Sequence record: OP978391.1
Origin: Escherichia phage HP3.2
DNA: 64,000 nucleotides
Direction: 5' to 3' (one strand)
Shown: positions 1-64,000 of the stretch, in pieces
Layout: each line of letters opens with the position of its first letter
How positions within the stretch are numbered: the first letter of the stretch is position 1
The notes under the pieces: generated by a model
Seen by the model: only the letters and a program-made list of their open reading frames with translations
What the model was told of the DNA's origin: nothing
Databases searched by the model: none
Made by a program: the position numbers and the translations under genes

Positions 1-164
1 GCATTAATAGATGGAACGCTATGATACTCATTGACATGAGATTTAATTAATTTGAATGTATTTTTAGCTGGACCACTTTCAAAATATTCTGAATCCATAT
101 ATGGCCAAACTTTTGAAAAATAAGCTTGATCAAATATGAGATGAGAAAGAATAATTTCTACCAC
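1..164 (-). CDS. 41: DNA helicase gp41, N-terminal fragment (gene runs off the window start)
   Basis: Minus-strand ORF starting at GTG 162-164 with AGGAG Shine-Dalgarno; translation MVEIILSHLIFDQAYFSKVWPYMDSEYFESGPAKNTF...; sits upstream of 40/uvsX as in T4. Confidence 0.55.
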   Translation of the reverse strand, partial: MVEIILSHLIFDQAYFSKVWPYMDSEYFESGPAKNTFKLIKSHVNEYHSVPSIN

Positions 165-173
165 ACTTACTCC

Positions 174-536
174 TTAAAAGAATTTAAACTTTTTCTTTGA
201 CCTTTTATTAAATGCATCTTGTAGTTGCATTGTAATACATTTTTCTACATGAGGAGCTAACTCAGCTTTTCTTTCTTGGTCAAGAACAGCAAAGTCCATT
301 ACGACTTTTCCATCAACCCAATCTAATTTTGTCACATACACAATGTGTGTAGAACCATCTTCTAGTTTAATGACAATCTCCTGGATAACATTTTCCATAG
401 CGGATTTAATTATCTTAAGAGACTCATTAAAAAGACGTTCTTTTCTTTCTTCTTCCCCCTCCGAAGAGGGGGATTCATCGATAATTTCTAGATCTAAGTC
501 TAAATCATCTTTATTCATTAAATTCTTCCATATCAC
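174..536 (-). CDS. 40: gp40 head vertex assembly chaperone-like protein (120 aa)
   Basis: ORF between gene 41 start and uvsX, T4 order 41-40-uvsX; acidic N-terminus; called by position. Confidence 0.55.
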   Translation of the reverse strand: MIWKNLMNKDDLDLDLEIIDESPSSEGEEERKERLFNESLKIIKSAMENVIQEIVIKLEDGSTHIVYVTKLDWVDGKVVMDFAVLDQERKAELAPHVEKCITMQLQDAFNKRSKKKFKFF

Positions 537-1692
537 TTAACTGTTCGAGGTCAGTTTCTAAATCAGCAGCTGATTTACTTTTACTTTCTGGAGATTTAAA
601 TTTTTCAACCTTTGAGTTAATCAATTCATCAACTTCAGCTTCAACAATTTCATTACTATCAATAGCACCTAACTGATAAGCACGTTTAATAGCATCTCGG
701 AATGGTTGATGCTTAAATAAAGGACCCCAGAATGTAGTGCAGTTAGTATCTTTTGCACGCCAAGATTTTTCTTCGCGAATCATCTCGCCGGTTTCTTCGT
801 CAAGAAATTCACGAGCATACCAACCATTCTTAGGTTTTACTACAAATCCTAATTCTAGAGCCATATCTAACAATCCAGAATAAGGATCGATACCACCGTC
901 AAATTTAACATCAATAAAGAATTTACTTTTTTCTTTAACGGTACGAGATTTTTCTACATTTAGAACAAATTGATACCCCTGAAGATCAGAACCATCTTTA
1001 ATCTGACGCTTACCGATAATGAATACGGTATCAGCCGAATACATTACGCCTGTACCACCTGTCATCACGGTTTTACTAAACATTTCAATTGTTTCAATTG
1101 TATGGTTAACCGCAACGCATGGAATATTTTTAATGCTAAAATAAGGAGTAACGATACGGAATAATGACTTCAGTGATTTAGCACGAGTCATATCTGCCAC
1201 AGATTTTTCATTCAAGGCATCTTCAGTTTCTTTCTTAGAAGCCATATTACCAATTGAATCGATGAATACAATAACTTTTTCACCACGCTCAATAGCTTCA
1301 AGCTGATTCACCATATCAATTTTCAGCTGTTCAACTGATTGAATTGGCGTATGAATTACACGTTCCGGGTCAACTCCCATGGATCGCAAATAAGCTGGAG
1401 TAATACCAAATTCGCTATCATAGAATAGACAAACCGCGTCAGGATATTTGTTCAAATATGCCGCAACCATAGTCAAAGACATATTTGATTTAAAGTGTTT
1501 AGAAGGCCCTGCAAAAATAGTTAAACCAGACTGCATACCGCCATCAATCGCACCAGAAATAGCGATATTAAGCATTGGAATTTTTGTACGAATTACATCC
1601 TTTTCATTAAAGAATTTAGATGTAGTCAGTTCAGCAGTCATTTTAGAAGTGGAAGCTTTAATCAAACGGGATTTTAAATCTGCAATAGACAT
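511..1692 (-). CDS. uvsX: UvsX RecA-like recombinase (393 aa)
   Basis: Length and sequence agree with T4 UvsX (ca. 391 aa); RecA-type Walker A region GPSKHFKS; acidic C-terminal tail. Confidence 0.9.
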   Translation of the reverse strand: MSIADLKSRLIKASTSKMTAELTTSKFFNEKDVIRTKIPMLNIAISGAIDGGMQSGLTIFAGPSKHFKSNMSLTMVAAYLNKYPDAVCLFYDSEFGITPAYLRSMGVDPERVIHTPIQSVEQLKIDMVNQLEAIERGEKVIVFIDSIGNMASKKETEDALNEKSVADMTRAKSLKSLFRIVTPYFSIKNIPCVAVNHTIETIEMFSKTVMTGGTGVMYSADTVFIIGKRQIKDGSDLQGYQFVLNVEKSRTVKEKSKFFIDVKFDGGIDPYSGLLDMALELGFVVKPKNGWYAREFLDEETGEMIREEKSWRAKDTNCTTFWGPLFKHQPFRDAIKRAYQLGAIDSNEIVEAEVDELINSKVEKFKSPESKSKSAADLETDLEQLSDMEEFNE

Positions 1693-1769
1693 TCATTTTT
1701 TCCATAGGCATCATTATATTTTCCTCACTGGTTAAAGATATAGTAATTATAACACAATAAATTTAGGCA

Positions 1770-2615
1770 TTAATCAACTGCTATTGGATGAATAGCATTA
1801 AACTTATGAAATGCTTCTGATTTTTCTTTACGCGAAACACACATGCGAAGAACCTTTAATGGCTCGTCTTCTTCACCCAACGATTTTCGTTTTTCAATAT
1901 TCGATGTTTTCCAACGAGCTTGCTCTGGAAACTCTCTATTGATTTGCTCAAGCGCTCTATTATGTTTAGAATTACTACGAATTGAACTACACCCACCGGG
2001 AGCGTGTGATTTTCCAGATACAACTAGATATTTGAACAAGGCCAAATGCGGATAACCTTGATTAATTAAATTGAGAAATGCATACATATCTTCGCATAAA
2101 TCAATTTTTCCATACCCAATTTGTTCTGTCGTAAGTTTTCCGAGGTCATACCATGTATTCGTGAATCCATATGAGTTTTCACGATAATTGCCCCAAGATG
2201 AAGTAATTTTAAAAATTGGTAGACGAGCATGACCGTGATAATACCCGCAATCCATGGCATCTTCAACGTATTGAATTAATTCATAGAACTGTTCACGAGT
2301 TAATTGATTAATTTTATCTACACGCCGTTTATCGTCTCTCTTTCGTATTGAACTCATACGAATAGTAGTATCATCAATCATCCAGATTCGTTGACCTGCA
2401 TACATATCAGTAATTGCTTTACGAGTACCGGCAATTCCATTAACATCATCAGGAATAGTTACAATTTTAGCTCTAGACCCATAAGCATCATAATAAGCTT
2501 TTTCTTCGTGTTCACGCACCACAATATGGGGTTCATAATCAGTCGGAAACATATTAAGGGCAGAAACTGCCCCGACACGTTGATAACTTGGAATTACGAA
2601 TTGAATCATTTCCAC
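1770..2615 (-). CDS. Hypothetical 281-aa protein at the beta-glucosyltransferase locus; candidate hmC-DNA sugar transferase
   Basis: Fills the uvsX-42 gap where T4 has beta-gt (ca. 351 aa) but does not match beta-gt in length or N-terminus; has DxD-like motifs (MIDDTT, CEDMY); function by position only. Confidence 0.45.
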   Translation of the reverse strand: MEMIQFVIPSYQRVGAVSALNMFPTDYEPHIVVREHEEKAYYDAYGSRAKIVTIPDDVNGIAGTRKAITDMYAGQRIWMIDDTTIRMSSIRKRDDKRRVDKINQLTREQFYELIQYVEDAMDCGYYHGHARLPIFKITSSWGNYRENSYGFTNTWYDLGKLTTEQIGYGKIDLCEDMYAFLNLINQGYPHLALFKYLVVSGKSHAPGGCSSIRSNSKHNRALEQINREFPEQARWKTSNIEKRKSLGEEDEPLKVLRMCVSRKEKSEAFHKFNAIHPIAVD

Positions 2616-3346
2616 TCACCTTTATAGTCTTTTTTCACAATATGAGTTTCGCCAGTATTCCACCAATGATCAACCAAATAAAAATGACGAGAATATACAT
2701 GAAGACTTCCAACATTCCATATAATAGAACCTGCTTTATACTGACGAGTTGAATCGCCTGCATTCAAATCAGATACTAATTTATCTAATACGTATTTTTG
2801 CCATGCATAATCATTACGGAATCCGAAGACCACGTCATTTGAGCGCATGCTTACTACCGCATTGACTTTCTTATCACGAATCAAGTACTGTACTGTATTA
2901 GTACACATGAAATCTGACATACCATCTTTATTGTAGTCAAACTGCATAGATGGACGAGTATAAATCATGATACCACGTCGAGAATCAGGATTTTGACCAA
3001 GTTCAGCTAAACACATATCATACTGGGCATAGTTATCTTCTGACCAAATAGCCCAACCATAATTCGAGTTAATTTCGCCTTTAGAAGATGCTACCTGCTG
3101 CCAAATCTTTGGTGTTTCACCTGGAATATCTTTAACAAACAAACTCTTAGATTTATACCATTCAAGTTCACGCTGAATGTATTCATCATTAAGAGCGCCA
3201 AAAATAAACGGTTCATCTGCTACAAATGATGCGCCAATAATTTCAATAGTTTTAACACCAGTTTTATCAACTACGAAATCTTTTTCTTTTAATGCAAGCC
3301 CCAAATGAAGACGGATTTCTTCAACTGTCATAGAGTCACTAATCAT
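2606..3346 (-). CDS. 42: dCMP hydroxymethylase gp42 (246 aa)
   Basis: 246 aa as in T4 gp42; thymidylate-synthase-like fold region; position between beta-gt locus and imm. Confidence 0.9.
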   Translation of the reverse strand: MISDSMTVEEIRLHLGLALKEKDFVVDKTGVKTIEIIGASFVADEPFIFGALNDEYIQRELEWYKSKSLFVKDIPGETPKIWQQVASSKGEINSNYGWAIWSEDNYAQYDMCLAELGQNPDSRRGIMIYTRPSMQFDYNKDGMSDFMCTNTVQYLIRDKKVNAVVSMRSNDVVFGFRNDYAWQKYVLDKLVSDLNAGDSTRQYKAGSIIWNVGSLHVYSRHFYLVDHWWNTGETHIVKKDYKGEWK

Positions 3347-3499
3347 TTAAACCTCAATTGATACATTCATATTTAACTTGTAACAGTAATAAACTCCAAC
3401 CTAAAATAATAGTTGGAATCATAAGAGGAACCGTTACACTATAGTATATACTTATTATAATCATCAAGATTAAAAGCAACACTGCTATAATTTTGCTTT

Positions 3500-3751
3500 T
3501 CATTCCTTCTCTCTGATGATAATTACTTGATTTGGCTGTGCAGACTTTTTAGTTTCACCCGCAATTGACCAAATAAATGTAATAAACCAACCAATAATTG
3601 ACCAGTTAAACAGTAAAGATGTGAAAAAGATTCCTACTGTCGATTTTGACCCACGCATCAAGGCGATAAACCATGGAAGCATGTATATAATAATAGCCAA
3701 CACACCTGAAACTAAAACCATAAAAATTGAACCTGTTACTAAAGTTTCCAT
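3500..3751 (-). CDS. imm: Imm superinfection immunity membrane protein (83 aa)
   Basis: 83 aa with two hydrophobic helices (LVSGVLAIIIYMLPWFIALM; IIGWFITFIWSIAG), matching T4 Imm. Confidence 0.8.
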   Translation of the reverse strand: METLVTGSIFMVLVSGVLAIIIYMLPWFIALMRGSKSTVGIFFTSLLFNWSIIGWFITFIWSIAGETKKSAQPNQVIIIREKE

Positions 3752-3758
3752 ATTTTCC

Positions 3759-4139
3759 TCACTTAGTCAAATTTTTTACACATGAATTATAAGAATTCAC
3801 TACATACTCCATCGGAGCATTTTTACCAGTACGCCATTGGTAATTATTGGCCCAATTAGCCCAAAGCTCGGCGCAGTAGTTTTCAATTTTTTCTTCGCGT
3901 GTAATTACATCCGAATTACGATATGCTTGAGCAGATTCATCTGGACGAATAGCCTCGTCAAAATTCGCCTGCATTTGTTCTACTGTCTGTTTTGGAGCTT
4001 CTTTATAACACTTGACATTAGGATTATAAAATTTGCTTGAACAGTTTACAATTTTTCCTACATCAGACTGATTTACTACCGGTCCTTGAGCTACACAACC
4101 AGTAAGACCTAATGCAATAACCAAAATAGCGATTTTCAT
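3759..4139 (-). CDS. Predicted lipoprotein (126 aa), imm-adjacent
   Basis: N-terminal signal peptide with lipobox MKIAILVIALGLTGC; several Cys in mature part. Confidence 0.6.
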   Translation of the reverse strand: MKIAILVIALGLTGCVAQGPVVNQSDVGKIVNCSSKFYNPNVKCYKEAPKQTVEQMQANFDEAIRPDESAQAYRNSDVITREEKIENYCAELWANWANNYQWRTGKNAPMEYVVNSYNSCVKNLTK

Positions 4140-4149
4140 AATAATTTCC

Positions 4150-4398
4150 TCAAATACAAGTAGTAATTACTCCAGTAGTGCTTATGCAGGTATTACCCAT
4201 TTGCACACCTAAAGATCCATTTGTATTCACATGAAGATTATCATCAATTTTAACTGATATTTTACCATTAGTGTGAATAACAGTGCTAGATTCAATCACA
4301 GGTTGAGTATCATTTTCAACACTAACAAATGGAACTGCTGCTAATGCAACTAAACAAACTGCTAAGCAACCCATAACAATTTTCATTTTATTCTCCAA
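4150..4398 (-). CDS. Small secreted/membrane-anchored protein (82 aa)
   Basis: N-terminal signal-like hydrophobic segment MKIVMGCLAVCLVALAAVPFVS; first gene after an early promoter. Confidence 0.5.
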   Translation of the reverse strand: MENKMKIVMGCLAVCLVALAAVPFVSVENDTQPVIESSTVIHTNGKISVKIDDNLHVNTNGSLGVQMGNTCISTTGVITTCI

Positions 4399-4414
4399 AT
4401 CCGTATCAGTAGTT

Positions 4415-4480
4415 GATAGTTGTATAGTACCATGGAAGAACAGAGATGTAAACAGTTTTGTGAAAATTTTTTAGGGAATT
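4415..4480 (-). promoter_or_regulatory. T4-type early promoter
   Basis: Minus strand reads GTTTAC-17 nt-gTACTAT with AT-rich upstream region; nearly identical to the cassette at 45300-45385. Confidence 0.6.
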
Positions 4481-4540
4481 CTAAATGTCCAGAATCATCT
4501 GTTTTTCATAAGTATAGATTTATATTACTTGTATGAAAAA

Positions 4541-4556
4541 GGGACCCGGAGGTCCC
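4541..4556 (-). terminator. Intrinsic terminator downstream of gene 43
   Basis: Minus-strand RNA GGGACC-UCCG-GGUCCC hairpin followed by UUUUU. Confidence 0.65.
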
Positions 4557-4569
4557 TAGATTTATTCTA

Positions 4570-7266
4570 TCAGCCAAACAGGAAGTCTAACGAAGCTTTT
4601 TCTTCATAGTCCATACCAGCCGATTCACACATGCCCGCAAGCGGTTTAACAAACGATTTTTGGAACAAAGTTGAGTAGTCAATCCAAGACAGTACGTCAG
4701 AACGAATTTCTTTTGGAAGTTCTGTACCCGACGGCCAAGCAATGCATTTGTCACCAAATGGATTTCCTTCACGCAATGGAAGAACCATTACTTTATTTCC
4801 ATCCAAAATTGGAGCTACACCTAAACCGCTAACAGCTCGACGATAAGTTAGCACACCACGAATATGGAACGGACATTTAAATCCTGGCCAACCTTTATCA
4901 TCATATTTCGCTATATCGTTCGCAGTTTTTACTTCAGCAATAACTTTATAGTCGAGTTGACGATATTCTTTCTCGAAGTTCTTGTAATATTCTTGGACAG
5001 ACTCTTCACCTTCCTGAAGAATACGACGAATACTTTCTTCGAGAGCTTCTTGTACTGCTTTTGGTGTTGAACTCTGCTGAGTTTCCATACCCATGATTTT
5101 TAGATGCGGTTCAGCAAATCGTTTATCTTCCATATCATAAACGTTCAGAGCATAACGCTTTTTCGCTTTCCAAAATCCACCAATACCCTTTGAACCAAGT
5201 GGAGGGCAAGAAATAGCTTCACGGTCCATATGCATCAGATGCTCGCGGTTATTCATATAATCACATAACTCACGATATGCAACATCAATCATAGGTTCCA
5301 TCTTTTTCTTACCGAACTGATTCATAAATTCAACCAAATCGTTCTGCTCTTTGAATCGGTCAAGACCAACTTTTTCAATAACTTTATCTACACAAACATA
5401 TACCGAATCAGTATCACCTGCTGCAATGAAATCTTCGCCATTAGTTCCGCATACTTTATTCAGATATTCATTAATTTTACGAGCAATCCACTGAATACCA
5501 ACTTGGCCAAAAATTGTGATAGCAGTAGCATTTCGCAAATCATAGTAACGGAAATGAATATTACCAAGAGCACCATAAAGACTGTTAATGAGAATTTTAC
5601 GGTTCAGCTGATTTGTGTTAGCAAGTGTAGCAGCTTTTTCACATTCTTCAATCAAACTATTGAGAACAGATTCAGTATAATTCGACAGTTCATTTAAGAA
5701 ATCATCACTGAACTTAACATATCGTTCAACTTCTGGTTTAGTTGAACAAGACCCTGCGCCTTTCATAATAATCTTTTTAATAGCTTCGGCATTCATTTCT
5801 TCAGCGAACATTTTCTTTTTCCAGTCTTTACGCTGGAAAAATACTTTAGCGATTTCCTTTGGAATGATACCTTCTTGATGCTTATCATACATCCATCCAT
5901 TCGGAGAACAAGAATATTCTTCACTTGGCTTAGGAGCTGTTCCTGCGATATATTCATGAATTGGATGAACTTTAAATTGTCCACGAATAGTCTCAGGACT
6001 AATGTTAACCTGACGAATAATGCTCGGATACAGAGACGTCAAGTCAAAACTCATAATATATCGACGAGCAATTGGTTTAGGTTCAAACACAAATGCACCC
6101 GGAAAACTCTGTTTAACATGCGAACCTTGTTGAGGAATAACCTTATGTTCACCTTTCAATGAGTTAAAAATAATAGCATCCCAAGTTTTAATAGGACTCA
6201 TTACACCAGAAAAAGGCATTTTAGCATAATAAGACATACTTAAAACTAGATCGATAAACCCGCGAATTTTATCAATTGCTTGAACTGATTCTACGTCAAT
6301 GATGTTATAACTAATGTATCGTTGATGATTAGTCTCACGAAGTTTATTAATAGGACCATCATACGGTAATTTACCTTTTTTGGTTTCATGTTGAGCAACT
6401 GATTCCAAAGAGAATGACGGCAAATTAGTAAAAGCGAATTTCTTGTACAAATCTAAATAATCAAGAATAGATACGCCATCAATAGAATAAATTTCTTTGC
6501 TACCGTACATATTTTGAATTAGTTTAGATTTTACTCGACCGATTGGAGAGAAGCGTTTCATACTACGTTCACCGAGAACCATTTTAACACGATTCATGAT
6601 ATACGGAACGTCAAATCCCTCAATATTCCAACCAGTAAAAATAGCAGGTCGTTTCTGTTCCCAGAGATTGATATATTCCATGAGCATATCACGCTCATTA
6701 TCGAATGGCATATAAATTACTCGGTCAAGAATTTCTTGAGGAACTTCATCACCACCTTCACAGTCAAGCTTAGCAGCTAACTTTGCATCCCATTTTGATA
6801 CTGAACCGTACATTGAATTCAAAAGGTCGAAAACATAAAAACGATCATCAATTGAATCATAATGAGTAATAGCATCAATTTCATATTCTGCTTTCATTGG
6901 GTCAGGAAATTTATCACCAGTAACCTCAATGTCACAGTTAGCTACACGAACAAATTTTCGGTCATAAACAATTTCTGAACCATATGTATCACTGATATAA
7001 GCGAGTTTAAAATCGTTCATACCGAGAGCTTCGAGACCGATGTCTTCCATTCGTTTCATCCAATCTCGAGCATCTTTCATTGATGGAAATTTTTGAGGAG
7101 CGCAGTTTTTACCATAGATGTCTTTGTATTTTGACTCTTCCTTACAATGCCTAAACATAGTCGGAAGATATTCTACTTCACGAGTACGTTCCTTTCCGTT
7201 TTCATCAATATAACGTTCAACAATGTTATTTCCGACTGTTTCAATAGAGATATAAAATTCTTTCAT
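4570..7266 (-). CDS. 43: DNA polymerase gp43 (898 aa)
   Basis: 898 aa as in T4 gp43; family-B polymerase motifs (FDIE exo, YGDTDS). Confidence 0.95.
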   Translation of the reverse strand: MKEFYISIETVGNNIVERYIDENGKERTREVEYLPTMFRHCKEESKYKDIYGKNCAPQKFPSMKDARDWMKRMEDIGLEALGMNDFKLAYISDTYGSEIVYDRKFVRVANCDIEVTGDKFPDPMKAEYEIDAITHYDSIDDRFYVFDLLNSMYGSVSKWDAKLAAKLDCEGGDEVPQEILDRVIYMPFDNERDMLMEYINLWEQKRPAIFTGWNIEGFDVPYIMNRVKMVLGERSMKRFSPIGRVKSKLIQNMYGSKEIYSIDGVSILDYLDLYKKFAFTNLPSFSLESVAQHETKKGKLPYDGPINKLRETNHQRYISYNIIDVESVQAIDKIRGFIDLVLSMSYYAKMPFSGVMSPIKTWDAIIFNSLKGEHKVIPQQGSHVKQSFPGAFVFEPKPIARRYIMSFDLTSLYPSIIRQVNISPETIRGQFKVHPIHEYIAGTAPKPSEEYSCSPNGWMYDKHQEGIIPKEIAKVFFQRKDWKKKMFAEEMNAEAIKKIIMKGAGSCSTKPEVERYVKFSDDFLNELSNYTESVLNSLIEECEKAATLANTNQLNRKILINSLYGALGNIHFRYYDLRNATAITIFGQVGIQWIARKINEYLNKVCGTNGEDFIAAGDTDSVYVCVDKVIEKVGLDRFKEQNDLVEFMNQFGKKKMEPMIDVAYRELCDYMNNREHLMHMDREAISCPPLGSKGIGGFWKAKKRYALNVYDMEDKRFAEPHLKIMGMETQQSSTPKAVQEALEESIRRILQEGEESVQEYYKNFEKEYRQLDYKVIAEVKTANDIAKYDDKGWPGFKCPFHIRGVLTYRRAVSGLGVAPILDGNKVMVLPLREGNPFGDKCIAWPSGTELPKEIRSDVLSWIDYSTLFQKSFVKPLAGMCESAGMDYEEKASLDFLFG

Positions 7267-7303
7267 AGATATTCCTTAGTTTATAGCCCGAGTTATTAGG
7301 CTC
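7267..7303 (-). promoter_or_regulatory. gp43 translational operator hairpin
   Basis: Minus-strand leader GAGCCUAAUAACUCGGGCUAUAAACUAAGGAAUAUCUAUG: stem AGCC/GGCU just 5' of the SD, matching the T4 gene 43 autoregulatory operator. Confidence 0.7.
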
Positions 7304-7324
7304 TTGATATATTATACTCCAAAT

Positions 7325-7343
7325 AAGGGGCCGAAGCCCCTTG
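7325..7343 (-). terminator. Hairpin terminator/attenuator upstream of gene 43
   Basis: AAGGGGC-UUCG-GCCCCUU on minus-strand RNA; weak U tract. Confidence 0.5.
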
Positions 7344-7344
7344 C

Positions 7345-7566
7345 TTAAATTAGTACTATTTGTCGGTGAAAAATTGTCATTCCATCTGCATTAATTGACT
7401 TAACGACTGCAGTAAAGTGTTTTTGTTCTGGGTGAATTAATTTTTGAAATTCTACCTGAAATTTTAGTTGAAGGTTTTCTGGTAAATCGAAAAGTGTTTC
7501 TGTTGCAGAAAGATTATATTTTTCTTTAAGAGACGCCATGTATTCTTGCGGAGTTATAGCAGTCAT
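7345..7566 (-). CDS. Hypothetical small protein, translationally coupled to regA
   Basis: ATG at 7564-7566 lies 1 nt after the regA stop (TAAtATG); ends at the terminator hairpin; uncertain. Confidence 0.35.
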   Translation of the reverse strand: MTAITPQEYMASLKEKYNLSATETLFDLPENLQLKFQVEFQKLIHPEQKHFTAVVKSINADGMTIFHRQIVLI

Positions 7567-7567
7567 A

Positions 7568-7936
7568 TTAATTACCAATCGTATATTTAGGAACGAGTTT
7601 CCATTCATGTTTTTGTTTAAAAGAAATAACTCGGAAATTATTAGTTAAATCTTTCATAAAAGTTCTTTGACCAGGAACGATTTCAATCAGTCCCCAATCT
7701 TCTAACAGCCATGCAATCGAATCACGACGAACTTCATCTTCTTCTGTCATTTCAACTTGGCGACCATCCATACGAAGCATTTCTTTAAAATGAACGATAT
7801 AGTATAGTCCTTTTTTCTGAAGAATATGACAGGACTGATACAGAACTTTATCTTTATTATTAGCAATTCCCATACGAGTCAAAGTTTCTTTTACTTTCAG
7901 AAAATCTTCAGGTTTTTTAAGAGTAATTTCAATCAT
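7568..7936 (-). CDS. regA: RegA translational repressor (122 aa)
   Basis: 122 aa; sequence MIEITLKKPEDFLKVKETLTRMGIANNKDKVLYQSCHILQKKGLYYIVHFKEM... agrees with T4 RegA. Confidence 0.9.
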   Translation of the reverse strand: MIEITLKKPEDFLKVKETLTRMGIANNKDKVLYQSCHILQKKGLYYIVHFKEMLRMDGRQVEMTEEDEVRRDSIAWLLEDWGLIEIVPGQRTFMKDLTNNFRVISFKQKHEWKLVPKYTIGN

Positions 7937-7937
7937 T

Positions 7938-8501
7938 TTACCATTCCAATGCTAGTTTTTTGAGTTGTTTCTGTTCTTTTACGTTCTTAGTCACTTCTTT
8001 CAAAAAATCATCCGTGACTAAACCTTTTAGTTCTTTTAATACTAAAGATAGTTTTCCATTTTTAGTAAGAATTGATTTATAGTTAATTGCATCATTTGTA
8101 TTAACTTGATACCGCTTAGCAAGTAACTTAATAATCAATACTTCGGTGGAATCTTCAACCAGTTTTGCCCATTTACCATATCTTTTACCCCGAGGAACAG
8201 CAGCCATCAGATAATTAAAATGAGCTTCATCACTTAATCCAGAACCGATTAAATTCATAGCATATACAGCTGGCATGCACTCTGGAAATTGTGATAATGC
8301 ATTCTCAACCATGTATTTTGAATAATCTTTTTGAGCAATAGAGCATTTAGTTTTATTATTAATAGCTCCAATTATTTCAAAAAACTCATTTTCAGCTTTT
8401 TCTTTAAAAGAATCAGCAGCGGATTGGACAGCTGTCCAATCTTTTGAATACCAAGCAACTTGATGCTCGTTTAATTGAATATCATCTTCAAATAAGCTCA
8501 T
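7938..8501 (-). CDS. 62: Clamp-loader small subunit gp62
   Basis: Start placed at [14 protein letters not shown] (187 aa) to match T4 gp62; overlaps the gene 44 stop. Confidence 0.85.
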
Positions 8502-8502
8502 A

Positions 8503-9462
8503 TCACTTCCACTGCATTTCACATGCTAACTGAATGAAAAGATAAGCTAAATGCAATTCAGTATTAGCTGCAATACCATGATACTGATTATTTTCGCCGA
8601 CAATTTCGTACATACGAATAATACTCTGCGGAGTTACACGTGAATAGATTTCTTCGGCAAGTTTACCTACGAACCACGAATAATCAGCTGCATATTTTGG
8701 TGCTAAAGCTCTGAGTTGTTTAACATCTTTATTTTTGAGAGACTCAAGAACATCATCAATAGCACCACGATCGTTAGTAACCAGTGATAAAATACCAGCA
8801 TCCAAAACACCTTTAGATGAATAACTATCGAGCTCGCCAATAGTTTTACGAAAATCAGGAAAATTCTTTTTAACCAAAGCTGCTACAACTTTCATATCAG
8901 CTATAGCAATTCCTTCATGCTTACAGATTTCAGTCAATCGACGAATCATCTGCTTCATCATTTCAATTTTATCTTCATCGGTCGGTTGACCGAACGTAAT
9001 AACTCGGCAGCGTGACTGAAGTGGTTTAATAATACCATCAATATTGTTAGCAGTAATAATAATACTACAGTTTGAACTATAAGCTTCCATAAAGGAACGA
9101 AGATGTCGCTGAGACTCTGCTAATCCTGAGCGGTCAAATTCATCAATAACGATTACTTTTTGACGACCATCAAATGAAGCGGCGCTGGCAAAATTAGTCA
9201 AAGGACCGCGAACGAAATCAATTTTACAATCTGATCCATTCACAAACATCATATCAGCATTTACATCATGACACAATGCTTTTGCTACAGTTGTTTTACC
9301 TGTTCCTGGAGAAGGAGAATGAAGAATAATATGTGGAATCTTACCTTTACTTGTAATAGATTTAAAGGTTTCTTTATCAAAGGCGGGAAGAATACATTCA
9401 TCGATAGTAGATGGACGATATTTCTGTTCAAGAATGTGTTCTTTTTCATTTACGGTAATCAT
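8503..9462 (-). CDS. 44: Clamp-loader ATPase gp44
   Basis: Start placed at [17 protein letters not shown] (319 aa); AAA+ Walker A GTGKTT and Walker B VIVIDEFD. Confidence 0.9.
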
Positions 9463-9494
9463 AATTTCCTCATTCAAGTTTTAGTGTAAATTAT

Positions 9495-9513
9495 AAAGGG
9501 CCGAAGCCCTTTA
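9495..9513 (-). terminator. Hairpin between genes 45 and 44 (attenuator/terminator)
   Basis: AAAGGGC-UUCG-GCCCUUU on minus-strand RNA. Confidence 0.5.
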
Positions 9514-10200
9514 TTAAAAATCGTGGGTAGAATCAGCTTCAAGAGCTACCACATAATTCGCGTGTTCACCTTCAAATTTAGCAGCACCTTGTTTACCTTT
9601 TGCCCAGAGCAGAAGTTTATAATTTCCTGGTTGCATTTTCATATTTGCCATATTGATAATGAAATTAAATGTATTTTCACCATCATAATCACCAAGAGTC
9701 AAAGAATATTTAACACGGGTCAGAGCAGAATCTTCTACTTTATTAAAACCGTTAATTACGATTTTACCTTCTTTTACCGTGATAGCAATTGTATCAATTT
9801 GCAGACCACGAGATACACGCAACAGTTGTTGAAGGTCTTCAGCTTTAATTTCAGTAACAACAGATGCTACCGGAAATGGAATTGGTTTATTAGGAGCAAC
9901 TACTGTACTCGGATCGGCTGCTGGCCAAAAAATTGTTGAACGAGCATCAGCAATTTTAATATTTCCATCTTCTGACTGGGAAATTTCTGCATCATCATTA
10001 ACTAGCGACAGAATACCGAGAAAACCGTTCAAATCGTAAATTGCTACATCAAAATCAATAACGTCAGAAATATTTGCTTCCGCGTAAGTTGTACCATTAA
10101 CTGCGCGAGTCATAATAAATTGACCGGATTTAAGCATAATGCCAGAGTTAATAGTAGCGAAATTTTTCAAAATATTCAGTGTATCTTTAGACAGTTTCAT
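9514..10200 (-). CDS. 45: Sliding clamp gp45 (228 aa)
   Basis: 228 aa as in T4 gp45; position after middle promoter. Confidence 0.9.
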   Translation of the reverse strand: MKLSKDTLNILKNFATINSGIMLKSGQFIMTRAVNGTTYAEANISDVIDFDVAIYDLNGFLGILSLVNDDAEISQSEDGNIKIADARSTIFWPAADPSTVVAPNKPIPFPVASVVTEIKAEDLQQLLRVSRGLQIDTIAITVKEGKIVINGFNKVEDSALTRVKYSLTLGDYDGENTFNFIINMANMKMQPGNYKLLLWAKGKQGAAKFEGEHANYVVALEADSTHDF

Positions 10201-10229
10201 GTAATTTCCTTCAATTCAAATGAGATTTA

Positions 10230-10255
10230 ATTTTATAACTAATTTAATAAAGCAA
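10230..10255 (-). promoter_or_regulatory. MotA-dependent middle promoter for gene 45
   Basis: Minus strand TTGCTTTA (MotA box) -12 nt- TAAAAT immediately upstream of the gene 45 start. Confidence 0.6.
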
Positions 10256-10645
10256 TTAACGATTAAAATCAGTTGCGATTGTTTCGGCAACAATTTGTGC
10301 AGCAACAATCAGACGTTCATCTGCATTACCACAATAATCATCTTCAAGGCGTTCACCACATGAAGTCATAATAAATTTAGCACCGGCGTTTAGGGATTCT
10401 GTAGTATGTTTGCGCATTAGTTCAATCCATTTATTACTTACTTCACGATCGATAGCTTCATAATACGCATGACGAGCAGGTGCAGATTTAATTTTGTTCT
10501 GAATAACTTCCATTGCGTTATCAGAAAGAGACAAAACCCATGCTCGACGAATTTTATTTTGGTTTTGTGGATTTGATTCAGAACGCACGTGTTTTGGCTG
10601 AATATCTTTTACATCAACAGTATAATTCACAGTAATTTTAGTCAT
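10256..10645 (-). CDS. rpbA: RpbA RNA polymerase-binding protein (129 aa)
   Basis: 129 aa; position between 45 and 46 as in T4. Confidence 0.7.
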
Positions 10646-10654
10646 AATACACCT

Positions 10655-10843
10655 TTAGTCATAATAATCAGTAACAGTCCAAGCTTCATTTCTATTGGAC
10701 ATTATTTTTGTATATTCTGCTTTAAATGCATTCCTAAGCATAGATTCAGTAACTATATGCTCTTCATTAGAAAAATTATTTCTCAGAATATATCGTTTTA
10801 TTTCAGGAAAAGTTAATAAATGCTGTCCAGTTGAATATTCCAT
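10655..10843 (-). CDS. Hypothetical protein (62 aa), 45.2-like by position
   Basis: Small ORF between rpbA and 46. Confidence 0.5.
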   Translation of the reverse strand: MEYSTGQHLLTFPEIKRYILRNNFSNEEHIVTESMLRNAFKAEYTKIMSNRNEAWTVTDYYD

Positions 10844-10898
10844 GTTTTTCCTCCATAGAGATTATACTCTAATAAATTAAAGCATAATCTCTTATAAA

Positions 10899-12608
10899 TT
10901 AAACCATTACAGTAAATCGACCAACTTTCTTCATTTGAAGATGCTGACCATATTCTTGCGGGTCATGGTCTTTATGCGAAATTATAAAAACATTAGTGTT
11001 TTTCATTGAATTTATAATATTAGCTACACCTTTAATACCTTCGGCATCAAATGACCCATCAAACACTTCATCAAGAATTAATGTACTAATACTAACACCA
11101 GATACGATAGAAGCAATATCACGCCAAGTAAATAAAAGAGCAATATCAATTCGTGCCTTTTCACCTTCACTAAATGAAGCATAACTAAAATCTTCACGAC
11201 CACGGGATTTAATTGTCTCATTAAATTCTTCATCTAATGTAAACACATAATCCGCTTCCATTATTTTAAGATAATGGTTAATCTGCTTATTAAATAATGG
11301 AATGTACTTTTTAATAATAGCACCTTTAATACCAGAATCTTTGAGCATATCAGTCAAAATTCCTCGGTGGTATTTTTCCATTACTAAATTAGTTTTTGTC
11401 TTAACAATTTTATCAAGTTCTTCTTGAAGCAGTGCTATTTCATCAGCATGGTCAATAAACTCGGATGATGCTTTTTCTATAGCTGCTTTAACTTTTTTAG
11501 CTTTATCTACTGTCGTGATTAGAGATTGCTTTTTATTGCGAATATCATTTGCCAACGACTGCTGGGTTTTAATATTATCTCGGTATTCATCAACAAGAAC
11601 TTTTAAATTATCACGGTGCGTTGAAAGCTGTTCAAACGAATGCGTACATTCAGAAACTTTATCTTTAATTTTAGAAACAACTTTATCACCGGAACTTAAT
11701 TGTGACAAACAGGTTGGACATAATCCACCTTCGTGATACATATTAATGACTTTATTATACGAGTCAATTTTTGATTTAATTAAAACTGCTTCTTGACCGA
11801 TTTTATTAAATGCATCAGTCGGGTCTTCATCTAAAACAATATTAACTAATCTTTCATTAGCTTCTTCTATTTCCGATTTTAGCGTTCTAGCTTCTTTTGC
11901 CAAATCATCATACATATTTTGTAGACGAGTAAGGTTGTCACCCGTTAATTTTTTCTGGCGTTCAACGTTATCATTATATATTTTAATTTGTTGGATAATA
12001 CTATCTTTTTTAACATCAAGCACTTGGTTTTGTGAATTTAATTCACGTATTAGTGCTTTATTAAGCTTATCCATTTCAGCTAATGTTCCTACCTCAAGCA
12101 GGTCTTCCACAAGCTTTCTTCGCGCAGGGGTCGACAAACCCATGAAAGGGGTATACCCTGCTGTACCAAGGACAACAATCTGCTTGAAACTGGCATATGA
12201 CATTCCGATAAGCTGTTCAAATTCTGCTTGGAAATCTTTACTGCTGGCAGATTCATTAAGACGTGTACCGTTAACGGTGATTTCGAAAACGTTTGGTTTT
12301 TGTCCTCTTTTGATATAGTACTTTTTCTCATCATATTCCATCCACAGTTCAACTAAAAGTTCTTTCTTATTTGTGCTGTTTATTAATTGACCTTTCTTAA
12401 CATCACGAAATGGTTTACCGAAAAGTCCGAAAGTAATGGCTTCTAACATCGTAGATTTACCACCGCCATTTTTACCTGTGATTAAGGTCTTTTGGACTTT
12501 ATCTAATTGGATATCGATAAAATTTTGCCCCTCGAATCCATCATCATCTTTAACGTCCATTTCGACTTCAAGCCTGAGTCCAGCATTGTTAAATTCATCT
12601 AAAGTCAT
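10899..12608 (-). CDS. 46: Recombination nuclease subunit gp46 (Rad50/SbcC-like ATPase)
   Basis: Walker A GKNGGGKST, central coiled coil with CPTC zinc hook, C-terminal ILDEVFDGSFD signature; start codon uncertain. Confidence 0.85.
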   Translation of the reverse strand: MTLDEFNNAGLRLEVEMDVKDDDGFEGQNFIDIQLDKVQKTLITGKNGGGKSTMLEAITFGLFGKPFRDVKKGQLINSTNKKELLVELWMEYDEKKYYIKRGQKPNVFEITVNGTRLNESASSKDFQAEFEQLIGMSYASFKQIVVLGTAGYTPFMGLSTPARRKLVEDLLEVGTLAEMDKLNKALIRELNSQNQVLDVKKDSIIQQIKIYNDNVERQKKLTGDNLTRLQNMYDDLAKEARTLKSEIEEANERLVNIVLDEDPTDAFNKIGQEAVLIKSKIDSYNKVINMYHEGGLCPTCLSQLSSGDKVVSKIKDKVSECTHSFEQLSTHRDNLKVLVDEYRDNIKTQQSLANDIRNKKQSLITTVDKAKKVKAAIEKASSEFIDHADEIALLQEELDKIVKTKTNLVMEKYHRGILTDMLKDSGIKGAIIKKYIPLFNKQINHYLKIMEADYVFTLDEEFNETIKSRGREDFSYASFSEGEKARIDIALLFTWRDIASIVSGVSISTLILDEVFDGSFDAEGIKGVANIINSMKNTNVFIISHKDHDPQEYGQHLQMKKVGRFTVMV

Positions 12609-13624
12609 TGTGTTGCCTCTACATATAGCTGATTTGCATATTGAATAAGTGCTTCACGGTCAGAATCAGTGATGTCTGGAATTGCATTAATATACTCTTC
12701 CATTAATGTCTGAAGCGATTGGACTTCAACTTCTTCACTGTCATCTGACTCGACAGAGTTATCAATCTTTGACACAACTCGTAATGAATGCACAACTTTT
12801 TCTAGTTCAGATTCGAACTTCGTTAGATTTTTGTCTACTTCAGTTACTATAACACGTACTGATAGATTTGTAAAATCTTTATAGTCAATTTTTCCTTTAA
12901 ATGGATAATGAATTCTACGATGCCAGGTAGTATTGTTTGGAATAAATTCCATTCGTTCTGTTTCTGTATCAAACATCCAGAACCCGCGAGGGTCATTCTC
13001 GTCACCTGCAGTTAGTGTCCATGGTGTCCCAATATATCTGACGTTAGCAGCCTCAGAGATAGTATGGAAGTGACCAGACCACACTTCTTTATAAGTCTTA
13101 AGGAAATCAGGTTCAAGACCATGAGATTTCATTCCTTTATAAAAATAAAATCCATTCAGTTCCCAGTGACCAACACAAAAAGAAGCAGATGAAGTTTTGA
13201 TGTGCTCAAGAATTTCACCAGTATTTTCTTCACACATCCAAGGAATTAAATCAATTAAACATCCGTCAAAATCTACTGTAGTAGGCTTATCATATACTTT
13301 AACATTAGGATATTTAGCCAAAAGCTCAGTAGAGGCATTTGGATGCATTACATTTTTGTAGTGGAGATCGTGATTTCCTACAATAGTATGTAATGTGATT
13401 CCAGCGTCATCAAGCATTTGAACTATTTCACGGGCAAACTCCATAGTTTTATGCGTGATCGCTTTTCGTACATCAAAAATATCACCGTATTGAATCCATA
13501 CAGTAATTCCATTTTTCTTAGAATATTCTATCGCTTGCTTAATTCCATCAATTTGAATACCGCGAATCCATTCATCATCAGCTTTAACACCTAAATGCCA
13601 ATCACCTAAATTTAAAATTTTCAT
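12605..13624 (-). CDS. 47: Recombination nuclease subunit gp47 (Mre11/SbcD-like)
   Basis: 339 aa; calcineurin-like phosphoesterase motifs GDWHLG, GDIFD, GNHD. Confidence 0.9.
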   Translation of the reverse strand: MKILNLGDWHLGVKADDEWIRGIQIDGIKQAIEYSKKNGITVWIQYGDIFDVRKAITHKTMEFAREIVQMLDDAGITLHTIVGNHDLHYKNVMHPNASTELLAKYPNVKVYDKPTTVDFDGCLIDLIPWMCEENTGEILEHIKTSSASFCVGHWELNGFYFYKGMKSHGLEPDFLKTYKEVWSGHFHTISEAANVRYIGTPWTLTAGDENDPRGFWMFDTETERMEFIPNNTTWHRRIHYPFKGKIDYKDFTNLSVRVIVTEVDKNLTKFESELEKVVHSLRVVSKIDNSVESDDSEEVEVQSLQTLMEEYINAIPDITDSDREALIQYANQLYVEATQ

Positions 13625-13785
13625 ATATCAAGAACCGTCATTGAAATGCAAAATAAAATTATTGAAATAAATCCATCTGGAGTGCTAAAGAACCCAATCC
13701 AACATGCTCTAGTGAATAGATAAAACGCGAGAAAAAGTATCACATATCCAAGAAATATCATTATATCAAACTCCGTATAAAGCTA

Positions 13786-13803
13786 AAGGGCCGAAGCCCT
13801 TTA
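13786..13803 (-). terminator. Intrinsic terminator after alpha-gt
   Basis: AAAGGGC-UUCG-GCCCUUU hairpin on minus-strand RNA. Confidence 0.55.
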
Positions 13804-15003
13804 TTTTGTAATAATGTCAAACTGTTCTTTAAAGCAGAAGCTTGAATCTTGATGCTGATACAAAAATTCATATGCTTTTTCTCGCTCACGGTCATAAAGA
13901 GCTCGGTCAGATGACAGTTCTTTAATACGCTCGAATGTTGATTCCATGCCATTTTCATCAAACCAAATGATACCGCTATCATGCGAGGTCAAAGGAGTAT
14001 TATCAACACGGAATTTTAAATTTTCGCCAGTAGATTTCCAGAAAACAGGAATTGTACCGCAAGCACCTAATTCAAGATGAGTATATTCTAGTGAGCGTTG
14101 TAAGTATTTCTGGTTAAGTTTACTCAACTGATATCCAAAGCCAGATTTACTCATTCGTTCAAGCATTTCACTATTAATATAACAATCTAGGATTTGTGCC
14201 GGTTGATTCGGCGTGAGATTCATTTTATCGATCTCACGATTACCGTAATATTCATACGGAATACCTTTTTCCTTAATTGCAATAAAAGCAGGGGAACGTT
14301 CAAGACCTTCCATTACAGTGGATTTACCAGCAGGTTTTAAGAATTTTTCGTGAAAATCAAACATCTGGTAAAAACCTTTCCATGTAGTCGTACGACCAAT
14401 CCAACGATTGATATTCATGTTAATTTCAGAAACATCTTTCCAGTAGGTTGATCGAACTTTCGCAATATCCATAGGAGGCTGAAAATTATATACTGTTGGT
14501 GCTTCTTCAATATCATCAAACAGAGAAACAGTTTCTGGATACCATTCTTTCATCAGAACTTTATTAAAATCGCCATTATCAGAATGACTAAAAATAACAT
14601 CAGCTCGACGAACAGTTTCTTCTAATCCCAAATTTCGACGCAAAGAAAGAACAGAATGATCATGCTGATAAACTACAACACGAATAGAAGGTTTAATATT
14701 ATCTAAAAGTTTTTTATAGTTATTAATCGTGGCTTCTTGAACGGAAGTAGCAGGAACAGAATTAATAATTAGAATATCACAATCATTTACCAGCTTAAGT
14801 GCTTTATCGTATTCTTTAGCTAAAATAACTGGAATTGAAAATGATTTGTGGTCATGAGAACTTGTACGAGTAAATGATTTATCTTTAGCATAAACCAAAG
14901 TTACTTCATGACCATTCTTAATAAACCAATCACGTTGCTCGAGTGAGAATTTTGTTACACCACAACCTTCAAGACCTCGAGCCATAAAAATACATACTTT
15001 CAT
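13801..15003 (-). CDS. a-gt: DNA alpha-glucosyltransferase (400 aa)
   Basis: 400 aa; N-terminus MKVCIFMARGLEGCGVTKFSLEQRDWFIKNGHEVTLVYAKD agrees with T4 alpha-gt. Confidence 0.85.
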   Translation of the reverse strand: MKVCIFMARGLEGCGVTKFSLEQRDWFIKNGHEVTLVYAKDKSFTRTSSHDHKSFSIPVILAKEYDKALKLVNDCDILIINSVPATSVQEATINNYKKLLDNIKPSIRVVVYQHDHSVLSLRRNLGLEETVRRADVIFSHSDNGDFNKVLMKEWYPETVSLFDDIEEAPTVYNFQPPMDIAKVRSTYWKDVSEINMNINRWIGRTTTWKGFYQMFDFHEKFLKPAGKSTVMEGLERSPAFIAIKEKGIPYEYYGNREIDKMNLTPNQPAQILDCYINSEMLERMSKSGFGYQLSKLNQKYLQRSLEYTHLELGACGTIPVFWKSTGENLKFRVDNTPLTSHDSGIIWFDENGMESTFERIKELSSDRALYDREREKAYEFLYQHQDSSFCFKEQFDIITK

Positions 15004-15053
15004 TTAATATCCTCTTTGTTTTGGTTTATTTTACCAAAAATTTATAAAGCAAT

Positions 15054-15071
15054 ATAGGAGCCGAAGCTCCT
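15054..15071 (-). terminator. Hairpin terminator upstream of alpha-gt
   Basis: UAGGAGC-UUCG-GCUCCUA on minus-strand RNA. Confidence 0.5.
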
Positions 15072-15418
15072 ATCCACATAATACGCCATACAAAGGCTCA
15101 TTAGAGCTTCTAAATTTTCTGCGCCTATATGTTATAGTTCCTTCTGCTTTAGCTTTATCGTAAGACTCTTTAAAGCGTCTCATCATTTCTACTTTAGAGG
15201 AACGAATTTTATTATAATCTATTTCAGAAGTCTGGGTGTTCATCTTTCATAACTGCCACCATTTTTTGACTTGATAAGAATCAACCCACACTTTCATATT
15301 AGGGTCTGCTCTTACAATAGGAGGATTAACTTCTTTAATTGAACTATCATGGTATTCTTTTTCAGAAATTTTCACACAAAGATGACCATTCAAAGATTCA
15401 GTAAATCCTGCATTAATT

Positions 15419-15736
15419 TTAAGACGCTTGAATTTTACGTGTGTAAGCATCAATCATATCCTCAATCTGCGATCTAGTAGTCTTCCAAAGAATACTGATG
15501 AGTTCATCGTTATATGGCTGTTTTAGAATATCCCGACTTTTCTTGATAGCATATTCGTATTGAGCAAAATTATTATTTTCAGCTGCGATCTGAGCGTGCT
15601 TATAAAGACGATTCAGTTCGCGTTTATTTTTAGACAATAACTTATTTGCTTTTCTTTCTGCTTCAAGACGGTTCTTTTCTTCAATAGAAGAAATAAGCTT
15701 TTTCACTTCATCATTAATTTCGGGTTTATCAGTCAT
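15419..15736 (-). CDS. Hypothetical protein (105 aa)
   Basis: ORF between alpha-gt and 55. Confidence 0.5.
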   Translation of the reverse strand: MTDKPEINDEVKKLISSIEEKNRLEAERKANKLLSKNKRELNRLYKHAQIAAENNNFAQYEYAIKKSRDILKQPYNDELISILWKTTRSQIEDMIDAYTRKIQAS

Positions 15737-15737
15737 A

Positions 15738-15956
15738 TTATTTCTCTAATATAAAATAAAAATCATCATCTGTTAAATGATACCGATAGTTTAATTCTAC
15801 ACCATTAGATTTAAAAGCGGTATCATACGGATTTTCTGGATCAATATCAATGTCAAGAGCTAAAACTTCCCTGAGATACATTTTAAGTAAATAGGGAATA
15901 GCTTCAACTTCAGGTATTTCTTCCAAGAATCCGGAGAGGTTAATCGTTAGCCTCAT
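15738..15956 (-). CDS. Hypothetical acidic protein (72 aa)
   Basis: ORF immediately downstream of gene 55. Confidence 0.5.
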
Positions 15957-16497
15957 ATAAAAAATCCAAACTAGGAGAATCGTCTACAACACTTTTCTTT
16001 TCAGCCCCCGGTGTTCTATAGGTTGATTCTTCGTAATGCGTCATTTTATCGTAGATGTCTTGAATAAAAGTTTCATCTACTAACGCAACCATATCGTCGT
16101 CACGACTGTCATAGACATTGTGAACGAAGTAACTGTATTTCTTTGCAACTTCCTTACGTTCTTTTTTAATACGTTGGACGAATGCATTAAAACAAGCTTG
16201 AGTTATATATGCATGCGGGTTTTTATATTTCGTTTCATCAAAATTGTGAAGCCCCTTAATAGAAGCTTCTATACCATCTGCAATCATTTCTTGTTTCCAA
16301 GACTGGGTGTATCCTGAAAAGTTGAAACGTTTAGATAAGCCTTCTGCAATAAGCATAATGGCTAATCCGATAGTATCATTCTGACGAACTACTTTATTTG
16401 GGTCTTTATTATTTGCTAATTCTGTTTTCCAATCAATAATAGCTTGTAAAAGCTCTTTATTGTTTACGTAATTATATTTAGGCTTAGTTTCTGACAT
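15940..16497 (-). CDS. 55: Late-transcription sigma factor gp55
   Basis: Start placed at [20 protein letters not shown] (185 aa) to match T4 gp55. Confidence 0.9.
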
Positions 16498-16575
16498 TTT
16501 CACCTCTTAGCTCAATTCATAGATCTATTATATCATAATATTTGAAGATCTATCTTAAAGCATAGAGGATATCAG

Positions 16576-16845
16576 TTATCTAAGTAAGCAGTATGCTTGG
16601 AATACTTTCTCCATCATCTTTTTAAATTCATGAATATCTATATAATGACTAGTTAGATCAGCATGATATAAAAAGTCTAAAAACTTTTCATGTGTACTAA
16701 CATATTCACTTTCATTTAATTCAGAAACATGGCTTTCCCAATATCCAACACCAGTCTTATTTGGGAAAAATGAAATTTTCATGTATTGGTCAACATAGAA
16801 AATGCCATAATTTTCAATAGTAATAGAAATATTAATAAATTTCAT
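16576..16845 (-). CDS. Hypothetical protein (89 aa)
   Basis: ORF in the 55-nrdH interval. Confidence 0.45.
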   Translation of the reverse strand: MKFINISITIENYGIFYVDQYMKISFFPNKTGVGYWESHVSELNESEYVSTHEKFLDFLYHADLTSHYIDIHEFKKMMEKVFQAYCLLR

Positions 16846-17057
16846 ACATTCATCAACTTAGCCGCTTCAAGAGCTGCATCTAGTGAATCAAATTGGTCAA
16901 CATATTCAATCAATTCGCCGTAATTGGCATATAACCACCATTGGCTAAATTCATACTCAAGAATGAATCCATTTCCTTCAATTTGAGTTAAACCACTGCC
17001 GTTTGTATTTACTTCATACCCAGCAAGACGTAAATCGTTAATAAGAGCTTCATTCAT
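16842..17057 (-). CDS. Hypothetical protein (71 aa)
   Basis: ORF with 4-nt overlap to the neighbouring gene. Confidence 0.45.
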   Translation of the reverse strand: MNEALINDLRLAGYEVNTNGSGLTQIEGNGFILEYEFSQWWLYANYGELIEYVDQFDSLDAALEAAKLMNV

Positions 17058-17059
17058 AA

Positions 17060-17386
17060 TTATGCCTTAGTAATTTTCAGGTCAGCAAATTTTTTCTTGC
17101 GTTGATTTTTCATGCGACGAATAGTTTTATCGGAAATTTCATGCTTTTGATAAGCTTTAGATTCTACACCAAAAGCTTTAACATCAAATTCTGACAAGAT
17201 ATATTGAACCAACAATTCACGGACAGTATTGCGTCCAATCTTCTGATCATTCTGTTTCATCGTCTGATGAAGCTCTTTTTCCCATTTATCCAAAATTTGA
17301 GGAGTTACAATATCGCCTTTTTCTAGCAAAGAAACTACTTTATCATATGCGTAAGAATTGATGGCGTTTTTAATTTGAATAGTCAT
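17060..17386 (-). CDS. Hypothetical protein (108 aa)
   Basis: ORF with basic C-terminus. Confidence 0.5.
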   Translation of the reverse strand: MTIQIKNAINSYAYDKVVSLLEKGDIVTPQILDKWEKELHQTMKQNDQKIGRNTVRELLVQYILSEFDVKAFGVESKAYQKHEISDKTIRRMKNQRKKKFADLKITKA

Positions 17387-17425
17387 ACATTATCCTCAAT
17401 TACGTTAAAATTTTATTATCCAAAA

Positions 17426-17441
17426 AAGGGCCGAAGCCCTT
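17426..17441 (-). terminator. Hairpin terminator
   Basis: AAGGGC-UUCG-GCCCUU on minus-strand RNA. Confidence 0.5.
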
Positions 17442-17640
17442 AGCTAAACTTTTTGGCACCCTTCCAGCCTTCGTACATCATTGCGACTGACAATGACAAA
17501 GCTCCTTCACATGCTGTGTACTTATTATTCCAGAACCAATTTAGAAAAACTTCATCCTCAATACCATTGTGTTTCATGTTCTGGAAAAATTTGGCGCGTT
17601 CTTCAGCAATTCGCTGCGATAATTTAGATTCAGGATTCAT
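17440..17640 (-). CDS. Hypothetical protein (66 aa)
   Basis: Small ORF. Confidence 0.4.
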   Translation of the reverse strand: MNPESKLSQRIAEERAKFFQNMKHNGIEDEVFLNWFWNNKYTACEGALSLSVAMMYEGWKGAKKFS

Positions 17641-17856
17641 TTAAATTTCCCAATTGCCATTTTCATCAATAAATTTAATCCAGTCATTTACTGACCACTT
17701 AGTTGTATCGCCTTTTGGAGTAACATTTAAAGTATATAACCCCTGCTTAAAAAGCATTCGTTTGATATTCATATTTTCCTCAGCTATAACGATAACACTC
17801 GTTTGATTTACGTTTAGCAACTCGTTGAGAAGTATTATAATCAAAATCATCGTCAA
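17641..17856 (-). CDS. Hypothetical small protein (start uncertain, possibly the internal Met near 17772)
   Basis: ORF abutting the previous gene; N-terminal part overlaps the next gene in another frame. Confidence 0.4.
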   Translation of the reverse strand: MTMILIIILLNELLNVNQTSVIVIAEENMNIKRMLFKQGLYTLNVTPKGDTTKWSVNDWIKFIDENGNWEI

Positions 17857-18073
17857 TGTAAACTGATTTTTTCAACTTTCTTACTTCACCGCGTAATTGA
17901 CGATTTAACTCATCTTTAACTTCTGAATCAATACCTTTCATTCTACGCCATTTATCTGAGCGAAAAATGTTTTCAACCATATCTTTATGACTTACACCAT
18001 CAGGAGCTTTACGCTTTCCGAAATAGTCATAATCACGAACTTTCAAGTCTTTACGACGATACGTTTTACCCAT
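17780..18073 (-). CDS. Hypothetical basic protein (ca. 98 aa)
   Basis: Start taken at MGKTYRRKDLK; K/R-rich. Confidence 0.45.
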   Translation of the reverse strand: MGKTYRRKDLKVRDYDYFGKRKAPDGVSHKDMVENIFRSDKWRRMKGIDSEVKDELNRQLRGEVRKLKKSVYIDDDFDYNTSQRVAKRKSNECYRYS

Positions 18074-18242
18074 GGAGTTTAATTTCCTTAGCAACTGAAC
18101 TAAATGCAGCACGATCGCAAATCAAGCGTTTATTCCATTTAAGTAAAGTATAGTGAACCTCAAAATCATCTACTGCTGTAACAATAACGATATGTCCATT
18201 AACACGATAATACTGATCTCTTTTAATCTCTTTATCAACCAT
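18066..18242 (-). CDS. Hypothetical small protein (58 aa)
   Basis: Hand-translated ORF MVDKEIKRDQYYRVNGHIVIV..., below the ORF-track cutoff; first gene after an early promoter. Confidence 0.35.
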   Translation of the reverse strand: MVDKEIKRDQYYRVNGHIVIVTAVDDFEVHYTLLKWNKRLICDRAAFSSVAKEIKLHG

Positions 18243-18261
18243 ATCAATTCCTCAAAGGCAA

Positions 18262-18330
18262 TTCATATGTTAATAATACCACGGTTTGAACTTGTTGTAA
18301 ACAACTTTGTGAAAAATATTTTAGGGAATG
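18262..18330 (-). promoter_or_regulatory. T4-type early promoter
   Basis: Minus strand GTTTAC (plus 18297-18302) with downstream -10-like GGTATTATTA. Confidence 0.5.
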
Positions 18331-18383
18331 ATAAGAAGGGAACGATAACTTAGAATGGTAATATACAGAATGTGAGAAAGAAA

Positions 18384-18398
18384 GGCCCAGAGGGCCCG
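18384..18398 (-). terminator. Hairpin terminator after nrdH
   Basis: GGGCCC-UCU-GGGCC stem followed by U-rich CUUUCUUUCU on minus-strand RNA. Confidence 0.5.
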
Positions 18399-18400
18399 TC

Positions 18401-18727
18401 TTAATCTTCTATGATATCTCTATCATATCCAAGTGAAATGAGAGTTTCTTTGAAGTGTTTAATGTTCTTTTGTCTAGAATCATTAATGAAAATGACTGGA
18501 TAACGAATGTTAAGAGATGTGAATCCAGCACGTTTAGCAAGAGATACAATCAGTGGACGATCATACTCAATCTTACCATTATTTGTAAGAACTTTATAGA
18601 AAGTAAAAGGAGCATTGAGCTCCTTTAGAAGTTTTGTAACTGATTGACATCCAGGACAACGACCTACTTCTTCGGGGATGCCATAGATTTCAATCTTATT
18701 CTTTAAGTTCGAGTTTTGTTCCACGAG
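18401..18727 (-). CDS. nrdH: NrdH-like glutaredoxin
   Basis: CPGC active-site motif in IYGIPEEVGRCPGCQSVTKLL; the listed 150-aa ORF is over-extended, likely GTG start near 18727 with AAGGA SD. Confidence 0.6.
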   Translation of the reverse strand, partial: LVEQNSNLKNKIEIYGIPEEVGRCPGCQSVTKLLKELNAPFTFYKVLTNNGKIEYDRPLIVSLAKRAGFTSLNIRYPVIFINDSRQKNIKHFKETLISLGYDRDIIED

Positions 18728-19007
18728 AAATAATTCCTTGATAAGCCCAGTATGGCGGGTTAACAGAATCCTCACCAGAGTTTTCTTCAGGAAAATAAAC
18801 CTGGATAACAAATCCAGATGCATCAAAGGTAAAATAAACCGTAGGCAGTTCACCTAACAATTCGGCACGAGCATTAATTTCTTCGAGATCTCGTTCACGT
18901 CCAGCCCAAAAACTAGGATTTAGACTACATTCGTAAAAATAATAGTCATTACCGAACATATCAAAACCCTTCCAACTCTCTACCACATACCGCTCAAAAC
19001 TAATCAT
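18696..19007 (-). CDS. Hypothetical protein (103 aa)
   Basis: ORF upstream of nrdH. Confidence 0.45.
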   Translation of the reverse strand: MISFERYVVESWKGFDMFGNDYYFYECSLNPSFWAGRERDLEEINARAELLGELPTVYFTFDASGFVIQVYFPEENSGEDSVNPPYWAYQGIISRGTKLELKE

Positions 19008-19009
19008 AA

Positions 19010-19225
19010 TTAAGCCTTTTTATCAAGAACAGAATTCAGCTTGTTAGTAATTTTATCCAGACGCTCATTGAACTCGCTAGAAGATAAACTCTTTTCTGGA
19101 GAAATCAAACTAATCACGAAAAATATAGCAATAAAAGGAATAAGGAAAATAGCTCCAACTGCCATAAACAGAAAGAACGTTACAGTTGTAAGAAAATCAG
19201 CTAAACCTTTACGAAATTTATACAT
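19010..19225 (-). CDS. Small membrane protein (71 aa)
   Basis: Long hydrophobic segment TVTFFLFMAVGAIFLIPFIAIFFVISLI. Confidence 0.5.
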   Translation of the reverse strand: MYKFRKGLADFLTTVTFFLFMAVGAIFLIPFIAIFFVISLISPEKSLSSSEFNERLDKITNKLNSVLDKKA

Positions 19226-19340
19226 ATTTTACCCTTAATTGATTAACCAAGCATTGATAAGCACTAAACTATACTGCGAATAAAATTCTGGACCAAAATG
19301 AAAAATCATATCATTTATAGTATCCATAATGTAATTCAAT

Positions 19341-19811
19341 TTAATCATGTGTCCACACCCCATCGGTATTTGACCAAAGTCGCTGATTATCTGATCCTCG
19401 CCACAGCTTTTTGGTCGGAAGATTTTTCTCATACTTCCCATCAATAATAACATCAACATATTTAAGCATTTCTAGTTGTTTAATATCTTCAAACTTATAT
19501 CCTGTCCACAACCAAATGTCTTTCTCAGGAAATCTTGCTTTAACCCAAGAAACTAAATTTGAAATCTCTTCTCGGTTCTGTGGATAAAGTGGGTCACCAC
19601 CGGTTAAGGTAAGGCCTTGGATATACGATTTGCTTAAATGGGACGCAAGTTCTTTAACGGTATTCATAGTGAATAACTGTCCGTTACGAGCATTCCAAGT
19701 ACTACGATTATAACAACCTTCGCATTTATGCAAACATCCAGTGACGAAGAGAACGACCCTACATCCAGGGCCGTTAACGAAATCGCATGGATAAATTCTA
19801 TCATAATTCAT
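19341..19811 (-). CDS. nrdG: Anaerobic ribonucleotide reductase activase NrdG (radical SAM)
   Basis: Start placed at MNYDRIYPCDF (156 aa); radical-SAM cysteine cluster CLHKCEGC. Confidence 0.85.
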   Translation of the reverse strand: MNYDRIYPCDFVNGPGCRVVLFVTGCLHKCEGCYNRSTWNARNGQLFTMNTVKELASHLSKSYIQGLTLTGGDPLYPQNREEISNLVSWVKARFPEKDIWLWTGYKFEDIKQLEMLKYVDVIIDGKYEKNLPTKKLWRGSDNQRLWSNTDGVWTHD

Positions 19812-20433
19812 CTTTATATTTCCAAGTATATCCCTTATGAATAGATTGAATTCCTTTGCAACATTTATAAACAGCAGAATGAAAAAATCCTGCATTTCTT
19901 ATTTCAGTTGCTCCAGTTAGTTCTATTGTATTTCCGTCTGGTGAATAGCCAATAACCGTTTTGGTGTTAAAGCGATTTCTAGAACTATTTTTGATATGCT
20001 CTTTATGACTAGTAGACAAAGTTCTTCCTGTTAGCCCATCAGATATCCTTTTTCCAAAATCATCAGGAAGAGTTACTTTAGACCTAGCTATGCTCATTAG
20101 CTTCTTAGTTTTATCGCTTCTTTTTGCGCCACGCTGATTTTCAAATTTCTTAGCTTTTGCATACGCGTATTGTGAAGAAGTAACTTTTCTATGCTTACTA
20201 TTACTCATTATCCAATATGCATCATACATCTTTCCACCATATATTTTAGCCAATAAATGGTGAGCAGTATAGTGGGCCTTATAAGTTAAAAATACTAAGT
20301 TGTCTAAATCATCTGAACCACCCATACTTCTTGGAATTATATGATGAAGTTCATACCCGGCTTTAGTTTGACGGGGCTTAGATGGGTGTTCAGCAGAATT
20401 AACTAGATTTGAATAGATTCTGTCATAATTCAT
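19801..20433 (-). CDS. HNH homing-endonuclease-like protein (Mob family)
   Basis: HNH motif HHIIPRSMGGSDDLDNLVFLTYKAHYTAHH; free-standing between nrdD and nrdG; first 7 codons duplicate those of nrdG. Confidence 0.75.
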   Translation of the reverse strand: MNYDRIYSNLVNSAEHPSKPRQTKAGYELHHIIPRSMGGSDDLDNLVFLTYKAHYTAHHLLAKIYGGKMYDAYWIMSNSKHRKVTSSQYAYAKAKKFENQRGAKRSDKTKKLMSIARSKVTLPDDFGKRISDGLTGRTLSTSHKEHIKNSSRNRFNTKTVIGYSPDGNTIELTGATEIRNAGFFHSAVYKCCKGIQSIHKGYTWKYKDEL

Positions 20434-22247
20434 TGGTGTTTAACCCTATGCATGATTTCTTTATTTTTACCGAGATTAAATCCGCGTTCGTTCGGGTTTC
20501 CCAAATAACCGCATGTTCTTCTTATTGTGTTCATCTTTTTAGGATCAGTTTCTCCACAAATAGAACAAACAAACCCGTTTTCAGTAGGAGTCATTTCATG
20601 GGTACTTCCACACGTAAAACATTTATCTACTGGCATATTAACACCAAAATAATCTAAATGTTGTGCAGCATAATCCCATACAGCCTCAAGACCTTTTAAG
20701 TTATTTTTCATATCAGGAAGTTCAACATAAGAAATGTGACCACCTGTTGCAATGAAATGATACGGGGCTTCGCGAGAAATCTTTTCAAACGGAGTAATAT
20801 TTTCTTCTACTGAAACATGGAAACTGTTAGTGTACCAGCCTTTATCAGTAACATCCTTTACACTTCCATATTTTTCTGTATCAAGTTTACAGAAGCGATA
20901 GCAAAGGTTTTCAGCAGGAGTAGAATACAAGCTAAAAGCAAACCCAGTTCTTTCAGTCCACTGTTTAAGACGAGCATTCATTTTAGTTAAAATTTCCTGT
21001 CCAATATCACGACCGACAAGAATATTCAATTCGTGAATACCAATGTATCCTAAAGACACTGAACTTCTACCATTTTTAAATAACTCAATTATATCGTCAT
21101 CAGGTTTAAGACGAACCCCGAATGCACCTTCTTGGTAAAGAATAGGAGCAACAGTCGCTTTAACTCCTTTTAAGGAACTAATTCTACACATCAAAGCTTC
21201 AAAACATAAATCCATTCGCTCATTGAATAATTTAACAAATTTCTGTTCATTGAACTGTGTTCCAATATAAGAATCCAACGCAATACGAGGAAGATTCAGT
21301 GTTACAACACCAAGATTATTACGTCCATCAAGAATTTCATTACCAGTCGAATCTTTCCATACGCTCAAGAAACTACGGCAACCCATTGGAGAAACAGGAA
21401 CAGATGAACCAGTGATAGCTTTATTGTTCTTAGCTGAAATAATATCAGGATACATCCTTTTGCTTGCACACTCTAGAGCAAGCTGCTTAATATCATAGTT
21501 CGGATCGTCTTTATAAAGATTAACACCTTCTTCAACAAACATAACAAGCTTAGGGAAAATAGGAGTTATCCCATCACGACCAAGACCTTTAATACGATTT
21601 TTCAGAATTGCTTTCTGAATCATTCGTTCAGTCCAGTCAGTTCCCGTACCAAATGTAATTGTTACAAAAGGTGTTTGTCCGTTTGAACTAAAGAGAGTAT
21701 TTACTTCATATTCATAAGCTTGGAATGCATCGTATACGTCTTTTTCTGTTTTAGATTGAGCATAATTCAACGCATCAGCGATTTGCCATTTTTCTGCATC
21801 CTCAATATGTTTTGCATATGTGCGTTTAACATAAGGAGAAAGTACTTTATCTACATTCGCAAAAGTCGTTCCGCCATATTGATGGGAAGCAACCTGTGCA
21901 GTAATTTGTGCCATAATTGCAGTAGCAACACCGATTGATTTAGGAGTTTCAATCTGCGCATTACCAAGCTTAAATCCGTTCTCAAGCATTCCTTTTAAAT
22001 CTACTAAACAACAATTAGTAAATGGAAGAGCAGGGGAATAATCAATATCATGGAAATGAATAATTCCGCTTTCATGCGCTTTCATAATAAAAGACGGGAC
22101 CATATTTTTGGCAATGTGTTTAGACACAATACCAGCCATAAGGTCCCGTTGAGTTGGAAAAACACGAGAATCTTTATTAGCATTCTCGTTCAAAAGGTCT
22201 TTATTAGTTTTATGAATCAATCCTTCAATTTCTTTTTCAATTGTCAT
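20430..22247 (-). CDS. nrdD: Anaerobic ribonucleoside-triphosphate reductase NrdD (605 aa, uninterrupted)
   Basis: 605 aa; C-terminal Cys cluster CFTCGS...CSICG and glycyl-radical region; single continuous ORF. Confidence 0.9.
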   Translation of the reverse strand: MTIEKEIEGLIHKTNKDLLNENANKDSRVFPTQRDLMAGIVSKHIAKNMVPSFIMKAHESGIIHFHDIDYSPALPFTNCCLVDLKGMLENGFKLGNAQIETPKSIGVATAIMAQITAQVASHQYGGTTFANVDKVLSPYVKRTYAKHIEDAEKWQIADALNYAQSKTEKDVYDAFQAYEYEVNTLFSSNGQTPFVTITFGTGTDWTERMIQKAILKNRIKGLGRDGITPIFPKLVMFVEEGVNLYKDDPNYDIKQLALECASKRMYPDIISAKNNKAITGSSVPVSPMGCRSFLSVWKDSTGNEILDGRNNLGVVTLNLPRIALDSYIGTQFNEQKFVKLFNERMDLCFEALMCRISSLKGVKATVAPILYQEGAFGVRLKPDDDIIELFKNGRSSVSLGYIGIHELNILVGRDIGQEILTKMNARLKQWTERTGFAFSLYSTPAENLCYRFCKLDTEKYGSVKDVTDKGWYTNSFHVSVEENITPFEKISREAPYHFIATGGHISYVELPDMKNNLKGLEAVWDYAAQHLDYFGVNMPVDKCFTCGSTHEMTPTENGFVCSICGETDPKKMNTIRRTCGYLGNPNERGFNLGKNKEIMHRVKHQ

Positions 22248-22717
22248 TTTAAACTCTTTCTAAGCTGCTTCTTAAATGAAGCTATTAACTGTGTTTTAGT
22301 GTCAGATTCATTATATTCAAATCCTCTTTGAAGCATCTCAGCCATCATTTCCTCTTTTCCTAAACGAGAAAATTCCTTTGATTTATCTCCAATAAAGTTA
22401 GGGTGAATATTATTTTGGGTGTAATCGGATTTTAAATAAGTAAGTAAATTTTCTAACCATTCAAGATAATCAACACCTTGTCCCTTTAAGCCAGAACGAT
22501 TAAATTTATGCTTCATTTGACCTTCTGCGGCATTGCAGAGATTACAAAGCAATCCACGTACCTTTCCTGCTTTTGGTCCATTTAATTCATGATCATGGTC
22601 AAGGTGATTAGCTTGAACATCAGGATTTAGTTCTCGTTGGCAAATTAAGCATTTACCGTTTTGTGCATTATAAAATTTCTGTTTTTCTTCTTTGTATAAT
22701 TTGCCAGTCAATAACAT
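22244..22717 (-). CDS. 49: Endonuclease VII gp49 (157 aa)
   Basis: 157 aa; zinc-binding cysteines and H-N-H-like core CQRELNPDVQANHLDHDHELNG. Confidence 0.9.
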   Translation of the reverse strand: MLLTGKLYKEEKQKFYNAQNGKCLICQRELNPDVQANHLDHDHELNGPKAGKVRGLLCNLCNAAEGQMKHKFNRSGLKGQGVDYLEWLENLLTYLKSDYTQNNIHPNFIGDKSKEFSRLGKEEMMAEMLQRGFEYNESDTKTQLIASFKKQLRKSLK

Positions 22718-22758
22718 AATAAACCCTTACCTTAAATAGATAAGGGTATTTATTATTT

Positions 22759-23244
22759 TCAAGTATTGTAAAACATTTGATTCAATCGCTTATATTGCCG
22801 AATCTTTTGGTCAGAAAAAGAAATTTGGGTTTCAAGCCATTCAATATATTCTGCCGCAGCTTGCATCAAATTTCCTTCATAGCCATCGTTATTTTCTTGT
22901 GCAGCTAATTTAGCTAATGCGTATGAAATACGTTCACCTTGAAAATCGGCTTTAGGCTTCTGAACAACTTGATTAGTTCGCTCTACAACTTCTTCAATTT
23001 CGCCATTTTCAATGGATTCAGTATTCCACAAGCACCAATACGTAATTGGCTTATCGTAGATGTTAATAATCTTTCCGTCGGAAAGTTCAATTTCAATAAT
23101 TCCAGTATCAGGCTCTATATCATCTTCACATTCTTTTGCAAGTTCACGAACTTTAAAGACAGTACCTGCACTAAGTTCCGGCCAGTAATTACACAGCCCT
23201 GTATCAGCACGATTAATTCTAAACCACTTATCTACTGTAATCAT
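22759..23244 (-). CDS. pin: Pin-like protein (protease inhibitor), ca. 161 aa
   Basis: Position between 49 and nrdC; length with start at MITVDKWF matches T4 Pin; called by position. Confidence 0.45.
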   Translation of the reverse strand: MITVDKWFRINRADTGLCNYWPELSAGTVFKVRELAKECEDDIEPDTGIIEIELSDGKIINIYDKPITYWCLWNTESIENGEIEEVVERTNQVVQKPKADFQGERISYALAKLAAQENNDGYEGNLMQAAAEYIEWLETQISFSDQKIRQYKRLNQMFYNT

Positions 23245-23366
23245 GTCCCATCTCCATATCAATTAAGTCATTTATCGTTGGTTCATTATATATTGTTTCT
23301 TCATCAGTGTAAACCGGTTCTTCCGGCTCTGGCTCTACAGTTTCCCATCTAGCCGCCCACCAAGGT

Positions 23367-23576
23367 TTAACCCCGAAGCTTATTAAGTTCTTCATAATCA
23401 ATCCAAGATTCTAGTCCTGATGGCAGGTCACATTCAATTTCCCAAAGAAGTTCTTCAATTTTCTGAAGACGATCTAGTTCTTCGGCTGGAATAGTAACCA
23501 TTGACGGAGCTCGTGATACATTAATATCGTAAATCATATTTACCCCAGTTTGACCATGCAATCGCCGTATTTCCAC
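23367..23576 (-). CDS. Hypothetical protein (69 aa)
   Basis: Small acidic ORF. Confidence 0.45.
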   Translation of the reverse strand: MEIRRLHGQTGVNMIYDINVSRAPSMVTIPAEELDRLQKIEELLWEIECDLPSGLESWIDYEELNKLRG

Positions 23577-23755
23577 TTAGAAATAGACTTTTCGCCATTA
23601 GAATAATAAACTTCGAGTTTAGCACGATTATTTTTAATTTGAATAACCTTGGCTGTCATCAAAGTTCCATACCCATAATAAACTGCAACTTCATCACCTA
23701 CATATACCGCGCTTCCGCGGTAATCATGAATATAGTCAGTTCCTTCGAGCATCAT
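23540..23755 (-). CDS. Hypothetical protein (71 aa)
   Basis: Small ORF abutting nrdC. Confidence 0.45.
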   Translation of the reverse strand: MMLEGTDYIHDYRGSAVYVGDEVAVYYGYGTLMTAKVIQIKNNRAKLEVYYSNGEKSISKWKYGDCMVKLG

Positions 23756-24015
23756 TTAAAATATTCTCGCAGTTGGTCAAATCCACCAATATGACTTCCA
23801 TCAGGAGCAAATACCTGAGGCATTGTCAAGCCGATTTGAGTATCACGACCTAGTTTAGTCAGAAGCTCAGCGATTTTCTCATCATCAAAAACACCTTTTT
23901 CCGGCATAATGTTGATAAATTCAAACGGCTGTTTCTTCACAGTCAAAAGACGTTTTGCATTATCGCAATACACGCATTTATGAATGTTGCTATCATAACC
24001 ATATACTTTAAACAT
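23752..24015 (-). CDS. nrdC: Thioredoxin/glutaredoxin NrdC (87 aa)
   Basis: 87 aa; CVYC redox motif; sequence MFKVYGYDSNIHKCVYCDNAKRLL... agrees with T4 NrdC. Confidence 0.85.
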   Translation of the reverse strand: MFKVYGYDSNIHKCVYCDNAKRLLTVKKQPFEFINIMPEKGVFDDEKIAELLTKLGRDTQIGLTMPQVFAPDGSHIGGFDQLREYFK

Positions 24016-24016
24016 A

Positions 24017-24259
24017 TTATTCCTTAATTCCTAGTACTTGTTTAAAAGTCTCGTCGTAATCAAGACTTTGGCCCGTTTGTTCTTTATGTTTGTATATAAT
24101 ATCACTTACTTCTGATAGCATATTTTTATATGAACGAGTTAAAGCAGATTTAAGCACGCTGTATCTATCAGGAAATTTACCGTGTTCATTATAATAAGCT
24201 ATTGCTAATTCACGGACTGCCTTTTCAGCAGCCTCCATATATTCTTTACGCTTGGTCAT
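24017..24259 (-). CDS. Hypothetical protein (80 aa)
   Basis: ORF directly upstream of nrdC. Confidence 0.5.
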
Positions 24260-24261
24260 TT

Positions 24262-24651
24262 TTAATCCAAAATATTATTAGGCATTGGTTGAACACTCAC
24301 AAGTTCTTTAAAGAACTCAGTAGAGTCAGGCAATTTAACCATTTCCGGAGCATGCTTACTGAATTTATGTTTACATTGACGGCATTTATATTCAAGCTCT
24401 GGTTTACGCCAGTTAATCAACTGAACTTGTTCAGTACCGCATTCAGGGCAATTAGGAACGTTTTTAGAAGCTCTTTCACGTCGTTCAACCATAGCCATAA
24501 TAGCATCCCATGCTGGAGGTTTAAAATCTAAATCGTCGCAGCCGTGAATCTTTCCACGCATTTCCATATCATCTTCCTCACCAGCCATAATAATTTTAAT
24601 TAAACTGGAATTACTTGAAGCTGCAATGTCTTCTAATAAACGCTTTTTCAT
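24262..24651 (-). CDS. Zinc-ribbon protein (129 aa)
   Basis: Paired Cys motifs CPECGT ... CRQCKH. Confidence 0.5.
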
Positions 24652-25577
24652 TTCAATACCTCAATAGCATTACGTAAACCATTTGCTTTTGCATTAAGAG
24701 CTTTTAACAATTTGGTGTGTTCTGCAATTTGGGCTTCAACTTCAATCAAACGGGCATTGAGATATTCACGTTCTTCACTCAGATTATCAACCTTTTCTAC
24801 TTTAGGCTCTTTTACAACTGTCTTATATGTATTAGGGTTCTTCAGTTTAATTAGAATGCGTGAACTGTATAACATTGAACCATTATCTTCGGTTTCGTCA
24901 TACATTTCCACTACGTCCATAATTTTTAACATCATGCGGAGTTTATAAGACAACGAACGAATAGTTTTGTTGTGCTTATTAATTTCTTTAGCTGTCATGG
25001 TGCCAAGATTACGTGAGTAATAATAAGGAACCTGGATATTAATTAATACTGATGAACCACCTGGCTTGTGTGTTACTTCATCAGCAATAACCCAGTCCTT
25101 AACATGAACTGTATTTGTACGGTCATCGCCCGCGGTAAATAGTTTGCGAGCATGCTTAAAAAGCATATTCACTTGGTCATTGAATTGACAAGCAAATTTA
25201 TCAGCAAATTTAGTTTCAGGAATGGTAGAAAACCAATCAGCCAAATGAGTCTTTTTAACATCATTAACAATAGTAAATTCAACCAAATCGGTTATAGATG
25301 TCTCAGATTTAATGAAGCTCGGCTTCATAAAGTTTTTAATGTTCTCATGAGCTACAGTAGAAGATAACATACGAGAACGTTTAAACCATTCAAGCAAATT
25401 GCCTAACGAATGAGAATAAGCGTTTTGAGTATCTTTACAGATATGATTTTCCTGACCAACATATTGAAGGAAATCACGAAGAATATTATTGATTACTGCT
25501 CTGTGCCCGATCTGATAATTACGGTGTTTAGTAATAAGACTGTCAAAATAATCAATATAATGTTTACGAGTTTTCAT
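24648..25577 (-). CDS. Hyperplastic-region paralog A (309 aa) with C-terminal coiled coil
   Basis: Shares core motifs (KIMDVV, F-K-x-A-R-K-L) and a C-terminal heptad-rich tail with the next three genes. Confidence 0.6.
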   Translation of the reverse strand: MKTRKHYIDYFDSLITKHRNYQIGHRAVINNILRDFLQYVGQENHICKDTQNAYSHSLGNLLEWFKRSRMLSSTVAHENIKNFMKPSFIKSETSITDLVEFTIVNDVKKTHLADWFSTIPETKFADKFACQFNDQVNMLFKHARKLFTAGDDRTNTVHVKDWVIADEVTHKPGGSSVLINIQVPYYYSRNLGTMTAKEINKHNKTIRSLSYKLRMMLKIMDVVEMYDETEDNGSMLYSSRILIKLKNPNTYKTVVKEPKVEKVDNLSEEREYLNARLIEVEAQIAEHTKLLKALNAKANGLRNAIEVLK

Positions 25578-25629
25578 ATTCTTCTCACTTGGTTAATGGT
25601 TTATACTCCGAGCCATCCTTGGCTTTAAA

Positions 25630-26631
25630 TTACTTAATTAACTGTAAAGCTTGTTCAAGACGATCAAGACGATTAACGGATTCTTCCCAAATCTTTTTAG
25701 CCTGCTCATATTCTTTCTGCGCTTTATTAGAAATTTCTAGAACTTCTTTATAAGCTTTTTCTAGTGCAATAACTTCTGGACGAATTTCTACTGGTTCAGG
25801 CGAATCGTCAAGACATTCCATTAGTTCCTCAAGGGTAGTTTCTTCTTTAGGAGTATTCACAATTTCATCACATTTTTGTTGGTAAATTTCTTTATCAGTC
25901 GGTGAGTACGCACACTTTACTTCACGGAGACTAACTACAATTTTATATCCTTCCCAACCGCATATATTCTTAAAAGGATAAGTATGAATATTTTCTACTG
26001 TTTCCATACAAAGTAATGCGGTCTCTAACTGACGAGTTATATCGCTAGCAATTGAGAAAAATTTATTAATGTTCTTTTGATTAGCTTCTGGTGTAAAAAA
26101 TTCATAATTCACAAAAATAGCTGCTTTATTTTTATCAAGCTCATATTCTTTTATGATAATCATATCAGAAGCCCAAGGATGGATTTGACGATAATCACCA
26201 TAGCATAATTTAGAAGCTGATTTTAGAATTTGCTTCTTGAAAAGTCTAAAATTACTAATCCAACGACGAGTAAAAATATTCTCAGGGTCTTCTTTATTAT
26301 TAAGATGATAAGAATTAACATCACCGAACCAACTGTATCCTACTACATCTTTAGTTCGTTTAATTTCTTTCCCAAATTTACCAAGAATATCTTGATTAAC
26401 TAAATATGAAAGAAGACGAGAACCTTTAAAAGTTTCCTTAATATCATCTTTATATTCGCGACTAGAAATTTTATGAACTTCATGAATAAATTTGCTTGAA
26501 GAAACAATACTTGCATCAATATTATTGAGCCATTGATTGATAATGGAAATAACACTATTCTGACTAAACACAGGTTTAACTTTATCATCAATAACGCTAT
26601 TGAATGATTTGATATATTCGTTACGAGTCAT
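25630..26631 (-). CDS. Hyperplastic-region paralog B (ca. 333 aa) with C-terminal coiled coil
   Basis: Motif WISNFRLFKKQILKSASKL aligns with paralog C WRFIALFRKQLKQILSTASRL; start taken at MTRNEYIKSF. Confidence 0.6.
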   Translation of the reverse strand: MTRNEYIKSFNSVIDDKVKPVFSQNSVISIINQWLNNIDASIVSSSKFIHEVHKISSREYKDDIKETFKGSRLLSYLVNQDILGKFGKEIKRTKDVVGYSWFGDVNSYHLNNKEDPENIFTRRWISNFRLFKKQILKSASKLCYGDYRQIHPWASDMIIIKEYELDKNKAAIFVNYEFFTPEANQKNINKFFSIASDITRQLETALLCMETVENIHTYPFKNICGWEGYKIVVSLREVKCAYSPTDKEIYQQKCDEIVNTPKEETTLEELMECLDDSPEPVEIRPEVIALEKAYKEVLEISNKAQKEYEQAKKIWEESVNRLDRLEQALQLIK

Positions 26632-26688
26632 ATTAATCTCCTCAGTAGAAAGTAAGAACATTATACCACATCCTTGTGGCAAAGTAAA

Positions 26689-27711
26689 CTAGTTTAGTGC
26701 ATTTAGTGCGTTGTTCAGTTTAGAACGTTGCTTCGTAAGATTTTTGACTTTTTCTTGAGCTTTTTCTAGCATCTTTTCAGCTTCTAACACTTCATTAGTT
26801 GCTTTAACGAGTTCATCATCTACTGCCTTGATAGACTTCTCAATCGCATCCGCGTGCCATTTTTCAACAGGTTTAAGACTCGGATTTTCAACAGGAAGAA
26901 AATTCACTTTATTGAATTTCCATGTATCTTTATTACCTGAACTATACATCCAAAATTTAGGATCGTTTGATGAGTAATTGGATAAATTTAAGATATCTTG
27001 CACTTCCTGCTTTTTCTCTTGCGGGACTTCGTCCTTTCTCAAAAAATCGTATTTAAATGAAACGATCATATCAAGTTCATACGTTGTTGTATGTTCCCAA
27101 TTTCGCTCAAAATGAGGTAAAATCTTAGACTGAACCGCGGCAACTACATCCATATACTTAAATGCTTCTGTCAACTGTGATTTAAGGCATTCACAAATTG
27201 AAAGAGAATTTTTTGTATTAGGTTTAAAGCTAATTCGTGCAGTTCTGTTATTTTCTTTTAATGGTCTTACTTCCATCTGAAGAGTATAACCATCAAATTT
27301 CAGATTCTTTAAGTTAATATCAGAACCTTTTAATCGACTAGCAGTAGACAAAATTTGCTTTAATTGTTTACGGAATAGAGCAATAAATCTCCATTCAATA
27401 CGATAATGATTTGGATTGAAAAATCCAGATGATAAATCGACCTTACTCTGACCAACACCTTGAACAAATAGAGGATTTTTATAATCAATAGTTTTACAGA
27501 AATCGGTGAGCTGTTCACGAGCAGTCATTTGAGTAATATACCCAGCTTCATTAAAATTACGCACCCATTCACTGCTGTTCAGATGTTTAAAGGCGTGAAT
27601 GGAACAATTAACTTTACCAAGGTCTAAATTATTTTCGCACAAAAATGTCATAGCATCACGAGTATAGCTGGCATTACGAACCATATCTTCAATTTGAGAA
27701 CGAGTTTTCAT
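26689..27711 (-). CDS. Hyperplastic-region paralog C (340 aa) with C-terminal coiled coil
   Basis: Motifs FRKQLKQILSTASRL and KYMDVVAAV shared with paralogs A and B. Confidence 0.6.
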   Translation of the reverse strand: MKTRSQIEDMVRNASYTRDAMTFLCENNLDLGKVNCSIHAFKHLNSSEWVRNFNEAGYITQMTAREQLTDFCKTIDYKNPLFVQGVGQSKVDLSSGFFNPNHYRIEWRFIALFRKQLKQILSTASRLKGSDINLKNLKFDGYTLQMEVRPLKENNRTARISFKPNTKNSLSICECLKSQLTEAFKYMDVVAAVQSKILPHFERNWEHTTTYELDMIVSFKYDFLRKDEVPQEKKQEVQDILNLSNYSSNDPKFWMYSSGNKDTWKFNKVNFLPVENPSLKPVEKWHADAIEKSIKAVDDELVKATNEVLEAEKMLEKAQEKVKNLTKQRSKLNNALNALN

Positions 27712-27719
27712 GGTGTTCC

Positions 27720-28628
27720 TTAAGATTTAAGTAAATCGATAATTTTAATTAACTTTTCACGCTCAGATTTAGCTTTACTACTCAGTCCAGATAGTCTGAA
27801 AATTTCATCATCATATTGTTGAATAGAAATATTCAGCTCTTCAATTTGCTTATTAAAATAATCAATTTGCTCAGAATGTTTTTCATTACTACGAACTGGT
27901 ACAGGTTTTGTAGGCAATTTAGTTGAACTGGATTCATCCGGGCGATAAATTAAAATACAACTTGAACCAATAGGGCATTTTGCACCAGATGAATATTCTA
28001 ATGTTCCGGCTTCTTTTAAAACTTCAAAAGCTAAACAGAGATGATGCCCCATATTAACATAATCTGTAGAGTGAGCTCTGATATAATAATCATCGCCACG
28101 AATACTAAATTTAAAGCATTTAAGGTCTTCTGTATTATTGGTCTTAAAAATCATTTGTTTATCTAGACCTTTAGCTAATCGAGCGCCTAATGCTAATAAT
28201 CGTCGTTGATTTTCCCACAAATCTGCGATCATTTGGTCAAATGATAATTTCGGCATTAATCGACCATAAAGGTCATATCCTTTATTATAATTGCGAAGGA
28301 TTTCACTCGCATTAATACGAGACAACGCTCCAATTTTATTAAGGGCTTTCATGATGCGATTAGATAAACCCATTCCAGACCCGTTTGTTCGTTGTAAATG
28401 TTTATCTAATCCAAACCCAATATCAACTTTAAATTTATCTAAAATTTCAGCATGAACATCTCTGTCAATAACATTCAAATCCAAAGTTGGGTTAAATCTA
28501 TGAAAAAATTTATCTGGCTCTCCACGACGAAGTACAGTCCATTCATTCAATTTTTTATTAACTAAAGATTTAATTACTGCATTGACATTATTAATTACTA
28601 CTGACATATTTTCCTCACTCAATTTCAA
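27720..28628 (-). CDS. Hyperplastic-region protein D (302 aa) with C-terminal coiled coil; probable diverged paralog
   Basis: Same size class and C-terminal coiled coil; weaker core similarity (RRLLALGARLAKGL). Confidence 0.55.
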   Translation of the reverse strand: MKLSEENMSVVINNVNAVIKSLVNKKLNEWTVLRRGEPDKFFHRFNPTLDLNVIDRDVHAEILDKFKVDIGFGLDKHLQRTNGSGMGLSNRIMKALNKIGALSRINASEILRNYNKGYDLYGRLMPKLSFDQMIADLWENQRRLLALGARLAKGLDKQMIFKTNNTEDLKCFKFSIRGDDYYIRAHSTDYVNMGHHLCLAFEVLKEAGTLEYSSGAKCPIGSSCILIYRPDESSSTKLPTKPVPVRSNEKHSEQIDYFNKQIEELNISIQQYDDEIFRLSGLSSKAKSEREKLIKIIDLLKS

Positions 28629-29022
28629 TTTTACTAAATATACAGAATAAGATGGAACAGACTATATAAGCACCACACACAGATTGAACTAATACCATTC
28701 CAAAGAACCAAACAATATTATCAAACAATGTCTGTTTTACGTCGAAAGGACGTAAACTTACAGTAATATTATCGCCTTTTTCTATTGATGAATACATCTC
28801 TGGTGAAATATATTCGCTAAATCTATAACCGTCTTTGAGTTCATATACAGCAATAAACGATAAACTAGACCCCTTTCCTTGAGTTCCTGTAAAGGTATTA
28901 ACTACAGTAACATCATAATCTTTATAATGCATATAATCATTAATTGCGTAATAACCATATGCAACTACTACACATAAACAACATATCAATAAATTCAATC
29001 TTTTAATTATCAACTGTTTCAT
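28615..29022 (-). CDS. Membrane protein (135 aa)
   Basis: N- and C-terminal hydrophobic helices (LLICCLCVVVAYGYYAI; VWFFGMVLVQSVCGAYIVCSILFCIF). Confidence 0.5.
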   Translation of the reverse strand: MKQLIIKRLNLLICCLCVVVAYGYYAINDYMHYKDYDVTVVNTFTGTQGKGSSLSFIAVYELKDGYRFSEYISPEMYSSIEKGDNITVSLRPFDVKQTLFDNIVWFFGMVLVQSVCGAYIVCSILFCIFSKIEIE

Positions 29023-29077
29023 AATAATCTCAATTAAAAGGGCTTAGAACCATTATACCATCCTTGGTATAAAGCGG

Positions 29078-29605
29078 TTATGCGAGTACCGTCTTTAACC
29101 GTTCTTCAAACTTCCGAAGAGTATTTTGGCGTTCAGCTCTTTGCTTTTTGTAAGTTTCAATACGCTCTGAAATGAGAGTGTATCGTTCATTTACTGATTC
29201 TTTCATAAAATCAGGAATTTCACGAGAAGCTTTAATCTCATCAAATTTATCAATAACAGCTTGCTCTTCAGCAATTAAGTTATCATACATCAAAATATCT
29301 TTCTTGATGAACTCAATATCTTCTTGAGTTACACGAGATAATTTAGATGCTTTATCCTTTTTGTACTGTTCGTTAGTATCACGAGACCAGTGTAATGTAC
29401 GATTTTTATTCGTATTCTTGTAAATTTCTACAATACCAATCTCATCGATAATAACGATCCAATTCCAACGAGATTTGTAAATTTGTCCTCCGTCAACCGT
29501 GATTTCACCTCCGATTGAGATGTCATTAAAGAACTTGCTTTGTGCTTCAGATTTAAATTTACCATCGTTGTAATTTACCAGGTTGAAAATATCTTTAGCG
29601 TTCAT
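29078..29605 (-). CDS. Hypothetical protein (175 aa)
   Basis: First ORF after the early promoter at 29620-29690; C-terminal charged helical region. Confidence 0.55.
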   Translation of the reverse strand: MNAKDIFNLVNYNDGKFKSEAQSKFFNDISIGGEITVDGGQIYKSRWNWIVIIDEIGIVEIYKNTNKNRTLHWSRDTNEQYKKDKASKLSRVTQEDIEFIKKDILMYDNLIAEEQAVIDKFDEIKASREIPDFMKESVNERYTLISERIETYKKQRAERQNTLRKFEERLKTVLA

Positions 29606-29619
29606 TTTGTGTTCCTCCG

Positions 29620-29690
29620 TAGTTGATAGTTGTATAGTACCACAGAGGAACAGTCTTGTAAACCACTAAAAGAAACTTCTTTCACAATTT
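29620..29690 (-). promoter_or_regulatory. T4-type early promoter cassette
   Basis: GTTTAC (plus 29658-29663) -N17- gTACTAT; shares the agttgatagttgtatagtacca core with other cassettes. Confidence 0.55.
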
Positions 29691-29980
29691 TTTCCACTGA
29701 ACCATGCGCTTACCGCTTTCTTAGTCTCAGGAGCAGTGTTATCCATAAACCATTCAAAGGCAGCCTTTTTATGATTCTGGAGGGCTTCTCGGGCTTTAAT
29801 CTGCTCACGGTCTATTAACACTAACATATGAGCCTTTCTTGTCACCAAGGGCTTCTTATGATTCTTGGAGTATTCCCAGTCATTTGTCCAACGCATTGTC
29901 GTTGCGAACTGATGAACCGCGTCTTTAATTTTAGTTTCGTAAATTTCACGAGCCTTTGAGTATAACATCACTACCTCCAT
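29666..29980 (-). CDS. Hypothetical protein (104 aa)
   Basis: ORF; start may be an internal Met. Confidence 0.45.
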   Translation of the reverse strand: MEVVMLYSKAREIYETKIKDAVHQFATTMRWTNDWEYSKNHKKPLVTRKAHMLVLIDREQIKAREALQNHKKAAFEWFMDNTAPETKKAVSAWFSGKNCERSFF

Positions 29981-30069
29981 TTACCAGTTTAATTCTAATC
30001 ATCTTTTTGATGGCAGTCCATATAATCTATTTCTGAACTGCCTTTTTGTCATAGAAGGCCTCTTATGAA

Positions 30070-31038
30070 TTATTTCAGAAGAGTAACCTCAGCGATTTCT
30101 TCCCAACCGTTTTTGTCGGTCATAATAAAGTCAGCAAGATAAAGTGCAGTACGCAGTGAAACATTGCGTAAACGATTAACATTGACTTTCATCCATGATA
30201 ATGCTTTATAAGTTTCTTCATCAGAAAGACCGCGTTTTTGCATCATGTCAGTTGAAAGAATAACATCTTCAACCCTGACCATAATTTCTTCATTAGTGTG
30301 AACACCCAAATCTAAATAAACCGAGCGGGAAACTAATGCTTGTAAATGTGGAGCAAGTTTAGTACCACGGTCTAATTCGCGGTCAATGTCAACGTTTGTG
30401 ATAAAAACAATCGTTCCTTTAAATTCAAACTCACGCTCAATGCCTTTTTCTTCTAAGTAAGAAGATGCAGTGCTCCAGCAGACTTTGCGGGTCTCTCCGG
30501 TGTCCAGAGCAGCTTTCAGAAGATTAAGAATGTCCATATCAGAGAAAACATCCACATCATCAATCAAAAGTACAGAATTCTCTTCACGATTATTCCAAAG
30601 CTGCTCATAAAGACCAATACCAGAGATTTTACCATTAATGCTTTTATATTCAATGTATCCAATATCATTTGCTTTATTTAAAGCTTTATCTAAAGAATAC
30701 GTTTTACCAATACCCGCCGCACCAGAGATAATTAATGAACGAATGTTTCCGTTAATAATACCATTCGTCATCATTCCCATAACATTAAATCTTTTATTAA
30801 TGCGGGTTTTCATATCTTCATACGATTCTTTAACTTCTTCAACTTTTACACCATCATATGAAATGTCTGATTTGTAAACCCAAACACCGCGACGCTTACC
30901 GTCAATTTCAACAAAAACTTTACCATCTCCTTGTGCATCTACCGGAGCATTATCTGGGAACCATTCACCTAAGAGCTCAAAAGTTCCAGAGATTTCTTTA
31001 CCGAAGTAGATACCCTTATTGATAGTTACAGTTTTCAT
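30070..31038 (-). CDS. P-loop NTPase (AAA-like) with unknown N-terminal domain (ca. 322 aa)
   Basis: Walker A GAAGIGKTYS and Walker B-like VLLIDDVD; start taken at MKTVTINKG just after the promoter (listed ORF extension is read-through). Confidence 0.65.
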   Translation of the reverse strand: MKTVTINKGIYFGKEISGTFELLGEWFPDNAPVDAQGDGKVFVEIDGKRRGVWVYKSDISYDGVKVEEVKESYEDMKTRINKRFNVMGMMTNGIINGNIRSLIISGAAGIGKTYSLDKALNKANDIGYIEYKSINGKISGIGLYEQLWNNREENSVLLIDDVDVFSDMDILNLLKAALDTGETRKVCWSTASSYLEEKGIEREFEFKGTIVFITNVDIDRELDRGTKLAPHLQALVSRSVYLDLGVHTNEEIMVRVEDVILSTDMMQKRGLSDEETYKALSWMKVNVNRLRNVSLRTALYLADFIMTDKNGWEEIAEVTLLK

Positions 31039-31059
31039 TTTATTCTCCAAATCCGTATC

Positions 31060-31125
31060 AGTTGATAGTTGTATAGTACCATAAAGCTTTATGCTTGTAA
31101 ACAATTTTGTGAAAAATTTTTGAAA
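31060..31125 (-). promoter_or_regulatory. T4-type early promoter cassette
   Basis: GTTTAC (plus 31097-31102) -N17- gTACTAT; same repeat family as 4415-4480 and 45300-45385. Confidence 0.55.
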
Positions 31126-31133
31126 TAAAAAAA

Positions 31134-31151
31134 GGGAGCCCGAAGGCTCCC
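31134..31151 (-). terminator. Intrinsic terminator after the NTase gene
   Basis: GGGAGCC-UUCG-GGCUCCC hairpin followed by UUUUU on minus-strand RNA. Confidence 0.65.
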
Positions 31152-31153
31152 TA

Positions 31154-32167
31154 TCATTTATAATAACTTCGGTGGTTTTCAAGATAAACCCTCTCAAGGA
31201 AGTCATCCCAAAAACCCATGTCTACTTTTTGCTGCATACCGTTCTTAGAAGCTTCAGTAGATGCTGCTTCTACTTGATCGACCACATCTTCCAAAAACTC
31301 TTGAACCGTTTTAAATGGATGTTTACCCAACTTCACGTCGAGAATAAATGGAGCATCTTGGAGTGGATAAACCAAGTCACCAGTTTTGTAAATTTCCAAT
31401 AGTTGGAGTCCACCACGGCAAGCATGACTCATAGCTTTCCAGTCAATACCTTCATTGGCTTCGGCCTTACGAGCACGTTCACCGTATTCAGCATCTAATT
31501 TGTTCAGTGACTGCTTAAGCTCAATAAGAGAAAGCGTTGTCTGATATTTACGACCCAACACTGTGTAGAACGTCTGTGGGCCTGTTTTCTCATGATTATG
31601 GAACACCCATTCACAGAATTCGTTTTCTGGAAGACGATGCTTAATATCTTCAACTTTAGTACGACGCTGCTTAATAGAACCATCTTCTTGGTAATCAACC
31701 CATTGCTCAGGGATTTGATTAACTACTTTCAATACATCACGTAATGCAGCCAAACGAGAACCCTTAACGCCGTATTTAGAAGCTTGCTTACGGACATATC
31801 CTAAATAGGATTTCATGTTAGTCGTATAAAAACGAGAACGGTTGTCTTGAATAAACTTCCACACATCAGGCAAATCAGATTTAACCACTAGTTCAGGTGG
31901 AGTGTGAAGCATATCTAACGCTACAGTTTCACCATCTGCTGCTAATTTAAAGAAATATTTAAGACTGTATAGTTCATGGTCAATATCATCTTTAGTGTTT
32001 TTAGATGATGTGTTGTTAGTGTTTTTACTCATGTGCTCTTTAACATTTCCGATAAGAATATCACGAGCAGGAGGAACAAAGATTTCTTTAAAATCTACAT
32101 CAGATTCTGGGGTAGAAGTTCCATAAAGATGACTACCAAAATAGCTTTTCATTACTGTTTTCATCAT
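31154..32167 (-). CDS. Predicted nucleotidyltransferase (minimal NTase / Pol-beta-like N-terminal domain), 337 aa
   Basis: N-terminal signature FGSHLYGTSTPESDVDF fits G[SG]x9-13[DE]h[DE]h; ca. 230-aa C-terminal region unassigned. Confidence 0.6.
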   Translation of the reverse strand: MMKTVMKSYFGSHLYGTSTPESDVDFKEIFVPPARDILIGNVKEHMSKNTNNTSSKNTKDDIDHELYSLKYFFKLAADGETVALDMLHTPPELVVKSDLPDVWKFIQDNRSRFYTTNMKSYLGYVRKQASKYGVKGSRLAALRDVLKVVNQIPEQWVDYQEDGSIKQRRTKVEDIKHRLPENEFCEWVFHNHEKTGPQTFYTVLGRKYQTTLSLIELKQSLNKLDAEYGERARKAEANEGIDWKAMSHACRGGLQLLEIYKTGDLVYPLQDAPFILDVKLGKHPFKTVQEFLEDVVDQVEAASTEASKNGMQQKVDMGFWDDFLERVYLENHRSYYK

Positions 32168-32625
32168 TCAGCCTTATATTCAATAACAGGACATACTTTA
32201 GCTTTACGAGCTTTTAAAAATTCAACGATAATCGATTTCTTGGGTTGAATAGGAGGTAAACCTTTATACGCCCTATCAATATTTTCTACGTGTAAAGCAT
32301 AATCCTTTTTCCATTTATAATCTTTATATTTTTCACGCAGTTGTGCAGGAATAACAAATGAACCGACAATAAGTAAAACAAGCAAAATGGCAAGTATAAA
32401 TGCTGATGGAATAAGAGTCCATAAACTACCAAAAATAAGCCATTTCTGTATGATTTCTGCGCAGATGATAGTTAGACCTACGAGTATAGTACATCCGAAA
32501 AAAGAAACGAAAAATGTAGGGATAACAATAGACCAAAAGTATGCGCACAGCGTCTTAGGTCGTTGCCATTCATCGTTAAACAATTTGAATAATTTATAGT
32601 GCCAAGAGTTTTCATTAATAATCAT
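32164..32625 (-). CDS. Membrane protein (153 aa, 2-3 TM helices)
   Basis: Hydrophobic helices IVIPTFFVSFFGCTILVGLTIICA and LIPSAFILAILLVLLIVGSFVI; 4-nt overlap with the NTase gene start. Confidence 0.55.
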   Translation of the reverse strand: MIINENSWHYKLFKLFNDEWQRPKTLCAYFWSIVIPTFFVSFFGCTILVGLTIICAEIIQKWLIFGSLWTLIPSAFILAILLVLLIVGSFVIPAQLREKYKDYKWKKDYALHVENIDRAYKGLPPIQPKKSIIVEFLKARKAKVCPVIEYKAE

Positions 32626-32627
32626 AA

Positions 32628-33149
32628 TTATCCTTTCATTGAAGGTGTAACAGTTGTTAAATACTTAATCATAGCTTCAGCTTCTGATTTTGATAATGAA
32701 ATTTCTTCATTGTTTTGACGAATAGAAATAAAATCCGGATGACGGTCACCACCAGCTTTTAAAACACACATATAAGTATCAGTTTCATCTTCAATATCTG
32801 AAATGATTGAAGCAGTTCCACATGAATGTGGTTTTTGATAAATCAATACAGCTTTTCTTCCACCGTTTGACTGTTCATAAACTTTTAACACATCAAACAA
32901 ATCGCTTCTTTTATCAATAGCTAAGATGTTGTTTTCATCTTCAATATTAAATCCTTCGGATACTTCATAAAGTGTCACCCATAAATCACCAATATCAATA
33001 ACAGCGTTCACTTTTCCATGACTTTCAAGAGCATTACAAATTTTCTTAATTTCATCATAACTCATTTTAATAATATCATCTCCTTGAATAAGGAAGATGT
33101 CATTTTTAAATTCAACACGAATTAAACCACTTCCACTTGAAATAAACAT
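32628..33149 (-). CDS. Hypothetical protein (173 aa), member of a tandem paralog pair
   Basis: C-terminus EAEAMIKYLTTVTPSMKG aligns with DEAIALKTYLDSVIPTMISK of the adjacent gene. Confidence 0.55.
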   Translation of the reverse strand: MFISSGSGLIRVEFKNDIFLIQGDDIIKMSYDEIKKICNALESHGKVNAVIDIGDLWVTLYEVSEGFNIEDENNILAIDKRSDLFDVLKVYEQSNGGRKAVLIYQKPHSCGTASIISDIEDETDTYMCVLKAGGDRHPDFISIRQNNEEISLSKSEAEAMIKYLTTVTPSMKG

Positions 33150-33155
33150 ATTTCC

Positions 33156-33713
33156 TCACTTTGAAATCATAGTTGGAATGACAGAATCGAGATAAGTCTT
33201 TAGCGCAATAGCTTCGTCTTTGGTAAATGTGACAATATACGATCGAAAATCATCAATTTGACGAATAGTTAAGACATCACCATCTTCATAGCATTTTGAT
33301 ACGTTTAAAACAGTTTCATCATTCTGATTGCAAGCGTTAGTAATAATAGCATTGCAATTTTTGAGCCATTTTAAACTATGTTTTCTTTCATTAGAATAAT
33401 AAAAATATTTAATCTTAGCTATAAAGCTATCCCAATGGATAACTGATAAACACATTGACTCACTTTTAATATTAAATCCTGGGCATGAAGAATAAAAATG
33501 AATTTTGTGCTCATCATTGATGCTTACTATTTTATCAGTATAAGGATATTCAATTTGGGTTAAATGAATGATTTCACTAGGCGTAAAATATAGCATATCG
33601 TCTTCTTGTGTCAAACGATACATATTATTTACTTTTTCTATAGCTAATTCACCAAAAAGCGGACTAACTTCTAATACTAATCGTTTCATATTGATTCTCT
33701 TCGACTCACCCAC
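33156..33713 (-). CDS. Hypothetical protein (185 aa), member of a tandem paralog pair
   Basis: Shared C-terminal motif with 32628-33149; GTG start at 33713 with AAGGAG SD (alternative ATG at 33689). Confidence 0.55.
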   Translation of the reverse strand: MGESKRINMKRLVLEVSPLFGELAIEKVNNMYRLTQEDDMLYFTPSEIIHLTQIEYPYTDKIVSINDEHKIHFYSSCPGFNIKSESMCLSVIHWDSFIAKIKYFYYSNERKHSLKWLKNCNAIITNACNQNDETVLNVSKCYEDGDVLTIRQIDDFRSYIVTFTKDEAIALKTYLDSVIPTMISK

Positions 33714-33715
33714 AA

Positions 33716-33820
33716 TTACATACTCCTTTGAATAATATCAATAATGTTGTTCACCAGATTATAAGTAAACATTGGATAATTATATTGAATCATCACATAC
33801 ACAACAAACAAAACTTTCAT
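33716..33820 (-). CDS. Candidate hydrophobic micro-peptide (34 aa)
   Basis: Hand-translated MKVLFVVYVMIQYNYPMFTYNLVNNIIDIIQRSM; strong SD AAGGAG 6 nt upstream; directly downstream of the palindrome. Confidence 0.3.
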   Translation of the reverse strand: MKVLFVVYVMIQYNYPMFTYNLVNNIIDIIQRSM

Positions 33821-33836
33821 TCTCTTCTCCTTGGCA

Positions 33837-33870
33837 GTTGACAAGATTACTATATCATAATCTTGTCAAC
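33837..33870. repeat. Perfect 13-bp inverted repeat with 8-bp spacer
   Basis: GTTGACAAGATTA-ctatatca-TAATCTTGTCAAC; on the minus strand it sits just 3' of a GTTTAC -35 box (33873-33878) and overlaps a TGaTATAGT extended -10. Confidence 0.7.
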
Positions 33871-33880
33871 TTGTAAACCA

Positions 33881-34054
33881 TTAAATGACGTTTTCAATAA
33901 AATTCTGAAGCTTTGTGTGAGCATCAACCATGATTTTCATTTCTTCCTTTGCGAAAGCTGTACCTCTTTCCCGAGCAGAATACTCATAGTCAGAAACTGC
34001 ATTAGCATATTCTTCAATTAGCTTCATTAAAAACATCTGCTTTTCAGTTTTCAT
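33881..34054 (-). CDS. Hypothetical small protein (57 aa)
   Basis: Hand-translated MKTEKQMFLMKLIEEYANAVSDYEYSAREGTAFAKEEMKIMVDAHTKLQNFIENVI; AGGTGG SD; below the ORF-track cutoff. Confidence 0.35.
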   Translation of the reverse strand: MKTEKQMFLMKLIEEYANAVSDYEYSARERGTAFAKEEMKIMVDAHTKLQNFIENVI

Positions 34055-34238
34055 TATTCCACCTAATCATTTCAAGATATTGAACTAACTTAGCTTTGGA
34101 TTTATCCAAATCCTTTTTAGCTGCTTCTATACCGTCGTATGAATATCCTTCACAATGCTCAACTGCTAATTGGTATGAATCTATTTCAATATCACGTGCT
34201 AATTTAATGATTTTTTCAAACTGTTCACGTGTTAGCAT
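34044..34238 (-). CDS. Hypothetical protein (64 aa)
   Basis: Small ORF. Confidence 0.45.
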   Translation of the reverse strand: MLTREQFEKIIKLARDIEIDSYQLAVEHCEGYSYDGIEAAKKDLDKSKAKLVQYLEMIRWNNEN

Positions 34239-34240
34239 AA

Positions 34241-34480
34241 TTAAACTCTCGTATTATGATCGATAATTTCATCAAGAAACATATCTAACGCTTCTAAAGC
34301 ATTATCAACTTTAGCTTCAAATTTTTCAATACCTTTATTTGCAATGCCTGCCGAAAACCAAGCAAAGTCACTAAGTTCCTCATCTGCTTTGCGAATTAAA
34401 GCTACCAATTCTTTAATTTTATCTGCTTGTTCAATTCTAGTCATTATTCCACCACATATGAAAGAGAGAATATTGCACAC
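34241..34480 (-). CDS. Hypothetical protein (79 aa; start possibly internal Met at 34444)
   Basis: Small acidic ORF. Confidence 0.45.
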
Positions 34481-34632
34481 GCCATATGAGTTGCAGCTTC
34501 ATCACACATATCATAACGTTTCTTAAGAAGTTCTACAAGTTCTTCACTAGTAACTTCATCCATGTCGACGAAAAAATCACCATTAATGATGACGTAGATA
34601 TTTCCTTCTTGATTAAGTGCTTCAATTTTCAT
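34444..34632 (-). CDS. Hypothetical acidic protein (ca. 62 aa)
   Basis: Start taken at [10 protein letters not shown] immediately after the early promoter. Confidence 0.45.
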
Positions 34633-34644
34633 GATGTTCTCCTC

Positions 34645-34700
34645 TTTATCCGATAGTTGTATAGTATCACAGCTCAAATGGAAAGTAAACCGGTAAAATG
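34645..34700 (-). promoter_or_regulatory. T4-type early promoter cassette
   Basis: GTTTAC (plus 34685-34690) with downstream GATACTATAC -10 region. Confidence 0.55.
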
Positions 34701-34705
34701 AAAAA

Positions 34706-34724
34706 AGTCTCCCGAAGGAGACTA
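34706..34724 (-). terminator. Intrinsic terminator
   Basis: AGUCUCC-UUCG-GGAGACU hairpin followed by UUUUUU on minus-strand RNA. Confidence 0.65.
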
Positions 34725-34727
34725 ATG

Positions 34728-35114
34728 TTATTCGAGGGAAAGAAGATATTTACTCTGGTAAAACATCCCAGTAATATCATCTATCGTGCTTTGAATGGCT
34801 GGAGGCATTTCTTTATAAATGCTGTTAGATTGGTCTAGTATGCGATCAATCATTTTAATTGTGTCGGTAGGAAGTTTACTGGCATCTGGAATAGAAGGCG
34901 TGTATTTTCTACCAGAATACCCCAAATATTGCTCACCAAATTTATCAATCAAATCTGGCAACTCAGAGAAAATAAAATCGTATGCTTTGTGTCTAGCATA
35001 ACTTTTAGTTTCAAAATGCGCAGAATGAAAATAAGCTTGTGCAGCCATTAATAAACCTAAGTATTCATCTGCCTTTGAAGGTTTTCCACTTTGTGAAAAG
35101 TCGCTGAATTTCAT
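34728..35114 (-). CDS. Hypothetical protein (128 aa), rI.-1-like by position
   Basis: ORF immediately downstream of rI. Confidence 0.5.
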
Positions 35115-35404
35115 TCAGTCTCCAATTTAATGTTCATAATTCTAGCGTATGATTGTGCCATCTCCGCGCCTCGCTCTATACATTCAAAATCAGAAGAGCA
35201 CGGGTCATTTTTATAGGTCGTTCTCATAAAACTATAGAATTGTTCAGACGATTCTACGCTTTTATTTTCAAAAAGCATATAAACGTGCCTAATACCAGAT
35301 TCCATAAATTTATCAAAATGAGGATCGACATTCGCTTCAATTGGTGGAGATAAAGCAAACGCTAATCCTAGCATGGCAAATAGTGCCGTTGCTTTTAAGG
35401 CCAT
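35111..35404 (-). CDS. rI: RI lysis-inhibition antiholin (97 aa)
   Basis: 97 aa; N-terminal signal-anchor MALKATALFAMLGLAFALSPPIEA; agrees with T4 RI in length and sequence. Confidence 0.8.
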   Translation of the reverse strand: MALKATALFAMLGLAFALSPPIEANVDPHFDKFMESGIRHVYMLFENKSVESSEQFYSFMRTTYKNDPCSSDFECIERGAEMAQSYARIMNIKLETE

Positions 35405-35416
35405 AAAGGCCTCCTA

Positions 35417-35629
35417 TCATTTTTGTCCTGCATTTACTTTATGCCGATGCACGGCCTTAACTTTATCAAGGTATTTTTCAAAATTTCGCAATCTAGTATA
35501 GTCTGCCGGAGATTGGTTGAGTGATACTTCTCGACGCAAAGCTGAAATGATATTTCCAACTTCCCTACGAATTTCATCTAATTGAAGAACAGTAAGATTG
35601 CGAAGTTGCTTTTCAGTTAATTGTAGCAT
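35417..35629 (-). CDS. Hypothetical protein (70 aa), rI.1-like by position
   Basis: ORF between tk and rI. Confidence 0.5.
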
Positions 35630-35671
35630 ATATACCCCTTTAGTTAGATAAACCTATTTATAACTTTTGCA

Positions 35672-36253
35672 CTAACCGAGCTTTTTAGTTAATTCATTCC
35701 AATGTTTTCTACACAAAGAAACATAAATTTCATCACCAATACAGATTTGATTACCTTCTTTAACTGGTGTTCCATCTTCCATTAATCGAGCTGTCATAAT
35801 AGCTTTTTTACCACAATGACAAACTGCCTTTAGTTCAATAAGTTTATCTGCAATCGCCAAAAGTTCTTTAGAACCTTCAAATAATTTTCCAGCGAAATCA
35901 GTCCTTAGCCCATAAGCCATAACAGGAACATTATATGTATCAACAATTCGACTTAATTGATGCACCTGTTCAGTTTTTAAAAACTGAGCTTCATCTACAA
36001 ATACACAATGAATATCTTTTTGTGCTTCAGCCCATTTATAGAACTCAAAAATATCCATATCATCCGTAATAATATTCGCTTCCTGCTTAATTCCAATGCG
36101 AGAAACGACTTCACAGACAGAATCGCGAGTATCAATAGCAGGCTTAAGAACTAATACACCCATTCCGCGTTCTTTATAATTATGTGCAGCAGTCAAAAGA
36201 GAAGCAGATTTTCCAGCATTCATTGCTGCGTAAGTAAAAATTAAACTCGCCAT
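35672..36253 (-). CDS. tk: Thymidine kinase (193 aa)
   Basis: 193 aa; P-loop AAMNAGKS; C-terminal zinc cysteines CHCGKKA...C. Confidence 0.9.
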   Translation of the reverse strand: MASLIFTYAAMNAGKSASLLTAAHNYKERGMGVLVLKPAIDTRDSVCEVVSRIGIKQEANIITDDMDIFEFYKWAEAQKDIHCVFVDEAQFLKTEQVHQLSRIVDTYNVPVMAYGLRTDFAGKLFEGSKELLAIADKLIELKAVCHCGKKAIMTARLMEDGTPVKEGNQICIGDEIYVSLCRKHWNELTKKLG

Positions 36254-36262
36254 ATCACCTTC

Positions 36263-36448
36263 TTAAAGCATATTCACATAAGCTATTAATTCGTTTTCTT
36301 TCTTATCAAACCGATCAGCAAATTCTTCTTGCTGTTCGGGAGATAGCGGGCCGTATTCATCATAAAAGGTGTTTGCTTCTGTATGCTCATCTAGAAGTTC
36401 ATGGATAAGCTCAAACAATTTATCTTTTTGTTCTTTACTCAGACTCAT
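36263..36448 (-). CDS. Hypothetical acidic protein (61 aa)
   Basis: Small ORF upstream of tk. Confidence 0.45.
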   Translation of the reverse strand: MSLSKEQKDKLFELIHELLDEHTEANTFYDEYGPLSPEQQEEFADRFDKKENELIAYVNML

Positions 36449-36614
36449 ATATTAATTTCCAGGAGTTTTAAAATAATTCGCTTTTGCTTAAATATTTCCA
36501 TAGTTAAATGACCAGTATCTTTTTGACCGATTCCAATGGCAAAACCTTTATTGACAGCGAGTTCAATTAAATTATCAAGCTCACGTAACACTTCATACTG
36601 TAACTCAAAACTAT

Positions 36615-36827
36615 TCATTTCGGTTTACCTTCTTTAACGAAATCTGGATAAGGATAAAATCCCGAATAAAATCCTTCACCTTTATGATTGATGCATCCTT
36701 TATTAGAACAATAGCACCAATAATCGAAATCACAAGCCATTTCATCGTTGCATAAAGCAAAAACAACTGGCCATTTACACTTTTCACAATGGGCATTTTT
36801 AAGAATACTAGTTTGGCTCATAACCAT
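36615..36827 (-). CDS. Cys-rich small protein (70 aa), possible zinc-binding
   Basis: CEKCKW...CNDEMACDFDYWCYCSNKGCINH; overlaps an alternative-frame ORF 36611-36796. Confidence 0.4.
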   Translation of the reverse strand: MVMSQTSILKNAHCEKCKWPVVFALCNDEMACDFDYWCYCSNKGCINHKGEGFYSGFYPYPDFVKEGKPK

Positions 36828-37045
36828 GTAACCTTTAAGCAGTATTCTTCTACATGCTGTTTACGACCTTTCTTATCAATAAAGGTATATTCAACGAATG
36901 TTCCAATGTAGTCTTTATCTACATCATGCGGACTATTAATTGGACATTTAGTACGGCAAATGCGTTCCCATTGACGAATAATTACTGCCTTATTCTTTGG
37001 GTCATATGGATGTGGATAATGTATATTCATAATAACGGTTCCCAA
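36818..37045 (-). CDS. Hypothetical protein (75 aa)
   Basis: Small ORF. Confidence 0.45.
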   Translation of the reverse strand: MGTVIMNIHYPHPYDPKNKAVIIRQWERICRTKCPINSPHDVDKDYIGTFVEYTFIDKKGRKQHVEEYCLKVTWL

Positions 37046-37494
37046 TCAACAATCACAATTTCTAATTTAGAGGAATATGTATCTAAAATCCCCTCAATAA
37101 TATCCCAGTTCCCTTTACCTATGCCTGCACCAATCCTAGGCATATAGATTGTAGGTTTAATCAGTTTATTTTCACCAAACTCATTTAATTCTAACATACA
37201 ATTCATTAAAGCGGAATACTCAAAATTTGGCCCTGGTTGAAATTGAGTATAAAGGTTGAAGCAATACGCTTTATGAGTCCTAAAGTATTTTTCATAGACT
37301 GAGTAAGAACCGAGTTTAGTTACATCACCCCATTCAGTCTGTAATTTATCAGCTTCCAAAATTTTAGGGAAAGCTTTGGTTAATTGACCCGCTACGCCTG
37401 AACCCATAGTATGAAAACAATTGCATCCATGCGCAATATTTTTACCTTCAGCGAAAAGGGCGACAATATCGCCCTTGATATATTTTACAATCAT
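37027..37494 (-). CDS. Macro-domain-like protein (155 aa), candidate ADP-ribose binding/processing
   Basis: KGDIVALFAEGKNIAHGCNCFHTMGSGVAGQL and PRIGAGIGKGNW resemble macro-domain motifs (GDIT...VNAAN...GGGGV...; P-x-I-x-x-G); by-eye only. Confidence 0.45.
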   Translation of the reverse strand: MIVKYIKGDIVALFAEGKNIAHGCNCFHTMGSGVAGQLTKAFPKILEADKLQTEWGDVTKLGSYSVYEKYFRTHKAYCFNLYTQFQPGPNFEYSALMNCMLELNEFGENKLIKPTIYMPRIGAGIGKGNWDIIEGILDTYSSKLEIVIVDWEPLL

Positions 37495-37832
37495 CTAGTA
37501 CTCAATCCTCGATTATAAGAATCTACCAAACGGTCAACCATTGAATGACAAGCGGCTTTATCTTTCTCCTCCGCAACTGAACATTCTAAGGTATTCCACT
37601 TTTTAGCATATCGTTTTAATAATGTATCGTTTTTGTATCTGCTTGATTTATCTCTTTCTCCGTCTTTATATGCATATATTAATTTCTGCGCAAATTCAGC
37701 TTGGCATGCTTTATTTTTCCCACAATAATCCGCGGCAGTACGGTTTACATACTCTCTAATTTCAGTATATGATGTATCTGCTAACGCAGAAAATGAAATT
37801 AATCCTATACATAAAACCAAAATTTTAGTCAT
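37491..37832 (-). CDS. Secreted protein (113 aa), vs-like by position
   Basis: N-terminal signal peptide MTKILVLCIGLISFSALA; paired cysteines; weak positional call. Confidence 0.4.
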   Translation of the reverse strand: MTKILVLCIGLISFSALADTSYTEIREYVNRTAADYCGKNKACQAEFAQKLIYAYKDGERDKSSRYKNDTLLKRYAKKWNTLECSVAEEKDKAACHSMVDRLVDSYNRGLSTR

Positions 37833-38370
37833 TTACTATTTCCAAAAGTTTATTATTTTTAAGGTAATTAGCCTTTTCTAGGACTTCAGAAGCATATTTA
37901 GAACCAGCTTTAACATTCCATCCCGAATTATAAGAGGATATTGCTTTTCTTATATCGCCCTTATGTATATTTAACCAATAAGAAAGTTCAATGTACGCCC
38001 AGGAAGCTGAATTGGACCGTTTATTCAACATTCTTTTTATTTCAGCATCGGTCATATTATAACCAAGTTCCTTGACTCTCGCTCGCATAGTAGGCAAATA
38101 ATTTTGGAACATTCCATAGGCATGATGCTTTGGTTTAGATTTTAAATTAACTCCGCCAGAGCTTTCTTGCCATAAAATAGCAGCCATTATATGACCTAAT
38201 CCGCTCTTGTGGATATTTTTGTGTGTTTTATATTTTCCATCCTTAGAAAATTGTTCCCCGAATTGATACGCGTAACGCATGTTATCGAGTTGGACATTAC
38301 TGAAAGTATGCTCGGAGCTATGTGCCATCATTGAAATGGCCAATAGACCAGCGAGTAGTGCTTTTCTCAT
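37825..38370 (-). CDS. Secreted lytic-transglycosylase-like protein (181 aa)
   Basis: Signal peptide MRKALLAGLLAISMMAHS; WQESSGG resembles the catalytic E-S motif of Slt-type transglycosylases. Confidence 0.55.
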   Translation of the reverse strand: MRKALLAGLLAISMMAHSSEHTFSNVQLDNMRYAYQFGEQFSKDGKYKTHKNIHKSGLGHIMAAILWQESSGGVNLKSKPKHHAYGMFQNYLPTMRARVKELGYNMTDAEIKRMLNKRSNSASWAYIELSYWLNIHKGDIRKAISSYNSGWNVKAGSKYASEVLEKANYLKNNKLLEIVND

Positions 38371-38377
38371 GCTTACC

Positions 38378-38839
38378 TCATTGAGTTTTAATTACTGCTT
38401 TAGAAGCCTTTCCTGGTAAACGACGACTATTGATAATTGCCATCCTGCATTGAAGCGACGGGTCTTTGAACTTCGCATTAGGTTTACAAACTGTAAATCC
38501 AAGCCAAAGATTTCCATCTGTGATTTCTAAACGTCCAGGACGGTATTCAACCCCATCAATAAAATCCTCATCAATGTCAGGACGCGGAGGCATACTCAGG
38601 AATTCATTAACTTCTAAAACATGGTCTTTTATTTTGTGGAATAATTCAAAAACATATGTCTCATCAATCTCCCGTTGAATTGCACGATCAAGAAGATGCT
38701 GAGAATATTTTAGATGAAACGATGAGACCCCTGCTGCTTTTGATGCCTCACGAATCTCATTGTTAATTTGACGAAACTCCGACTCAAAGTGACGACGAAG
38801 CTTATTTCGACGGATAAAAACTTCTGTGTTGATAGTCAT
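38378..38839 (-). CDS. regB: RegB endoribonuclease (153 aa)
   Basis: 153 aa; sequence MTINTEVFIRRNKLRRHFESEFRQINNEIREASKAAGV... agrees with T4 RegB. Confidence 0.85.
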   Translation of the reverse strand: MTINTEVFIRRNKLRRHFESEFRQINNEIREASKAAGVSSFHLKYSQHLLDRAIQREIDETYVFELFHKIKDHVLEVNEFLSMPPRPDIDEDFIDGVEYRPGRLEITDGNLWLGFTVCKPNAKFKDPSLQCRMAIINSRRLPGKASKAVIKTQ

Positions 38840-38844
38840 GTTAT

Positions 38845-38898
38845 TCTCCTCTTAACTGATAGAAAAATTATACCACAGTCAAGAGGAAAAGTAAACAG
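38845..38898 (-). promoter_or_regulatory. T4-type early promoter for regB
   Basis: Minus strand GTTTAC-17 nt-GTATAAT, canonical spacing, upstream of regB ATG. Confidence 0.7.
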
Positions 38899-39177
38899 TT
38901 ATTCTTTAAATCTAATCAATTTATTCATAGACTTTGAAACTTCGGCACGAACCTCATGTAGATTTTTGAGCTGTTCAAGACGCTGCGTATAGTAAGCAAT
39001 TTCATCTTCTTCGAGACAGTCCTGTGAATCTTCTTTAAGATACCGTGCATAGTCCTGGAAAGCGTTACGGACTACTTCCTGGAAGTCATCAAGACTTTGA
39101 ATTTTCTTAGGAGCAGCAGACACACGACGAGGGGCAGTATAATACTCATAACCAAACCCTGCGCTTAATTGAGCCAT
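38899..39177 (-). CDS. Hypothetical protein (ca. 92 aa)
   Basis: Start taken at [13 protein letters not shown]. Confidence 0.5.
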
Positions 39178-39443
39178 TAGTATTTTTCCTCTGGTTGGAA
39201 CACAGCACGACAAGCCCACATACTGGCTTCTTTGAGTTTCGTTTTAGCAATAGCTAACTGATCGAGGCTTTCAGCATAATTCTTCGCGAGTTCAAAGTCT
39301 TCGCAATTATCTAGTGCTTCCCAGAATTCATCATATAAAGCATCAAAGATAAGTCCTAAACGAACTTCAGCGTCTTTAATAGCATTTACTTTACCGATTT
39401 TTTCGTCGGTATGTGGCTTATAACCTTTAATATCTTCAATCAT
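39177..39443 (-). CDS. Hypothetical protein (ca. 88 aa), at the vs.4 position
   Basis: Start taken at [11 protein letters not shown]; helical, acidic; positional only. Confidence 0.45.
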
Positions 39444-39657
39444 ATTTGACTTCCTCACCAGTACATAAATCGTATTCAACTAAACGAATAGGTTCATGAA
39501 TGCCATATCCCTGAACAGAAATTTCTGTCGTAGGATAAATTCCACTAATATCACCCATATTCCACGCTTCATTAAATTGCTGTTCGCCTGAATTACTAAA
39601 CCATTCTGCGAAAGCATTTAACACATCTTTAGAACCTTCAATAATTATCTTTGCCAT
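39436..39657 (-). CDS. Hypothetical protein (73 aa)
   Basis: Small ORF. Confidence 0.45.
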   Translation of the reverse strand: MAKIIIEGSKDVLNAFAEWFSNSGEQQFNEAWNMGDISGIYPTTEISVQGYGIHEPIRLVEYDLCTGEEVKYD

Positions 39658-40019
39658 TACAAGCTCTCAGTAAAGGTACGAGCGATAACGTCGCGCTGCT
39701 GTTCCGGAGTCAGAGAGTTAAAGCGAACTGCATAACCGGATACACGGATGGTCAGCTGCGGATATTTTTCCGGATGCTTAACTGCATCTTCCAGAGTTTC
39801 ACGACGCAGAACGTTAACGTTCAGGTGTTGACCACCTTCAATTTTAACTGTAGGCTGTGGCTCAATTTCAATTTCACGGGCATGCAAACCGTAGAAAATT
39901 TCTGGGTCTACAAAAGAGTCCTCTTTAAAGGTTTTAGAAACAATAATTCGTGCTTGAATACCATCTTCAAAATAAATAGTACCTTTATGCGTGCCTTCAA
40001 GAATTTGATATGCTTTCAT
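39657..40019 (-). CDS. GrcA/YfiD-like autonomous glycyl-radical cofactor protein (120 aa)
   Basis: C-terminus ...[33 protein letters not shown] carries the glycyl-radical motif RVSGY; 3' half visibly GC-richer than flanking phage DNA. Confidence 0.75.
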
Positions 40020-40025
40020 ATAACC

Positions 40026-40406
40026 TCAATTAGAAAATAAATTTATCCAAGACTGTTCTTTAATTAAAAATGGCTCAGAATCATATGCCATTAAACTTTG
40101 GGTGATTAGTCCTTTAAAAGGTCCATCAATAAATTCCATGGTAAAATATGGAATTTTATTCATTAATCTTGCATTAGGAGCAGTACACAAAACTCTGCAT
40201 CCTTTGAATACACCTTTTTGTAATTTGTATTGCTTAGGATAAAATTCGCTCAAGACGTTGTTATTTGCCAAAATTTCAAAATGATTCACCAATTTATTTT
40301 TAATAGTTTTTGGCGAAAAATAAAGATATTCGAAAAGCTGAGTGTCTGTCATCATTGCATTCCGATTACGAAAAACTGTGGACGAGTAATACCACCAATG
40401 CAACAT
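40026..40406 (-). CDS. Hypothetical protein (start uncertain, likely internal Met near 40355)
   Basis: ORF overlapping the 3' end of the upstream P-loop gene in another frame. Confidence 0.4.
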   Translation of the reverse strand: MLHWWYYSSTVFRNRNAMMTDTQLFEYLYFSPKTIKNKLVNHFEILANNNVLSEFYPKQYKLQKGVFKGCRVLCTAPNARLMNKIPYFTMEFIDGPFKGLITQSLMAYDSEPFLIKEQSWINLFSN

Positions 40407-40939
40407 TTAATATTACAGCAGCAGTGTACAGTGTCAATATGGACACTATAAATCTTATCCATATCAGGAGATTTGACAGGCTCATCAATTATATACAAAA
40501 TTCGCGAAAGCGATAAACCTCTGAACTTGCTTCCTTTATTACCAATAAAACTGCGCACAGAATCAGTAAATAAACGAAAACGTATATCATCATTAGAATA
40601 ACGCGAAAATTCCTTTTTAATATTATCTGCGGAAATTTTAGCGTAAGCTGAAGTATTAGAAAGAACAATAACTGTTCCACCGTCATACAACCAATTAGCG
40701 GCAAAATTAGTTACTGCAGTTGATTTACCAGATTGACGCCCACCATCTAGTCGAAGTGTACAATACTGTTTAAGTAAGTCTTCAAATGGCGGGATATATT
40801 CGTTTTTACAAATTTCTTCTACTCTAGCATCAGAATGGTGTGTAAAAGCATTCATCAGGGATAGATAAGGACCAGTTAAAAATGTTCTCATTTTGTTCTC
40901 TCTAGGTTTGGGCCATTCCATGGCGCATGAATTGTCCAT
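40352..40939 (-). CDS. P-loop NTPase-like protein (start uncertain, possibly MRTFLTG near 40891)
   Basis: Walker A DGGRQSGKST, Walker B-like RILYIIDEP; odd Cys-rich C-terminal tail HCCCNIKCC. Confidence 0.45.
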   Translation of the reverse strand: MDNSCAMEWPKPRENKMRTFLTGPYLSLMNAFTHHSDARVEEICKNEYIPPFEDLLKQYCTLRLDGGRQSGKSTAVTNFAANWLYDGGTVIVLSNTSAYAKISADNIKKEFSRYSNDDIRFRLFTDSVRSFIGNKGSKFRGLSLSRILYIIDEPVKSPDMDKIYSVHIDTVHCCCNIKCCIGGITRPQFFVIGMQ

Positions 40940-41036
40940 TTCTGTATTTACCCATTACCGCACTTGGGCTCGACCTTATTACAGGTTGGCGGGAATCCCT
41001 CACAGAATCATGAGGTCCAGGTTATTCCCATGTTAT

Positions 41037-41453
41037 TTAAATGTAAATATTTTTGCCGTAATACTTATACCAGTGTGGCTTCATTAAAATTTTTTCATCG
41101 AGTCGTTGTTGACTCAACTTAATAGCTGATTTGCATGGATTATAATCATTTTTCCATTCTACTGGAATATCGCTGATGTCAGGAACTTCAGTATCTTTTA
41201 TACTGAACCCGCGTTTTAAGCATTCCGTTATAATGTCCGATTGACGCTTTCGCAAAAATTCTAACTTATCGTAAAAGAAAGTAACATGACCAGAACCTAA
41301 AATAAATTTAGAAGATATTTTAAAATCTTTAACGCGCTTACCGTTTGCCACATGCTTACGAACTATACCAAAAACACGCGGCAATTCACGGTATTCTGCG
41401 ATTAAATGTTGATCAGCAAGTTCAGATACTAAAGTCAAATTAATACGAGTCAT
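41037..41453 (-). CDS. denV: Endonuclease V (pyrimidine-dimer DNA glycosylase), 138 aa
   Basis: 138 aa; N-terminus [29 protein letters not shown] agrees with T4 DenV. Confidence 0.85.
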
Positions 41454-41455
41454 TT

Positions 41456-41512
41456 TATCCCTCCAAGTAACTGTGAATATACTATCACAATTCTAGGAGA
41501 AAGTAAACAACT
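41456..41512 (-). promoter_or_regulatory. T4-type early promoter for denV
   Basis: GTTTAC (plus 41503-41508) -17 nt- aTAGTAT in the 59-bp e-denV gap. Confidence 0.55.
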
Positions 41513-42043
<531 letters not shown>

Positions 42044-42499
42044 TTAAAAGAGGCTGTTCATTATTCGGTAAAGTGAAGGACCCATCACATATTGCCACTG
42101 AGTACGAGGAATAAGAGCAAAAGCATCCATCTCTGGAATCATAACGCCATCTTTATTTTCAAAATAAGACTCGCAATGGCAATTTCTAAACATCTCATGC
42201 TCTACTGGAATCGTATAATAAAATAACTGTAAGTCTTTATTACTAGAATATTTAAATACACCTAGGTCTTCTAGAAGGTCTGGATTATAATTGCTAAAAC
42301 CGGTCTCTTCTAAGCATTCTCTTTTTGCAGCTTCCAGTGCATTCAAATCAGAACTTTCTACACGTCCCTTTGGAATATCCCAGCGATGTGCCATCATTCC
42401 AGGCTTACGAGAACCAGTAACCCGACCCATAAATAAATCTTTATCTTCTGTCATGAAGATAATACCAGCTGATAATGTTTTCATTTTAATTTCCTGCAT
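42044..42499 (-). CDS. nudE: Nudix hydrolase NudE (151 aa)
   Basis: Nudix box GRVESSDLNALEAAKRECLEETGF; 151 aa. Confidence 0.8.
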   Translation of the reverse strand: MQEIKMKTLSAGIIFMTEDKDLFMGRVTGSRKPGMMAHRWDIPKGRVESSDLNALEAAKRECLEETGFSNYNPDLLEDLGVFKYSSNKDLQLFYYTIPVEHEMFRNCHCESYFENKDGVMIPEMDAFALIPRTQWQYVMGPSLYRIMNSLF

Positions 42500-42969
42500 T
42501 CAGTGATAAAGTTATTTAAATTTTGAGCATATTTCTTTTCATCAAAAATCTTTTGTTGTCTGCGTAAACGCCATGGCATTTCAATGAACATACGCCATAT
42601 TCCTGATAATACTGCTGCTGTAAAAATATTAACAAGTATAGTTAAAAGAACCCAATCTCCTATTCTGTCCATTGGATTTTTTATAAAAAAGTAAAATACG
42701 AACGATGATATAGGAAGACTAATGATATACCACAGAAGAACCTTCTTATCTGTGAACCAATCAGCATTCGTTAACTTAGCGCGACCGTTTTGAATACATA
42801 CGAACTTATCATCTGTTACAGTAAATGGCTTAGCTGCTTGATATCCCATTCTAAACTCCCTAATCAACAAATTTTTCATATCTTCGGAACAACCATTCCA
42901 GTCAACTCTATCAACTGAAATGCCATCATCCCCATCATCTAAATCATACCAGCGAGTTTTTAAAATCAT
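42481..42969 (-). CDS. Membrane protein (162 aa)
   Basis: Central hydrophobic helices LLWYIISLPISSFVFYFFI and VLLTILVNIFTAAVLSGIW. Confidence 0.5.
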   Translation of the reverse strand: MILKTRWYDLDDGDDGISVDRVDWNGCSEDMKNLLIREFRMGYQAAKPFTVTDDKFVCIQNGRAKLTNADWFTDKKVLLWYIISLPISSFVFYFFIKNPMDRIGDWVLLTILVNIFTAAVLSGIWRMFIEMPWRLRRQQKIFDEKKYAQNLNNFITECRKLK

Positions 42970-43328
42970 TTAATTTTCCTACAATCACTCACAAACTCTT
43001 TCATTGACTCATTTTCAATATAAGACATGTAGCTATTATATTCTTTTAATTGTATTTTGTAATCTTTTTTTCTTTGCCAATTTATTTTAAAATTATCATA
43101 ATGAAAATATAAAATGATACCAAAGAATGAAAACAATGAAATAATTTTAGTATAACAAAGCTCACTCCAAACTTCTGTTATATTTACTGTGCCGTCGATG
43201 TTTAAAATAAGACAGTCAATTAACAATCCAAAAAGACTACCTGCAAGAGCTGCAGCCAACGCCACAGCAAAAATTAAAAATGACTCAGAAAACGAATATT
43301 TGACTTTATTTAGTTTTGGCTTTTGCAT
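42966..43328 (-). CDS. Membrane protein (120 aa)
   Basis: Two hydrophobic helices (FLIFAVALAAALAGSLFGLLIDCLIL; IISLFSFFGIILYF). Confidence 0.5.
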   Translation of the reverse strand: MQKPKLNKVKYSFSESFLIFAVALAAALAGSLFGLLIDCLILNIDGTVNITEVWSELCYTKIISLFSFFGIILYFHYDNFKINWQRKKDYKIQLKEYNSYMSYIENESMKEFVSDCRKIK

Positions 43329-43723
43329 CGTGATTCCTTAACAAATTTCATAATTTCATCAAATTCATACGCAGCAAGTTTAAGCTGATGTTCCTTTTTA
43401 ATCTTTTTACACTGTGCTTTCCAATCACGTACGCGTTTACGATAATGCCTTCCTTGATACCAGTATCCTACCCAATTTACGGGTACTAATAAAAGTGGAA
43501 CTATTAATGGAAGAATTAGCATTAACACAAGTATTTCGCCAGAATCAATATCAGTCATAACATCTAAAACACCTCCAATAATCAATAGAATTACAAATGA
43601 TATGAGTATAACAGGACCTATTAACACATCAGTAGAAATTATCTGACGCTTTAATTCATACTTCAACGGTTTACTTGGAAGGTATAGTGATGGCTTTGAC
43701 ATATTCTCTACATTCCTTAACAA
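43310..43723 (-). CDS. Membrane protein (137 aa)
   Basis: Two hydrophobic helices (VLIGPVILISFVILLIIGGVL; ILVLMLILPLIVPLLLVPV), basic C-terminus. Confidence 0.5.
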   Translation of the reverse strand: MLRNVENMSKPSLYLPSKPLKYELKRQIISTDVLIGPVILISFVILLIIGGVLDVMTDIDSGEILVLMLILPLIVPLLLVPVNWVGYWYQGRHYRKRVRDWKAQCKKIKKEHQLKLAAYEFDEIMKFVKESRCKSQN

Positions 43724-44279
43724 ATTTTTCTAGTAATAAATCACTTTCAAAATTGGGATTTTCTACAAATTTATCAAAAAGATCATCAACAATAGTTAAG
43801 ATATTCTTTTTACTAAGAATACGTTTATTTTCATGCTTCGTTTCAGAATCAACTATAAGAGTAAAGAAATATTTCTTGCCCTGAAATTTTACAGTAGTAT
43901 CAATATAAAATAAATTTGACTTTTGTAAATTACGTTTAAACCATGCGTCACTTAAACTATAAACACCGAGATAATCAAAATCGTCGTTTAAATAACAAAC
44001 CGTCCATTCAGGAGAAATGAAATCAGTAAATTCAACATCAAAATCACACGTCAATGAATGAATTGATTCAATACTGTTAATGAGTATTCCAGGACGTATT
44101 AAAGACTTTTTACCTCTAGAAAATCTTCCGGAAAGGCTTTCATCAGTTTCATATGAAGACCCCCAATAGTAATTACGTCCTTCTGCCATGCGTTTAAGAG
44201 CATTTAGTAATTGGTCTGGAACATCAACCTGTCTTTGAAACTCTTCAAACATTGAATTGAAATCACTTTGCATTTTCAT
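43671..44279 (-). CDS. Hypothetical protein (202 aa)
   Basis: ORF following the terminator at 44300-44317. Confidence 0.5.
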   Translation of the reverse strand: MKMQSDFNSMFEEFQRQVDVPDQLLNALKRMAEGRNYYWGSSYETDESLSGRFSRGKKSLIRPGILINSIESIHSLTCDFDVEFTDFISPEWTVCYLNDDFDYLGVYSLSDAWFKRNLQKSNLFYIDTTVKFQGKKYFFTLIVDSETKHENKRILSKKNILTIVDDLFDKFVENPNFESDLLLEKFVKECREYVKAITIPSK

Positions 44280-44299
44280 TCCTATTTACTCCAAGTAAT

Positions 44300-44317
44300 A
44301 GGGGCCCGAAGCCCCTT
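44300..44317 (-). terminator. Intrinsic terminator
   Basis: AAGGGGC-UUCG-GGCCCCU hairpin on minus-strand RNA. Confidence 0.55.
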
Positions 44318-44321
44318 ATCA

Positions 44322-44915
44322 TTATTTCAGAGAATTAATATATTCCTGAACATCGGCAGAGGTAGTTTCAACCCCAGAAATATTACCATTAAAGGTTTCA
44401 ACTCGAGCAAGAGTATCTTCAATATCAACCTTAGTCAGTGCTGCAATTTCAACTACATCATCAGCAGTACTAATTCCAAGGGCATTCGCTGCACGAGTTT
44501 CACGGATATATTCCAATTTAACCGCAAGTTCTTGACGAGCATCATCTAACTCAACTACTTTCTTGGCGATTTCAATTCGCATTTCAGCATAACCGTCAGC
44601 CTTAGTAGTCAACTGCTCAGCTGTTCGACGATATAGTAAACCGAGTTTAGCATGCATTGTTACATCTTGGCCTTCGGAAAGAAGTTTACGAATTTCACGC
44701 TCTTTTGATTCGGCCTGTCGATTCTTTTCGATAACAAGTTCACGAATACGTTTTTCTTCGTTAATAGATTTAACAGAAGCAGTTTTTAGATCTTTAATTT
44801 TATCAAGTAGTTTTGCTGCTGCAGCAGTATACTGTTCTTCGACAGATAGATTTTTAGCCATAGCAGAACCAAGTTTAGTGCGAATAAACTCAACAATTTT
44901 CTTCAGTGTGTTCAT
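44322..44915 (-). CDS. Coiled-coil protein (197 aa)
   Basis: Extended heptad-rich helical sequence. Confidence 0.5.
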
Positions 44916-45016
44916 AGTATTTCCTTAGGTTAATTGAGATTTAAAATCCGTAGGAGTATAATACTCTATCGTCAAATTATAGGCTCATAATATCTCAATC
45001 ATGAGCCTGCGTAAAC

Positions 45017-45280
45017 TTATTTCATATTATTGAAATATTCTTCTGCGATTTCGTCGTTATCATGGTAAACTTTAGAAGACAGTTTAACATAACCTTCTGC
45101 TGTGAACATATTAATCACAACTTTTACAGTATACCACTGACCGTCTTCATTACCCATTACTGCGTAAGTTTCAAACATCGGATGATCAGGACCGATAACT
45201 TTAATATCATTCACTGTACGACCGAAATCTTCTGAAACGCATTTCATAAAGAAGTTGAACAGTTCGCCGTAATTATCCAT
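45017..45280 (-). CDS. Hypothetical protein (ca. 88 aa)
   Basis: Start taken at MDNYGELFNFF just after the early promoter; listed ORF extension is promoter read-through. Confidence 0.5.
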   Translation of the reverse strand: MDNYGELFNFFMKCVSEDFGRTVNDIKVIGPDHPMFETYAVMGNEDGQWYTVKVVINMFTAEGYVKLSSKVYHDNDEIAEEYFNNMK

Positions 45281-45299
45281 TTCATTCTCCAAGTTGTTT

Positions 45300-45385
45300 T
45301 CTGTATCAGTAGTTGATAGTTGTATAGTACCATGGAAGAACAGAGATGTAAACAGTTTTGTGAAAAAATTTTTAGGGAATTCTAG
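45300..45385 (-). promoter_or_regulatory. T4-type early promoter cassette
   Basis: About 75 bp nearly identical to 4401-4480, including GTTTAC (plus 45348-45353) and gTACTAT. Confidence 0.6.
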
Positions 45386-45509
45386 GGCAGGGATGGGCAA
45401 TTAAAGGATAGGATAATATATTATAAAGGGTATAAACTAAATGATGCCTAGAGAGGTCCAGAAAGGCCTAGATACCAAAAAGCCCTATCATTTAGATAGG
45501 GATTTAAAA

Positions 45510-46073
45510 TTATTTACCTAGTTTACTTATTATAGCTTCTGCAGCAGCTTTTAGCTTAGATGCAGTGTTAATACGATTTTTAATTTCAGTATACGCATCG
45601 CCAAGAACATCAAGGCTATCAGAATAAACACTTACACTATTGCGTTCGCTATTTGAAATAGAACCTTTAGTTTTGCGGTCAAAATCGGTGTACACGTCTT
45701 GAAGATCGCGGGCTGCCTTCTTTGCATCATCCAATGCATCAAGAGCTTTATTCAAAGCATTAACGTATTTTTTAGTGTCGAACATATTCTTAGAAATTTT
45801 AACAGGTGCGCGTTCAGGAGTAGCTAACACAGATTTAGGAACCTGAGCGCCAGATGCCAATTTCTTAGAAATTTTGAAAAATGCTTTATTGAATTTATTT
45901 TCTTGACTCATTGTAAAAGAACTATTATCGATGTTGTACATTTCAATAGCTTTAGCTTTCCACTTAAGAAAATCGCCGCGGTCTTTTGGGTCCAATTGGA
46001 AGAATACTTTAGTAAGATCTGCTTCAGATGGTAATTTTGCTGCTTCGGTTAAAAATTCGGCATAGGTTTTCAT
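45510..46073 (-). CDS. Internal-protein-like capsid-targeted protein (187 aa)
   Basis: N-terminus MKTYAEFLTE matches the T4 internal-protein capsid-targeting sequence (MKTYQEFIAE) with an LxE protease site. Confidence 0.6.
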   Translation of the reverse strand: MKTYAEFLTEAAKLPSEADLTKVFFQLDPKDRGDFLKWKAKAIEMYNIDNSSFTMSQENKFNKAFFKISKKLASGAQVPKSVLATPERAPVKISKNMFDTKKYVNALNKALDALDDAKKAARDLQDVYTDFDRKTKGSISNSERNSVSVYSDSLDVLGDAYTEIKNRINTASKLKAAAEAIISKLGK

Positions 46074-46168
46074 TTAAAATCCTTGAAATAATTTATCGGT
46101 TGGTTATTAATTATTTATTACTTTGTTACTATCCGTAACAGCGTTATCCGAGTGATTCAAACTAAAAA

Positions 46169-46192
46169 GCCCCAACCTTTCGGTCGGGGCTA
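46169..46192 (-). terminator. Intrinsic terminator
   Basis: GCCCCGACC-GAAA-GGUUGGGGC hairpin followed by UUUUU on minus-strand RNA; same element repeated at 46725-46748. Confidence 0.65.
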
Positions 46193-46198
46193 AGAATG

Positions 46199-46672
46199 TC
46201 ATTTGATTTGTTTAGCAGACCAAATGCGGTCTTTAATAATTTTTTGGATGTCTTCAACATACTCAAGAGAGTGAACATGTGGATTATCTTTGAAACTATA
46301 AGCACGGGCTAACTTTTGGCCTTCGGTTTTGATTACTAAAAGCTCTTTAAGGATAGCTTCATATTTAGCGATAATTCCTTTAACGATATTTTTTTCTTGT
46401 GCCGCTTTAGGATCTGCTTTAGGAGCAGGTTTACCCGAAGCCTTTGCAAAAGCAGCGCCAGTAGCAACTAAACTTTTCCAGGCCATACTAACTGCATTTC
46501 CCGTAAATCCTTCCGCTTTCATGTCGCGTGCAAACTGGAATCGCGATTCATCAGAAGCATCTTTATAGGAATATTTACCCGCGGCAATGGCAGCTTTTGC
46601 AACAGCTTGAATTTCGGTGCTAGATGCTTCATTTAACACCGCTTCATTTAAAAATTGAGTATATGATTTCAT
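46199..46672 (-). CDS. Internal-protein-like capsid-targeted protein (157 aa)
   Basis: Start at ATG 46672 gives MKSYTQFLNEAVLNE (CTS-like); paralogous N-terminus to 45510-46073; listed ORF extension is read-through. Confidence 0.6.
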   Translation of the reverse strand: MKSYTQFLNEAVLNEASSTEIQAVAKAAIAAGKYSYKDASDESRFQFARDMKAEGFTGNAVSMAWKSLVATGAAFAKASGKPAPKADPKAAQEKNIVKGIIAKYEAILKELLVIKTEGQKLARAYSFKDNPHVHSLEYVEDIQKIIKDRIWSAKQIK

Positions 46673-46724
46673 CTTATTTCCTATTTTAATTTGTAGATTT
46701 AATATACTAATATTTATACCAAAA

Positions 46725-46748
46725 AGCCCCAACCTTTCGGTCGGGGCT
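46725..46748 (-). terminator. Intrinsic terminator after the stable-RNA region
   Basis: GCCCCGACC-GAAA-GGUUGGGGC + UUUUU on minus-strand RNA. Confidence 0.65.
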
Positions 46749-46749
46749 A

Positions 46750-47055
46750 AGCCTTGCGGCAACCTTGTCGGGGTTCCACCTGCTAAGGCAAGTGTTTGTA
46801 CGAAACGCCGGGATTCGAACCCGGTTATTAAGTAGTTGACGCTACTCAATATTTTTAAAAGGCCATATCTCGACCATATCCGAACGTTCCGTCAAAAACG
46901 CTACTCGGCTTACGGCAAAGATATTTCCTCGAATCGATAATTCGGTGCGCCGTTTCTGCTGTGATAGTAAAGAGCCAGAACACAGTAAAACTGTGGGAGG
47001 AAACTATACTCCAGGGAACATCAGTCCGACGACTTACCGGTAGCGACCCGGTTTC
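46750..47055 (-). ncRNA. Small stable RNA region with tRNA-like 3' domain (resembles T4 tRNA-cluster-associated species RNAs)
   Basis: No ORF over ca. 300 nt; minus strand has acceptor CGGAACG/CGUUUCG plus canonical T-arm CCGGG-UUCGAAU-CCCGG (46800-46891) and local hairpins CACAG-UUUUA-CUGUG, CGAAU-UAUCG-AUUCG. Confidence 0.45.
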
Positions 47056-47406
47056 TTAATATTCTTTTAAAGAATCAATATATTCACGGCGTTTACGCCA
47101 CAAATCAATTGCTTCATACGCGGATTCAGCATTTCGAATTAGCCGGCATTTATGTAAAGACTTATGATTTTGATATTGTGTAGATAACGGAATTGTATCT
47201 AAAAGGTCTTTACGATCAAAATATTTGTAACCATCTAAACCAAATGAACGATTTTTGAGAAATTGCCAATGACCATATTCGTTTTCGACATAAACATAAT
47301 CTGCATGCTGATAAAGCAAATTAATTACACGTTCAGAAATAACAGTATCATTATGATTAAAATAGAATGTTAAATCATGAACTACTAAATAAACATTACC
47401 TTTCAT
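47056..47406 (-). CDS. Hypothetical protein (116 aa) within the tRNA region
   Basis: ORF between tRNA-Arg and the stable-RNA region. Confidence 0.5.
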   Translation of the reverse strand: MKGNVYLVVHDLTFYFNHNDTVISERVINLLYQHADYVYVENEYGHWQFLKNRSFGLDGYKYFDRKDLLDTIPLSTQYQNHKSLHKCRLIRNAESAYEAIDLWRKRREYIDSLKEY

Positions 47407-47424
47407 ATTTTCCTCACTTATAAT

Positions 47425-47500
47425 TGGTCGAGGCAGTAGGGATCGAACCTACGACCTAGGACTTAGAAGGTCCTTGCTCTTCCTTCTGAGCTATGCCCCG
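47425..47500 (-). tRNA. tRNA-Arg (anticodon UCU)
   Basis: Hand-folded cloverleaf: acceptor CGGGGCA/UGCCUCG, anticodon loop CUUCUAA, T-loop UUCGAUC, encoded CCA. Confidence 0.8.
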
Positions 47501-47504
47501 TAAT

Positions 47505-47580
47505 TGGGGTGACCGATGGGAGTCGAACCCATGACTACGAGAATCACAATCTCGAGTTCTACCAACTGAACTACGGCCAC
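47505..47580 (-). tRNA. tRNA-His (anticodon GUG)
   Basis: Acceptor GUGGCCG/CGGUCAC, anticodon loop UUGUGAU, T-loop UUCGACU, CCA. Confidence 0.75.
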
Positions 47581-47694
47581 ATTAATACCTACTCCAACAA
47601 TCAAGATGTCTTCACACGAAATTAAGAGAAGAGTGATCAGTTCAACCCCTATAATCGCGTCAAGTAGATATTAATGTGACAGTTGTCACAAATT

Positions 47695-47769
47695 TGGCGG
47701 ACGTGATAGGATTCGAACCTATAACCAATCGCTTAACAGGCGATCGCTCTGCCATTGAGCTACACATCC
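47695..47769 (-). tRNA. tRNA-Asn (anticodon GUU)
   Basis: Acceptor GGAUGUG/CACGUCC, anticodon loop CUGUUAA, T-loop UUCGAAU, CCA. Confidence 0.75.
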
Positions 47770-47773
47770 AAAT

Positions 47774-47860
47774 TGGTGGGGAGTGGTGGAGTCGAACCAC
47801 CCGAGTCGCAATGACAATGAATTTACAGTCCACACCGCTACCTCTACGGGATAACTCCCC
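47774..47860 (-). tRNA. tRNA-Tyr (anticodon GUA), long variable arm
   Basis: Acceptor GGGGAGU/ACUCCCC, anticodon loop CUGUAAA, variable arm GUC-AUUGC-GAC, T-loop UUCGACU, CCA. Confidence 0.75.
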
Positions 47861-47869
47861 AAATTAATT

Positions 47870-47944
47870 TGGTGGCCCTGGGTGGAATTGAACCACCATC
47901 TGGCGATTATGAGTCGCTTGCTTGAACCTTCCAGCTACAGGGCC
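47870..47944 (-). tRNA. tRNA with CAU anticodon (Ile2-type by T4 analogy, or elongator Met)
   Basis: Acceptor GGCCCUG/CAGGGCC, anticodon loop CUCAUAA, CCA; identity (Ile-lysidine vs Met) not resolvable from sequence. Confidence 0.7.
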
Positions 47945-47945
47945 T

Positions 47946-48021
47946 TGGTGCTGATTGACGGAATCGAACCGCCGACCTTCTCATTACAAGTGAGTTGCTC
48001 TACCTACTGAGCTAAATCAGC
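47946..48021 (-). tRNA. tRNA-Thr (anticodon UGU)
   Basis: Acceptor GCUGAUU/AAUCAGC, anticodon loop CUUGUAA, T-loop UUCGAUU, CCA. Confidence 0.8.
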
Positions 48022-48026
48022 AAAAC

Positions 48027-48116
48027 TGGCGGAGGCGATAGGATTTGAACCTATGAGTCGCCGGAGCGACTGCCGGTTTTCAAGACCGGTGCATTAAACC
48101 ACTCTGCCACGCCTCC
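48027..48116 (-). tRNA. tRNA-Ser (anticodon UGA), long variable arm
   Basis: Acceptor GGAGGCG/CGCCUCC, anticodon loop CUUGAAA, long variable arm, T-loop UUCAAAU, CCA. Confidence 0.8.
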
Positions 48117-48119
48117 AGT

Positions 48120-48192
48120 CTCCGTGGCAGGATTTGAACCTACGACATTCTGCTCCCAAAGCAGACGCTCTACCAAACTGAGCTACACGGAG
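48120..48192 (-). tRNA. tRNA-Pro (anticodon UGG), CCA not encoded
   Basis: Acceptor CUCCGUG/CACGGAG, anticodon loop UUUGGGA; 3-nt spacer to tRNA-Ser suggests a dimeric Pro-Ser precursor. Confidence 0.8.
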
Positions 48193-48202
48193 TAAATTAA
48201 AT

Positions 48203-48276
<74 letters not shown>

Positions 48277-48281
48277 AAATT

Positions 48282-48368
48282 TGGTGCGAGAAGTGGGACT
48301 CGAACCCACAAGGAAATCATTCCGCAGCATTTTAAGTGCTGTGCCTTTACCAATTTGGCCATTCTCGC
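48282..48368 (-). tRNA. tRNA-Leu (anticodon UAA), long variable arm
   Basis: Acceptor GCGAGAA/UUCUCGC, anticodon loop CUUAAAA, long variable arm, T-loop UUCGAGU, CCA. Confidence 0.8.
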
Positions 48369-48369
48369 G

Positions 48370-48442
48370 CTGGGAATAAAGGACTCGAACCTTTGCATCC
48401 TGGAATCAAAATCCAGTGCCTTACCAACTTGGCTAATTCCCA
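48370..48442 (-). tRNA. tRNA-Gln (anticodon UUG), CCA not encoded
   Basis: Acceptor UGGGAAU/AUUCCCA, anticodon loop UUUUGAU, T-loop UUCGAGU; abuts tRNA-Leu. Confidence 0.75.
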
Positions 48443-48539
48443 ATTATTAACAAAGGCTCTTAAGCAAGAACCCTTGATGATAGAGGGTATTAATCAGTGC
48501 GATATGAGTTAATAATAACAAATAATTCTTAAAGCATAT

Positions 48540-48827
48540 TTACCATTTATAATAATACATATTTACGATGCATTCAAGACCCAAAGGATTCTTGAAAATA
48601 TCATATTCAAGAGGACCTTTTTCTGTTTCAATAAAGAAATCAAAATTTACTGTATTAAATTTACGTTCTTCCTTCACTAATTTAACTTGAGAAGATGAAC
48701 GGTCAATGTAAACCTTTTCAACTTCAAAACATGTTAAAATGCCATAATCATCAATCAAAGCTTTAGCCGCGTCTTGATCATATTTATATCCATTTTCAAT
48801 GGATGATACTTTCGCATAAAGAATCAT
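48540..48827 (-). CDS. Hypothetical protein (95 aa)
   Basis: ORF upstream of the tRNA cluster. Confidence 0.5.
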   Translation of the reverse strand: MILYAKVSSIENGYKYDQDAAKALIDDYGILTCFEVEKVYIDRSSSQVKLVKEERKFNTVNFDFFIETEKGPLEYDIFKNPLGLECIVNMYYYKW

Positions 48828-48829
48828 TA

Positions 48830-49228
48830 TCAGCCTTCATCAACAATAGTGTGAGTATTAGCATTTACGATTTGCCACCAATCAAAGCGATTAGAATCCA
48901 TCGGTTTGTTTTCATTTTCTTTGATAATGTCACGGAGTTCATCTTCAGAGAATGCTTTAGCAATTAAATCGGTATACCCACCACGGGGATAATAATTATC
49001 ACCTGCAAACAAAAGGAAATTTACCTTCCCGGAAGCAACATATGCTTCCTTAGGATACTTGTTTCCTGCGTGGTCAACCACTTCAATATAACGGTAAGGA
49101 ATATCGGTTCTTTCAACCCATTGCCATGCCGCCGCAGGGGAATCGAAAGCATCTACACCTAAACGATTATCTTCATCTTTAGACGGATTATTTTCGTAAT
49201 CCGCATATACATAATATTCAACGTTCAT
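48830..49228 (-). CDS. Hypothetical protein (132 aa)
   Basis: ORF. Confidence 0.5.
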   Translation of the reverse strand: MNVEYYVYADYENNPSKDEDNRLGVDAFDSPAAAWQWVERTDIPYRYIEVVDHAGNKYPKEAYVASGKVNFLLFAGDNYYPRGGYTDLIAKAFSEDELRDIIKENENKPMDSNRFDWWQIVNANTHTIVDEG

Positions 49229-49413
49229 TATTCACCTTTAGAAATTTTATCCATAACAATAGCAATTAAACCAATTAAAAATGCTACTACAAGTGAAAAC
49301 ACATTTTCTGCTGTAGTCAATAATCCACATATAAATCCAACAAACATTGAAAAACTAAAAGCGGAAGCAGAAATTGCAATAGCAACATTTCGAATTAATT
49401 CACAACGTTTCAT
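49228..49413 (-). CDS. Small membrane protein (61 aa)
   Basis: Hydrophobic: AIAISASAFSFSMFVGFICGLL and VVAFLIGLIAIVM. Confidence 0.45.
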   Translation of the reverse strand: MKRCELIRNVAIAISASAFSFSMFVGFICGLLTTAENVFSLVVAFLIGLIAIVMDKISKGE

Positions 49414-49424
49414 TTTATTCTCCT

Positions 49425-49471
49425 CAGTAGTAGATAGGGTAATAGTATCACTACCCTATCTAAAAGTAAAC
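49425..49471 (-). promoter_or_regulatory. T4-type early promoter with hairpin-embedded -10
   Basis: GTTTAC (plus 49466-49471) -17 nt- ATACTAT; -10 flanked by inverted repeat GGGTA...TACCC. Confidence 0.5.
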
Positions 49472-49705
49472 TTATTTTTTACGAAAAATTGATTTATTTT
49501 CTGCTGCCCATTTTTCAATAACTGCAGCAGGACCAGTAACAACAATTTTATCACCGTAATCTTCTGCGGCGAGTTGACCGAAATTATCTAATGCATCACG
49601 AAGAACTCCATGAGGCATTTCACCCATTTTATCTTTCTTGCCAATGTAAATAAACTCAACTTTTACATCAGCAGTTTCAGCAATAAATTCTTGGTAAGTT
49701 TTCAT
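49472..49705 (-). CDS. Internal protein (IPI-position), capsid-targeted, 78 aa
   Basis: Start at MKTYQEFIAE, identical to the T4 internal-protein capsid-targeting sequence; sits between tRNA region and 57B as ipI does in T4. Confidence 0.6.
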   Translation of the reverse strand: MKTYQEFIAETADVKVEFIYIGKKDKMGEMPHGVLRDALDNFGQLAAEDYGDKIVVTGPAAVIEKWAAENKSIFRKK

Positions 49706-49734
49706 TTTGATTTCCATTTGGTTTTGTTTTGATA

Positions 49735-49795
49735 AGGTAATAGTATCACAACTAAAACCCTATGTAAACAACTTTGTGAAATTATTTTAAATCTT
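49735..49795 (-). promoter_or_regulatory. T4-type early promoter
   Basis: GTTTAC (plus 49765-49770) with downstream GGTAATAGTATCAC -10 region. Confidence 0.5.
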
Positions 49796-50039
49796 CTAAT
49801 CGTTTCTTCATCTTAGAACCATTTTTAGCAATTTCTCCTGCATCGGAGCATAATGCTAAAAGTGCTTTAACTTTAGTTTGGTCTCCTTTAAAAGATGAAG
49901 GATCGACCGCAGCAGCAAGTTCTTTAATACGAGAGAAAAGACGCTCAGCTTCAGCTAAAGCCATTCCAAGCTTTACTTCCATACCGTGGGAAGATTCAGT
50001 GATAGTAGTTTTTGTAGCAAACTCTTTGAAAGTTTTCAT
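49782..50039 (-). CDS. Internal-protein-like small protein (85 aa)
   Basis: N-terminus MKTFKEFATKTTITE is CTS-like with an ITE site; own early promoter. Confidence 0.5.
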   Translation of the reverse strand: MKTFKEFATKTTITESSHGMEVKLGMALAEAERLFSRIKELAAAVDPSSFKGDQTKVKALLALCSDAGEIAKNGSKMKKRLEDLK

Positions 50040-50059
50040 TTTTATTTTCCTAATTAATT

Positions 50060-50112
50060 TTGATGAGGTAATAGTATCACTACCTCATCAGTATGTAAAC
50101 AACTTTGTGAAA
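50060..50112 (-). promoter_or_regulatory. T4-type early promoter with hairpin-embedded -10
   Basis: GTTTAC (plus 50095-50100); -10 flanked by inverted repeat GAGGTA...TACCTC. Confidence 0.5.
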
Positions 50113-50797
<685 letters not shown>

Positions 50798-50798
<1 letters not shown>

Positions 50799-51523
50799 TA
50801 TAGTACCTTTAGTGTATTTTTAATTTTAGAAAAAAGTTCTTCAAGAGAACCATCGTTTGTAATTACTAAATCGCCATCACGAATTGGCAATCCAGCTTCT
50901 GTAATATGTGTATCATTGGATTTTTGGCCAGGACGAACTACATGAATTACTGTAGCACCCATCGCCCTAGCCGCATCCATTTCATGATCTTGACGGGTAT
51001 CAGGAACGATATAATAATCATAACCTGAGTTAAATTTATCAAGATAATCTAAAGAAAATAATTTTACCCAGTACATGCGGTCGAAGTTATTAACAATCAA
51101 ATCCGTACCTAGGGCTTGCATCAGACGACGGACTGACCATTGATCTTCAATATTATTTATAACGTCAGTAATTTTGTTAAATGCTACGAAATTAACTGAT
51201 TCTTTTCCTTCGTCATCAAAAACAAACACACCTTTAATTGGGCTTTTACCATTAAGATAGCAAAATGCTTGTTCCATAATCATAATTACTTCTAATTTAG
51301 TCAAATTCAAATTAGTCTCACGATCATAGTCAATTCCTTCAAACTCTCTACGAGTTAAGCAAGGATAGTCAGTGTTTGCTGCAAATACACCCCATGCATA
51401 AGCCAATGCATCTTTAATAGGACCAGCAAGTTGATATTTAACTGCAGAATAATTATTCATGATAAAATCTGCAGTAGTATCTTTTCCACTACGCTTTACA
51501 CCACTTAAAAAGATTAGTTTCAT
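50798..51523 (-). CDS. 1: dNMP kinase gp1 (241 aa)
   Basis: 241 aa; P-loop GVKRSGKDT; sequence agrees with T4 gp1. Confidence 0.9.
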
Positions 51524-51572
51524 GTGTTTCTCCTCAAATTTAGTTAAGATTATAACACATGAAACTGAAGCA

Positions 51573-52103
51573 TTAAACTTCTGCTATAATTTTGCCATCT
51601 TTTTCTACTTGAAAATACGTATAAGGAATCGTTGCTGTGCATACTAAAGCTGGGTCTGAATCTTCCGTGTAGCTAAATTCTACTTCAGACAGGTCAGAAA
51701 CCCAAGGCTTATAAAAATTTATTGACATCACGATTTCAGTTTTACTATTATCTAAAATGTAAAGCGTAATGTATTCAGGACCTGTTTTTTGGGCAGTATT
51801 TTCGCCTGTAAGATAGTTACTAGTTCCTAGCATCCATTCATACATTCCTATCCACGACTTAAGCTCTTCGTCAACTATAAATCTCACGATGAGTGGATCG
51901 TATTCAAATGTAACTCCTGGACGTTGTGCTCTGCCTAGTCCAAACGGCCCAGTCACGGTATCAGTAACAGGTATCCTAATTCCTGGAATAGGAACTGACT
52001 GAGCATTTAAAGTAAAAGCAGATGTAGTATTACTATGTGGTATTGATACTACAAAGTTAGTTGTATTTGCTTGGTTAAAAATTTGTTGCAGTGCTTGCGA
52101 CAT
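51573..52103 (-). CDS. 3: Tail sheath stabiliser/completion protein gp3 (ca. 176 aa)
   Basis: Start taken at MSQALQQIFNQANTT to match T4 gp3 length. Confidence 0.8.
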   Translation of the reverse strand: MSQALQQIFNQANTTNFVVSIPHSNTTSAFTLNAQSVPIPGIRIPVTDTVTGPFGLGRAQRPGVTFEYDPLIVRFIVDEELKSWIGMYEWMLGTSNYLTGENTAQKTGPEYITLYILDNSKTEIVMSINFYKPWVSDLSEVEFSYTEDSDPALVCTATIPYTYFQVEKDGKIIAEV

Positions 52104-52209
52104 ATATTCCTCATAATGCTTTATAAATGTTGGTGGTATAATGGGTCTAAGTCCCTTCCATTCAATTCCAATTAGAACAAACAATAGAAAAGAATGGAAG
52201 ATAATAGAA

Positions 52210-53034
52210 TTAGATATTTGACCAGACTTTGTTTGCAGAGAAACGTTTTCCTTTTGAAACGAACTGCTGAAGTGGCATTAACACAACGTTCGCCCAGTCT
52301 TTCGGGGCGATTTCAACAAGGCTACCCATAATATTACCAGGTATATATGCCTTAATCATTTGGTCTGCACCCCTAAATCCTTTCACTTGACTCCAATCAA
52401 TTTTTAATTTCGTTTTATTAGTAATAGTAGGTGTATTTGCATATTGCTTTAAAAGCTCTTCTAGAAATTGCTGACGAGCTTTAGGTGGAATATAGTGCAA
52501 GTTTAATCCGTACATTAAATTATGTTTACCTAAACCAAGGTAAATTATTAAAGGAAATTTATCCCAGTAAGGAAGAGTTTCCTTGTGTTTAGCATCATAA
52601 GCAAAAGCATATATTCGTCCCGGCTGCGGGCGAACAACTTTATGTCCTTTTACTTGCTTAATAGTTTCAGCAAACCACTTTCTGGTTTTATTATTAATTG
52701 CTGCACCTTCATTACGAATTTTATCACGCAATGTTTGTCTGAATGAATTTATCATAAGCAGTTGTCTTTCTTGCTTATTGAGTTTATTCATTGGTTTTGA
52801 TTCAAGCTTTTGAATCTTTTCAGCCGTTTTAATTCCTGAAGCATATTTTGACATTGCTGAAGTAAACGTAGAGTATTTGATTCCTCTTTCTTCAGCAAAT
52901 TGCTTTCCTGTCATTCCTTTTGCTTTGGCCTTTTTATATTCAAGACCTATCTGAATCCATTTCTTTTCGTTTAATGATTGCTTAACCTTTGGAACTTGGG
53001 GAGTGCTTTCATTAATTATTTGAAAAATAGCCAT
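52210..53034 (-). CDS. 2: DNA end-protector protein gp2 (274 aa)
   Basis: 274 aa, basic; position between 3 and 4 as in T4. Confidence 0.85.
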
Positions 53035-53486
53035 TATGCCCCCTTAAAGCCAAGAGCTCGTAATCCATCTTCTGTCAGAATTCTAAATTTTATTCCACGC
53101 TTTTCAGCTAAAGATTGCGCTGCTTTCCATTTGTCAGTATTAACGGAATATGTATAAATTTCATTCATAAATCTTTTCTTCGCTGCAGTTGTTAGATGTG
53201 CCGGTTTAACTGGTGGTTGTGTTTCTTTTTTAGGTTTTATTTCAATAAAAAATTCTTGTCCAGAAGAATCTTTCATCCAAATATCCATGAAGTATCTACG
53301 TTTTTTCCCTTCTGCATTACAAAAATAAGGAATTACTGCTGTTTCACTACCCCATGCAATAATTTCTGGATTTTTATCTAACCATTCAAAAAAGAATTTT
53401 TCCCAATTTGATCTATACGTAATTTTTTTAGGGTCACCTCTATACTTTGATATATTTTTAGGAACCCATTTTCCAGAATATGCCAT
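53034..53486 (-). CDS. 4: Head completion protein gp4 (150 aa)
   Basis: 150 aa; stop overlaps gene 2 start. Confidence 0.85.
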
Positions 53487-53497
53487 TGGATTCTCCT

Positions 53498-53505
53498 TAT
53501 AAATA
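53498..53505 (+). promoter_or_regulatory. Late promoter for gene 53
   Basis: TATAAATA about 29 nt upstream of the gene 53 ATG. Confidence 0.6.
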
Positions 53506-53513
53506 GATAATAT

Positions 53514-53521
53514 ATTTATAA
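53514..53521 (-). promoter_or_regulatory. Late promoter for gene 4 (divergent from the gene 53 promoter)
   Basis: Reverse complement of tatttata is TATAAATA, about 28 nt upstream of the gene 4 start. Confidence 0.5.
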
Positions 53522-53533
53522 ACAGGAGGGCCC

Positions 53534-54124
53534 ATGCTCTTTACATTTTTTGATCCGATTGAATATGCGGCCAAAACGGTGAATAAAAACGCGCCGACTA
53601 TTCCTATGACAGATATTTTTAGAAACTATAAAGACTATTTTAAACGCGCTCTTGCGGGATACCGCTTACGTACTTATTATATCAAAGGTTCACCACGCCC
53701 GGAAGAATTAGCAAATACTATATATGGAAATCCACAGTTGTATTGGGTTTTATTGATGTGTAATGATAATTATGACCCGTATTATGGATGGATTACTTCA
53801 CAAGAAGCAGCTTATCAAGCATCTATACAAAAATACAAAAATGTAGGTGGAGACCAAATAGTATATCATGTGAATGAGAACGGTGAAAAATTTTATAATT
53901 TAATATCATACGATGATAATCCATATGTTTGGTATGATAAAGGTGATAAAGCTAGAAAATATCCTCAATATGAAGGAGCACTTGCTGCTGTTAATACGTA
54001 TGAAGATGCTGTTCTTGAAAATGAAAAACTTCGTCAAATAAAAATAATAGCAAAATCAGACATTAATTCATTTATGAACGACCTTATACGTATAATGGAG
54101 AAATCTTATGGAAATGATAAGTAA
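53534..54124 (+). CDS. 53: Baseplate wedge protein gp53 (196 aa)
   Basis: 196 aa as in T4 gp53; first plus-strand late gene. Confidence 0.9.
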   Translation: MLFTFFDPIEYAAKTVNKNAPTIPMTDIFRNYKDYFKRALAGYRLRTYYIKGSPRPEELANTIYGNPQLYWVLLMCNDNYDPYYGWITSQEAAYQASIQKYKNVGGDQIVYHVNENGEKFYNLISYDDNPYVWYDKGDKARKYPQYEGALAAVNTYEDAVLENEKLRQIKIIAKSDINSFMNDLIRIMEKSYGNDK

Positions 54125-55835
54125 TAACCTTAATTGGTTTGTTGGTGTTGTTGAAGATAGAATGGACCCATTAAAATTAGGTCGTGTTCGTGTTCGTGTG
54201 GTTGGTCTGCATCCACCTCAAAGAGCACAAGGCGATGTAATGGGTATTCCAACTGAAAAATTACCATGGATGTCAGTTATTCAACCTATAACTTCTGCAG
54301 CAATGTCTGGAATTGGAGGTTCTGTTACTGGACCGGTAGAAGGAACTAGAGTTTATGGTCATTTTTTAGACAAATGGAAAACTAACGGAATTGTCCTTGG
54401 CACGTATGGTGGAATAGTTCGCGAAAAACCGAATAGACTTGAAGGATTTTCTGACCCAACTGGGCAATATCCTAGACGTTTAGGAAATGATACTAATGTA
54501 TTAAACCAAGGCGGAGAAGTAGGATATGATTCGTCTTCTAACATTATCCAAGATAGTAACTTAGACACTGCAATAAATCCCGATGATAGACCACTATCAG
54601 AGATTCCAACCGATGATAATCCAAATATGTCAATGGCTGAAATGCTTCGCCGTGATGAAGGATTAAGATTAAAAGTTTATTGGGATACCGAAGGATATCC
54701 GACAATTGGTATTGGTCATCTTATCATGAAGCAGCCAGTTCGTGATATGGCTCAAATTAATAAAGTTTTATCAAAACAAGTTGGTCGTGAAATTACTGGA
54801 AACCCAGGTTCTATTACGATGGAAGAGGCGACGACTTTATTTGAACGTGATTTGGCTGATATGCAACGGGACATTAAATCACATTCTAAAGTAGGACCAG
54901 TCTGGCAAGCTGTCAACCGTTCTCGTCAAATGGCGTTAGAAAATATGGCATTTCAGATGGGTGTTGGTGGTGTAGCTAAATTTAACACAATGTTAACTGC
55001 TATGTTAGCAGGAGATTGGGAAAAAGCGTATAAAGCCGGTCGTGATTCATTATGGTATCAACAAACAAAAGGCCGTGCATCCCGTGTTACCATGATTATT
55101 CTTACGGGAAATTTAGAATCATATGGCGTTGAAGTGAAAACCCCAGCTAGGTCTCTATCAGCAATGGCTGCTACTGTAGCTAAATCTTCTGACCCTGCTG
55201 ACCCTCCTATTCCAAATGACTCGAGAATTTTATTCAAAGAACCAGTTTCTTCATATAAAGGTGAATATCCTTATGTGCATACAATGGAAACTGAAAGTGG
55301 ACATATTCAGGAATTTGATGATACCCCTGGGCAAGAACGATACAGATTAGTTCATCCAACTGGAACTTATGAAGAAGTATCACCGTCAGGAAGAAGAACA
55401 AGAAAAACTGTTGATAATTTGTATGATATAACCAACGCTGATGGTAATTTTTTGGTAGCCGGTGATAAAAAGACTAACGTCGGTGGATCAGAAATTTATT
55501 ACAACATGGATAATCGTCTTCACCAGATAGATGGAAGCAATACAATATTTGTACGTGGCGACGAAACGAAAACTGTTGAAGGCAATGGAACTATCCTAGT
55601 TAAAGGTAATGTTACTATTGTAGTTGAAGGTAATGCTGACATTACAGTTAAAGGAGATGCTACCACTTTAGTTGAAGGAAATCAAACTAACACAGTAAAT
55701 GGAAATCTTTCTTGGAAAGTTGCTGGGACAGTTGATTGGGACGTTGGTGGTGATTGGACAGAAAAAATGGCATCTATGAGTTCTATTTCATCTGGTCAAT
55801 ACACAATTGATGGATCGAGGATTGACATTGGCTAA
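54108..55835 (+). CDS. 5: Baseplate hub/tail lysozyme gp5 (575 aa)
   Basis: 575 aa; internal lysozyme domain MLRRDEGLRLKVYWDTEGYPTIGIGHLI paralogous to gene e; C-terminal beta-helix VxGxxxx repeats. Confidence 0.9.
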   Translation: MEMISNNLNWFVGVVEDRMDPLKLGRVRVRVVGLHPPQRAQGDVMGIPTEKLPWMSVIQPITSAAMSGIGGSVTGPVEGTRVYGHFLDKWKTNGIVLGTYGGIVREKPNRLEGFSDPTGQYPRRLGNDTNVLNQGGEVGYDSSSNIIQDSNLDTAINPDDRPLSEIPTDDNPNMSMAEMLRRDEGLRLKVYWDTEGYPTIGIGHLIMKQPVRDMAQINKVLSKQVGREITGNPGSITMEEATTLFERDLADMQRDIKSHSKVGPVWQAVNRSRQMALENMAFQMGVGGVAKFNTMLTAMLAGDWEKAYKAGRDSLWYQQTKGRASRVTMIILTGNLESYGVEVKTPARSLSAMAATVAKSSDPADPPIPNDSRILFKEPVSSYKGEYPYVHTMETESGHIQEFDDTPGQERYRLVHPTGTYEEVSPSGRRTRKTVDNLYDITNADGNFLVAGDKKTNVGGSEIYYNMDNRLHQIDGSNTIFVRGDETKTVEGNGTILVKGNVTIVVEGNADITVKGDATTLVEGNQTNTVNGNLSWKVAGTVDWDVGGDWTEKMASMSSISSGQYTIDGSRIDIG

Positions 55836-56364
55836 TATACTTCCAATGAGCGCTGATTTAGGAGAATCCATGGAAGGTTCTTCTATCGACGTCACCTTTA
55901 CCGCTCAATTAGAAACAGGTGAAACGTTAGTATCTATAAATATAACTAGTTACGAAGAAACTCCTGGGGTTTTAGTAGAAGAAAATCGCTTATACGGAAC
56001 ATATGAATCTGTGTTTGGATTTGGAAATGACGCGTTGAAATATCGTTTAGGCGATGAATTTAAAACTGCTGCTTCATGGGAAGAACTTCCTACTGATTCT
56101 GATACTCAGTTGTATTTATGGAAAGCTCCTCAAAACCTCCAGAAGACATTCACTTACGAAGTAACATTAATATATGACTACCAAGAACAAAGTGAATCTG
56201 GAGGTTCTGGCAGTAATTCTAGGTCATCTTCTGATACTACTGAACCGACAGATCCTCCTGCTCCAGTAAGAAAAACTCTCGTTAAAAATTATACTAAAAC
56301 TATAGTTGGAAATTGGAGTCGTTGGGCTAATAAATTAAGAAGCTATGTGTATGAGAGGTCATAG
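55807..56364 (+). CDS. 5.1: gp5.1-like protein (185 aa)
   Basis: ORF between 5 and 5.4; Ser-rich segment. Confidence 0.65.
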
Positions 56365-56658
56365 ATGTCAGGATTAAGTTATGATAAGTGTGTTACTGCC
56401 GGCCATGAAGCATGGCCTCCAACAGTTGTGAATGCTACACAAAGTAAAGTATTCACTGGAGGAATTGCTGTTCTCGTAGCAGGTGATCCAATTACAGAAC
56501 ATACAGAAATTAAAAAGCCATATGAAACACATGGCGGAGTGACACAACCTAGAACTTCTAAGGTATATGTCACTGGAAAGAAAGCGGTTCAAATGGCTGA
56601 TCCAATATCATGCGGTGATACTGTGGCTCAGGCATCATCTAAAGTATTCATTAAATAG
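56365..56658 (+). CDS. 5.4: PAAR-repeat spike-tip protein gp5.4 (97 aa)
   Basis: 97 aa; PAAR-like core with conserved His/Cys ([18 protein letters not shown]). Confidence 0.75.
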
Positions 56659-56666
56659 GATTTAAA

Positions 56667-58649
56667 ATGGCAAATACCCCTGTAAATTATCAATTAACAA
56701 GAACAGCAAATGCTATTCCCGAGATATTCGTCGGGGGTACGTTTGCTGAAATAAAACAAAACCTCATTGAATGGCTTAATGGCCAAAATGAATTTTTGGA
56801 TTATGATTTTGAAGGCTCAAGATTAAACGTTCTGTGTGACCTTTTGGCTTATAATACATTGTACATTCAGCAGTTTGGTAATGCTGCTGTGTATGAAAGC
56901 TTTATGCGTACTGCTAACTTACGAAGTTCAGTTGTTCAAGCTGCACAAGATAACGGATATTTACCTACTTCAAAATCCGCTGCGCAGACCGAAATTATGT
57001 TAACATGCACCGACGCATTGAATAGGAATTACATTACTATTCCTCGCGGAACTCGCTTTTTAGCATATGCAAAAGATACTTCTGTTAATCCATATAACTT
57101 CGTTTCTACCGAAGACGTTATTGCTATTCGTGATAAAAATAACCAATATTTTCCGCGTTTAAAATTGGCCCAGGGACGTATAGTAAGAACTGAAATCATT
57201 TATGATAAATTAACACCTATTATCATTTATGATAAAAATATTGATAGAAACCAGGTTAAATTATATGTTGATGGAGCGGAATGGATTAACTGGACGAGAA
57301 AGTCAATGGTTCATGCTGGTTCAACATCAACGATTTACTATATGCGTGAAACTATTGATGGAAACACTGAATTCTATTTTGGTGAAGGTGAAATTTCTGT
57401 TAATGCTTCTGAAGGAGCTTTAACTGCCAATTATATCGGAGGTCTTAAACCTACTCAGAACTCTACGATTGTTATTGAGTACATCAGTACTAATGGTGCT
57501 GACGCGAACGGAGCAGTCGGATTTTCATACGCAGATACATTAACAAATATAACTGTCATCAATATTAATGAAAATCCAAACGATGACCCAGATTTTGTTG
57601 GGGCAGATGGCGGCGGTGATCCAGAAGATATTGAGCGTATCCGCGAATTGGGTACTATTAAACGCGAAACCCAGCAACGCTGCGTAACTGCGACTGACTA
57701 TGATACATTCGTTTCAGAGAGATTTGGTTCTATTATTCAAGCAGTTCAGACTTTCACTGATTCTACTAAACCTGGTTATGCATTTATTGCTGCTAAACCT
57801 AAATCAGGTCTGTATTTAACTACTGTACAGCGCGAAGATATTAAAAATTATCTCAAAGACTATAATTTAGCTCCTATTACGCCATCAATTATTTCTCCTA
57901 ATTATCTTTTTATTAAGACTAATTTAAAAGTCACATATGCTTTAAATAAGCTGCAAGAATCCGAACAGTGGCTCGAAGGTCAAATAATTGATAAAATTGA
58001 TCGTTATTATACCGAAGATGTAGAAATTTTTAACTCGTCTTTCGCTAAATCTAAGATGTTAACTTATGTAGATGATGCAGATCATTCTGTCATTGGTTCA
58101 TCAGCGACTATTCAAATGGTTCGTGAAGTACAAAACTTCTATAAAACACCTGAAGCAGGTATTAAATACAATAATCAAATAAAAGATCGTTCTATGGAAT
58201 CTAATACGTTTTCATTTAATTCTGGACGAAAGGTTGTAAATCCTGATACTGGTTTAGAAGAAGATGTATTATATGATGTTCGTATAGTATCAACAGACCG
58301 AGATTCTAAAGGAATTGGTAAAGTTATTATTGGTCCATTTGCTTCTGGCGATGTTACAGAAAATGAAAACATTCAGCCATATACAGGCAATGATTTTAAT
58401 AAATTAGCAAATTCTGATGGACGCGACAAATACTATGTTATCGGTGAAATAAATTATCCGGCTGACATGATTTATTGGAATATCGCTAAAATTAATTTAA
58501 CATCTGAAAAATTTGAGGTTCAGACTATTGAATTATATTCTGACCCAACCGATGATGTTATCTTTACCCGTGATGGTTCACTGATTGTATTTGAAAATGA
58601 TTTACGTCCGCAATACTTAACTATCGATTTGGAGCCTATATCACAATGA
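56667..58649 (+). CDS. 6: Baseplate wedge protein gp6 (660 aa)
   Basis: 660 aa as in T4 gp6. Confidence 0.9.
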   Translation: MANTPVNYQLTRTANAIPEIFVGGTFAEIKQNLIEWLNGQNEFLDYDFEGSRLNVLCDLLAYNTLYIQQFGNAAVYESFMRTANLRSSVVQAAQDNGYLPTSKSAAQTEIMLTCTDALNRNYITIPRGTRFLAYAKDTSVNPYNFVSTEDVIAIRDKNNQYFPRLKLAQGRIVRTEIIYDKLTPIIIYDKNIDRNQVKLYVDGAEWINWTRKSMVHAGSTSTIYYMRETIDGNTEFYFGEGEISVNASEGALTANYIGGLKPTQNSTIVIEYISTNGADANGAVGFSYADTLTNITVININENPNDDPDFVGADGGGDPEDIERIRELGTIKRETQQRCVTATDYDTFVSERFGSIIQAVQTFTDSTKPGYAFIAAKPKSGLYLTTVQREDIKNYLKDYNLAPITPSIISPNYLFIKTNLKVTYALNKLQESEQWLEGQIIDKIDRYYTEDVEIFNSSFAKSKMLTYVDDADHSVIGSSATIQMVREVQNFYKTPEAGIKYNNQIKDRSMESNTFSFNSGRKVVNPDTGLEEDVLYDVRIVSTDRDSKGIGKVIIGPFASGDVTENENIQPYTGNDFNKLANSDGRDKYYVIGEINYPADMIYWNIAKINLTSEKFEVQTIELYSDPTDDVIFTRDGSLIVFENDLRPQYLTIDLEPISQ

Positions 58650-61600
58650 CAGTAAAAGCACCTTCAGTCACTAGTCTCAGAATTTCCAAGTTATCCGCAA
58701 ATCAGATGCAAGTACGCTGGGATGACGTTGGTGCTAATTTCTACTATTTTGTAGAAATCGCTGAGACAAAAACAGACTCGGGGGAAAATCTCCCGAGTGA
58801 TCAATATCGTTGGATTAATTTAGGATATACAGCAAACAATAGTTTCTTTTTTGATGATGCTGATCCACTAACATCATACATCATTAGAGTAGCTACAGCT
58901 GCACAAGATTTTGAGCAATCTGATTGGGTTTATACGGAAGAGTTTGAAACTTTTGCTACGAATGCTTACACATTTCAAAACATGATTGAAATGCAATTAG
59001 CCAATAAATTCATTCAGGAAAAGTTTACTCTTAACAATTCTAATTATGTCAATTTTAATAATGACACTATAATGGCTGCATTGATGAATGAATCATTTCA
59101 ATTCAGCCCATCGTATGTTGATGTTTCATCAATAAGTAATTTTATTATTGGTGAAAATGAGTATCATGAAATACAAGGTTCTATTCAGCAAGTATGTAAG
59201 GATATTAACCGAGTTTATTTGATGGAATCAGAAGGAATTCTATATCTTTTTGAGCGCTATCAACCTGTAGTTAAAGTATCCAATGATAAAGGACAAACCT
59301 GGAAAGCCGTAAAGCTCTTCAATGACCGTGTAGGATATCCTTTATCTAAGACAGTATATTACCAATCTGCGAACACAACATACGTTCTAGGATACGACAA
59401 GATTTTCTATGGCCGTAAATCGACTGACGTTAGATGGTCAGCAGATGATGTCAGATTCAGTTCGCAGGATATAACATTTGCTAAACTTGGCGACCAGTTA
59501 CATTTAGGATTTGATGTAGAAATCTTTGGTACTTATGCGACTTTACCAGCGAATGTATATCGTATAGCTGAAGCCATTACTTGTACGGATGATTATATCT
59601 ATGTTGTTGCCAGAGATAAAGTTAGATATATAAAAACGAGCAATGCACCTATAGATTCTGATCCATTATCTCCAACATATTCAGAAAGGCTATTTGAACC
59701 TGATACAATGACTATAACTGGAAATCCTAAAGCAGTATGCTATAAAATGGATTCTATTGGTGATAAAGTTTTTGCTCTTATTATCGGTGAAGTTGAAACA
59801 TTAAATGCTAATCCTAGAACGTCAAAAATAATTGATTCTGCTGATAAAGGAATATATGTTTTAAATCATGACACAAAAACGTGGAAAAGAGTTTTTGGCA
59901 ACACTGAAGAAGAAAGAAGACGTATTCAACCTGGGTATGCGAATATGTCAACTGATGGTAAATTAGTTTCTCTATCTTCGAGTAATTTTAAATTTTTAAA
60001 TGATAACGTTGTTAATGACCCTGAAACTGTAGCAAAATATCAGTTAATCGGTGCCGTTAAATATGAATTTCCTCGTGAATGGTTAGCTGATAAGCATTAT
60101 CATATGATGGCATTTATAGCAGATGAAAAGTCTGATTGGGAAACTTTTACGCCTCAGCCAATGAAATACTATGCAGAACCATTCTTTAACTGGTCTAAAA
60201 AGTCTAATACACGGTGCTGGATAAACAACTCTAATAGAGCTGTAGTAGTTTATGCTGATTTAAAATACACTAAAGTTATAGAAAATATTCCGGAAACATC
60301 ACCAGATAGATTAGTTCATGAATACTGGGATGATGGTGATTGTACGATAGTAATGCCAAATGTTAAATTCACGGGATTTAAAAAATATGCGTCTGGGATG
60401 CTTTTTTATAAATCTTCTGGTGAAATAATTTCTTATTATGATTTTAACTATCGTGTGAGAGATACAGTAGAAATTATTTGGAAGCCGACTGGAGTATTTT
60501 TAAAAGCATTTTTACAAAACCAAGAGCATGAGACTCCTTGGTCGCCAGAAGAAGAGCATGGATTAGCTGACCCTGATTTAAGACCATTAATTGGCACAAT
60601 GATGCCTGATTCTTATTTGTTGCAGGATTCGAATTTTGAGGCATTTTGTGAAGCATATATTCAATATCTTTCTGACGGATACGGAACTCAGTATAATAAT
60701 TTACGAAATTTAATTCGTAATCAGTATCCACGAGAAGAGCATGCGTGGGAATATTTGTGGTCAGAGATATATAAAAGAAACATTTATTTAAATGCTGACA
60801 AACGTGATGCTGTTGCAAGATTTTTTGAATCACGTAGTTATGATTTTTATTCTACTAAAGGAATTGAAGCATCATACAAATTTCTTTTTAAAGTTCTTTA
60901 TAATGAAGAAGTTGAAATTGAAATTGAATCTGGGGCTGGTACTGAATATGACATAATCGTTCAATCTGATTCTTTGACTGAAGATTTAGTAGGACAAACG
61001 ATTTATACAGCCACAGGAAGATGTAATGTTACTTATATAGAAAGAAGTTATTCTAATGGTAAATTGCAATGGACCGTAACTATTCATAATCTTTTGGGAA
61101 GATTAATTGCTGGTCAAGAAGTTAAAGCAGAAAGACTCCCTAGTTTTGAAGGCGAAATTATTCGTGGAGTTAAAGGAAAGGATTTGCTTCAAAACAATAT
61201 AGACTATATTAATAGAAGTAGATCATACTATGTAATGAAAATTAAATCCAATTTACCTTCTTCCCGCTGGAAATCTGACGTTATTCGTTTTGTTCATCCA
61301 GTAGGATTTGGATTTATAGCAATTACCCTTTTAACGATGTTTATTAATGTTGGTTTAACTCTTAAACATACAGAGACTATAATTAATAAATACAAAAACT
61401 ATAAATGGGATTCTGGATTGCCTACTGAATATGCTGATAGAGTAGCTAAATTAACTCCAACCGGTGAAATTGAGTATGATTCAGTAACAGGCGAAGCAAT
61501 TTATGAGCCTGGCCCAATGGCTGGTGTAGAATATCCTCTTCCTGATGACTATAATGCTGAAAATAATAATTCAATATTTCAAGGTCAATTGCCGTCTGAA

Positions 61601-61744
61601 CGACGTAAATTAATGAGTCCCCTATTTGATGCTTCTGGAACAACATTTGCGCAATTTAGGGATTTAGTTAATAAACGTCTAAAAGATAATATAGGAAATC
61701 CAAGAGACCCTGAAAATCCAACACAGGTTAAAATAGATGAATGA
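58646..61744 (+). CDS. 7: Baseplate wedge protein gp7 (1032 aa)
   Basis: 1032 aa as in T4 gp7; overlaps gene 6 stop. Confidence 0.9.
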   Translation: MTVKAPSVTSLRISKLSANQMQVRWDDVGANFYYFVEIAETKTDSGENLPSDQYRWINLGYTANNSFFFDDADPLTSYIIRVATAAQDFEQSDWVYTEEFETFATNAYTFQNMIEMQLANKFIQEKFTLNNSNYVNFNNDTIMAALMNESFQFSPSYVDVSSISNFIIGENEYHEIQGSIQQVCKDINRVYLMESEGILYLFERYQPVVKVSNDKGQTWKAVKLFNDRVGYPLSKTVYYQSANTTYVLGYDKIFYGRKSTDVRWSADDVRFSSQDITFAKLGDQLHLGFDVEIFGTYATLPANVYRIAEAITCTDDYIYVVARDKVRYIKTSNAPIDSDPLSPTYSERLFEPDTMTITGNPKAVCYKMDSIGDKVFALIIGEVETLNANPRTSKIIDSADKGIYVLNHDTKTWKRVFGNTEEERRRIQPGYANMSTDGKLVSLSSSNFKFLNDNVVNDPETVAKYQLIGAVKYEFPREWLADKHYHMMAFIADEKSDWETFTPQPMKYYAEPFFNWSKKSNTRCWINNSNRAVVVYADLKYTKVIENIPETSPDRLVHEYWDDGDCTIVMPNVKFTGFKKYASGMLFYKSSGEIISYYDFNYRVRDTVEIIWKPTGVFLKAFLQNQEHETPWSPEEEHGLADPDLRPLIGTMMPDSYLLQDSNFEAFCEAYIQYLSDGYGTQYNNLRNLIRNQYPREEHAWEYLWSEIYKRNIYLNADKRDAVARFFESRSYDFYSTKGIEASYKFLFKVLYNEEVEIEIESGAGTEYDIIVQSDSLTEDLVGQTIYTATGRCNVTYIERSYSNGKLQWTVTIHNLLGRLIAGQEVKAERLPSFEGEIIRGVKGKDLLQNNIDYINRSRSYYVMKIKSNLPSSRWKSDVIRFVHPVGFGFIAITLLTMFINVGLTLKHTETIINKYKNYKWDSGLPTEYADRVAKLTPTGEIEYDSVTGEAIYEPGPMAGVEYPLPDDYNAENNNSIFQGQLPSERRKLMSPLFDASGTTFAQFRDLVNKRLKDNIGNPRDPENPTQVKIDE

Positions 61745-62741
61745 TTCAAGTGTTATCTATCGTGCGATAGTTACTTCAAAATTTAGAACAGAAAAAATGC
61801 TGAATTTTTATAATTCAATTGGAAGTGGTCCGGATAAAAACACTATCTTTATCACATTTGGAAGATCAGAACCGTGGTCATCAAATGAAAATGAGGTGGG
61901 CTTTGCCCCACCTTATCCAACCGATTCTGTATTAGGCGTAACTGACATGTGGACGCATATGATGGGAACAGTAAAAGTTCTTCCATCAATGCTTGATGCT
62001 GTTATTCCTCGCAGAGATTGGGGAGATACTAGATATCCGGATCCATACACATTTAGAATTAACGATATTGTAGTGTGTAACTCAGCTCCTTACAACGCTA
62101 CTGAATCAGGCGCAGGCTGGTTAGTATATCGTTGTTTAGATGTTCCTGATACCGGAATGTGTTCAATAGCATCTTTAACTAATAAGGATGAATGCCTCAA
62201 ATTAGGCGGAAAATGGACTCCTTCTGTTAGGTCAATGACTCCTCCTGAAGGTCGAGGAGATGCGGAAGGAACAATCGAACCTGGAGACGGATATGTTTGG
62301 GAATATCTTTTTGAGATTCCGCCCGATGTATCTATAAATAGATGCACAAATGAATATATCGTAGTTCCTTGGCCTGAGGAATTAAAAGAAGACCCAACTA
62401 GATGGGGGTATGAAGATAATCTCACTTGGCAACAAGATGATTTTGGATTAATTTACCGGGTTAAGGCAAATACTATCCGTTTTAAAGCATATTTAGATTC
62501 AGTTTACTTTCCTGATGCTGCATTGCCAGGAAATAAAGGATTTAGACAAATATCAATAATCACAAATCCTCTTGAAGCTAAAGCTCATCCAAATGACCCA
62601 AATGTTAAAGCTGAAAAGGATTATTATGATCCAGAAGATTTAATGAGGCATTCGGGCGAAATGATTTATATGGAAAATAGGCCACCTATTATCATGGCAA
62701 TGGATCAGACAGAAGAAATCAATATTCTGTTTACATTTTAA
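61737..62741 (+). CDS. 8: Baseplate wedge protein gp8 (334 aa)
   Basis: 334 aa as in T4 gp8. Confidence 0.9.
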   Translation: MNDSSVIYRAIVTSKFRTEKMLNFYNSIGSGPDKNTIFITFGRSEPWSSNENEVGFAPPYPTDSVLGVTDMWTHMMGTVKVLPSMLDAVIPRRDWGDTRYPDPYTFRINDIVVCNSAPYNATESGAGWLVYRCLDVPDTGMCSIASLTNKDECLKLGGKWTPSVRSMTPPEGRGDAEGTIEPGDGYVWEYLFEIPPDVSINRCTNEYIVVPWPEELKEDPTRWGYEDNLTWQQDDFGLIYRVKANTIRFKAYLDSVYFPDAALPGNKGFRQISIITNPLEAKAHPNDPNVKAEKDYYDPEDLMRHSGEMIYMENRPPIIMAMDQTEEINILFTF

Positions 62742-62746
62742 ATTAA

Positions 62747-62765
62747 GGGAGCCCATGGGCTCCCT
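62747..62765 (+). terminator. Intrinsic terminator after gene 8
   Basis: GGGAGCCC-AUG-GGCUCCC hairpin followed by UUUUUC. Confidence 0.6.
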
Positions 62766-62772
62766 TTTTCTT

Positions 62773-62780
62773 TATAAATA
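62773..62780 (+). promoter_or_regulatory. Late promoter for gene 9
   Basis: TATAAATA about 25 nt upstream of the gene 9 ATG. Confidence 0.6.
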
Positions 62781-62804
62781 CTATAAACTCATAAGGAAAC
62801 CGCT

Positions 62805-63671
62805 ATGTTCATTCAAGAACCAAAGAAATTGATTGATACCGGCGAAATTGGTAACGCTTCTACTGGTGATATCTTATTCGACGGTGGTAATAAAATTAAT
62901 AGTGATTTTAACGCAATTTATAATGCGTTTGGCGATCAGCGTAAAATGGCAGTAGCAAATGGCACTGGAGCAGATGGTCAAATTATCCATGCTACTGGAT
63001 ATTATCAAAAGCACTCTATCGCGGAGTACGCAACTCCAGTGAAAGTTGGCACTAGACATGATATTGATACCTCTACTGTAGGTGTTAAAGTTATTATTGA
63101 AAGAGGAGAACTTGGCGATTGTGTTGAATTCATTAACTCTAATGGATCAATATCAGTTACTAATCCTTTAACGATTCAGGCTATTGATTCAATTAAAGGC
63201 GTTTCAGGTAATTTAGTAGTAACTAGTCCATATAGTAAAGTTACTTTACGTTGTATTTCATCTGATAATTCTACGTCGGTTTGGAATTATTCTATTGAAA
63301 GTATGTTTGGTCAAAAGGAATCACCGGCCGAAGGTACATGGAATATTTCTACATCTGGGTCAGTTGACATTCCATTGTTTCATCGTACTGAATATAACAT
63401 GGCTAAATTGTTAGTTACATGCCAATCAGTAGATGGAAGAAAAATTAAAACGGCAGAAATAAATATTCTTGTAGATACTGTTAATTCAGCGGTCATTTCT
63501 TCTGAATATGCTGTCATGCGGGTTGGAAATGAAACAGAAGAAGACGAAATCGCTAATATTGCATTTAGTATTAAAGAAAATTATGTAACGGCAACTATAA
63601 GTTCTTCAACTGTCGGTATGAGAGCAGCAGTTAAAGTTATCGCTACGCAGAAAATCGGGGTGGCTCAATAA
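62805..63671 (+). CDS. 9: Baseplate wedge / tail-fibre socket protein gp9 (288 aa)
   Basis: 288 aa as in T4 gp9. Confidence 0.9.
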   Translation: MFIQEPKKLIDTGEIGNASTGDILFDGGNKINSDFNAIYNAFGDQRKMAVANGTGADGQIIHATGYYQKHSIAEYATPVKVGTRHDIDTSTVGVKVIIERGELGDCVEFINSNGSISVTNPLTIQAIDSIKGVSGNLVVTSPYSKVTLRCISSDNSTSVWNYSIESMFGQKESPAEGTWNISTSGSVDIPLFHRTEYNMAKLLVTCQSVDGRKIKTAEINILVDTVNSAVISSEYAVMRVGNETEEDEIANIAFSIKENYVTATISSSTVGMRAAVKVIATQKIGVAQ

Positions 63672-64000
63672 TGAAACAAAATATTAATATCGGTAATGTT
63701 GTTGATGATGGTACCGGTGACTACCTGCGTAAAGGTGGTATAAAAATAAATGAAAACTTTGATGAACTTTATTATGAACTTGGCGATGGAGATGTTCCAT
63801 ATTCAGCCGGTGCCTGGAAAACTTATAATGCTTCATCCGGTCAAACATTAAAAGCTAAGTGGGGAAAATCATACGCTATTAATACCTCTTCTGGAAGAGT
63901 AACTTTACAACTTCCTAAAGGAACTGTTAATGATTATAATAAAGTAATTAGAGCTAGGGATGTATTTGCAACATGGAACATTAATCCAGTTACTTTAGTA
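63671..64000 (+). CDS. 10: Baseplate protein gp10, N-terminal fragment (continues beyond window end)
   Basis: ATG overlaps the gene 9 stop (TAATG); translation MKQNINIGNVVDDGTGDYLRKGGIKINENFDELYYELGDG... Confidence 0.8.
   Translation, partial: MKQNINIGNVVDDGTGDYLRKGGIKINENFDELYYELGDGDVPYSAGAWKTYNASSGQTLKAKWGKSYAINTSSGRVTLQLPKGTVNDYNKVIRARDVFATWNINPVTLV

Follow-up and report, generated by a model that had tools for sequence, protein, structure and literature searches.

The open reading frame between uvsX and gene 42 of Escherichia phage HP3.2 is very probably an orthologue of the beta-glucosyl-HMC-alpha-glucosyltransferase of phages T2 and T6 (ba-gt, also named ggt or TAGT), which acts after gene 42 and the alpha-glucosyltransferase gene alpha-gt. 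This is an already known and common gene, the second-glucose enzyme of the T2/T6 type, and by itself it adds nothing new; the remaining interest lies in a rare deletion in a catalytic-type motif, its recurrence in T6, and changes in alpha-gt. The HP3.2 copy has lost one aspartate of a conserved DDD motif, a loss that, judging from sequence comparisons, is likely to weaken or abolish the second glucosylation.

The gene was analysed within a 64,000-nt stretch of the HP3.2 genome (OP978391.1; referred to here as the window). The product of the open reading frame matched PHROG 842, 'beta-glucosyl-HMC-alpha-glucosyltransferase', over profile positions 3 to 269 of 270 (E = 2.3e-85), and Pfam family PF20691 (TET-associated glycosyltransferase, TAGT) with 39.6 bits against a gathering cut-off of 27.5, residues 5 to 208 aligning with positions 2 to 205 of the 205-position profile. 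It shared 96% identity with the proteins of T2 and T6 over the full length of 279 to 280 amino acids, was identical to HP3 gp208 (YP_010228917.1) at 279 of 280 residues, and was an exact match of WBF04525.1 from phage HP3.2. A contig look-up for the exact protein returned no record, and NCBIfam had no model for ba-gt or alpha-gt. The initial annotation had offered a gentiobiosyl-forming transferase of the T2/T6 type as a guess, which is borne out by the PHROG 842 match, the 96% identity to the T2/T6 enzymes, and the above-cut-off score to PF20691. Membership in the T2/T6 ba-gt family rests on sequence, synteny, and pathway context: the gene lies between gene 42 and uvsX and overlaps the gene 42 stop codon, alpha-gt and gene 42 are present, and beta-gt is absent. 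The intact DDD that follows the RIWM[IL] strand in the family is missing from the window, which reads IDD-TT at this point; this touches the activity of the enzyme and not its ancestry.

The frame is on the minus strand and extends without interruption over 1770..2615 (281 amino acids from a GTG codon), flanked downstream by the recombinase gene uvsX (511..1692, minus strand; 90.5% identity to T4 UvsX; PHROG 97) and upstream by gene 42 (2606..3346, minus strand), which encodes the dCMP hydroxymethylase that makes the 5-hydroxymethylcytosine (hmC) precursor (97% identity to T4 gp42 over 245 amino acids; thymidylate-synthase-family PHROG 160). The start of ba-gt is probably not this GTG but the ATG at 2609, which gives a coding sequence of 1770..2609 (279 amino acids plus stop), because this ATG (2609-2607) overlaps the gene 42 TGA (2608-2606) as ATGA (2606..2609, minus strand). 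The ATG at 2609 also agrees with the annotated start in HP3 and with the MIQF... N terminus of the T6 protein in Swiss-Prot (Q06718), and the identical 4-nt overlap is found in the annotation of HP3, T2, and T6. The overlap suggests that translation of ba-gt may be coupled to that of gene 42. The alpha-gt gene, which makes the alpha-glucosyl-hmC acceptor for ba-gt, is full length and located at 13801..15003 on the minus strand (PHROG 2888, E = 5.6e-214; T4 AGT, PDB 1XV5, E = 4.5e-276). The initial observation, that alpha-gt and gene 42 are present and that a frame other than beta-gt occupies the uvsX-42 interval, was confirmed.

A 77-nt spacer (1693..1769, minus strand) separates the ba-gt stop codon from the uvsX start and, unlike the corresponding T4 interval, lacks segA. 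On the minus strand of this spacer, TGTTATAAT resembles an extended -10 element, and AATGCCTAA, about 11 bp upstream of TGTTATAAT, resembles a MotA box. Read by eye, the two elements would fit a uvsX middle promoter; the consensus scan did not flag them. The scan for sigma-70 promoters around ba-gt yielded 13 promoter-like sites, which is the level of shuffled sequence (10.0 ± 2.9 expected), and the terminator scan of the same region was likewise at the shuffled level, with one terminator-like site against 0.8 expected. This single terminator-like match, at 2557-2573 on the minus strand inside codons 12 to 18 of ba-gt, is a hairpin rich in GC (GGGGCAG TTT CTGCCCT) with a T-rich run after it.

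Between uvsX and gene 42, T4 has segA and the 351-amino-acid beta-gt. The initial annotation had pointed out that the 281-amino-acid frame between uvsX and gene 42 is unlike beta-gt and had proposed alignments to both T4 beta-gt and the T2/T6 enzyme. These yielded no alignment to T4 beta-gt worth the name (best BLASTP E = 4, over 35 residues, which is not significant) and a full-length alignment at 96% identity to the T2/T6 enzyme. Tblastn searches with T4 beta-gt and with the homing endonuclease T4 SegA found neither gene anywhere in the 64-kb window. The beta-gt Pfam family did not match the product, for which PF20691 was the sole Pfam match at E ≤ 1. It is vanishingly improbable that the frame encodes a diverged T4-type beta-glucosyltransferase that attaches beta-glucose directly to hmC. 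The frame does occupy the genomic slot of T4 beta-gt, but its product does not resemble T4 beta-gt in sequence, shares 96% identity with the characterised T2/T6 enzyme, and has a predicted fold of a different class, GT-A in the model versus GT-B in T4 beta-gt (PMC13216743). A diverged T4 beta-gt was ruled out as a candidate by the BLASTP result (E = 4) and the blank tblastn search over the window.

TAGT is a large and varied family of 2038 representative clusters, and some of its members are found without alpha-gt or beta-gt (PMC13216743). It might be asked, on these grounds, whether the HP3.2 product moves another sugar or uses another acceptor, for example in the manner of the arabinosyl-type enzyme of RB69-like phages. 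A change of specificity is very unlikely because the protein is 96% identical to enzymes with known products and because alpha-gt and gene 42 are both present. A different sugar specificity was rejected on the 96% identity to the characterised enzymes.

The gene was present at the DNA level in 478 records of the phage collection, 474 of which cover most of it. Most of these records come from T4-like phages of Escherichia, Shigella, Yersinia, and Salmonella, and the ba-gt name is given in many of their annotations. This number of records indicates that the frame is a real conserved gene rather than a chance open reading frame, and that the locus in HP3.2 is in its usual state and that of T4 is exceptional: ba-gt is the usual occupant of the uvsX-42 interval in Tequatrovirus, and the beta-gt of T4 is the rare one. 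A 2026 survey found that most phages combine a TAGT gene with alpha-gt or beta-gt and that alpha-gt occurs together with beta-gt in only six genomes, those of T4 and close relatives (PMC13216743). HP3.2 thus joins the majority of T4-like coliphages, which pair alpha-gt with a gentiobiose-forming transferase, and the alpha-gt plus beta-gt combination of T4 is a rarity. The initial description of a different gene at the beta-gt locus holds insofar as the gene differs from that of T4, but not as a description of an unusual state, since ba-gt is common in Tequatrovirus (478 records; PMC13216743).

The homology of the window to T4 stops four codons into uvsX on one side and, on the other, five codons short of the end of gene 42. 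Just upstream of segA in T4 (NC_000866; 4239-4263 of the locus piece compared) is a 25-nt sequence that is identical at 24 of 25 positions to the last ba-gt codons and stop. Its local score was 45, compared with a maximum of 37 in 300 shuffles. This relic suggests that ba-gt is ancestral at the locus and that beta-gt and segA were later arrivals.

The AlphaFold2 model of the HP3.2 protein is a single Rossmann-like domain of the nucleotide-sugar-binding kind with an aspartate-rich motif after a core strand, as expected of a GT-A fold. The protein is accordingly modelled as a GT-A-fold TAGT transferase of about 280 amino acids, and the folds nearest to the model are those of GT-A glycosyltransferases, including several that form beta linkages. 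At the sequence level, no PDB chain matched the ba-gt product. The present analysis shows the identity and synteny of the gene, that its partners alpha-gt and gene 42 are present, that the model has a GT-A fold, and that beta-gt is missing.

The chemistry of the pathway, and the protective role of gentiobiose, would carry over by analogy from the literature on T6, T2, and the Durham-collection phages. The product of gene 42 would supply hydroxymethyl-dCMP, leading to hmC in the phage DNA; alpha-gt would then add an alpha-linked glucose to hmC in the DNA, and ba-gt would transfer a second glucose from UDP-glucose onto the first in beta-1,6 linkage, yielding gentiobiosyl-hmC. The ba-gt gene would be cotranscribed with gene 42, with translation of the two probably coupled via the ATGA overlap. 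In T2 and T6, alpha-gt glucosylates hmC and a second enzyme adds the beta-1,6-linked glucose to give gentiobiosyl-hmC, with gentiobiosyl-modified cytosines accounting for 5% in T2 and 72% in T6 (PMC11078745, PMC13390438, PMC13216743). Deletion of ba-gt from T6 eliminated gentiobiosyl-hmC, left alpha-glucosyl-hmC alone, and allowed the Brig1 glycosylase to act on the DNA in vitro (PMC11078745). The BapA deglucosylase is another enzyme that gentiobiosyl DNA resists (bioRxiv 10.64898/2026.02.25.707755). Durham-collection Tequatroviruses with alpha-gt and TAGT contain hmC, alpha-glucosyl, and gentiobiosyl cytosines in a ratio of about 1:2:2 (PMC13390438). One of the Durham phages, EL, was among the DNA matches to ba-gt, and about 40% gentiobiosyl cytosine has been reported for it (PMC13390438).

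The HP3.2 gene differs from that of HP3 in the tract that encodes the aspartate-rich motif. Where the relatives have (GAT)3, encoding DDD, HP3.2 has (GAT)2, encoding D79-D80 (2370..2375, minus strand), with a 3-nt gap versus HP3 at window position 2376 that turns ...RIWMIDDDTT... into ...RIWMIDDTT.... In the secondary structure of the model, the DD site comes directly after a predicted strand at residues 74-78 (RIWMI). In GT-A enzymes, this is the position of the DXD motif, to which the metal and the nucleotide sugar bind. HP3, T2, and T6 (Q06718) have DDD, as do all 12 of the homologues compared, down to 33% identity, and 142 of the 151 representatives taken from the wider family; the others have DDN (four), EDD (two), DDL, DDA, or HDD.

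The two-aspartate allele was very rare among phage genomes. Among 50,697 phage records, a 40-nt query spanning the DD junction matched T6 AP018814 and its RefSeq copy and no others; the DDD-junction query matched 152 phage records. The 477 records that matched the region were sampled at even spacing, and all 59 full-length matches in the sample carried the 3-nt-longer allele. Degenerate DD-junction patterns had no matches in IMG/VR, JGI metagenome contigs, or GTDB genomes; the DDD-junction pattern had four matches in IMG/VR and five in metagenome contigs. Phage EL also has the 3-nt-longer allele (an 849-nt match to the 846-nt query). DD versus DDD was considered as the cause of the difference in gentiobiose between T2 (5%) and T6 (72%) and was rejected, as the T6 clone of 1993 has DDD, and EL, at about 40%, has the longer allele.

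The same GAT deletion was found in ba-gt of one T6 stock, AP018814, and its RefSeq copy NC_054907 (4135-4974 of the locus piece compared). Another T6 record, MH550421, has DDD but carries a CAG-to-TAG amber mutation at codon 10 of ba-gt and is annotated with a shortened, 261-amino-acid 'ggt' (2138-2980 of the locus piece compared). A reconstructed T6 protein with both DDD and Q10 is exactly Q06718 (CAA48667), the product of the T6 gene cloned in 1993, which indicates that both lesions in the modern T6 genes are derived. The RefSeq T6 'TAGT' protein YP_010067197.1 is the deleted allele. This protein served as the reference for homologue searches (PMC13216743); the family reference thus bears the same deletion as HP3.2.

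These distributions bear on whether the DD enzyme works. Slippage in the GAT tract should be easy, the shorter allele appears not to be tolerated in nature, and it has been seen on laboratory passage, which together argue for a functional cost of losing the aspartate. Thus, from the comparisons above, DD is probably a hypomorphic or null allele. The alternative that the DD enzyme is fully active, with HP3.2 making gentiobiosyl-hmC at the level of its relatives, as the initial annotation inferred, and the codon loss being a neutral slippage polymorphism, is rather less than an even prospect. In its favour, the deletion preserves the reading frame and leaves the remainder of the protein as in HP3; the third aspartate is naturally missing in a few members of the family; and a DD record, the RefSeq one, exists for T6, the classic phage of high gentiobiose content. 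However, the original T6 clone has DDD, so that DD in T6 arose during laboratory passage, and DD was absent from all of the environmental and natural-isolate sequences searched, in which a neutral variant at a mutational hot spot would be expected. The model was confident through the motif (block pLDDT of 94 to 96 over residues 61-80), but AlphaFold confidence says nothing about catalysis. If the DD enzyme is indeed attenuated, HP3.2 DNA would contain mostly alpha-glucosyl-hmC and free hmC and would not be T6-like.

Over the 64-kb window, which is 99.8 to 99.99% identical to HP3, only five mutational events distinguished the two phages, and two of these were in the two transferase genes. The events were the 3-nt deletion in ba-gt (2376), the alpha-gt substitution D352G (codon 13948-13950, minus strand; base 13949), single-base differences at 35431 and 49735, and a recombinant-looking patch at 12399-12600. 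D352G distinguishes the HP3.2 alpha-gt from those of HP3, T4, and T6, and no exact 61-nt match to the G352 allele was found among 361 phage records. The derivation of HP3.2 from the HP3 line is inferred from its name and its near identity to HP3; a literature search yielded no account of the origin of HP3.2, which goes unmentioned in the papers on HP3 and HP3.1, and the paper on the evolution of HP3.1 is silent on glucosyltransferases.

Two further features of the window were noted. At the junction of genes 47 and 46 (12399-12608), 24 substitutions and two indels of a single base separate HP3.2 from HP3, and about 420 nt are deleted, which removes the small open reading frames between the two genes; the first ∼21 codons of gene 46 are replaced by the N terminus of an upstream small open reading frame (MTLDEFNNAGL...). 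The contiguous gene 47/46 junction of HP3.2 was found in no other phage record. A noncoding direct repeat of about 82 nt is present at 4403-4483 and 45303-45384, with one mismatch and one single-base indel between the copies. One of the two lies immediately upstream of the DNA polymerase gene, and a T6 record marks a 40-nt 'attL' at the equivalent place.

The concentration of changes in transferase genes raises the question of selection. Two of the five events between HP3.2 and HP3 (P = 0.0096, post hoc binomial, 64 kb) and three of the five events between AP018814 and MH550421 over the 56 kb compared (P = 4.6e-4, post hoc binomial), namely, the two ba-gt lesions and alpha-gt V320A in MH550421, fell in transferase genes. 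It is possible, though on balance unlikely, that glucosylation genes come under selection during laboratory evolution or passage and that the aspartate deletion and D352G in HP3.2 and the parallel changes in T6 are adaptive, lowering or altering glucosylation. A possible driver would be escape from a glucose-directed defence of the propagation host. Defences that read glucosyl-hmC do exist (GmrSD, BrxU, and Brig1), and the mutations of phages that escape Brig1 map to alpha-gt (PMC11078745, PMC13216743, PMC13390438). However, the statistics are post hoc and come from partial genome comparisons, the literature offered no paper on the origin of HP3.2, and loss of glucose would open the DNA to McrBC-type restriction. 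Furthermore, four T2 records share one identical ba-gt protein sequence. A related proposal can be made only tentatively: slippage in (GAT)3 might be a recurrent and reversible way of turning down the second glucosylation, having arisen independently in an HP3 descendant and a T6 stock, and perhaps selected together with alpha-gt missense changes where hosts penalise heavy glucosylation through defence or metabolism.

The sugar pattern on hmC decides the sensitivity of phage DNA to GmrSD- and BrxU-type restriction, Brig1-type glycosylases, restriction enzymes, and CRISPR, and phages of the HP3 family are candidates for therapy. The deleted aspartate makes gene content alone an unsafe guide to the modification state of HP3.2. 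The initial annotation is supported as to the identity of the gene, but the modification pattern that it implied is not guaranteed for HP3.2, in which one aspartate of DDD has been lost.

Among the closest known systems is HP3, where ba-gt likewise lies between gene 42 and uvsX but has DDD, and where alpha-gt has D352 rather than G352. The ba-gt genes of T2 and T6 (ba-gt, ggt, or g-gt; Swiss-Prot Q06718 for T6) resemble the HP3.2 gene in locus position, in the ATGA overlap, and in having alpha-gt and gene 42 as partners. The HP3.2 protein has 279 amino acids rather than 280, due to the deletion of one aspartate of DDD, a deletion shared with T6 stock AP018814 but not with the 1993 T6 clone or T2. 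T4 beta-gt (PDB 1JG7) has the same slot, and both enzymes are UDP-glucose-dependent, modify DNA, and form a beta linkage. However, T4 beta-gt is unrelated in sequence, has a GT-B fold and 351 amino acids, and lies beside segA, and its acceptor is hmC itself, whereas that of ba-gt would be alpha-glucosyl-hmC.

A hydrophobic strand followed by DDD is the hallmark of the PF20691 TAGT family, the whole 205-position profile of which is matched by the HP3.2 protein. The family's namesakes adjoin a TET/JBP dioxygenase, whereas ba-gt in the window belongs to the T-even hmC pathway that starts from gene 42 (PMC13216743, PMC13390438). By analogy with T2 and T6, the acceptor of ba-gt would be a sugar already on the base, unlike that of the namesakes (PMC13216743, PMC13390438). 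Also among the related systems are GT-A-fold enzymes such as AvpGT, a beta-1,3-glucosyltransferase (9jma), TarS (5tze), TarP (6h1j), and SpsA (1h7l), which are only 7 to 14% identical to ba-gt and none of which acts on DNA.

Follow-up and report, generated by a model that had tools for sequence, protein, structure and literature searches.

The mechanism by which T4 Imm blocks DNA entry has been debated for decades, and another early protein of T4, the exported Spackle, inhibits the gp5 tail lysozyme (PMC7677548). The gene next to imm in T4, imm.1, is early at both the RNA and the protein level (PMC9697503 supplements). In a genome-wide CRISPRi-ART knock-down of T4, the function of imm.1 is listed as unknown and its score is 'Not Fit' (-0.77; PMC11879866 supplement), which denotes no fitness cost under single-phage laboratory conditions, single-phage fitness being the only quantity measured (PMC11879866). 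The same screen scored imm as 'Fit' (1.40, p = 0.02; PMC11879866 supplement file 15), and this score may come from a polar effect on gene 42, which lies downstream. An exclusion role for imm.1 is only speculated on in a comparative paper (PMC5885020). The literature search returned no paper testing the function of imm.1, and no experiment linking Imm.1 or the small upstream ORF orf78 to exclusion.

Here, the imm locus was analysed in a 64,000-nucleotide stretch of Escherichia phage HP3.2 (OP978391.1), hereafter the window. The interval from 3759 to 4398 is composed of two real early genes of a T4-like phage, imm.1 and the gene for a small accessory protein predicted to be exported or anchored, orf78. 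Both are known T-even genes that have already been annotated, and what the analysis yields is a candidate partner for Imm. The best explanation, which is unproven and to which a probability of about 0.45 was assigned, is that Imm.1 acts as a periplasmic, outer-membrane-side partner of Imm, with orf78 as an accessory. Imm.1 thereby becomes a concrete and cheap candidate for a partner in the long-debated block. Beyond this idea the interval is ordinary, and orf78 is one of several alternative occupants of its slot.

Gene layout and early signals of the imm locus

The nucleotide comparison showed that the 1.3-kb region around imm.1 and orf78 matches Escherichia phage HP3 at 100% and hundreds of T4-like (Tequatrovirus) genomes at 98-99% identity. 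The HP3 RefSeq record (NC_041919.1) carries the taxonomy line 'Caudoviricetes; Rosemountvirus', yet its genome is a T4-like one of 168 kb that is near-identical to Tequatrovirus in this region. Downstream of gene 43, which encodes the DNA polymerase (4570-7266), come a terminator and an early-type promoter and then a close-packed run of four small envelope genes, all on the minus strand. These are orf78 (4150-4386; PHROG 4189; 4150-4398 in its 82-aa form), imm.1 (3759-4139; a predicted lipoprotein precursor of 126 aa, DUF5481, PHROG 1754), imm (3500-3751; Pfam PF14373, E = 8e-16; PHROG 1039) and a hydrophobic gp42.1-like ORF of 49 aa (3354-3503; PHROG 3610, E = 1e-25). Both ORFs of the interval lie on the minus strand, and their position between gene 43 and imm, as given in the initial annotation, was confirmed.

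On the same strand, gene 42 (2606-3346) is followed directly by the gene for a 281-aa beta-glucosyl-HMC-alpha-glucosyltransferase (1770-2615; PHROG 842, Pfam TAGT). T2 carries a beta-glucosyl-HMC-alpha-glucosyltransferase gene at the same position, and T4 has a 351-aa beta-glucosyltransferase there instead. Rfam searches of both strands gave no match beyond a sub-threshold snoRNA, which was taken as chance, and the NCBIfam and PADLOC searches gave no meaningful matches.

The gaps between orf78, imm.1, imm and the gp42.1-like ORF are 10, 7 and -4 nt, respectively, and each gene has its own Shine-Dalgarno (SD) site, that of imm overlapping the stop codon of imm.1. The start of the very hydrophobic gp42.1-like ORF overlaps the stop codon of imm (ATGA). 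T4 has an intact copy of this ORF, 98% identical, that the RefSeq record leaves unannotated, and the ORF also follows imm in phage VR26 and in the metagenomic relative L008. Because this ORF comes right after imm, the run of envelope genes numbers four. Three envelope-targeted proteins in a row had been described at the outset; the products of both imm.1 and orf78 do look exported, but the 49-aa membrane ORF had been overlooked.

The terminator and early promoter proposed ahead of the ORFs were both recovered by scans. The terminator scan placed the intrinsic terminator of gene 43, a G+C-rich hairpin, at 4540-4557 on the minus strand (GGGACCU-CCGG-GGUCCC, then UUUUU), directly past the gene 43 stop codon. 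Its RNA fold has an energy of -14.9 kcal/mol (z = -2.2), and it is conserved in T4. The consensus scan identified an early-type sigma-70 promoter at 4424-4452 on the minus strand (TTTACA-17 nt-TACTAT), preceded by an A/T-rich tract and bearing TG ahead of its second hexamer; its T4 counterpart is nearly identical and stands directly upstream of imm.1. As read from the sequence, the GGAG SD site of orf78 lies at 4393-4396 on the minus strand, 6 nt before the ATG at 4386; in T4, the same untranslated region (UTR) and SD site drive imm.1. The only other terminator-like match that the scan gave in the stretch was a weak 5-bp stem inside orf78 (4350-4337), taken as a chance match, and for this reason the co-transcription of orf78, imm.1 and imm is plausible. 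The claim that both genes belong to one early unit with imm is accordingly supported by the tight gaps and by the lack of a convincing terminator between them.

Imm.1 as a predicted lipoprotein

Judged by its sequence, the 126-aa gene is the ortholog of T4 imm.1, a gene that is already named and uncharacterised. Its product is 99% identical to T4 Imm.1 (NP_049661, UniProt P18057), and the proteins of T2, T4, T6 and HP3 are 98-99% identical to one another. Imm.1 scored 239 bits with Pfam PF17578 (DUF5481), for which the cut-off is 27 (E = 5e-72), and matched PHROG 1754 with E = 5e-44. The suggestion of a module expanded over that of T4 did not hold, since T4 itself has the lipoprotein gene, imm.1, with a 99% identical product, and only orf78 is extra. 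In the RefSeq records of HP3, T4 and T2, imm.1 bears the product name 'iduronate sulfatase'; this name was rejected, as no sulfatase signal was found in Pfam or NCBIfam, and it looks like a propagated mis-annotation.

In codon-level comparisons with other Tequatroviruses, dN/dS was 0-0.10 for imm.1 (one comparison, for example, gave 14 differences, all synonymous), 0-0.14 for imm and 0.30-0.43 for orf78. Both imm.1 and orf78 are therefore more than chance ORFs, as both are under purifying selection. A 67-aa ORF on the plus strand (3837-4040) was rejected because it is antisense to a gene under strong codon-level constraint.

The N-terminus of Imm.1 (MKIAILVIALGLTGC) matched the PROSITE-style lipobox pattern (PS51257-style) with residue 15 as the lipidated Cys, in agreement with the LTGC lipobox first noted in the 126-aa protein. 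The signal peptide and lipobox are encoded at 4095-4139 on the minus strand (MKIAILVIALG-LTGC; Cys15 codon at 4095-4097). The layout is that of a lipoprotein, with a positive n-region (MK), a hydrophobic h-region (IAILVIALG) and LTGC15, as assigned by pattern match. On these features Imm.1 appears to be a convincing lipoprotein. The mature part holds four further Cys residues (33, 44, 89 and 120), and just two of these, C89 and C120, are invariant in the family; its description as a Cys-rich domain was thus an overstatement.

The lipobox is kept in 24 of the 25 full-length representatives of PHROG 1754. Residue +2 in the family is V, A, G, S or Q and never Asp, which predicts that Imm.1 would be sorted to the outer membrane. 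The one exception, P0004 (L008, 718-1086; a metagenomic relative), has Phe in place of the lipid-bearing Cys together with a signal-peptidase I site, AHA|SD, and its product would be a soluble periplasmic protein. The P0004 gene still stands directly upstream of imm, which is followed by the gp42.1-like ORF. Because of the Phe and the AHA|SD site in P0004, the lipid anchor is considered dispensable in at least one lineage.

The single-sequence HMMER search with Imm.1, exhaustive over 1.84 billion representatives, returned only 6 clusters, and the profile search of the family returned 27 cluster representatives, 25 of them full-length. A further sequence, P0043 (86 aa, labelled Xanthomonas campestris), is a fragment of a KP01-type PHROG 1754 protein and is probably phage sequence within a bacterial assembly. 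Alignments showed that the family invariants Y38, C89 and C120 and the YNP and YR.S motifs of the DUF5481 subgroup are all present in HP3 Imm.1. In other genera, imm is accompanied by lipoproteins of 146-167 aa, which HMMER on the mature domains did not link to DUF5481. When the mature profiles were compared by hhalign, these lipoproteins aligned with DUF5481 at 76% probability over 109 columns, both Cys residues being aligned, and the reversed-profile control gave 0.2%. All of them matched PHROG 1754 over the full length (E = 1e-15 to 1e-51), and this common profile places the 146-167-aa lipoproteins and DUF5481 in one family.

AlphaFold2 (AF2) prediction of Imm.1 from the single sequence was poor (pLDDT 60). 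With the 6-sequence alignment, pLDDT reached 64, and confidence was confined to a C-terminal helical hairpin (81-104 and 110-125); residues 16-50 were modelled with low confidence despite the conserved motifs there. In the model, C89 and C120 are close to the hairpin's open end, at a spacing that differs among family members; they probably form a disulfide staple of Imm.1. Comparison of the model with solved and predicted folds gave no match outside the family, and a profile search of PDB sequences with Imm.1 found nothing. The lack of a match to any known fold counts against the mechanism proposed below, as does the partial confidence of the model.

Linkage of imm.1 to imm and the slot of orf78

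The candidate status of imm.1 rests on its having stayed beside imm in every sampled T-even genus, through a relocation and a swap of order. A PHROG 1754 lipoprotein gene adjoins imm (PF14373) in all 10 lineages sampled, comprising 7 T-even genera and 3 metagenomic lineages, in three gene arrangements. It is directly upstream of imm in Tequatrovirus, Gelderlandvirus (Melville), Jiaodavirus (KP01), Moonvirus (Moon) and the 3 metagenomic lineages; in Gaprivervirus VR26 and Dhakavirus IME341 the order is reversed, and the lipoprotein gene lies downstream. The imm.1-imm pair of Mosigvirus (ST0, RB69) is at a different locus, inserted between 61.4 and spackle, and this relocation brings imm.1, imm and spackle together. 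The neighbour of imm in Melville, KP01, Moon, VR26 and IME341 is the 146-167-aa lipobox protein. Each of the four divergent clusters from the single-sequence Imm.1 search was likewise directly upstream of a PF14373 imm gene (4/4). Imm was present in 1011 phage records, and Imm-domain proteins outside the T-even subfamily (Obolenskvirus, Moovirus and a Vibrio phage) had no lipoprotein neighbour.

A functional tie between imm.1 and imm is supported by this conserved linkage across T-even genera. Gene order is strongly conserved in the T-even subfamily, so the adjacency of imm.1 and imm is weaker evidence than it would be in bacteria. The same conservation of gene order favours the alternative that Imm.1 has an envelope role unrelated to superinfection, for example in keeping the outer membrane or peptidoglycan stable during infection, in adjusting lysis or lysis inhibition, or in opposing a host defence located in the envelope, and that it travels with imm as a small early membrane gene of the same inherited block. 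Other small membrane ORFs (gp42.1, orf78) also gather at the locus, Imm.1 has no phenotype on record, and the gene was dispensable in the CRISPRi-ART screen. Against such a role, the imm.1-imm pair stayed intact through the Mosigvirus relocation and through the order swap in VR26 and IME341 while the neighbouring slots turned over, and the alternative is considered unlikely.

The ORF upstream of imm.1 had been described as an 82-aa protein with a signal-like segment. Its hydrophobic N-terminus was borne out, but the length was not: the TTG at 4398 lies within the GGAG SD site, and a start at the ATG at 4386, which gives 78 aa, is the better reading and agrees with the length in the RefSeq annotation. 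The ORF falls in PHROG 4189, and the 325 phage records in which it occurs are all T4-like. The N-terminus has one Lys (K2), a hydrophobic stretch of 21 residues (3-23) and an A14-L15-A16 site, and the C-terminal part is beta-rich with Asn, Thr and Gly and contains Cys67 and Cys77. The product would be export-competent, and the 21-residue core, with the 7-aa repeat expansions described below, fits an uncleaved anchor as well as a cleaved signal peptide. It was rejected as a lipoprotein, since VMGC, at residue 7, stands too near the N-terminus and the residue at -1 in LAVC is Val.

The hydrophobic segment of orf78 (4318-4386 on the minus strand; also L004, 1513-1770, and L020, 713-970) varies in length between phages. 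This variation consists of tandem 7-residue (21-nt) repeat units of the LAVCLVA type, and in the variant P0018 the repeat variation creates a lipobox-like site, LAAC.

T4 and T6 have no orf78, and their slot between the promoter past gene 43 and imm.1 is empty. In T4, the promoter, UTR and SD site are joined straight to imm.1 at ATGAAAAT, which is common to both start regions; by its sequence, this arrangement looks like a deletion between the starts of orf78 and imm.1. The slot in T2 (L014, 1680-1931) holds an unrelated ORF of 83 aa without a signal peptide (PHROG 18567), and that in L008 (450-662) holds a Frd.3-like ORF. As the slot is empty in T4 and T6 and filled by other genes in T2 and L008, orf78 is an accessory occupant of a variable slot outside the conserved imm module. 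It may be another envelope or exclusion accessory gene.

Proposed role of Imm.1 and comparison with known systems

In the proposed partnership with Imm, Imm.1 would be exported by Sec, lipid-modified and cleaved at Cys15. The mature protein would then consist of a tether of about 35 residues with the conserved motifs VV.xS.VGK and YNPxxK.Y, leading to a small helical domain, with the invariant Cys89 and Cys120 in its final two helices. Together with the inner-membrane protein Imm, it may help prevent superinfecting T-even phages from delivering their genomes or from damaging the envelope. The target would be something common to all T-even injections and not a particular receptor. An accessory or competition role of this kind fits the 'Not Fit' result of imm.1 in CRISPRi-ART.

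The bacterial receptors used by T2, T4 and T6 differ (OmpC/LPS, FadL/OmpF and Tsx). Imm.1 is regarded as not receptor-specific because the proteins of T2, T4 and T6 are 98-99% identical. This bears on the possibility that Imm.1, orf78 or both mask, from within the periplasm, the outer-membrane receptor used by the phage itself, in the way that T5 Llp acts on FhuA or as Cor does. In favour of masking, Imm.1 is small, is made early and carries a lipobox with predicted sorting to the outer membrane, and there is a precedent (PMC9586334). The near-identity of Imm.1 among phages with different receptors, under very strong purifying selection, argues against masking, as does the existence of the anchorless variant P0004. 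Moreover, the HP3 proteins had no Llp or Cor family match in Pfam, PHROGs or PADLOC and no fold match, the only match to Cor being to a signal peptide in IME341. The evidence weighs less heavily against masking by orf78, which evolves faster, and nothing specifically supports it. Receptor masking is on the whole highly improbable, and the comparison with T5 Llp in the initial annotation was given up on the grounds that Imm.1 is so similar in T2, T4 and T6 despite their different receptors and that one variant is anchorless.

Plasmid-borne imm alone reportedly excludes T4 (Lu and Henning, 1989), so Imm.1 would not be strictly required for exclusion. Exclusion by imm alone also suits a different explanation, in which Imm.1 is a periplasmic inhibitor that works independently of Imm in the manner of Spackle, its target being either a host enzyme of the periplasm or some conserved component at the tip of the incoming virion. 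The adjacency to imm would then reflect shared early expression and shared purpose rather than physical partnership. Such an inhibitor would be in keeping with the periplasmic location as the conserved feature, the lipid anchor being one that can be lost (P0004), and with the cluster that imm.1 forms with imm and sp in Mosigvirus; the near-identical Imm.1 proteins of T2, T4 and T6 would fit a conserved virion target. On the other hand, profile and fold searches revealed no likeness to Spackle or to any inhibitor fold, and all sampled lineages showed linkage to imm, linkage to sp being confined to Mosigvirus. An Imm-independent inhibitor is therefore judged rather doubtful.

The partnership of Imm.1 with Imm is retained as the best explanation. 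A more specific form of it, in which Imm.1 and Imm constitute a two-membrane exclusion device, conserved across the T-even subfamily, that acts on a receptor-independent step of genome delivery, is possible and can be put forward only tentatively. If true, such a device would explain how Imm, an inner-membrane protein of 83 residues, stops injection within minutes of infection. In summary, the initial view of the locus as a superinfection-exclusion module is supported in part, through the conserved linkage of imm.1 to imm, but neither its expansion nor receptor masking could be maintained.

Compared with the closest described systems, the HP3 locus is most like that of T4, in which Imm.1 is the same gene in the same position between gene 43 and imm, with the same promoter, UTR and SD site. 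The two differ in the lipobox, which is LAGC in T4 and LTGC in HP3, and in the extra orf78 ahead of imm.1 in HP3. T4 Imm and Imm.1 share an early transcription unit, an envelope location and co-inheritance across the T-even subfamily. However, Imm has two helices, lies in the inner membrane and lacks a signal peptide, whereas Imm.1 is a predicted lipoprotein with a soluble periplasmic domain, and the two have no sequence relation.

T5 Llp and Cor, expressed early or from a prophage, resemble Imm.1 as small lipoproteins for which a place on the inner leaflet of the outer membrane is predicted, with disulfides in their mature parts. Their block is directed at a single receptor (FhuA), whereas Imm.1 shows no variation in step with the receptor used and has no sequence or fold similarity to them. 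The product of orf78 can be compared with the T4 RI antiholin and other small exported T4 proteins, which are short and begin with a hydrophobic segment in which Gly, Ala, Cys and Val abound. Like RI, it would have a small periplasmic domain with Cys, although detectable homology was absent in Pfam, PHROG and NCBIfam. T4 Spackle (gp61.3) is a soluble substrate of signal peptidase I that targets the gp5 lysozyme (PMC7677548), and it has no sequence similarity to Imm.1. Nevertheless, both are small early proteins, exported to the periplasm in the case of Spackle and predicted to be so in that of Imm.1, Spackle is involved in exclusion, and in Mosigvirus its gene directly follows imm.1 and imm.

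Follow-up and report, generated by a model that had tools for sequence, protein, structure and literature searches.

The first seven codons of mobC, an HNH homing-endonuclease gene (HEG) lying between nrdD and nrdG in the phage DNA analysed here, very probably represent the former start of nrdG, taken over by the mobile gene as it recombined into the locus. Comparative sequence data support a real recombination junction at the nrdG start, although the 19/21 match of the two gene starts is by itself weak evidence. The explanation that we favor, and consider likely, is that mobC is an HEG without ribosome-binding site (RBS) that spreads by recombination, the crossover falling in the nrdG start and leaving a hybrid in-frame start and a replaced nrdG 5' end.

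The nrdD-mobC-nrdG locus

The window, that is the whole 64-kb stretch of DNA analysed, is 100% identical to phage HP3 and 97.3% identical to T4. In it, nrdD, the HNH gene and nrdG are all encoded on the minus strand, with overlaps of 4 and 11 nt (Table 1). The nrdD stop is overlapped by the ATG of the HNH gene (CAATGA), the stop of which lies within codons 3-4 of nrdG (ATGAATTATGA), so that the MobC C-terminus at the nrdG start is ..KDEL*. There is no RBS of its own upstream of the mobC ATG, and in a promoter and terminator consensus scan sites were no more numerous than in shuffles. Translation of both MobC and NrdG would be coupled to the upstream stops.

Table 1. Features of the locus, in window coordinates.
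Feature	Position	Strand	Evidence or remark
nrdD, anaerobic ribonucleotide reductase large subunit, 605 aa, uninterrupted	20430..22247	-	ORF list; Pfam NRDD 1.3e-171 and Gly_radical; RefSeq annotation of HP3
Unoccupied site of the T4 group I intron in nrdD, following nt 538	21709..21710	-	HP3 vs T4 nrdD alignment
mobC, free-standing HNH homing-endonuclease gene, 210 aa, T4 mobC ortholog	19801..20433	-	Sequence and slot as T4; Pfam HNH
Left repeat copy, mobC codons 1-7 (MNYDRIY)	20413..20433	-	ATG at the nrdG ATG position of mobC-less phages; supplies nrdD stop (ATGA)
HNH motif region of MobC, aa 28-50, HHIIPRSMGGSDDLDNLVFLT	20284..20352	-	Best Pfam HNH stretch 28-50
nrdG, activating enzyme (radical SAM), 156 aa, three-part mosaic	19341..19811	-	Pfam Fer4_12 2e-50; mismatch profiles vs RB51, Shinkou, Wolf, Boboto
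Right repeat copy, nrdG codons 1-7 (MNYDRIY)	19791..19811	-	Overlapped by final mobC codons and stop
nrdG nt 1-113, cassette-linked tract	19699..19811	-	HP3 = T4 = Klebsiella phage Wolf_ER13; Boboto 1 base off
nrdG nt 63-110, candidate MobC recognition or immunity block	19702..19749	-	Alignment, 7 mobC-linked and 11 HEG-less alleles
nrdG nt 114-293, Jiaodavirus-like tract	19519..19698	-	~90% identical to Klebsiella phage nrdG; 40-60% mismatch to RB51 in places
nrdG nt 294-471, resident Tequatrovirus-type 3' part	19341..19518	-	Identical to RB51; last HP3/RB51 mismatch at nt 293

The HNH gene is T4 mobC (ORF 55.10), an already known homing-endonuclease gene and an ordinary selfish element. HP3 and T4 mobC differ at one nucleotide in 633 (nt 425; 99.5-100% identity by tblastn), and the HP3 gene lies between nrdD and nrdG, on the same strand and overlapping both, as in the T4 annotation. 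The HNH motif was found with the curated profile PF01844 (26.9 bits vs a cut-off of 21.4, residues 28-50). Hence, the original prediction that a mobile gene for an HNH endonuclease separates nrdD from nrdG is confirmed, together with its coordinates, its overlaps, the 19/21 match, the MNYDRIY start and the single nrdD ORF. In contrast, the locus is not special to HP3: T4 has the same gene, in the same place and with the same 21-nt start and overlaps, and nothing distinguishes the T4 locus but the nrdD intron with its I-TevII. The prediction was also right that HP3 nrdD lacks this intron. T4 nrdD carries 1033 extra nt, holding I-TevII, after nt 538, where HP3 nrdD is continuous, and about 10 synonymous differences separate HP3 from T4 in the 42 nt of exon 2 adjoining the site. 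However, the T4-type intron is found in 25 phage records only, vs roughly 850-1000 with the nrdD-nrdG locus. An intron-less nrdD is thus the common state and not a notable loss.

Origin of the repeated start

The first 21 nt of mobC (ATGAATTATGACAGAATCTAT) and of nrdG (ATGAATTATGATAGAATTTAT) are identical at 19 of 21 positions and both encode MNYDRIY. With up to three mismatches allowed, the 64-kb window contains the 21-mer nowhere but at these two gene starts, against 0.01 occurrence expected from shuffles. Shuffles are, however, an unsuitable null model here, since a start of the form MNY..IY is native to both protein families. The start repeat is also the top direct repeat of the window in a repeat search (24 nt, 21/24 identical). 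Its copies are spaced by 622 nt, exactly as much as the T4 locus, with its HP3-like mobC geometry, is longer than that of the mobC-less RB51. Nevertheless, the 19/21 match alone is weak evidence for duplication, and its apparent significance is inflated by the fact that the start similarity was the reason why the finding was picked.

A large part of the similarity comes from the HNH family itself. In the MobC-type HNH family, the native start is MNYx[KR]IYxxLI, with MNY in 85 of 160 representatives. A direct protein homologue search gave only 12 distant matches; the family logo was built from a representative search (M1, N2 76%, Y3 100%, [KR]5 75%, I6 64%, Y7 98%). MNYDRIY is matched at six of seven residues by 24 of the 156 representatives and at seven of seven by one, and five to six of the seven residues are already identical from the family-native N-terminus. 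Since MNYx[KR]IY is native to the family, most of the start similarity was pre-existing and the 19/21 match is not by itself evidence of duplication. It could even be that the T4/HP3 MobC start is wholly native, given P0069, an unrelated family member located between gp5-like and gp6-like baseplate genes. P0069 starts with MNYDRIY and matches the HP3 nrdG start at 18/21 nt, a match that arose by chance. A 44%-identical homolog in Klebsiella phage AYL lies upstream of nrdG, where it has a start of its own (MNYQKIY) and a spacer of 26 nt. When Slopekvirus was examined for a site lacking the AYL-type homolog, the apparently empty Earwig_ER32 proved to hold an HEG remnant, and no clean ancestral state was found.

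The native family start, P0069 and the AYL homolog speak for pure coincidence, in which T4/HP3 MobC would keep a native MNYx[KR]IY start and the gene would have been placed precisely upstream of nrdG, with no duplication. This is nevertheless an improbable account. In RB51, Sfk20 and seven IMG/VR contigs, all without mobC, the arrangement is nrdD-ATGA-nrdG, with the nrdG ATG exactly at the position of the mobC ATG. Replacement of one ATG by the other to the nucleotide, with the nrdD ATGA kept, is hard to obtain without a crossover in the shared start. In addition, D4 is present in only ~1 of 112 family members (~1%) and is typical of phage NrdG, and a second HNH gene at the locus has an unambiguous captured nrdG start of 39 nt, described below. 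Finally, the mobC start becomes MNF in the Jiaodavirus background.

Indeed, mobC of the Klebsiella phages Wolf_ER13 and Boboto differs from that of HP3 only at nt 8, 9 and 425, with four further differences in Shark_ER15. In these three Jiaodavirus phages, mobC begins with ATGAATTTCGACAGAATCTAT (MNF), and the positions of the left copy read ATGAATTTC..., as in the resident nrdG, the start of which is ATGAATTTCGACAGAATCTAC in three mobC-less Jiaodavirus-type sequences. F3 is not native to the HNH family, because position 3 is Y in all 112 representatives fitting the N-terminal pattern. The Wolf mobC start (TTC GAC .. ATC) corresponds to the resident allele and not to the neighbouring nrdG copy (TAT GAT .. 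ATT); judging from these codons, the mobC start does not derive from the adjoining nrdG copy. In HP3 and T4, mobC codons 4-7 (GAC AGA ATC TAT) match the Jiaodavirus nrdG allele at 11/12 positions and the adjacent copy at 10/12, and they probably come from nrdG rather than being native. Were the T4/HP3 start native after all, no more could be concluded from the Klebsiella-phage variant than that crossovers can take place within a chance microhomology of 11 nt. A scan for the mobC 21-mer (ATGAATTATGACAGAATCTAT) gave no resident nrdG allele with this exact sequence, and the best BLAST match to a hybrid query for such an allele had 3 mismatches in 80 nt.

The same alleles weigh against gene conversion after insertion, by which a native mobC start would later have been overwritten by the nrdG start of its tandem neighbour. 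Directly repeated copies with 19/21 identity and a spacing of 622 nt would be suited to such an exchange, and T4 recombination is very active. But the mobC genes of Wolf, Boboto and Shark begin exactly like the resident Jiaodavirus allele, next to a cassette-type nrdG copy, and codons 4-7 of HP3 and T4 are also nearer to the Jiaodavirus allele. Conversion from the adjacent copy is rejected, as the mobC start follows the resident allele, and we regard it as quite improbable. A transposon-like insertion with target-site duplication, suggested by a direct repeat flanking a 622-nt insert, is very improbable, since the repeat is imperfect (19/21), its two copies differ in origin (recipient vs donor), its length differs for the second HEG (39 nt), neither a transposase domain (Pfam) nor terminal inverted repeats (repeat search) were found, and foreign nrdG sequence next to the insert is what co-conversion during homing typically leaves.

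As for the idea that the insertion duplicated the nrdG start, what stands is thus a recombination junction at the nrdG initiation region; what falls is a transposon-type target duplication, contradicted by the different origin of the copies, the left one following the recipient nrdG allele and the right one arriving with the cassette. The original prediction took a start ancestral to an unrelated gene as an argument against duplication, and half of this was found: the family natively begins MNYx[KR]IY and P0069 matches at 7/7 residues, but the junction is still supported.

Possible transfer between genera and the nrdG mosaic

mobC is present in 31 phage records, in which all copies are at least 99.2% identical, and its presence is polymorphic: the junction occurs in about 845 records, most of those sampled being uninterrupted. 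Exact-pattern scans of IMG/VR and JGI metagenomes for the mobC core gave no match. HP3 (Tequatrovirus) and Wolf (Jiaodavirus) are 74.8% identical at their nrdD 3' ends vs at least 99.2% in mobC. This sequence evidence indicates that mobC may have moved between phage genera very recently.

The nrdG gene is a three-part mosaic. Whereas the nrdD 3' ends of HP3 and RB51 differ by 1-2 mismatches per 60 nt, their nrdG genes are heavily divergent over nt 9-293 (up to 18/30). Nucleotides 1-113 of HP3 nrdG differ by about 17-20% from both resident allele types; Wolf nrdG is the same as that of HP3 over this tract and is then of the Shinkou type. Near-identical mobC genes in diverged genomes, with nested foreign nrdG tracts, correspond to the co-converted flanks met for free-standing HEGs. 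At nrdG positions 63, 72, 75, 96 and 106-110, every mobC-linked allele sampled (n=7) differs from every HEG-less allele sampled (n=11). These fixed substitutions, in a block flanking the codons of the CX3CX2C iron-sulfur motif, suggest where MobC cuts. MobC is predicted to be active and to cut nrdG within nt ~20-113, probably around nt 63-110.

In the mechanism that we propose, the mobile unit would comprise all of mobC from about codon 4-8 onwards, together with at least ~110 nt of replacement nrdG 5' sequence, and would spread via recombinational repair into phages without mobC. The right crossover would occur inside nrdG and the left one inside the first ~20 nt of the recipient nrdG, which resembles the native Mob 5' end owing to the fortuitous likeness of the NrdG start, MNYDRIY, and the HNH family start, MNYx[KR]IY. 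The product would be an in-frame hybrid, in which the old nrdG start, still ATGA-coupled to the upstream stop, now initiates MobC. An intact nrdG would follow, with a foreign, mostly synonymously recoded 5' end and an 11-nt overlap coupling it to the mobC stop.

More tentatively, the data may fit a wider picture, in which an active MobC recently crossed between Tequatrovirus (E. coli) and Jiaodavirus (Klebsiella), its left recombination arm being the ~20-nt nrdG start that the mobC 5' end mimics. The RBS-less HEGs of this locus would use a captured start and coupling for their expression and deliver a recoded, cleavage-immune 5' end, the MobC site lying at nrdG nt ~63-110, at the radical-SAM cysteine motif.

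Other mobile genes in the slot and related systems

A second, unrelated HNH gene of 279 aa also occupies the nrdD/nrdG slot. Over its first 39 nt it does not differ from the resident nrdG allele, whether in Tequatrovirus (Ozark vs L017) or in a Jiaodavirus-like phage (SmallBear_ER8 vs Shinkou), and in Ozark and SmallBear_ER8 it is followed by a second, variant nrdG start. The nrdG codons left behind as HEG N-terminus number 7 for mobC and 13 for this second HEG. Sandegren, Nord and Sjoberg (2005, NAR 33:6203) reportedly found SegH, a GIY-YIG enzyme, replacing mobC in RB3, T6 and others, and are said to have shown its activity experimentally. SegH belongs to a nuclease family unrelated to MobC and is found in the same slot in 73 phage records. 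It also captures host codons, its start ATGCATAGG corresponding to the nrdD codons M-H-R, downstream of a recoded nrdD 3' end. Thus, SegH captures the nrdD 3' end whereas mobC captures the nrdG 5' end, and the SegH-linked nrdG allele differs at nt 12-40 (PCCF) whereas the mobC-linked one differs at nt 63-110.

T4 mobE, an HNH free-standing HEG of MobC's family, likewise lies between two ribonucleotide reductase genes (nrdA/nrdB). According to the review PMC2988022, mobE begins in overlap with the stop codon of the gene before it, lacks its own promoter and is presumably expressed through translational coupling. The text of this review that was examined mentions no capture of target-gene start codons for mobE, and its Table 1 gives ND for MobC activity. 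In contrast to mobC, the activity of mobE and its target (nrdB) are known (Wilson and Edgell, 2009; PMC2790892). In Aeromonas phage Aeh1, mobE reportedly splits nrdA, and T4 mobA lies between genes 39 and 60, as cases of genes in pieces (Friedrich et al., 2007, PNAS 104:6176). Like mobC, these HEGs recombined inside the coding part of an essential gene of nucleotide metabolism or replication; however, their host gene stays split, whereas mobC delivers a replacement 5' end and leaves nrdG intact.

As a hot spot of selfish endonuclease genes, the nrdD/nrdG locus is a textbook case, and T4 mobC in HP3 or the absence of the intron adds nothing new. The detail of the captured start and the cross-genus transfer may be unreported. 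A paper of 2012 stated that there was no convincing evidence of homing endonucleases crossing species or genus boundaries (PMC3468402), against which the very recent move of mobC between genera, as suggested by the sequences, may be set. The comparison also leads to a specific prediction, namely that the MobC target lies within nrdG nt ~20-113, where positions 63-110 hold the fixed substitutions. Finally, capture of the start of the target gene would account for both the expression and the left boundary of an RBS-less endonuclease cassette, in two genera and for two unrelated HNH genes.

Gene order and the identity of the HNH gene

Across the nrdD-nrdG region, the window matches Escherichia phage HP3 (NC_041919.1) at 100% identity and phage T4 at 97.3%. 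The coordinates predicted for nrdD, the HNH gene and nrdG proved correct, as did the overlaps: the ATG of the HNH gene overlaps the nrdD stop (CAATGA) and its stop codon lies 8-10 nt inside nrdG (ATGAATTATGA). On the minus strand, nrdG is followed by small ORFs, then nrdH. Mechanical ORF calling gives a 184-aa nrdG (window 19341-19895) that begins 28 codons earlier, inside the HNH gene; homology points to 19811 as the true start. The RefSeq taxonomy line of NC_041919.1 reads “Caudoviricetes; Rosemountvirus,” though at the DNA level the phage shares about 97% identity with T4 (Tequatrovirus); this label is probably a database classification error.

Coordinates of genes at the nrdD-nrdG locus and of the second HNH gene (locus-internal for L003 and L025)
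Feature	Sequence	Coordinates	Strand	Remark
gene 49	window	22244-22717	minus	
nrdD	window	20430-22247	minus	one 605-aa ORF
HNH gene (mobC)	window	19801-20433	minus	
nrdG	window	19341-19811	minus	
second HNH gene	L003 (Ozark)	2101-2940		
second HNH gene	L025 (SmallBear_ER8)	1152-1988		

The HNH gene is T4 mobC. In T4, mobC (210 aa) is annotated between nrdD and nrdG with identical 4-nt and 11-nt overlaps, and the HP3 and T4 genes differ by one nucleotide. Hence, an HNH mob gene is indeed wedged between nrdD and nrdG, but this does not set the locus apart from T4, which has the same gene in the same slot. The element itself is already known: in a 2010 review of the mobile elements of T4, mobC appears as a free-standing HNH gene between nrdG and nrdD, of undetermined activity and unknown target (PMC2988022). 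According to the same review, mobC overlaps the upstream ORF by 24 bp and has its ribosome-binding site 27 nt upstream (PMC2988022), whereas here the overlap is 4 nt and an in-frame TAA lies 9 nt upstream of the ATG.

Among the predicted features of the locus, the only one that distinguishes HP3 from T4 is the intron-less nrdD, which is confirmed. T4 nrdD carries a 1033-nt intron with I-TevII after nt 538; HP3 nrdD is uninterrupted at that site (between window 21710 and 21709). About 10 synonymous HP3/T4 differences cluster in the adjoining 42 nt of exon 2 (window 21668-21709), the side cut by I-TevII, and could be a footprint of co-conversion or target variation. Lack of the intron is the ordinary state, the T4-type intron being found in only 25 phage records vs. 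about 850-1000 with the locus. Its presence is unlinked to mobC, since it co-occurs with another HNH gene in PST and with segH in RPN226. Phage 215Ecol030PP and others carry a different insert of about 495 nt in nrdD; it resembles the T4 intron (82-85%) over only about 125 nt and may be another intron or one without an endonuclease ORF.

Origin of the shared start

As predicted, the mobC and nrdG starts are identical at 19 of 21 nt, with MNYDRIY in both. They make up the top-ranking direct repeat in the region (spacing 622 nt), and the 21-mer has no further match in the window at up to three mismatches (0.01 expected from shuffles). However, most of this resemblance pre-exists, because both families natively begin alike. 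The MobC family of HNH proteins has 13,297 representatives at E ≤ 1e-3, and 85 of 160 members retrieved start with MNY. The N-terminal logo of 112 pattern-fitting members reads M, N (76%), Y (100%), x (Q 45%; D about 1%), K/R (75%), I (64%), Y (98%), [DN]xLI; the native NrdG pattern is MNY/F-D/I-R-I/F-Y. MNYDRIY is matched at six of seven positions by 24 of 156 family members and fully by one, P0069, whose gene is flanked by gp5-like and gp6-like baseplate genes and whose DNA start is, by chance, identical to the HP3 nrdG start at 18 of 21 nt. The 19/21 match is therefore insufficient as evidence that the insertion duplicated the nrdG initiation region.

A real junction is nevertheless backed by comparative data. 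Relatives without mobC (RB51, Sfk20, and seven IMG/VR contigs) have the arrangement nrdD-ATGA-nrdG, and their nrdG ATG stands exactly where mobC starts, the nrdD 3′ end being identical up to that base. At position 4, MobC has a D, which is rare in the HNH family but standard in NrdG. Moreover, the 31 phage records with mobC, in all of which the gene is at least 99.2% identical, include three Jiaodavirus-type Klebsiella phages; the neighbors of mobC there are a DUF7415 small ORF and nrdG. In two of these, Wolf_ER13 and Boboto, mobC departs from the HP3 sequence at just nt 8, 9, and 425 and starts with ATGAATTTCGACAGAATCTAT (MNF); the resident nrdG of mobC-less Jiaodavirus-type sequences (Shinkou and two IMG/VR contigs) starts with ATGAATTTCGACAGAATCTAC. 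F at position 3 is absent from all 112 pattern-fitting family members. The nrdG directly 3′ of mobC in these Klebsiella phages is a cassette-type copy (ATGAATTATGATAGAATTTAT); hence, the mobC start tracks the recipient and not its neighbor.

A second HNH gene, an independent element of 279 aa, occupies the slot in 32 records; over 60 aa it shares only 38% identity with MobC. Its first 39 nt are those of the common Tequatrovirus nrdG allele in Ozark (MNYDRFYPCDFVN) and those of the Jiaodavirus allele in SmallBear_ER8 (MNFDRIYPSDFVN); the gene is thus an in-frame fusion to the first 13 codons of the resident nrdG, and a second, variant nrdG start lies 3′ of it in both. A native N-terminus cannot account for a 39-nt match. 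Some records label this gene “mobC.” In Tequatrovirus genomes it has two matches per record, hence a paralog elsewhere.

nrdG tracts and a possible homing route

HP3 and RB51 are nearly identical in nrdD as far as its stop, divergent at nrdG nt 9-293 (up to 18/30), and identical from nt 294 onward. Over nrdG nt 1-113, HP3/T4 equals Wolf, Boboto has one base different, and the tract is about 17-20% off both resident types. HP3 is Jiaodavirus-like at nt 114-293 (about 90% identity), and Wolf and Boboto are of Shinkou type again after nt 114. Such nested tracts look like what serial homing with co-conversion produces. Transfer between the genera appears recent, as the HP3 and Wolf nrdD 3′ ends are only 74.8% identical. 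A single crossover within the 11-nt identity GACAGAATCTA would turn a T4-type donor into the Klebsiella-phage mobC form; the Jiaodavirus-like tract of the T4 lineage would stem from an older event.

In the mechanism we propose, MobC, as a putatively active nuclease, would cut nrdG of phages devoid of mobC, and repair would copy the donor mobC with the adjoining 5′ part of nrdG. Because the two genera have different upstream genes here, nrdD in one and a small ORF in the other, left homology would often be absent, and the join would therefore fall in the short stretch where the Mob and nrdG 5′ ends coincide. The hybrid ORF would take over the nrdG start and, with it, the ATGA coupling to the stop of the preceding gene, and the donor copy would restore nrdG, coupled to the mobC stop.

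At nrdG nt 63, 72, 75, 96, and 106-110, every sampled mobC-linked allele differs from every sampled allele without a homing-endonuclease gene, including serine recoding (TCA/TCT to AGT). This block, nt 63-110, brackets the codons that encode the CX3CX2C iron-sulfur motif and is the best candidate for a MobC recognition or immunity region. In segH-linked alleles, by contrast, it is nt 12-40 that differ (D10C, “PCCF”). PCCF recurs in the alleles that accompany the 279-aa gene, as the sole difference in Ozark; SmallBear_ER8 combines it with the nt 63-110 block. All these associations are correlations.

Other occupants of the slot and known systems

The slot is a known hot spot, SegH replacing mobC in several phages according to the review's citation of earlier work (Sandegren et al., 2005, cited in PMC2988022). 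In RB3 (L010 1460-1510), the SegH start ATGCATAGG is identical to nrdD codons M-H-R of segH-less phages and is preceded by a recoded nrdD 3′ end; this arrangement is the mirror image of nrdG-start capture by mobC. The mobC phages SHFML-11 (L005 ~1533-1590) and BEU50 (L014) have, in order, a segH-type recoded nrdD end (..KEMVKRVKHA*), a 21-nt remnant of the ordinary end, and mobC, followed by the PCCF nrdG start that elsewhere accompanies segH or the second HNH gene, which suggests that one endonuclease cassette replaced another.

Slopekvirus phages AYL (L006 2501-3142), Miro, and Matisse carry a 44%-identical MobC-like gene directly 5′ of nrdG. In Earwig_ER32 (L026 ~366-426), only its last ~61 nt are left, fused to the upstream small ORF, the scar of a decayed endonuclease gene. 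KP15-type phages have an unrelated 175-aa ORF in its place. In Jiaodavirus, a 77-79-aa DUF7415 ORF overlaps both nrdD and nrdG (Shinkou, L007 1410-1643; L009 3400-3639), and nrdD is extended at its C terminus by 8 residues compared with HP3, with VRETNEAS replacing the final Q.

Start overlaps and presumed coupling have been described for mobE and others (PMC2988022). Aeh1 nrdA and T4 39/60 are known cases of insertion within coding sequence, and there the gene stays split; at the mobC locus, in contrast, a replacement 5′ end leaves nrdG whole. The predicted observation holds, and its original interpretation is supported in part. Start capture and cross-genus spread represent a modest, testable refinement.

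Follow-up and report, generated by a model that had tools for sequence, protein, structure and literature searches.

Four adjacent genes at the nrdC.3 to nrdC.6 locus

The window, a 64,000-nucleotide stretch of Escherichia phage HP3.2 (OP978391.1), carries a locus whose DNA is 100% identical to that of phage HP3. Judged by sequence, HP3 is a T4-like phage and the four minus-strand genes of the locus are orthologues of T4 nrdC.3, nrdC.4, nrdC.5 and nrdC.6 (referred to here as A, B, C and D, respectively), which they match gene by gene in annotation and identities. The genes and the two upstream regions of interest are:

24648-25577, minus strand: gene A, nrdC.3 orthologue, 309 aa (open reading frame; phrog_1435, E 7.8e-116; T4 annotation)
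25578-25629, minus strand: region upstream of nrdC.3, with TTTAAA, 18 nt and TATAAA (sequence)
25630-26631, minus strand: gene B, nrdC.4 orthologue, 333 aa from the ATG (open reading frame; phrog_1435, E 2e-166; 91.6% identity to T4)
26632-26688, minus strand: T4-early-like promoter (GTTTAC/TTTACT, 17 nt, TG-n-TATAAT) and the nrdC.4 Shine-Dalgarno sequence
26689-27711, minus strand: gene C, nrdC.5 orthologue, 340 aa (PF23882, DUF7235, 419.8 bits; 91.5% identity to T4; AF2 model, pLDDT 71.7)
27720-28607, minus strand: gene D, nrdC.6 orthologue, 295 aa from the ATG (phrog_2257, E 5.5e-153; AF2 model, pLDDT 78.9; start site and link to A, B and C given below)

The sequence-only reading of this DNA had described four consecutive genes of similar size, and minus-strand open reading frames of 309, 333, 340 and 302 aa were found there, the last being reduced to 295 aa from its likelier ATG. 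The ATG at 28607 is more likely to be the start of gene D than the TTG at 28628, from which the reading frame (27720-28628) would encode 302 aa; the ATG has a GAGG Shine-Dalgarno sequence 6 nt upstream and is the annotated start in both HP3 and T4. All plus-strand open reading frames of the region are at most 78 aa long and lie inside the minus-strand genes. Gene A is an allele with 61% identity to T4 nrdC.3 and 77% to the Mosigvirus homologue.

The genes had also been placed in an early-expressed accessory region. Consistent with this, nrdC.5 is an early gene in T4 and is lost in a viable T4 deletion mutant (Srikant et al., PMC9391042), and the T4-early-like promoter lies directly upstream of nrdC.4, in an intergenic sequence that is identical in T4. 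The spacer upstream of nrdC.3 contains the same small palindrome (CCAAGGATGG) as the region upstream of nrdC.4; as a signal this palindrome was rejected, being not enriched at one mismatch. Searches of Rfam with both strands identified no RNA family.

Homology of the four proteins

In pairwise BLASTP among the four proteins only A and B matched significantly (E 5.7e-6), so that profiles were required for the remaining comparisons. Using hhalign, A matched B at 98.2% (E 3e-14) and B matched C at 93.1% (E 3e-7, 249 columns), the latter match persisting at 91.5% when the last 55 residues were cut off. D was not significant against any single-family profile (1-16%), and its link therefore had to be sought with a merged profile and through a bridging sequence: D matched the merged A/B/C profile at 70.8%, rising to 91.1% (E 1e-6) over the core motif after bridging sequences had been added. 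The bridge, IME523 gp085 (335 aa, encoded at the same locus), matched A/B/C at 94.6% and D at 94.0%. When the AF2 model of D was searched with Foldseek, a 335-aa IME523 protein was matched (E 3.9e-7), which we take to be gp085. Similarity is thus present outside the C-terminal helix for B and C, for D and on both sides of the bridge. The neighbouring nrdC.8 product (175 aa), which also ends in a helix, was rejected as a fifth member with hhalign values of at most 1.3%, and it doubles as a negative control.

These comparisons indicate that the four adjacent genes form one superfamily of very diverged copies of a single ancestral gene. The motif similarity proposed from sequence is therefore significant by profile statistics, for D against the enlarged profile and the bridge, and the proposed tandem duplication is upheld, all four neighbours belonging to one superfamily and the two modelled products showing the same order of structural elements. 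The most divergent member is nrdC.6, which joins more weakly, via profile comparisons, one bridge and moderate-confidence predicted structures. A DNA repeat search found no trace of duplication at the DNA level apart from short in-register stretches.

Core motifs and predicted architecture

Profile-profile alignment placed RRWISNFRLFKKQILKSASKL opposite WRFIALFRKQLKQILSTASRL, and brought LKIMDVVEMY, LLCMETVENI and FKYMDVVAAV into one column block. The core motifs that had been quoted as common to the genes therefore hold, the nrdC.4-nrdC.5 profile alignment putting them in register. Their positions are:

26188-26268, minus strand: core motif 1 (helix pair) in B, RRWISNFRLFKKQILKSASKLCYGDYR (hhalign alignments)
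25119-25199 in A, 27313-27393 in C and 28155-28229 in D, minus strand: equivalents of core motif 1 (hhalign alignments)
27133-27174, minus strand: core motif 2 (helix between two beta-hairpins) in C, LTEAFKYMDVVAAV (hhalign; AF2 secondary structure)
24900-24941 in A, 25987-26028 in B and 27999-28040 in D, minus strand: equivalents of core motif 2 (hhalign; AF2 secondary structure)

AF2 models of nrdC.5 and nrdC.6, the two members modelled, agree in the order of their elements, which runs from a basic helical head through a beta-beta-alpha-beta-beta unit and a disordered linker to a long C-terminal helix. The motifs are collinear in both. Regarding the shared fold that structure prediction had been proposed to reveal, what is seen is the common order of elements in these two models and the Foldseek match of the D model to the presumed gp085; the heads may have one fold. 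Invariant positions of the family are mostly hydrophobic.

An acidic DNA mimic of the Ocr type was ruled out on charge, A, C and D having a pI of 9.0-9.3 and B one of 5.9, and the heads of all four proteins a net charge of +5 to +8. Basic heads would also fit nucleic-acid binding; searches for DNA- or RNA-binding families returned no match. No enzyme-like fold or sequence match was detected in Pfam, NCBIfam, PDB or structure searches; the NCBIfam scan gave nothing above noise, and PDB sequence profiles gave no meaningful match and no solved structural relative. Foldseek searches with the nrdC.5 model gave weak matches to tail-completion/terminator proteins (E 4e-3 to 3e-2), which were not relied on. 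The label thioredoxin, carried by many database records, was rejected after Pfam and NCBIfam scans found no thioredoxin family; its probable origin is the gene name nrdC.x.

The C-terminal helix

Within the last 49 residues, hydrophobic amino acids occupy 71-93% of a/d positions, compared with 14-26% elsewhere. When the last 42 or 49 residues were shuffled with their composition preserved, the observed value was reached in 0-92 of 5000 trials, and heptad periodicity exceeded the shuffles in all four proteins. The AF2 models place a helix at residues 281-339 of the 340-aa protein (C), and two helices at 241-271 and 277-294 of the 295-aa protein (D), with a break at SGLSS. The helices are encoded at:

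24651-24791, minus strand: amphipathic heptad helix of A, aa 263-309 (a/d 0.86 vs 0.26 elsewhere; 4 of 5000 shuffles)
25633-25782, minus strand: amphipathic heptad helix of B, aa 284-333 (a/d occupancy; shuffles)
26692-26871, minus strand: C-terminal helix of C, aa 281-340 (AF2; a/d occupancy; 0 of 5000 shuffles)
27723-27887, minus strand: C-terminal helix of D, aa 241-295 (AF2; a/d occupancy; shuffles)

The heptad-rich C-terminal helix noticed in the sequence-only reading is thus present in all four proteins, but its length of ca. 40 residues has to be revised to about 47-59. In the families of nrdC.4 and of nrdC.6, variation is lowest in the helix and higher in heads and linkers. In the reference T4 genome nrdC.6 is frameshifted and lacks the helix, indicating that either the helix or the entire gene is dispensable in the laboratory.

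Evolution and natural variation

Gene-wide dN/dS was 0.14-0.43 for the four genes and 0.00-0.16 for the flanking genes nrdC, 49, nrdD and nrdC.8 to nrdC.11. The rapid divergence ascribed to the array is borne out in that dN/dS lies above that of most neighbours and alleles have been replaced, but not as diversifying selection, since gene-wide dN/dS never exceeded 1 (maximum 0.43). Alleles of nrdC.3 that are common to several genera differ by dS >1, and the paralogue lineages are the same in Gaprivervirus, Dhakavirus and Mosigvirus. From such comparisons the duplication is old. Natural phages display deletions, replaced alleles and in-frame chimeras of heads and helices, with the deletions and chimeras retaining a C-terminal helix. 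A search of viral contigs for related loci, using nrdC.5 as query, recovered near-identical phages only. On sequence evidence, the family occurs in T4-like phages only.

Counter-defence as the probable function

Expression of T4 nrdC.5 restored plating of a deletion mutant on Dsr1-carrying cells, and the gene counters the Dsr1 sirtuin (SIR2-NADase) defence (PMC9391042). Nearby, gp49.2 inhibits OLD (PMC13096335) and nrdC.1 inhibits Septu (bioRxiv 10.1101/2025.11.20.689424). These reports support the suggestion, first made from sequence, that the array consists of arms-race genes directed against host defences. Direct experimental support covers one of the four genes, nrdC.5, as the T4 allele; in the literature searched there were no experimental data on nrdC.3, nrdC.4 or nrdC.6, and no papers on DUF7235, anti-Dsr1 or a Dsr1 inhibitor. 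Because nrdC.5 is already known to disarm Dsr1, nrdC.3, nrdC.4 and nrdC.6 are good candidates for counter-defence genes.

Taken together, nrdC.3 to nrdC.6 are probably an old tandem family of early, non-essential proteins, built of head, linker and helix and having a counter-defence role. In the proposed mechanism the basic globular head, in which a helical bundle precedes two beta-hairpins separated by a helix, would be the specificity module and would bind stoichiometrically to an immune protein of the host. In the case of nrdC.5 this would be Dsr1, with the TPR sensor region or the activation step as the likeliest point of attack. Predicted here in single chains, the C-terminal helix may oligomerize the protein and thereby provide avidity against oligomeric defence proteins. 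The nrdC.3, nrdC.4 and nrdC.6 proteins would then be paralogous counter-defence factors with other targets. A further proposal, which we consider rather doubtful, is that the four paralogues are modular immune-sensor blockers, each basic head directed against a defence protein of its own and the common helix acting as a handle, with specificities made by recombination. Here the candidate targets would include different clades of a TPR sensor domain found in Dsr1, Avs7 and many other effectors, the helix could serve as a common oligomerization handle, possibly for hetero-oligomers, and recombination within the array would swap heads and helices, as in the natural chimeras, to yield new specificities.

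Other explanations were weighed against the family-wide counter-defence role. It is unlikely, though deserving of serious weight, that nrdC.5 is the sole counter-defence protein and that the other three use the scaffold of basic head and oligomerizing helix for different early tasks in host takeover, for example binding nucleic acid or a housekeeping protein of the host. The basic heads would suit this explanation, as would the lack of functional data on the three genes in the literature searched and the age of the paralogue lineages, which persist across genera and evolve under mostly purifying selection. Against it, the genes have several proven anti-defence genes around them, undergo loss, fusion or replacement in natural phages, change in amino-acid sequence faster than flanking genes, and match no DNA- or RNA-binding family.

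We regard it as very unlikely that nrdC.6 is no true paralogue, that is, an unrelated gene whose C-terminal coiled coil arose by convergence and whose profile match is due to chance. Its non-significance against every single-family profile and its placement in a separate family in both Pfam and PHROGs are what such a gene would show; yet the enlarged profile finds the same core motif, the bridge gp085 matches A/B/C as well as D at ~94%, the Foldseek match of the D model appears to be that same protein, the AF2 models agree in element order and collinear motifs, and the nrdC.8 control remained without a match. That nrdC.5 counters Dsr1 indirectly, as a NARP-like enzyme restoring or protecting NAD+ without binding Dsr1, seems extremely improbable. 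Dsr1 does work by NAD+ depletion, and phage pathways that rebuild NAD+ overcome it (PMC13464706), but no catalytic-type motif is conserved family-wide, the invariant positions being mostly hydrophobic, and no enzyme was matched in Pfam, NCBIfam or PDB.

Three of the four genes have been without a function although T4 is the best-studied phage, and recognizing one family makes nrdC.3, nrdC.4 and nrdC.6 concrete candidates for a counter-defence screen. The architecture suggests where to mutate (head for specificity, helix for assembly), the chimeras and alleles form a natural set for mapping specificity, and the widespread thioredoxin mis-annotation is corrected.

Comparison with known systems

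The closest described protein is T4 NrdC.5 (Srikant, Guegler and Laub, eLife 2022, PMC9391042), to which gene C is 91.5% identical and whose slot between nrdC.6 and nrdC.4 it shares; that study gives neither mechanism nor structure and does not remark on the paralogy of nrdC.3, nrdC.4 and nrdC.6. A functional analogue is DSAD1 of SPbeta-like phages, which is reported to shut off the SIR2-NADase defence protein DSR2 by binding; it differs in its target, DSR2 rather than Dsr1, and in its phage group. DSAD1 was absent among BFVD and PDB matches, and no sequence or structural relation to the nrdC family was seen. The gp49.2 (anti-OLD), NrdC.1 (anti-Septu) and Pin (Lon inhibitor) proteins come from the same early non-essential block and each neutralizes one host system; unlike the nrdC.3 to nrdC.6 products, they are unrelated small proteins, none of which belongs to a paralogous array.

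Among catalogued families, gene C matches DUF7235 (PF23882) over residues 1-340, far above the cut-off of 30 bits, with A, B and D giving no match to it. A and B match phrog_1435, the NrdC.3/NrdC.4 family, over their full length, and homologues carry PF26897. D is a full-length match to phrog_2257, the NrdC.6 family, and 105 of the 105 homologues found carry PF26899. The PF26897 and PF26899 families, catalogued apart as entries lacking an assigned function, are here joined with DUF7235 as one proposed superfamily of common architecture.

Gene identities at the array

The 5.1 kb around the array was 100% identical to Escherichia phage HP3 and 98-99% identical to many Tequatrovirus (T4-like) genomes, with every gene of the region carried on the minus strand. 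The RefSeq record for HP3 gives the genus as Rosemountvirus, a label at odds with the 98-99% identity of the DNA to Tequatrovirus genomes. Position and similarity were used to assign the four genes, here called A to D, to their T4 orthologues.

Genes of the array and neighbours with published roles
24648-25577, minus strand: A, nrdC.3 orthologue, 309 aa, 61% identity to T4
25630-26631, minus strand: B, nrdC.4 orthologue, 333 aa, 91.6% identity to T4
26689-27711, minus strand: C, nrdC.5 orthologue, 340 aa, 91.5% identity to T4
27720-28607, minus strand: D, nrdC.6 orthologue, 295 aa, 96.9% identity to T4 over the shared part
22759-24259: neighbours with published T4/T6 counter-defence or host-takeover roles

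The sequence-only reading had correctly recognized four consecutive genes, but its 302-aa version of D (from TTG 28628) gave way to one starting at ATG 28607, which is preceded by a GAGG ribosome-binding site and is used in the annotations of both HP3 and T4. A and B are held together in phrog_1435 (PF26897), C is phrog_2351 (DUF7235, PF23882) and D is phrog_2257 (PF26899), all catalogued as families of unknown function. Many GenBank records that match 24000-29100 label homologues of nrdC.2 to nrdC.11 as thioredoxins; domain and family scans of the four proteins found no thioredoxin domain. Neither DNA repeats nor an RNA family were found in the array region.

Common descent of the four genes

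BLASTP among the four proteins detected only the A-B pair (E 5.7e-6, 25% identity over 229 residues). Profiles were then compared with hhalign, using family alignments of database homologues and sequences from other T4-like genera. A matched B with a probability of 98.2% (E 3e-14) and B matched C with 93.1% (E 3e-7, 249 columns). The B-C match remained at 91.5% after removal of the last 55 residues, indicating that the coiled coil was not its cause, and the core motifs previously noticed by eye fell in register in this alignment. As a negative control, the family of nrdC.8, a neighbour that also ends in a helix, gave at most 1.3%.

Against each single family profile D produced no match (1-16%), as would be expected if nrdC.6 were unrelated to the other three. 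Against the merged A/B/C profile, however, D reached 70.8% (E 3.8e-5), and against a profile enlarged with distant members 91.1% (E 1e-6), with the match spanning the same core (SRLLSYLV...ILKSASKL..GD versus GALSRINA...LLALGARLAKGLDK). A bridging homologue, gp085 of Enterobacter phage IME523 (335 aa), scored 94.6% to the A/B/C profile and 94.0% to the D family. Foldseek with the D model matched a 335-aa IME523 protein (E 3.9e-7), which was taken to be gp085 because gp085 is the 335-aa gene at the array locus; gp085 is also a tblastn relative of a database protein (P0234) found by the A/B/C profile at E 2.9e-7. Taken together, these alignments bear out, with significant scores, the proposal of tandem paralogs. 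A, B, C and D very probably form one superfamily, of which D is the most divergent member, and a separate origin for nrdC.6 is highly improbable.

A head, a linker and a C-terminal helix

AlphaFold2 models of C (pLDDT 71.7) and D (pLDDT 78.9) displayed the same order of elements: several N-terminal helices, the helix pair of core motif 1, a beta-hairpin, the motif 2 helix, a second beta-hairpin, a low-confidence linker (C 226-276, D 227-242) and a long C-terminal helix (C 281-339; D 241-271 plus 277-294). For C and D, this agreement in predicted structure is consistent with a shared fold of the head. The two core motifs were collinear in all four proteins. Within the tails, a/d positions were 71-93% hydrophobic compared with 14-26% at other positions, a heptad value reached by between 0 and 92 of 5000 tail shuffles, and all four tails ended alike ([A/I][L/I]xxL[K/N]). 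This periodicity and the long helices predicted for C and D agree with the heptad-rich C-terminal helix originally ascribed to all four. The analysis shows that a head-linker-helix plan is common to the family.

The heads had a net charge of +5 to +8 and a pI of about 9, with gene-by-gene pI values of 9.0-9.3 for A, C and D and 5.9 for B; the basic charge ruled out a reading of the heads as acidic DNA mimics.

Distribution and divergence

When 1.84 billion representative proteins were searched with the profile, only 17 matched at E<=0.001, many being fragments; those full-length matches that were traced to a source came from T4-like phages. A Foldseek comparison with viral models added further full-length relatives (300-370 aa) in T4-like phages of Klebsiella, Erwinia, Serratia, Pectobacterium, Yersinia, Acinetobacter and Aeromonas. 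By tblastn, A matched 653 phage records, B 553, C 620 and D 741. The nrdC.6, nrdC.5 and nrdC.4 lineages are present in Gaprivervirus and Dhakavirus, nrdC.6-, nrdC.5- and nrdC.3-like genes in Mosigvirus, and a single copy in IME523. The array is old.

Within Tequatrovirus, gene-wide dN/dS was 0.14-0.43 for the four genes versus 0.00-0.16 for nrdC, 49, nrdD and nrdC.8 to nrdC.11, and never exceeded 1 in the four. The rapid divergence proposed earlier thus holds as amino-acid change faster than that of the neighbours, but not as dN/dS above 1. The C-terminal helix was the least variable region within the nrdC.4 and nrdC.6 families, and the linker the most variable of nrdC.5. Elsewhere in the locus, nrdC.7 (28615-29022, a predicted membrane protein) had a dN/dS of 0.10-0.84 across five phage pairs (at least 0.20 in four), raised relative to its downstream neighbours.

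nrdC.3 occurs as deeply diverged alleles (HP3 versus T4, dS above 1 and 61% identity), and the HP3 gene is nearer to that of Mosigvirus (77%) than to that of T4 (61%). These sequence comparisons point to allele exchange between genera for the nrdC.3/nrdC.2 stretch. HP3 nrdC.2 (24262-24651) is 77% identical to T4, and the genes flanking nrdC.2/nrdC.3 are 97-100% identical.

Natural deletions and fusions

Natural variants show modular loss and fusion within the array. Phage ACG-C40 retains nrdC.6 alone, plus remnants; in Salmonella phage Manna (3715-4752 of the examined locus) the nrdC.6 head is fused in frame, at a DEI microhomology, to the linker and helix of nrdC.4; and a protein from a metagenomic phage (P0056) is an nrdC.5-nrdC.3 fusion. 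The ACG-C40 deletion (4305-4720 of the examined locus) leaves only stubs. Another database protein (P0235, 173 aa) has the nrdC.5 helix behind an unrelated N-terminus.

In the reference T4 genome nrdC.6 has an annotated length of 275 aa, since the frame shifts immediately ahead of the C-terminal helix. The 70 nt annotated as intergenic (T4 51996-52065, compared with window 27720-27790) still encode ...SKAKSEREKLIKIVDLLKS and a stop in another frame, and the helix is kept in HP3, T6 and other genera. Either T4 has truly lost the nrdC.6 helix or the reference sequence contains an error.

Neighbourhood and putative promoters

The array lies in a gene block running from nrdD and gene 49 through nrdC.11, several members of which act on host systems. 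The block encodes Pin, a Lon inhibitor; gp49.2 inhibits OLD, as demonstrated in T6 (PMC13096335), and nrdC.1 inhibits Septu, as demonstrated in T4 (bioRxiv 10.1101/2025.11.20.689424). The nrdC.1 orthologue of HP3, which shares 98.8% identity with that of T4, lies at 24017-24259; the annotation of 22759-24259 shows no gp49.2 orthologue.

Directly upstream of nrdC.4 is a promoter of T4 early form (TTTACT, 17 nt, TG-n-TATAAT), identical in T4, and a weaker look-alike lies upstream of nrdC.3. One layout recurs on the minus strand in three intergenic regions (25578-25629, 26632-26688 and 29023-29077): TTTAnn, a small palindrome CCA(CA)AGGATG(TG)G, then TATAAT or TATAAA. Judged by its sequence, this layout resembles a T4-early-type promoter whose spacer is conserved and could form a hairpin. 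Three exact copies of the 10-mer CCAAGGATGG are present in the window, but with one mismatch allowed the 10-mer is not enriched.

A proposed counter-defence family

A T4 deletion mutant fails on ECOR17 because of Dsr1, which is overcome by T4 nrdC.5 (Srikant et al., PMC9391042). Given this published activity of its orthologue, C is in all likelihood an anti-Dsr1 factor. The anti-defence role suggested for the whole array is thereby supported by the literature for nrdC.5, with the other three paralogues standing as candidates; the chance that nrdC.3, nrdC.4 and nrdC.6 are counter-defence factors is evenly balanced. Non-immune takeover roles for these three appear rather unlikely.

According to a recent preprint (PMC12803255), Dsr1 is a SIR2 NADase triggered by a phage major capsid protein and has a TPR sensor domain in common with Avs7. 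No enzyme-like features were detected in the nrdC.3-nrdC.6 family, and an indirect enzymatic route for nrdC.5 is therefore very improbable. Considering this absence together with the NADase and TPR-sensor biology of Dsr1, the simplest model would have the nrdC.5 head bind Dsr1 and block its sensing or activation. The C-terminal helix may provide oligomerization, and hence avidity, while nrdC.3, nrdC.4 and nrdC.6 would act alike on other targets. A counter-defence family with a target-binding head and an oligomerizing helix is, as a whole, somewhat favoured; direct binding and oligomerization operating jointly is somewhat less likely than not.

Annotations of these genes are long-standing, and the phenotype of nrdC.5 has been published. 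The searched library yielded no paper that addresses what nrdC.3, nrdC.4 or nrdC.6 do or how nrdC.5 works, or that treats the four genes as one family. Whereas Pfam and PHROGs divide them among three families, here they are joined as one superfamily, and nrdC.3, nrdC.4 and nrdC.6 emerge as paralogues of a protein already known to counter host defence, a result that carries a structural hypothesis open to testing.
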